Positions 1 to 12,547 of a stretch of 12,547 nucleotides of DNA are shown here, piece after piece. Every line of letters starts with the position of its first letter. Within the stretch, counting starts at the first letter, position 1. The stretch is from positions 83,394-95,940 of the IMG/VR virus record IMGVR_UViG_3300018432_000003; one strand, written 5' to 3'. Below the pieces are notes generated by a model. That model was given only the letters and a program-made list of their open reading frames with translations, was not told where the DNA came from and made no database searches. The translations under genes and the position numbers were made by a program. Origin of the DNA: a virus. Lineage: Duplodnaviria; Heunggongvirae; Uroviricota; Caudoviricetes.

Positions 1-3000
1 TGGTCGATTTCCTCATCGTTCTCGTCGTAGATTGTAAGACCTAGAATCTGGTCCTCAGTCTTAATGAGTCCACTTGCAGTCGCATACACACTGTGAGTGT
101 ACTGAGTGTTCGGCTGCACTGGAATTGAGAGGTCGTACATTCCATACTGCTCGTTTGGTGGTGTACCGTCAGGGCCGTAGTACTCTACGTAGTTGCCAGG
201 GAGGTAGTGCTTCCTCGCCATACCATCGTTAGAGAGGAATACCTCTCCCATGTGGAAGTCAAAGGTGTTTGTCACAGTGGCGTCCACCTCAACCGCACCT
301 ACTCGTACTGATGTCACATTACGGGTACCCCAACCTATACCAGTACGCATCTCAATCTGCTGCATCTCATCCTCGTGCGTGGCACTGTAGAATAGTCTCA
401 ATATACCGTTAGCGGTCCCAAGGTTCTCGCCTACTGCTTCGAAGAACAACCTCTCGCCCGCCTCAATACCATCACAGAAGGCATTCCAAGCCGATGAACC
501 GTTGAATCTCGACTGCAATCTACCACCAGGGGTTATCCTAACCTCGAACACAGGTCCAGTCGCGTCCCTAGCCTGCAACAGCGTTACATTACCACCGACA
601 GGCAAGTTGATGAACCGCTTCTGTGCGCCCAAGGCGAAAGAGGTATACCCTCCTGGTACAGTCCTTGTAGCATAACGTATGTTAGTACCTGTGTTGGTTA
701 TACGCATGCCGAACTCACTAGCCCTAGATGCAGAGAAGTCTCCCAAGGTGTTGGTTGCCGCACCAGACATGCTCCACGGTGAAGGAAGGGTGTTATCTTT
801 GAAGTTCATCCTGTCGATTATGTTACCAGTGTACTTCCAAGCTGCGTTCAGGTCCTCATTAATCCATCTGAACGCACCGTTCAATGTGCCGTGAGCACCG
901 TTGCCACTCTTGTCGTAAGTGGTCGTACCTTCCATCTCTGAAAGGTGGTAGTATAGGGCGAGCTTAGTTAGGTCATCTGCATCCTGTATGATGTTATCAT
1001 GGTTTGCGAGTACGGTTGCGCCAGTACGCCCAACTGTCCACACTCTCAACTCATATATCCTGCCAGTGAAGGCTCCTGGTGCGGAGGTAGTGCCACCAGT
1101 GTACCTGTACGTACCGTTGTTGTATCCTGCACTTATGTTACCACCGCTAGTGAATGCAGTGCTGGCAGCAGCGGTGCTTCCCGCAATAACCCCATTAACA
1201 TACTGAGTGACGCTAGTAGTGTTCCTCACCATTGATATGATGTATGTGCCGTGTTTGGTAACTGCGTTAGTGCTGTTAGTAGGGGTCGTCGCTATCGTGA
1301 CACCACCCTGCCATGCAGTAGACCTAATGAAACCAGACTCTACGTATATCAGATACCCGTTAGTGGCGTCACCCTCACGGTATAGAACCTGTCGAGTCGT
1401 TATATCCTCACCAGTCCTGAAACGTACTTCAACAGTCTTAACAGTCTGCGAGGTACCGTTCACCGGAGTGCTGTTCGGTATGCTGATGCCAGTGTCGTTA
1501 CCATTCATGGTGATACCCTGTATAGTCGGGTCCTCACCAGCGTTAACTACCTTGCAGTATCCTCCGTGCGGGTAGCTTTCCTCGTCAGGCTCCCACCAGT
1601 CAACCTTGTCCACCAGTGCGGCAGTCTTACGCTTGTTAGGTGCCATAGTGTGGAAGATACCATGACCCTTCCGTATGGTAGTGTAGTTCCTCACACCAAG
1701 GTCTGCGTTCGCACCATCACCGATGGTCTTGATTACCACTAGGTTCGTCTGTGCGTGCAAAGGAATACTGTCCCTCGCACGGGTGTTTCCAGTCCTAAAC
1801 CCAAGCTGGTACCTACCGTTACGCCTGTGTACACCGAGGGTACTCTGCTGTAGGAACGTCACGTTCGGCACGCCAGTTGCACTGTAGGAGTCAATCCTGT
1901 ACTCCATCAAGATATCAATGGCTTTACCAGTGACGTGCTTAGCCTGCTCAATGATAACCCTACCATTGAACTTCAACGAACTAAGCCCAATCCACCCATA
2001 CGGTGTTACAATGAGGTCGCCACGAGTGGCCTGCCCGTCAGTCTCGTCAACGGTCAACCTACCCTTCTCGTACGTCGTACGTGCATCCCTGTTGAACGTC
2101 CAATCCCTCGGACGTGACGTGGTACCACTAGTGTCAATCAACTGAGGGTTGTCTAGTGCATTGGTGAATACCGGCTGGTATATCCTTGGCACTTGATTAC
2201 TTGCTGTAATATCAAGTACAGTCGCAGGACTTGGCTCGCTCGGTTCATCACCGTCGTACAGTACCGCCTTAATCCTGTGCTTCCCGGTAAGCAGTCCACT
2301 GCTGTTCAGGGATACGGTTGCATCAACCGCAGTCATAGGCTCAGTAGGGTTGGCTATACCGCTCGTGTCCTTCTTGCTAGGCTCTCCCTTATCCAAGTTG
2401 AAGGAGGTCTTTCTCCAACCGTCTGGACCGTACACGTAAACCCACTGGTCCAACCTGAATACGTTGTCGGCACCCTTCTTTTTGACAGTCTGCCACTTAC
2501 CCCAATCCCCACCTTTACGGTAGCGGACGAATGGGGTCCAACCCTTGATGCTATCCTTCACCACATCGTTTAGGGACTTCACAGTTGGCCTGAACCTGTA
2601 ACGACGGTGGCTGTTCTCACCCATGTGCTTAATCTTGCTGGTCGTACCAACGCTGTGACCAGTTGCATCCACAAGCTGGTACCCCAACTGCACGTCGTAC
2701 GGCTTGTTCTTCTTGCGGTACCTCTGCCTGTCTATGTTAAATCCACCAGGACCGCCCCACTCTTCCAGCTTCGTCTTGTTACCAGTGTTGGCTCTCGTGC
2801 CAGTCTTTAGGGGTCCTCTGAACTCAACTACGTCATCCGGGTTATCGTCAACCCTGATTGCAAACTGCTCGAAGAATGGTGCGCTTAGTGCGGCGAGGCT
2901 TGTTGACTGCACGTTAGTCAGGTAGAACACAATCTCGTATGCATGCTTAGGTGGCTGTGGGATTATGAATGCCTTACCCAAGGAACCGCTCATCTGGAAT

Positions 3001-3503
3001 GCCTCAGTGCGTGTACCGATGAACCCTGCCGTAGTAGGGTCAGGTGTCGTCGTACGCTTCGGGTGCTTCATCCTCCATGCATGTGCAGCGCAGTACCATC
3101 CAGTTGGGTATGCCTTCTCGCCAGTGACGAATAGCACAGACCTCGGTGCTTCCGGCTGTGCGATGTCAACGTAGTCCCTAGTTTCAGGGAGGGGCGCACC
3201 GTTCACCAGCGGGTGGTCGAGGTCATAGAATGGCGTGTCACCTAGCGGCAGGGGCGAACCATTCTGCTCGCTGAACCTGTCGGTGTCAGCCGGTCCTTTG
3301 GCAAACACACCCCAACCGTCAGGCTTAGGTGCGTGCCCGAACTTCTGGTACTTCATCCTACCGTTGGCGTTCACTATGACGTTCAACGGGTCAGGGTTGA
3401 GGTTCCTGCTGGCAAGACCCGCATCCCCGAAGATGTCGGCCATCATATTAGAGTACTCTACTGCGAGTAGCTCGTGACCTCTGTCCTTAATGAGTGAACC
3501 CAT
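1..3503 (-). CDS. Large minor tail / baseplate-receptor-binding protein (>1167 aa, 3' end beyond window) with a LamG/concanavalin-A-like domain, a probable second jelly-roll domain and the start of a CBM-like module
   Basis: Manual translation from ATG at 3503 (3 nt after the TMP stop; SD-like AAGAGG in the last TMP codons) reads MGSLIKDRGHELLAVEYSNMMADIFGDAG... and stays open in one frame to position 3 (...GLTIYDENDEEID). It is absent from the ORF track, consistent with no stop inside the window. LamG-like core ~1510-1020 (VEVRFRTGEDITTRQVLYREG...YLIYV...VTQYVNG...FTGRIYELRVW), followed by LALYYHLSEMEGTTTYDKSGNGAHGTLNG. A CBM-like motif IPVQPNTQYTHSVYA lies near 80-140. Confidence 0.85.
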   Translation of the reverse strand, partial: MGSLIKDRGHELLAVEYSNMMADIFGDAGLASRNLNPDPLNVIVNANGRMKYQKFGHAPKPDGWGVFAKGPADTDRFSEQNGSPLPLGDTPFYDLDHPLVNGAPLPETRDYVDIAQPEAPRSVLFVTGEKAYPTGWYCAAHAWRMKHPKRTTTPDPTTAGFIGTRTEAFQMSGSLGKAFIIPQPPKHAYEIVFYLTNVQSTSLAALSAPFFEQFAIRVDDNPDDVVEFRGPLKTGTRANTGNKTKLEEWGGPGGFNIDRQRYRKKNKPYDVQLGYQLVDATGHSVGTTSKIKHMGENSHRRYRFRPTVKSLNDVVKDSIKGWTPFVRYRKGGDWGKWQTVKKKGADNVFRLDQWVYVYGPDGWRKTSFNLDKGEPSKKDTSGIANPTEPMTAVDATVSLNSSGLLTGKHRIKAVLYDGDEPSEPSPATVLDITASNQVPRIYQPVFTNALDNPQLIDTSGTTSRPRDWTFNRDARTTYEKGRLTVDETDGQATRGDLIVTPYGWIGLSSLKFNGRVIIEQAKHVTGKAIDILMEYRIDSYSATGVPNVTFLQQSTLGVHRRNGRYQLGFRTGNTRARDSIPLHAQTNLVVIKTIGDGANADLGVRNYTTIRKGHGIFHTMAPNKRKTAALVDKVDWWEPDEESYPHGGYCKVVNAGEDPTIQGITMNGNDTGISIPNSTPVNGTSQTVKTVEVRFRTGEDITTRQVLYREGDATNGYLIYVESGFIRSTAWQGGVTIATTPTNSTNAVTKHGTYIISMVRNTTSVTQYVNGVIAGSTAAASTAFTSGGNISAGYNNGTYRYTGGTTSAPGAFTGRIYELRVWTVGRTGATVLANHDNIIQDADDLTKLALYYHLSEMEGTTTYDKSGNGAHGTLNGAFRWINEDLNAAWKYTGNIIDRMNFKDNTLPSPWSMSGAATNTLGDFSASRASEFGMRITNTGTNIRYATRTVPGGYTSFALGAQKRFINLPVGGNVTLLQARDATGPVFEVRITPGGRLQSRFNGSSAWNAFCDGIEAGERLFFEAVGENLGTANGILRLFYSATHEDEMQQIEMRTGIGWGTRNVTSVRVGAVEVDATVTNTFDFHMGEVFLSNDGMARKHYLPGNYVEYYGPDGTPPNEQYGMYDLSIPVQPNTQYTHSVYATASGLIKTEDQILGLTIYDENDEEID

Positions 3504-3506
3504 GTA

Positions 3507-6500
3507 TTACCTCTTCGTCAATTCTCGCTCGAAGTCAACGTCACGCGATATGTGTTCGTTCACAATATCTCCCCCAATGTGAGGATTCTGTAGTATCTCC
3601 ATCATCATCTTCATTCCTGCACGCATGAACTTCTCTGCGTTTGCATCAGAGAGGTCCATCTCAGTCTGTATGAGTTCCTTGATTCGATTGTCCAGCTTGT
3701 TACCGACCTTATCGAATGCCTTCTCTATGGCAGCGTCAACCTTGTTCTCCGCCTTCTGTAGAGCCTGCTCTATACCGCCATCACGCTGACTGCCAGTACC
3801 CTGGTCGATTCTCTGCCCTGTACCTATCGCCTCACCGATTGCCTTATTCCGATGCATGGCACCACCACTAACCCTGTCGCTCATGTCGAACGCCTTCCGC
3901 ATCATGTTCAATGCACGGGGGTCATGGAGTGGTAGGTTAACCTCTGGACCACGGTCACCGATAACCCCTAGGTGTGGTCTAGTCACTACGCCACCGTTAC
4001 TGTATCCGGTTATCTTCTTGTTACCCATGTTCATGCTGCTGCTGCTCGGTGGGTATGCAGCCCAAGGACCCCAATCCTTACCGCCCTTAGACAGCTTGTT
4101 AGCTGCACTACTTGCGTACACAGGGTCACCCATCTTACTGTAAGACAGCCCCATACCTTCAGCAGTGCTCTTTAGGAACTGGAACAGTCCGTACGCGGTT
4201 GATGATGGGTTCTTAGCGCCTGCATTACCACCAGACTCTTCCCATGCAACACCTACGGCAGTGTCCCTCTTGCTTGCCGGGAATCCACCCTGCGTTATAG
4301 CTTCCATCATCGTAAGGCCAGGACCGGCGTTACCACTTACACCACCAGTGCCGCCAGTCGGCACCTTAGACATGTAGAATTCCTTAGCAGCTTCCCTTAC
4401 CTTGCTGCCCGCCATACTTGCAGCCTCACCTACCATACCGTAACCGAGGTTATTAGGCATGGTCGGCACTGCATCCTCGAACCACTTGTTGATTTCTTCC
4501 TGTGATGGTCCGCCACCTGTAGCCCCACCACGTCCTCCAGCACCACCGAGGTTCGGTGAGCCTCCTGGGTATGTAGCGTGGAGGTGGTCGTAGTGCATGT
4601 CACCAGGGTCATTGTACCTACGACTCCTGCCCCAACCTGTGATGATACCCTTCCAGATGTAGTACTCCATCTCTTTCTTGTGGTTCGCAAGGATGTACTT
4701 CTCTACCTTATCACCCTTACTACCAACCCTAGCACCACGTCCGCCTGGACCCCAGTGGTCTACTGAGTTCCCTTCGCCACCAGGGTGACCTACGTAGGTG
4801 TTTGTCGTGATGCCGCCGACAGCCTTCCTCGTAGCCTCCTGAATGCTCTTCGCAGGCTCGTTCCAGTTGTGCGTCGTAGCACCGAGATACTCGTAATCCA
4901 CACCACCACGGCGTGCTGGCAAGTCCTCATGCTCAGGACCGTGTGCCTTGTGAGCACGTGCAATCTTGCGGAAGTTATCATCAATCTGCTTGTCGTTATT
5001 CGGTATAGGATTCAGATTCCTGAGTACACCACCACGAGCCATCCACGCTGCGTTGCGGCTGTAATCCGCTGGCTTACCTAGCGGTACAGAACCCTTCCTG
5101 CCCTTGTTGAACCTCTGACGGAACTTACGCGCTGACCTACGTGCTGCACGCCTGTCCTTGGCAGTATCTTCCTTCTCCTGCCTCTCAGCCTGACGCTTCT
5201 CCTGCTTGCTCATTCCATCATCAGGGTTATTAGGGTTGCGGCCACCGCCGCCTCCGCCGCCACCGCGACCTCCACCACCGCCGCCACGTGCGCGAGCCTC
5301 ATGCTCCCTGTGCCACCACTTCTTCTCGGCACTTGAGATGTGTGACCTTGGTCCTACTGCGGCAGTCATTATTCCACGACTGCTGTGGCCTAGTCCACCA
5401 GCGTGTCCAAGCTCATGCTGTAGTATCGGACGGAGTACTGGTGAGCCTCTGAAGTTCGGGTCAACACCAATCGTACCGTTGCTGCCTGTACGTGCTGCAC
5501 CGATACCATGCTTGTAGAACACCCTAACATCACGTCCACGGCTGAACGTAGACGGTGCCTGCCAGCCCTGTGATGCCTTCAGTGCCCTACCACTTAGGGG
5601 TCCTCTCAAGCCTAGTTCGTGGTCACCACGCATGAGGTTGATTCTGCCCTTCTTGATGGCAGCAGCCTCGTAGTCAACACCGTTCTGCTTGTAGACTCCA
5701 GTGCGCTCATCATGTACAATCTCCCCACCCTTGGCGAAGTTCATGTGCTGATTAGCAGCCTGGAGAATCTCCATATTACGCTTGCGGTGCTTCTTATTGT
5801 CCGTGATGTAGAACTCAGTCGTCCCAGGTACCTCACCGTACACTCTGGTAGTACCCGCAGACACTCCACCGCTAGGACCCTGCTCGCCACCACTTCCATA
5901 CTTGATTACGTCACCAGTAGCAAGACGCCTCTGATGTGGTGTGAGTCCAGGACTGTCAGAACCACCACCTATGAGAGAACCCTTGTTGTAGATAACAGAG
6001 AACTGCTCAGGCTTCTTCATATCAATGTCAGCCTTGTCGATGAACCTTCCGATTCCCTCCAAGATTGCATTGAATGATTCCTGGGTCTGCGTTGAGGTCA
6101 TCCAAGCCTTTGAAACCCACTTCTGCTGTGCCTCAGTCATCGCGCCAGTGCCCTGCTCTTGCATGTCTACCAAGTCCTTGACAGACTCCTGCTGAGTTTT
6201 CTCAGTAGACTTGTTGACCTTAGTCTGCATGTCTAGCATCTTCATGCTTGATGCCAGCTTCAAGTCCTCAGAGGCGTTCGTACCACCCTTATTGAAGTCC
6301 CAGAAGTCCTTGATTCCGGTTTCCTTCATGCTACCAGTAGACTTGTTGGATGACTTCATTGCTTCGTTCATGTTGAAGTCAGTACCCTTGAACAAGTCCT
6401 TCATGGCGTTGTTACCACCACGTGCGGTATCCCACATGTTCTTCGTGGTGCCCTTCTCGCCCTCAGCACTCTTGTTCACCATAGCGAGCTTAGTCTTAGT

Positions 6501-9500
6501 CAACTGCTGCTCAGTGTTGAGAGAGAAGTCCTTGGTAGCCTTGGTACCCTTCTGGTTCATCTTATTCATGTTCATGATGGTACCCATAGTACCCTGCTTG
6601 CTGTTCTTCACCATGTCTGCGGCCATCTTGTTAGTGTCACCGCGAACCCAATTGGTGAAGCCCTTGAGGGCCTTCGTCATAGGGCCATCTTTCTTCCAGT
6701 CACCGAACATGATGTCGCCCAACTTGTTGTTACCGAACTTGCCACCAATCCAGTTGAACAACCCTGCGAACATCCTCTGTATGCTGTTTACGGTACCAGC
6801 CACACCACCGATGACTATACGCTGCATGCTCGACATCATCTGGCGTGCCATGTTGAACCACATCTTGCCGATGCTCATGTCACCCTTGCGCCACATCTTC
6901 ACTAGTCCGACGACTGTCGGCATGGTGCGGCGGGTTATCTCATTGTAGGCTGCACCCACCATACGCACTAGTACTTCGAAGGCAAGACCCACAATAGATA
7001 TACGTGCGAATGCGAGTGCAATCCCTCGCACTGCAATGGTTGACATCGCAGGCAGTACCTTCATGACACTAGCCCAACGCTTCGGTATCACCTTCCAGAC
7101 GCCAGAAATAACCCTCACTGACTCCCTGAACGGCTTCACCATCCACACTGCGGTCCTGACAGCAGCCTGACGCAATCCGAGTATCCTAGCAGATACCTTA
7201 CCGAATCCGATTGCCAGCCTAGCTAGACCAATCAGTACGCGGCTTCCGAAGAATATACGTAGGGCAATCCACGCGAGTGCAACCTCAGTGGCGAACTCAC
7301 GTACCGGCTGAGGTAGCCTGTTCCATAGGCGAACCATCCTGCCGATTAGGTGTGCCGTACCCATGACGATATCACCAATTCGGGTTATCCACTTGGCGAT
7401 TGTCTTAGGACCTTCCTTGCTCTGCGTTGCCCACTTGAGTAGCGCACCACCGATTCGTGTAATCTGCTTCCACAACGCCTGCGCGACTGGTGCAGCACTC
7501 TGGAAGAACCTCTTTATCTGCGCACGACCCTTCTCACTGTCAGTCCACTCTAGGAATCTACGTGAAGTCTCACGAACTGCCACTGCAAGACGCCTTGCGA
7601 ACGGCATCGCCTGACCCATGATGTTGATGAAGGCACCACCGAAGTTACCGATTGCCTGCGTCCAGTTCTTCGTGATGTTCGGCATTGTCTTGAGTATCTT
7701 CTGTAGACTCTCAATGACACCGAAGTTTCGGAAGTTACGTGATACCGTAGAGAGGGCCTTGTTAAGTCCCTGCACTGTCCTCTGTGCAGTCCTACCGAGT
7801 GCCGGTAGTGCCCTAGTACCGATGTTGATTAGGCGTGTAGCTAGGCGACCAGTGGCAACCTGTGCCCCTGCGAATGACCTAGTGTACACATTCTTGAACC
7901 TTGCGATAGCATTCTCGATAGCCTGTATATGCTTAGGGGTCTTGCCCATGAGGGCATTGAGAGCACTCTGCTTCTCTTTAACTTCCTGCTGAGCCTTCGC
8001 CATGTTGCGGTTGGCTTCCGCGAGCGCACGGTTGGCCTCAGCCATCTGCCTAGCAGCATCCTGACGTGCCCTACCGATTTCACGTTGAGCGCGACGTTCG
8101 TTACGCATCGCCTCCTGCACTGCACGCTGTGATTCCTGCGCTGTCCTCTGAGCCTCACGTATCTGACGGTTACCCTCAGCCCTCGCACGTGCAATCTCCT
8201 TCTCAGCCTGGGTAGCGTTACGCTGAGCGTCTGCAACCTCCCGCATTGCATCCACAACACCCTGCTGTGCATCCTTCTGCGAGTCTAGTGCCTGACGGCG
8301 TGCCTCCTGCGCACTCTGCAACTCATCAGTACCCTTCTTCTGGGCCTCATTGAGTTCCCTCTGCGCCTGACCCATGTCGAGGATGTTCTGCTTGCGCTGT
8401 AGCTCCAACTGCTGTAGTCTAAGCTGAGCTTCCTTACGCTCGCGGGGGTTCTCAGCCCTCTGCAACTCCATACGTGCTTCACGCATGTCGAATGCCAACT
8501 GCTTCTGGCTCAGACGCATACCTGATATGTCAAGCTGCATGCTGCGGAGCCTGAACTGCTCAGTTGCCAAGGCACTGTTGTACTCCTGAGTCGCAAACCT
8601 AACGTCACGAGTTGCATCACGTGCCTGCTCCTGTGCATCTGCGTAACTGTCCTGCGCTGACTGTACTTGGCGGAGTGCATCAGCGTGTGCCTGTATTGCA
8701 GACTGCACCCCTTCGTGTGCATCTCTCTCAGCCTCAGCGATACCCCGTACGGACTCTCCGTAGGCACGCTGTGCGTCAGTTACAGCCCTCTGTGCGTCAG
8801 CGTGTGCCTGTATTGCACCACGAATCTGCTCTTGACCGGCTCGGTATGCCTCCCCGACGCCTCTTTGTGCGTCTGCAACTGCCTGTGCGCTACTTGCTGC
8901 CGACTCCTGCGCAGACTTCAACTCATTCTGTGCAGTCTCAAGTTGGTTAGCCTTCTCTTCGGCGTTCGCAAAGTGGGATATGATAGGGGCAGCAGCCATC
9001 GCCACAAGACCAAAACCACCCGCCAGTGCGAGTAGTGATGACCCTAGTATAGTCAAGCCTGCCACCAACGGTCCAGCCGCAGCCACGGCAACTGCCATGA
9101 TTGCAACTCTGAATACGCTCATGGCTTGCTGCATTATGTAGACCTTCTGCGCGAATGACTGTGAAATCGGCTGCATAGTCTGGAGGGTTCCAGCTAGTGC
9201 CTTGAAACCAGCACCTACAGCAGTAGCCGCACCCCTAGCGGAGAGTAGGGAGCGGGTGTCAATCTTGATACTGTACGTACCCTCAACCTCATTCAACGCG
9301 ACCTTCATCAAGCCTGCATCACGCAGTACCTTCGGGACACCCTTCATCTCAGCAATCAACTGCATACGAGTGTTGTTGATGTCCTGCGCCTCACGCTTCA
9401 ATCTCGCTGCGTCAGCCATAACGTCAGTGAACCCGTCAGCTTCAGCCCTCATCTCAAGGACGTAAGCCCTCCGTGCCAACTCCCTAGCCTCAGCGCCTAC

Positions 9501-9878
9501 TGTGCGGATTGTACGCTCAGCCTCCGCTGAGTTAACCTTCAAGTCCATCACACTCGGGCGACGGGTCATGTTCTTTATGCGCTTCTCAAGGTCATACAGT
9601 TTGTTGACGCTAGTGTTCAGCTTCTTCTCGTCAACGCCTACCTCAGCTTCACCCTCCATGCCGTCGAACTTCTTGACTTTACGTTCGAGGTTATCAATGC
9701 GTGCGCCAGTTTCAGTAGCACCGTGTTCGGTGATACCTATGTCTGCATCTTCCTTTGATAGACTGTTAATCCTAGTCTGCAACTTCTCAAGCCTGCGCTC
9801 AAGGGCTGCAATGGTACGACCAGCCTTATTCTCGGCGGAGAATACCGCCTTCAGTTCATAGGTCTTACCTCTTGGCAT
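3507..9878 (-). CDS. Tape measure protein (2123 aa) with C-terminal putative metzincin, zinc-peptidase and lytic transglycosylase domains
   Basis: Longest ORF, directly downstream of the chaperone genes. It has a TMP-like N-terminus (YELKAVFSAENKAGRTIAALERRL), long Ala/Gln/Glu/Arg coiled coils, hydrophobic segments and a typical TMP C-terminal motif (YSNGGVVTRPHLGVIGDRGPEVNLPL). SD-like AGGGGG lies just upstream of ATG 9878. Confidence 0.95.
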   Translation of the reverse strand: MPRGKTYELKAVFSAENKAGRTIAALERRLEKLQTRINSLSKEDADIGITEHGATETGARIDNLERKVKKFDGMEGEAEVGVDEKKLNTSVNKLYDLEKRIKNMTRRPSVMDLKVNSAEAERTIRTVGAEARELARRAYVLEMRAEADGFTDVMADAARLKREAQDINNTRMQLIAEMKGVPKVLRDAGLMKVALNEVEGTYSIKIDTRSLLSARGAATAVGAGFKALAGTLQTMQPISQSFAQKVYIMQQAMSVFRVAIMAVAVAAAGPLVAGLTILGSSLLALAGGFGLVAMAAAPIISHFANAEEKANQLETAQNELKSAQESAASSAQAVADAQRGVGEAYRAGQEQIRGAIQAHADAQRAVTDAQRAYGESVRGIAEAERDAHEGVQSAIQAHADALRQVQSAQDSYADAQEQARDATRDVRFATQEYNSALATEQFRLRSMQLDISGMRLSQKQLAFDMREARMELQRAENPRERKEAQLRLQQLELQRKQNILDMGQAQRELNEAQKKGTDELQSAQEARRQALDSQKDAQQGVVDAMREVADAQRNATQAEKEIARARAEGNRQIREAQRTAQESQRAVQEAMRNERRAQREIGRARQDAARQMAEANRALAEANRNMAKAQQEVKEKQSALNALMGKTPKHIQAIENAIARFKNVYTRSFAGAQVATGRLATRLINIGTRALPALGRTAQRTVQGLNKALSTVSRNFRNFGVIESLQKILKTMPNITKNWTQAIGNFGGAFINIMGQAMPFARRLAVAVRETSRRFLEWTDSEKGRAQIKRFFQSAAPVAQALWKQITRIGGALLKWATQSKEGPKTIAKWITRIGDIVMGTAHLIGRMVRLWNRLPQPVREFATEVALAWIALRIFFGSRVLIGLARLAIGFGKVSARILGLRQAAVRTAVWMVKPFRESVRVISGVWKVIPKRWASVMKVLPAMSTIAVRGIALAFARISIVGLAFEVLVRMVGAAYNEITRRTMPTVVGLVKMWRKGDMSIGKMWFNMARQMMSSMQRIVIGGVAGTVNSIQRMFAGLFNWIGGKFGNNKLGDIMFGDWKKDGPMTKALKGFTNWVRGDTNKMAADMVKNSKQGTMGTIMNMNKMNQKGTKATKDFSLNTEQQLTKTKLAMVNKSAEGEKGTTKNMWDTARGGNNAMKDLFKGTDFNMNEAMKSSNKSTGSMKETGIKDFWDFNKGGTNASEDLKLASSMKMLDMQTKVNKSTEKTQQESVKDLVDMQEQGTGAMTEAQQKWVSKAWMTSTQTQESFNAILEGIGRFIDKADIDMKKPEQFSVIYNKGSLIGGGSDSPGLTPHQRRLATGDVIKYGSGGEQGPSGGVSAGTTRVYGEVPGTTEFYITDNKKHRKRNMEILQAANQHMNFAKGGEIVHDERTGVYKQNGVDYEAAAIKKGRINLMRGDHELGLRGPLSGRALKASQGWQAPSTFSRGRDVRVFYKHGIGAARTGSNGTIGVDPNFRGSPVLRPILQHELGHAGGLGHSSRGIMTAAVGPRSHISSAEKKWWHREHEARARGGGGGGRGGGGGGGGRNPNNPDDGMSKQEKRQAERQEKEDTAKDRRAARRSARKFRQRFNKGRKGSVPLGKPADYSRNAAWMARGGVLRNLNPIPNNDKQIDDNFRKIARAHKAHGPEHEDLPARRGGVDYEYLGATTHNWNEPAKSIQEATRKAVGGITTNTYVGHPGGEGNSVDHWGPGGRGARVGSKGDKVEKYILANHKKEMEYYIWKGIITGWGRSRRYNDPGDMHYDHLHATYPGGSPNLGGAGGRGGATGGGPSQEEINKWFEDAVPTMPNNLGYGMVGEAASMAGSKVREAAKEFYMSKVPTGGTGGVSGNAGPGLTMMEAITQGGFPASKRDTAVGVAWEESGGNAGAKNPSSTAYGLFQFLKSTAEGMGLSYSKMGDPVYASSAANKLSKGGKDWGPWAAYPPSSSSMNMGNKKITGYSNGGVVTRPHLGVIGDRGPEVNLPLHDPRALNMMRKAFDMSDRVSGGAMHRNKAIGEAIGTGQRIDQGTGSQRDGGIEQALQKAENKVDAAIEKAFDKVGNKLDNRIKELIQTEMDLSDANAEKFMRAGMKMMMEILQNPHIGGDIVNEHISRDVDFERELTKR
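4050..4310 (-). other. SLT/Rpf-like lytic transglycosylase domain within the TMP
   Basis: AVGVAWEESGGNAGAKNPSSTAYGLFQFLKSTA...DWGPW. It has the ES-GG catalytic Glu motif (codon 4236-4238, ~E1881), A-x-GLFQ and a terminal W-x-PW typical of lysozyme-like SLT/Rpf domains. Confidence 0.8.
4570..4860 (-). other. Putative zinc peptidase domain (H-x8-D ... HxDHxH; Hedgehog/DD-peptidase M15-like) within the TMP
   Basis: TYVGHPGGEGNSVD (H codon 4785-4787, D codon 4758-4760), YYIWKG, and MHYDHLHATY (4578-4595). Confidence 0.6.
5340..5560 (-). other. Putative metzincin (matrixin-like) zinc metalloprotease domain within the TMP
   Basis: ILQHELGHAGGLGHSSRGIMTA: a full HExxHxxGxxH (5385-5417) followed by a Met-turn candidate (ATG 5367-5369) and preceded by a beta-strand-like GTIGVD. 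Confidence 0.7.
6100..6560 (-). repeat. Degenerate ~43-44-aa (4x11) repeats in the TMP
   Basis: NKS...KD/NxWD...GG units recur at 43 and 44 aa spacing. An exact 14-bp DNA repeat cagtagacttgttg occurs at 6203-6216 and 6335-6348 (132 bp apart). Confidence 0.65.
8030..8870 (-). repeat. 39-aa-period coiled-coil repeats in the TMP
   Basis: Exact 21-bp repeat tcagcgtgtgcctgtattgca at 8680-8700 and 8797-8817 (117 bp apart; AIQAHADA twice). RQIREAQR and RQMAEANR are also 39 aa apart. Confidence 0.7.
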
Positions 9879-9885
9879 GTGCCCC

Positions 9886-10296
9886 CTACTTCTTCTTCTT
9901 AGACGCCGCCTCTGCCCTTGCTGCTTCCTCCGCTTGTTCGTCGCTCTCGGCTCGCTTGCGTGCGCTCTCTACTGCACGTATCGCATCAAGCCACTCAACT
10001 TCCTGGTCCTCGGTGCCTCCCCCGTGAGGCTTCTCATGGTCGAAGGTGTCCCACGTGAGCCAGTCCTGCATGGCATCTTGTGCCGCTTGCTTGACTTCCC
10101 TCGTGGGACGCAACTCGCTCTCTATCTTTCGATAGCCTTCCTTGAGCTTGTAATCCTTCTGACCCCGCGTTAGTCTGCTGCTTGACTCAGTTCTGAACCT
10201 GAGATACGCCGTGCGGTAGGTGTATCCTCCGGGGATGGCGTAGGGTCCTCTCCAACCTCCGTCGTCTGCTCGTCGGCCTTCTGACCGCCGCCCTTC
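9886..10296 (-). CDS. -1-frame extension of the tail assembly chaperone (lambda gpT-like; likely made as a ~284-aa G-T fusion)
   Basis: The frame is open from 10296 to TAG at 9886, overlaps the last 127 nt of the chaperone in the -1 frame and fills the gap to the TMP. It reads ...GPYAIPGGYTYRTAYLRFRTESSSRLTRGQKDYKLKEGYRKIESELRPTREVKQAAQDAMQDWLTWD...KKKK. No ATG occurs until far into the frame. Confidence 0.7.
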   Translation of the reverse strand, partial: EGRRSEGRRADDGGWRGPYAIPGGYTYRTAYLRFRTESSSRLTRGQKDYKLKEGYRKIESELRPTREVKQAAQDAMQDWLTWDTFDHEKPHGGGTEDQEVEWLDAIRAVESARKRAESDEQAEEAARAEAASKKKK

Positions 10297-10739
10297 TCAA
10301 CCTTCTCTTCCTTCTCCTTCTTCTCCATGTTTACGAGTGCAAGGTACTGTGCGAATACGAGGTTGAACGGGTACTGGCGGGCAAGGAAACGGTTCTTGTC
10401 TACGATGGTCTTTAGGACCTCTTCATACAAGTCAACGTCGTCCTCTTCGTCGCCCATACCAATGTCAGGGTAGTCGTCAATCGGGGAGTTTGATGTGAAC
10501 TGGATTTCTTCGTTACCGACCTTCATGCTTTTAAGGCCACGACGAACCACGATGTCCTCGATTGCTCCGGCAGGGATGTCTACACCCTCGAACATACCAG
10601 TCTCGCGCTCCAGTGAGTAATTAGAAAAGTAGTTACGGAGGTCACGCTTTACTGCCTGCTTCAAGCGATTAGCCTCCAACACTACACGGATGTTCCCTAC
10701 GTCGAAGGAACGGGGAGAATTGTAATACTGCTCTGCCAT
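10170..10739 (-). CDS. Tail assembly chaperone (lambda gpG-like position), 189 aa
   Basis: Acidic protein between the major tail gene and the TMP. SD GAAAGAGG upstream of ATG. It has an overlapping -1 ORF. Assignment is by synteny. Confidence 0.8.
   Translation of the reverse strand: MAEQYYNSPRSFDVGNIRVVLEANRLKQAVKRDLRNYFSNYSLERETGMFEGVDIPAGAIEDIVVRRGLKSMKVGNEEIQFTSNSPIDDYPDIGMGDEEDDVDLYEEVLKTIVDKNRFLARQYPFNLVFAQYLALVNMEKKEKEEKVEKGGGQKADEQTTEVGEDPTPSPEDTPTARRISGSELSQAAD
10242..10260 (-). promoter_or_regulatory. Candidate programmed -1 frameshift signal: internal SD GGAGGT, 10-nt spacer, then CCT codon (GAC CCT)
   Basis: GGAGGT at 10260-10255 has no usable start codon downstream. The CCT codon (10244-10242) can re-pair to CCC in the -1 frame. 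An alternative site is C CCG GAG (10233-10227). Confidence 0.4.
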
Positions 10740-10784
10740 GCCTATTACCTCTTTCTCAATTATGTGGTTTACTTATGCAAGCAA

Positions 10785-10836
10785 GGCGGGAGGGTCTGGT
10801 AGCTCTCCATTGGGGGTGGAAGTGCAACCTCCCGCC
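10785..10836 (-). terminator. GC-rich inverted repeat after the major tail gene (possible terminator/attenuator or RNA-processing hairpin)
   Basis: GGCGGGAGG (10836-10828) pairs with CCTCCCGCC (10793-10785). There is an inner TCCA/TGGA stem, and only a weak U-tract (TTGCTT) follows. Confidence 0.5.
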
Positions 10837-10851
10837 AAACTATAAACTAGC

Positions 10852-11502
10852 TTATGCCGCCTCTACAACGAAGAGGTCGAATCGGCTGTCGGTCGTGCCG
10901 ATGCCGTTCTTCTCTGTCGTATCTAGGGCAGTCGTCATGCAACGCACTGCTGCGCCAAGACGCATTACTGCATCCTCGCCAGTACGCCTCATGTTGATTT
11001 CAACTTCCTCAGTCTGCTCTACGCGATAACCGAATGCACGGACGAATCCGCCGTCATCAACGAGAGAGCCTGGGTCCAATGTACCCTCAATTCCGATACG
11101 GAACTGACGACCCTCCGGTGTGAGTGAAAGCCTCTTGTATGCTGGTGCTGGCGCTGCTGCCGCCACTTCCTGCACACTGAAGCTCGCAAGCCACGTGAAT
11201 AGGTCTAGGTCTGGAGTGATTGGGGTGAACCCAATCGTAATCTCCGCACCACCAGCCGGTACGACACCGATGCTTCCACCGGCCTCATCAGAGTTGATGT
11301 CGTCCTTCGGTGCCGTCGGCGTGATTACCGCACCCTCTTCGGTGTGAGGAATCTTCTTCCACAACGGGTCACCGTCGTCTACGTCCTGCCAGTCTGCACC
11401 CAATGCCAGTTCCATCTTAGGTAGCTTCACCGGGGTCGGTGAAAGTGGTCCTACCCAGATACTAGGCTTGAAAATAGTGTAAATTGTTCCTGCTACTGCC
11501 AT
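10852..11502 (-). CDS. Major tail (tube) protein, 216 aa
   Basis: Tail-tube-like pattern WKKIPHTEEGAVITPTAPKDDINSDEAGGSIG...EITIGFT. Located upstream of the chaperone and TMP, with strong SD AGGAAAGGGGG. Confidence 0.85.
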   Translation of the reverse strand: MAVAGTIYTIFKPSIWVGPLSPTPVKLPKMELALGADWQDVDDGDPLWKKIPHTEEGAVITPTAPKDDINSDEAGGSIGVVPAGGAEITIGFTPITPDLDLFTWLASFSVQEVAAAAPAPAYKRLSLTPEGRQFRIGIEGTLDPGSLVDDGGFVRAFGYRVEQTEEVEINMRRTGEDAVMRLGAAVRCMTTALDTTEKNGIGTTDSRFDLFVVEAA

Positions 11503-11532
11503 ATGCTAACCCCCTTTCCTTTTATACTCGAA

Positions 11533-11808
11533 TTATGATTCCTTCTTGACTAGGTATGCAATGCCCTTGGCATCCTTAACCTCTAGCAACTGCGACGGTA
11601 CTACGTGAGTAGCACCAGTCTTGTACTCGTCAGCGCCACCCTCCCCATCAGGGAATGATACACTTGCAACGTCACCTAGCTCGGGGTTAACAACTGCCTC
11701 TACACCACTGTCGTCAGTAGTCTTGCCACCCTTCGCAGGGCTTGCCCCACTCTGGTTCGGTTCGCTCGTTACTGCGCTCAGTGCCTTCTCAGTCTGCTCT
11801 TTCGCCAT
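11533..11808 (-). CDS. Hypothetical 91-aa protein between tail terminator and major tail genes
   Basis: Very strong SD (AAAGGAGG) upstream of ATG 11808. The ORF fills the intergenic gap. No family recognised. Confidence 0.75.
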   Translation of the reverse strand: MAKEQTEKALSAVTSEPNQSGASPAKGGKTTDDSGVEAVVNPELGDVASVSFPDGEGGADEYKTGATHVVPSQLLEVKDAKGIAYLVKKES

Positions 11809-11822
11809 ACATATCCTCCTTC

Positions 11823-12302
11823 CTATTCATTATGAAGTCGTACATCCAACAATGCTTCATGCCCATAGTAGTCAGTGTTCGTACGCGGCTCGATGATGTC
11901 ACCCGTAAGTGAGTTATCGAATATCACGTCCAACACTAGACCACCTAAACTTCTGTCTGCGTTAATCTTCTCGAACATCTCCGCTACTCCCACTGCAATC
12001 TGCTCCTGTGCATACTTGTAAGAGTCCTGTATGGTGGAGTCTGGTGCATACTGAGAGTGGTAAATCCTAACCTCATAACGAAACCCTGCCGGTACCAACA
12101 GGTCAGGGTGTTGTCCGTTTGAATCGGCAGATATACCGTCCCAACGTACAGTCATGCTCGGTTTCCCGCTCTCAGGGTAGTGCTGGTCCGGGTAAGGGTA
12201 GTCCAGTGAGAAGAACTTAGTCTCGTCAACTGTCCCTAGTATTGCATTCGCTATGGCATCCATCGCTTCTTTGAATCCCATGCCTGCACTCTGTGTGAAC
12301 AT
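11823..12302 (-). CDS. Tail terminator / tail completion protein-like, 159 aa
   Basis: Size and position fit. It contains KINADRSLGGLVLDV (AD-x-(S/T)-LGG-x-V, common in siphophage tail terminators). TAATG stop/start overlap with the upstream gene. Confidence 0.65.
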   Translation of the reverse strand: MFTQSAGMGFKEAMDAIANAILGTVDETKFFSLDYPYPDQHYPESGKPSMTVRWDGISADSNGQHPDLLVPAGFRYEVRIYHSQYAPDSTIQDSYKYAQEQIAVGVAEMFEKINADRSLGGLVLDVIFDNSLTGDIIEPRTNTDYYGHEALLDVRLHNE

Positions 12303-12547
12303 TATCTTGCGCCTCTTATCTGTAGTGTGCGTTCAATCTTACGTCTGAATGCTTCCAGGGCTATTATGCTTCCCCTCTCAGCACCGCGCTCCCACCACAT
12401 AGTGCCACGAATACCAGGGTGCAAGACGCCACCTTCCCTACCGAACGCTCTCGGTATGAAGTAGGCCCTACCGCCACCACCACGTTGCTTGCTACCAGTA
12501 CCCTCATTAGTGAAGATTGCTGGTCCGTAGTCAGTCCTGCTCGTCGC
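12302..12547 (-). CDS. 3' part of an HK97 gp10-like neck/tail-completion protein (5' end beyond window)
   Basis: Manual translation gives ATSRTDYGPAIFTNEGTGSKQRGGGGRAYFIPRAFGREGGVLHPGIRGTMWWERGAERGSIIALEAFRRKIERTLQIRGAR*. The Y..A.F.NEGT and HPG.RG...W motifs resemble gp10-like proteins. TAA is at 12304-12302. Confidence 0.55.
   Translation of the reverse strand, partial: ATSRTDYGPAIFTNEGTGSKQRGGGGRAYFIPRAFGREGGVLHPGIRGTMWWERGAERGSIIALEAFRRKIERTLQIRGAR

What the first reader, a model, noticed from the sequence alone, without database searches (positions are those of the whole stretch)
3960..5960. TMP with a tri-enzyme C-terminus (metzincin + M15-like Zn peptidase + lytic transglycosylase)
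The last ~820 aa are not helical ruler. They carry three separate catalytic-looking motifs: HELGHAGGLGH (~aa 1488), H-x8-D...HYDHLH (~aa 1698-1767) and EESGG...YGLFQF (~aa 1881). Single wall-hydrolase domains in TMPs are established (e.g. Rpf-like and peptidoglycan-hydrolase motifs in mycobacteriophage TMPs, which aid infection of stationary-phase cells). Three different chemistries in one TMP suggests an ejected envelope-breaching toolkit that cuts glycan, peptide cross-links and possibly a protein layer.
Basis: partly seen in the sequence, partly recalled or inferred. Interest (0 to 1): 0.72.

Follow-up and report, generated by a model that had tools for sequence, protein, structure and literature searches.

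The report
Phage tape measure with three enzymes
The tail tape measure protein of an uncultured 96-kb phage ends in three real enzyme domains: a miniature matrixin-like zinc protease, a known cell-wall peptide cutter and a known glycan cutter. The last two are familiar in such proteins; I found no report or reference-phage example of the first.

Summary
Window 3507-9878 (-) encodes a 2123-aa tape measure protein (TMP), and all three motifs sit at the stated residues.

- **Metzincin (aa ~1412-1533).** It carries HELGHAGGLGH plus Met1504. H, E, G, H, H and M are invariant in 42 homologues. The AF2 model has pLDDT 93. It matches MMP-2 at Z 11.2 and snapalysin at Z 11.1.
- **"M15-like" domain (aa 1661-1774).** This is the MT3 motif known from the mycobacteriophage TM4 TMP, the same domain as pneumococcal VldE, an L,D-endopeptidase. 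The profile hits PDB 9flh at E 6e-8, with TM 0.70.
- **SLT lytic transglycosylase (aa 1842-1949).** It scores above Pfam cut-offs and keeps an invariant Glu-Ser.

Gly/Arg-rich disordered linkers separate the domains.

MT3 and SLT in TMPs are established. I found no metzincin-bearing TMP in PHROGs, 50,697 GenBank phages or the searchable literature. It is rare but recurrent: among the 30 proteins of at least 800 aa scored here, the metzincin sits with MT3 in 19, and 14 of those also carry SLT, in shuffled order. It is also fused to SLT+M23+NlpC/P60 beside a TrbL-like gene.

Best reading: a string of wall-breaching enzymes ejected with the TMP. The metzincin's substrate is unknown. The scan had already noted this metzincin and the cassette motifs on this same window.

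Verdict: new variant of a known kind, interest 0.55.

The parts
3507..9878 (-). Tape measure protein gene, 2123 aa (P0001), no cysteine
   Evidence: ORF list and translation. PHROG TMP families phrog_6090 and phrog_4197 at E 5e-20 and 4e-19 over aa 606-815. It is the longest gene of the 95.9-kb record. Hydrophobic segments at aa 248-303, 866-886 and 947-978, and zero Cys.
5979..9878 (-). N-terminal ~1300 aa: helical and hydrophobic ruler part of the TMP
   Evidence: All PHROG TMP matches except phrog_167 (aa 1711-2072) fall within aa 544-1114. Hydrophobic segments.
5721..5921 (-). Conserved module upstream of the enzyme cassette, with the core YGEVPGTTEFYITDN motif (aa 1320-1386)
   Evidence: Nearly invariant G-E-V-P ... 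E-x-Y ... D in 12 homologues. My own HMM finds it in 16 related proteins of at least 800 aa. Modelled as a beta-hairpin plus helix at low confidence.
5280..5705 (-). Mini-metzincin (matrixin-like) zinc endopeptidase domain, aa 1392-1533 (fold core aa ~1412-1533, window 5280-5645)
   Evidence: AF2 with a 42-sequence alignment: pLDDT 93, pTM 0.87. Foldseek matches MMP-7/-12/-1 at E 1e-4. VIA-align gives Z 11.2 to MMP-2 and Z 11.1 to snapalysin, and the top ~35 rows are all metzincins. The profile hits MMP-7 at E 6e-5.
5367..5417 (-). Zinc-binding consensus HELGHAGGLGH (aa 1488-1498) and Met-turn Met1504
   Evidence: H, E, G, H, H and M are invariant in 42 sequences. Coordinates.
4899..5279 (-). 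Linker: poly-Gly/Arg run, a conserved basic helix and an A-x-GG-V motif (aa 1534-1660)
   Evidence: 21 Gly and 19 Arg in 127 aa. pLDDT is below 50 except for one helix. The stretch R-x-A-R-x-F-R-x-R-F-N ... D-Y-S-x-N-A-x-W-M-A-x-G-G is conserved.
4557..4898 (-). MT3 / VldE-type LAS (clan MD) zinc L,D-endopeptidase domain, aa 1661-1774
   Evidence: Profile against PDB: 9flh (VldE C-terminal domain) at E 5.8e-8. Foldseek top five hits are the VldE entries 9flj, 9flk, 9fln, 9flm and 9flh, with TM by target 0.67-0.70. H1698, D1707, H1762, H1765 and H1767 are invariant and W1742 nearly so. VldE chemistry and its link to TM4 TMP motif 3 come from PMC11667670.
4032..4355 (-). SLT / GH23 lytic transglycosylase domain, aa 1842-1949
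   Evidence: Pfam SLT_3 at 31.6-34.4 bits (cut-off 27) and SLT at 29.1-29.2 bits (cut-off 21.3). E1881 and S1882 are invariant. pLDDT is about 85, with Foldseek matches to lysozymes, MltE, MltF, Slt70 and phiKZ gp144.
3882..4034 (-). Conserved module downstream of the enzyme cassette, with YSNGGVV and IGDRGPEVNLPL (aa 1949-1999)
   Evidence: Conserved in 11 of 12 homologues. Modelled as a beta-hairpin plus helix like the upstream module, at low confidence.
3510..3704 (-). Conserved helical C-terminal tail of the TMP (aa 2059-2123)
   Evidence: My own HMM finds it in 11 of 12 close homologues. Predicted helices.
9886..10739 (-). Candidate tail assembly chaperone pair just upstream: a 189-aa ORF (10170-10739) and an overlapping open frame (9886-10296) offset as for a -1 shift
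   Evidence: ORF lists. The same ~170-190-aa plus ~82-aa pair precedes the TMP on the contigs of P0005 and P0015. No slippery heptamer was identified.
3..3503 (-). Large tail protein downstream of the TMP (1469 aa in the full genome; cut by the window edge), with a concanavalin-like lectin domain
   Evidence: Pfam Laminin_G_3 at 30 bits. Full length from the genome. Syntenic 1256-1345-aa genes follow the TMP in relatives.

Best explanation
The gene encodes the tail tape measure protein of a long-tailed phage. The host is probably an actinobacterium or another Gram-positive.

The first ~1300 residues form the helical ruler. The last ~800 form a beads-on-a-string cassette, bracketed by two conserved hairpin motifs. 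It holds three independently folding enzymes joined by Gly/Arg-rich disordered linkers:
- a minimal matrixin-like metzincin endopeptidase;
- an MT3/VldE-type zinc L,D-endopeptidase, which in VldE cuts the L-Ala-D-iGlu bond of the peptidoglycan stem;
- an SLT lytic transglycosylase, which cuts the glycan strand.

Shown here: the three folds, their intact and conserved catalytic residues, the TMP identity, and the recurrent co-occurrence of the metzincin with wall hydrolases.

Inferred: at infection the TMP leaves the tail tube and the domains fold in the wall. There they open a local hole for DNA entry, as shown for the MT3 motif of phage TM4. The metzincin supplies a third activity directed at the host envelope. 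My split is about 40% that it cuts L-amino-acid or glycine interpeptide bridges or stems of peptidoglycan. About 30% is that it cuts wall-associated proteins such as an S-layer, lipoproteins or surface-anchored proteins.
For: [quoted passage not shown]
- **Metzincin:** invariant HExGHxxGxxH plus Met in 42 sequences. The model has pLDDT 93. It matches MMP-2 at Z 11.2 and snapalysin at Z 11.1. Foldseek finds MMPs at E 1e-4, and AFDB and ESM Atlas find small matrixins at TM 0.69-0.75.
- **MT3:** E 5.8e-8 to VldE, TM 0.70, and invariant H, D, H, H, H.
- **SLT:** above Pfam cut-offs.
- **Wall-directed role of the metzincin, by association:**
  - Of the 30 proteins of at least 800 aa scored, 21 carry a full-length metzincin domain. 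Nineteen of those also carry MT3 and 14 add SLT.
  - Three different domain orders occur.
  - Outside TMPs, the domain is fused to SLT+M23+NlpC/P60 next to a TrbL-like gene and to SLT alone.
  - An ESM Atlas cluster joins the same fold to choline-binding wall repeats.
[quoted passage not shown] VldE is an L,D-endopeptidase (PMC11667670).
Against: - No enzymatic data exist for any member of this family.
- From my own knowledge, all characterised metzincins cut proteins or peptides made of L-amino acids, and none is known to act on peptidoglycan. A peptidoglycan substrate would therefore be a first.
- The host and its wall type are unknown. The only hints are 27-30% identity of the capsid and terminase proteins to actinobacteriophage proteins.
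- The metzincin module is dispensable: 4 of the 12 closest homologues lack it.
- Guilt by association cannot separate a peptidoglycan substrate from a wall-protein substrate.
Confidence: 0.68

Rival explanations
1. The metzincin is a self-processing protease. It cuts the TMP's own flexible linkers, either during tail assembly (compare the cleavage of lambda gpH and T5 pb2, recalled from my own knowledge) or after ejection. This would release the MT3 and SLT modules as free enzymes.
For: Metzincins are protein endopeptidases. The domain sits in a polyprotein-like string with long disordered Gly/Arg-rich linkers. There is no cysteine-switch propeptide and no Cys at all, so activity may be controlled by folding state instead.
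Against: The same domain occurs in a 763-aa SLT+M23+NlpC/P60 protein beside a TrbL-like gene, and in small proteins with lipoprotein-type signal sequences. In neither setting is there a TMP to process. Four close homologues keep MT3 and SLT without the metzincin. No conserved cleavage site was identified.
Confidence: 0.15
2. The metzincin is an ejected effector that acts on host proteins at or beyond the membrane, for example defence or envelope-stress proteins, rather than on the wall.
For: TMPs are ejected into the envelope ahead of the DNA. Hydrophobic segments suggest membrane insertion. The protease has intact catalytic residues.
Against: Its fusion partners are exclusively wall hydrolases. 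Small relatives carry secretion or lipoprotein signals, which points to an extracytoplasmic site of action. Nothing here points to a cytoplasmic target.
Confidence: 0.07
3. The metzincin domain is catalytically dead or purely structural, for example a spacer or docking module in the tail tip.
For: No activity has been measured. The domain is absent from some relatives. Pfam Peptidase_M10 scores stay below the gathering cut-off.
Against: Every catalytic residue (three His, the general-base Glu, the Met-turn Met) is invariant across 42 sequences that share only 24% mean column identity. That is the pattern expected of an active enzyme under selection.
Confidence: 0.05

Closest known systems
Mycobacteriophage TM4 tape measure protein gp17 with motif 3 (MT3) (Piuri & Hatfull 2006, PMC1796659)
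   Same: It is a TMP that carries an embedded MT3 peptidoglycan-hydrolase motif. The conserved central Trp (W1742 here) and the H...D...HxDHxH residues are present. Its expected role is to help DNA entry through thick or highly cross-linked walls.
   Different: TM4 gp17 has 1229 aa and MT3 is the only lytic motif that paper reports in it. Here MT3 is flanked by a metzincin and an SLT domain. There is no BLAST-level similarity to any GenBank phage.
Streptococcus pneumoniae VldE (Spr1875) MT3 domain, PDB 9flh-9fln (PMC11667670)
   Same: Same domain family by sequence profile (E 5.8e-8) and by fold (TM 0.67-0.70). The zinc ligands His/Asp/His and the extra His residues of the HYDHxH stretch are conserved.
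   Different: VldE is a cellular LysM-anchored enzyme. Its first ligand pair is H-x6-D, whereas here it is H-x8-D (x8 to x13 in relatives). VldE's Arg294 has no conserved counterpart in the alignment.
Bacillus subtilis SP-beta prophage CwlP (YomI), a 252-kDa tail protein with muramidase and DD-endopeptidase domains (Sudiarta et al. 2010, as reviewed in PMC5380687)
   Same: It is a very large tail protein that carries both a glycan-cleaving domain and a zinc endopeptidase domain. This is the established precedent for a multi-enzyme virion-associated lysin.
   Different: CwlP has two lytic domains, and by my own knowledge its endopeptidase is M23. It has no metzincin and no MT3. The 2017 review lists only five virion lysins with two lytic domains and none with three.
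Matrixins and snapalysin (MEROPS M10 and M7; e.g. MMP-2 1eak, S. caespitosus snapalysin 4hx3)
   Same: HExxHxxGxxH motif, Met-turn, beta-sheet plus three helices. Z 11.2 and Z 11.1, with 119 and 112 residues aligned. At ~122-142 aa it is as small as snapalysin (132-134 aa).
   Different: Pfam Peptidase_M10 reaches only 13-16.5 bits against a cut-off of 24. There is no cysteine-switch propeptide. By my own knowledge snapalysin has Asp as its third ligand, where this domain has His. This domain is embedded in a phage TMP.
Multi-domain cell-wall hydrolases of Gram-positive conjugation systems (PrgK/TcpG type: SLT + M23/LytM + CHAP/NlpC-P60; my own knowledge)
   Same: A relative of this metzincin lies in a 763-aa SLT+METZ+M23+NlpC/P60 protein next to a TrbL-like gene. 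The logic is the same: several wall-cutting activities on one polypeptide that must open a channel through the wall.
   Different: Those proteins are not tail tape measures. The link to conjugation rests on a single weak TrbL hit.

Membership tests
Metzincin clan (MA(M)) zinc endopeptidases | Extended zinc-binding consensus HEXXHXXGXXH/D with a general-base Glu | tested here: met
   HELGHAGGLGH at aa 1488-1498. H, E, G, H and H are invariant in 42 sequences.
Metzincin clan (MA(M)) zinc endopeptidases | Conserved Met-turn shortly after the third zinc ligand | tested here: met
   Met1504 follows His1498 with five residues between, and is invariant in 42 sequences.
Metzincin clan (MA(M)) zinc endopeptidases | Catalytic-domain fold: N-terminal beta-sheet with helix A, active-site helix B, C-terminal helix C | tested here: met
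   AF2 model with pLDDT 93 has strands, H38-48, H91-102 (carrying HExxH) and H125-139. Z is 8-11.2 to MMPs, snapalysin, astacin, serralysin and archaemetzincin.
Metzincin clan (MA(M)) zinc endopeptidases | Zinc-dependent proteolytic activity | not testable with these tools
   Needs a recombinant domain and an E1489A control.
Matrixin family M10A (Pfam PF00413) | Score above the Pfam gathering threshold | tested here: not met
   13-16.5 bits against a cut-off of 24, and only the zinc helix region aligns. More distant carriers of the same domain do pass: P0146 at 54 bits and P0109 at 35 bits.
Matrixin family M10A (Pfam PF00413) | Cysteine-switch propeptide (PRCGxPD) | tested here: not met
   The protein has no cysteine at all.
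MT3 / VldE-type L,D-endopeptidase (clan MD, LAS) | Sequence similarity to the MT3 domain of VldE and the TM4 TMP | tested here: met
   Profile of 12 sequences against PDB 9flh: E 5.8e-8 over 101 profile positions.
MT3 / VldE-type L,D-endopeptidase (clan MD, LAS) | Zinc ligands His, Asp, His, plus the extra His residues of HxDHxH | tested here: met
   H1698, D1707, H1762, H1765 and H1767 are invariant. They correspond to VldE H301, D308, H370, H373 and H375. The spacing is H-x8-D instead of H-x6-D.
MT3 / VldE-type L,D-endopeptidase (clan MD, LAS) | Fold of the VldE C-terminal domain | tested here: met
   The Foldseek top five hits are the five VldE entries listed (four wild-type forms and the H373A mutant), with TM by target 0.67-0.70. 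Domain pLDDT is about 80.
MT3 / VldE-type L,D-endopeptidase (clan MD, LAS) | Hydrolysis of the L-Ala-D-iGlu(n) bond of the stem peptide | not testable with these tools
   Needs muropeptide LC-MS assays.
   No Pfam family matched aa 1640-1790 even at E 10. The relation to M15 is at clan and fold level only, as stated for VldE in PMC11667670.
SLT / GH23 family lytic transglycosylase | Pfam SLT models above the gathering threshold | tested here: met
   SLT_3 at 31.6-34.4 bits (cut-off 27) and SLT at 29.1-29.2 bits (cut-off 21.3).
SLT / GH23 family lytic transglycosylase | Catalytic Glu-Ser, followed by a GLMQ-like motif | tested here: met
   E1881-S1882 is invariant. YGLFQF lies at aa 1896-1901, with L1898 invariant.
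Siphovirus tail tape measure protein | Similarity to TMP families, and position between the chaperone pair and the distal tail genes | tested here: met
   phrog_6090 and phrog_4197 at E 5e-20 and 4e-19. A 189-aa ORF plus an overlapping -1 frame lies upstream. A 1469-aa tail protein lies downstream. The same order is seen on two related contigs.

The most novel reading that the evidence does not exclude
The mini-metzincin defines a new class of cell-wall endopeptidase. It would be the first metzincin shown to cut peptidoglycan interpeptide bridges or stems. Mobile elements would deliver it as a portable cassette, both in phage tape measure proteins and in conjugation-type wall hydrolases.
Probability: 0.3. 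Interest if true: 0.75.

Novelty: new variant of a known kind. Interest (0 to 1): 0.55.

Why it matters
Virion-associated lysins decide whether a phage can inject DNA through thick or stationary-phase walls, and they are mined as antibacterial enzymes. A 2017 review counted only five virion lysins with two lytic domains. This TMP carries three catalytic domains.

One of them is a ~125-residue metzincin, a family I found in no reference-phage tail protein or paper. If it acts on the wall, it adds a new enzyme class to the phage entry toolkit. It would also be a very small, cysteine-free and easily expressed protease scaffold. If it is a self-processing protease instead, it would give a mechanism for TMP maturation or for release of the lytic modules.

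Either way, the shuffled METZ/MT3/SLT cassettes show how tail lysins are assembled from modules.

Tried and rejected
- **tblastn against 50,697 GenBank phages.** The whole C-terminus, the MT3 domain alone and the metzincin alone gave no match, even at E 1 for the metzincin. Megablast of the whole window also found nothing.
- **PHROGs.** Only one phrog_167 TMP hit (E 6.4e-4, aa 1711-2072) for the full protein. Nothing for aa 1300-1560 or 1600-1800. The 12 MT3 and 42 metzincin sequences produced only stray hits.
- **Pattern scans.** Scans of GTDB species genomes and of IMG/VR with the seven-sequence alignment gave no confirmed relative. Wider alignments were too variable to seed a scan. No prophage or named host was obtained.
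- **Names and organisms.** Cluster look-up gave no names or organisms for ten relatives.
- **First fold.** The 824-aa fold with 12 sequences modelled the metzincin poorly, at pLDDT about 45-55. It became confident only after the alignment was enlarged to 42 sequences.
- **Neighbouring genes.** None gave a PHROG hit. Pfam found only a lectin-like domain in the downstream tail protein.
- **Frameshift site.** I looked for a canonical slippery heptamer in the chaperone overlap and saw none by eye.
- **Literature.** Searches for tape measure with metzincin or HEXXH found nothing relevant.
- **M15 membership.** Rejected, because no Pfam M15 model matches.
Full report
**What is there.**
- The window is the last 12.5 kb of a 95,940-bp IMG/VR virus record with direct terminal repeats, estimated 100% complete.
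- The ORF at 3507-9878 on the minus strand gives a 2123-residue protein, P0001. It is the longest gene of the genome.
- Residues 606-815 match PHROG tape-measure families at E 5e-20 and 4e-19.
- A 189-aa ORF lies upstream, with an overlapping open frame offset as for a -1 shift. This looks like a tail-chaperone pair.
- A 1469-aa protein with a lectin-like domain follows.
- The same gene order surrounds two relatives on other metagenomic contigs.
- The protein has hydrophobic segments at aa 248-303, 866-886 and 947-978, and no cysteine.
- It is a tape measure protein (TMP).

**The observation.**
- HELGHAGGLGH is at aa 1488-1498, followed by Met1504.
- H1698-x8-D1707 and HYDHLH are at aa 1762-1767.
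- WEESGG is at aa 1879-1884 and YGLFQF at aa 1896-1901.
- A word-indexed search of 5.8 billion proteins found 11 homologues of 1348-2410 aa, all from metagenomes.
- In their alignment H1698, D1707, H1762, H1765, H1767, E1881 and S1882 are invariant.

**Domain 2 is MT3, a known TMP motif.**
- A profile of the middle domain hits PDB 9flh/9fln, labelled 'LysM domain-containing protein', at E 5.8e-8.
- These entries are the C-terminal domain of pneumococcal VldE.
- The paper on VldE (PMC11667670) shows it to be a zinc L,D-endopeptidase of clan MD.
  - The catalytic zinc is held by H301, D308 and H375. H370 and H373 lie nearby.
  - Its structural neighbours are M15-type enzymes.
  - The paper names the domain MT3 after motif 3 of the mycobacteriophage TM4 TMP.
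- Piuri and Hatfull (PMC1796659) showed three things. MT3 proteins hydrolyse peptidoglycan. Deleting MT3 shortens the TM4 tail. The mutant also injects DNA less well into stationary-phase cells.
- In the AF2 model of aa 1300-2123 this domain has pLDDT about 80. The five best Foldseek hits in the PDB are the VldE entries, with TM 0.67-0.70.
- No Pfam M15 model matches. 'M15-like' is therefore right at clan level, but the family is MT3.

**Domain 3 is an SLT lytic transglycosylase.**
- Pfam SLT_3 and SLT both pass their gathering scores.
- Domain pLDDT is about 85, and the structural neighbours are lysozymes and lytic transglycosylases.
- Lytic transglycosylase domains inside TMPs are well documented, for example in enterococcal phages (PMC10194240).

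**Domain 1 is a real, minimal metzincin.**
- Pfam gives only a sub-threshold Matrixin hit on the zinc helix.
- A profile of eight TMP copies hits MMP-7 and MMP-12 catalytic domains at E 6e-5 and snapalysin at E 1.7e-3.
- An exhaustive profile search of 1.84 billion cluster representatives gave 395 hits at E up to 0.001.
- From the 42 sequences that cover most of the domain I built an alignment. H, E, G, H, H and M are invariant at 24% mean column identity.
- With that alignment AF2 gives pLDDT 93 and pTM 0.87.
- Foldseek finds MMP catalytic domains at E 1e-4 and TM 0.5-0.62.
- The Foldseek-independent search gives Z 11.2 to MMP-2 (119 residues, 2.9 A), Z 11.1 to snapalysin (112 of 134 residues) and Z 10.3 to astacin. 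The top ~35 rows are all metzincins.
- AFDB and ESM Atlas return small bacterial matrixins at TM 0.69-0.75.
- There is no cysteine-switch propeptide.
- At about 125-140 residues it is as small as the smallest known metzincins.

**Architecture.**
- The three domains are separated by disordered linkers rich in Gly and Arg.
- The cassette is bracketed by two conserved modules that each model as a hairpin plus helix, with cores YGEVPGTTEFYITDN and IGDRGPEVNLPL.
- A short A-x-GG-V/I motif precedes the modules here and in distant relatives.

**How common is it?**
- The metzincin is missing from PHROG families, from tblastn of GenBank phages and from the BFVD matches to TMPs. BFVD shows only insect-virus MMPs and small stand-alone phage M10 proteins.
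- The searchable literature has nothing relevant.
- I scored all retrieved proteins of at least 800 aa (30 in total) with my own domain HMMs.
  - The metzincin occurs together with MT3 in 19 of them.
  - Fourteen of those also have SLT.
  - The domain orders are METZ-MT3-SLT, MT3-SLT-METZ and SLT-METZ-MT3.
  - Two carry a full-length metzincin without MT3.
- Four of the 12 closest homologues have MT3 and SLT but no metzincin.
- The combination is therefore rare, modular and recurrent, not common.
- A 2017 review lists mostly single-domain virion lysins and only five with two lytic domains, among them CwlP of SP-beta (PMC5380687).

**What the metzincin may do.**
- Outside TMPs the same domain is fused to SLT, M23 and NlpC/P60 in a 763-aa protein next to a TrbL-like gene. 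In another protein it is fused to SLT alone.
- Several small relatives begin with lipoprotein-type signal sequences.
- One ESM Atlas cluster joins the fold to choline-binding wall repeats.
- These associations argue for an extracytoplasmic, wall-directed role and against a role limited to processing the TMP itself.
- They cannot tell peptidoglycan peptides from wall-associated proteins.
- No metzincin is known to me to cut peptidoglycan, so that reading would be new.

**Host.** The capsid and terminase proteins are only 27-30% identical to those of Arthrobacter, Gordonia, Mycobacterium, Corynebacterium and Streptomyces phages. An actinobacterial host is plausible but not shown.

**Verdict.**
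- MT3 and SLT are known TMP modules. The metzincin, and the triple cassette it forms with them, are a new variant of the known class of lysin-bearing tape measure proteins.
- The mechanism is an ejected, refolding string of wall-opening enzymes. It is inferred from family knowledge and domain association, not demonstrated.

Noticed in passing
window 3507-9878 (-): The 2123-aa TMP contains no cysteine at all. That is unusual for a protein of this length. It fits a protein that must unfold and refold outside the cytoplasm.
   Followed up: no
window 9886-10739 (-): The 189-aa ORF upstream of the TMP is overlapped at its 3' end by an open frame (9886-10296) offset as for a -1 frameshift, like tail assembly chaperones G and GT. 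I saw no canonical slippery heptamer in the overlap.
   Followed up: partly
window 3927-5921 (-); aa 1382, 1614, 1960 and relatives: A short motif, aromatic or Met then A/S-x-GG-V/I, directly precedes the metzincin, MT3 and terminal modules here and in distant relatives (for example FATGGV before the metzincin of P0015, MARGGIL before MT3 of P0021 and P0031). It may mark cassette junctions. Enrichment by a loose pattern was modest: 10 of 2000 shuffles reached the observed count in the C-terminal part.
   Followed up: partly
L006:1157-3448 (+): A 763-aa metagenomic protein combines SLT, the same mini-metzincin, Peptidase_M23 and NlpC/P60, and lies near a TrbL-like gene. It looks like a four-enzyme wall hydrolase of a conjugation-type system.
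   Followed up: partly
window 5980-6500 (-), aa ~1125-1300: The stretch before the enzyme cassette is rich in Lys, Asn, Met and Thr and looks internally repetitive. The DNA there has lower G+C, about 0.50 against 0.55-0.57 nearby. It was not analysed.
   Followed up: no
G000:C1:28199-28336 (+) (locus L002): A second place in the genome weakly matches the last 47 residues of the TMP, at 37% identity and E 3e-5, inside a 116-aa open frame. It was not examined.
   Followed up: no
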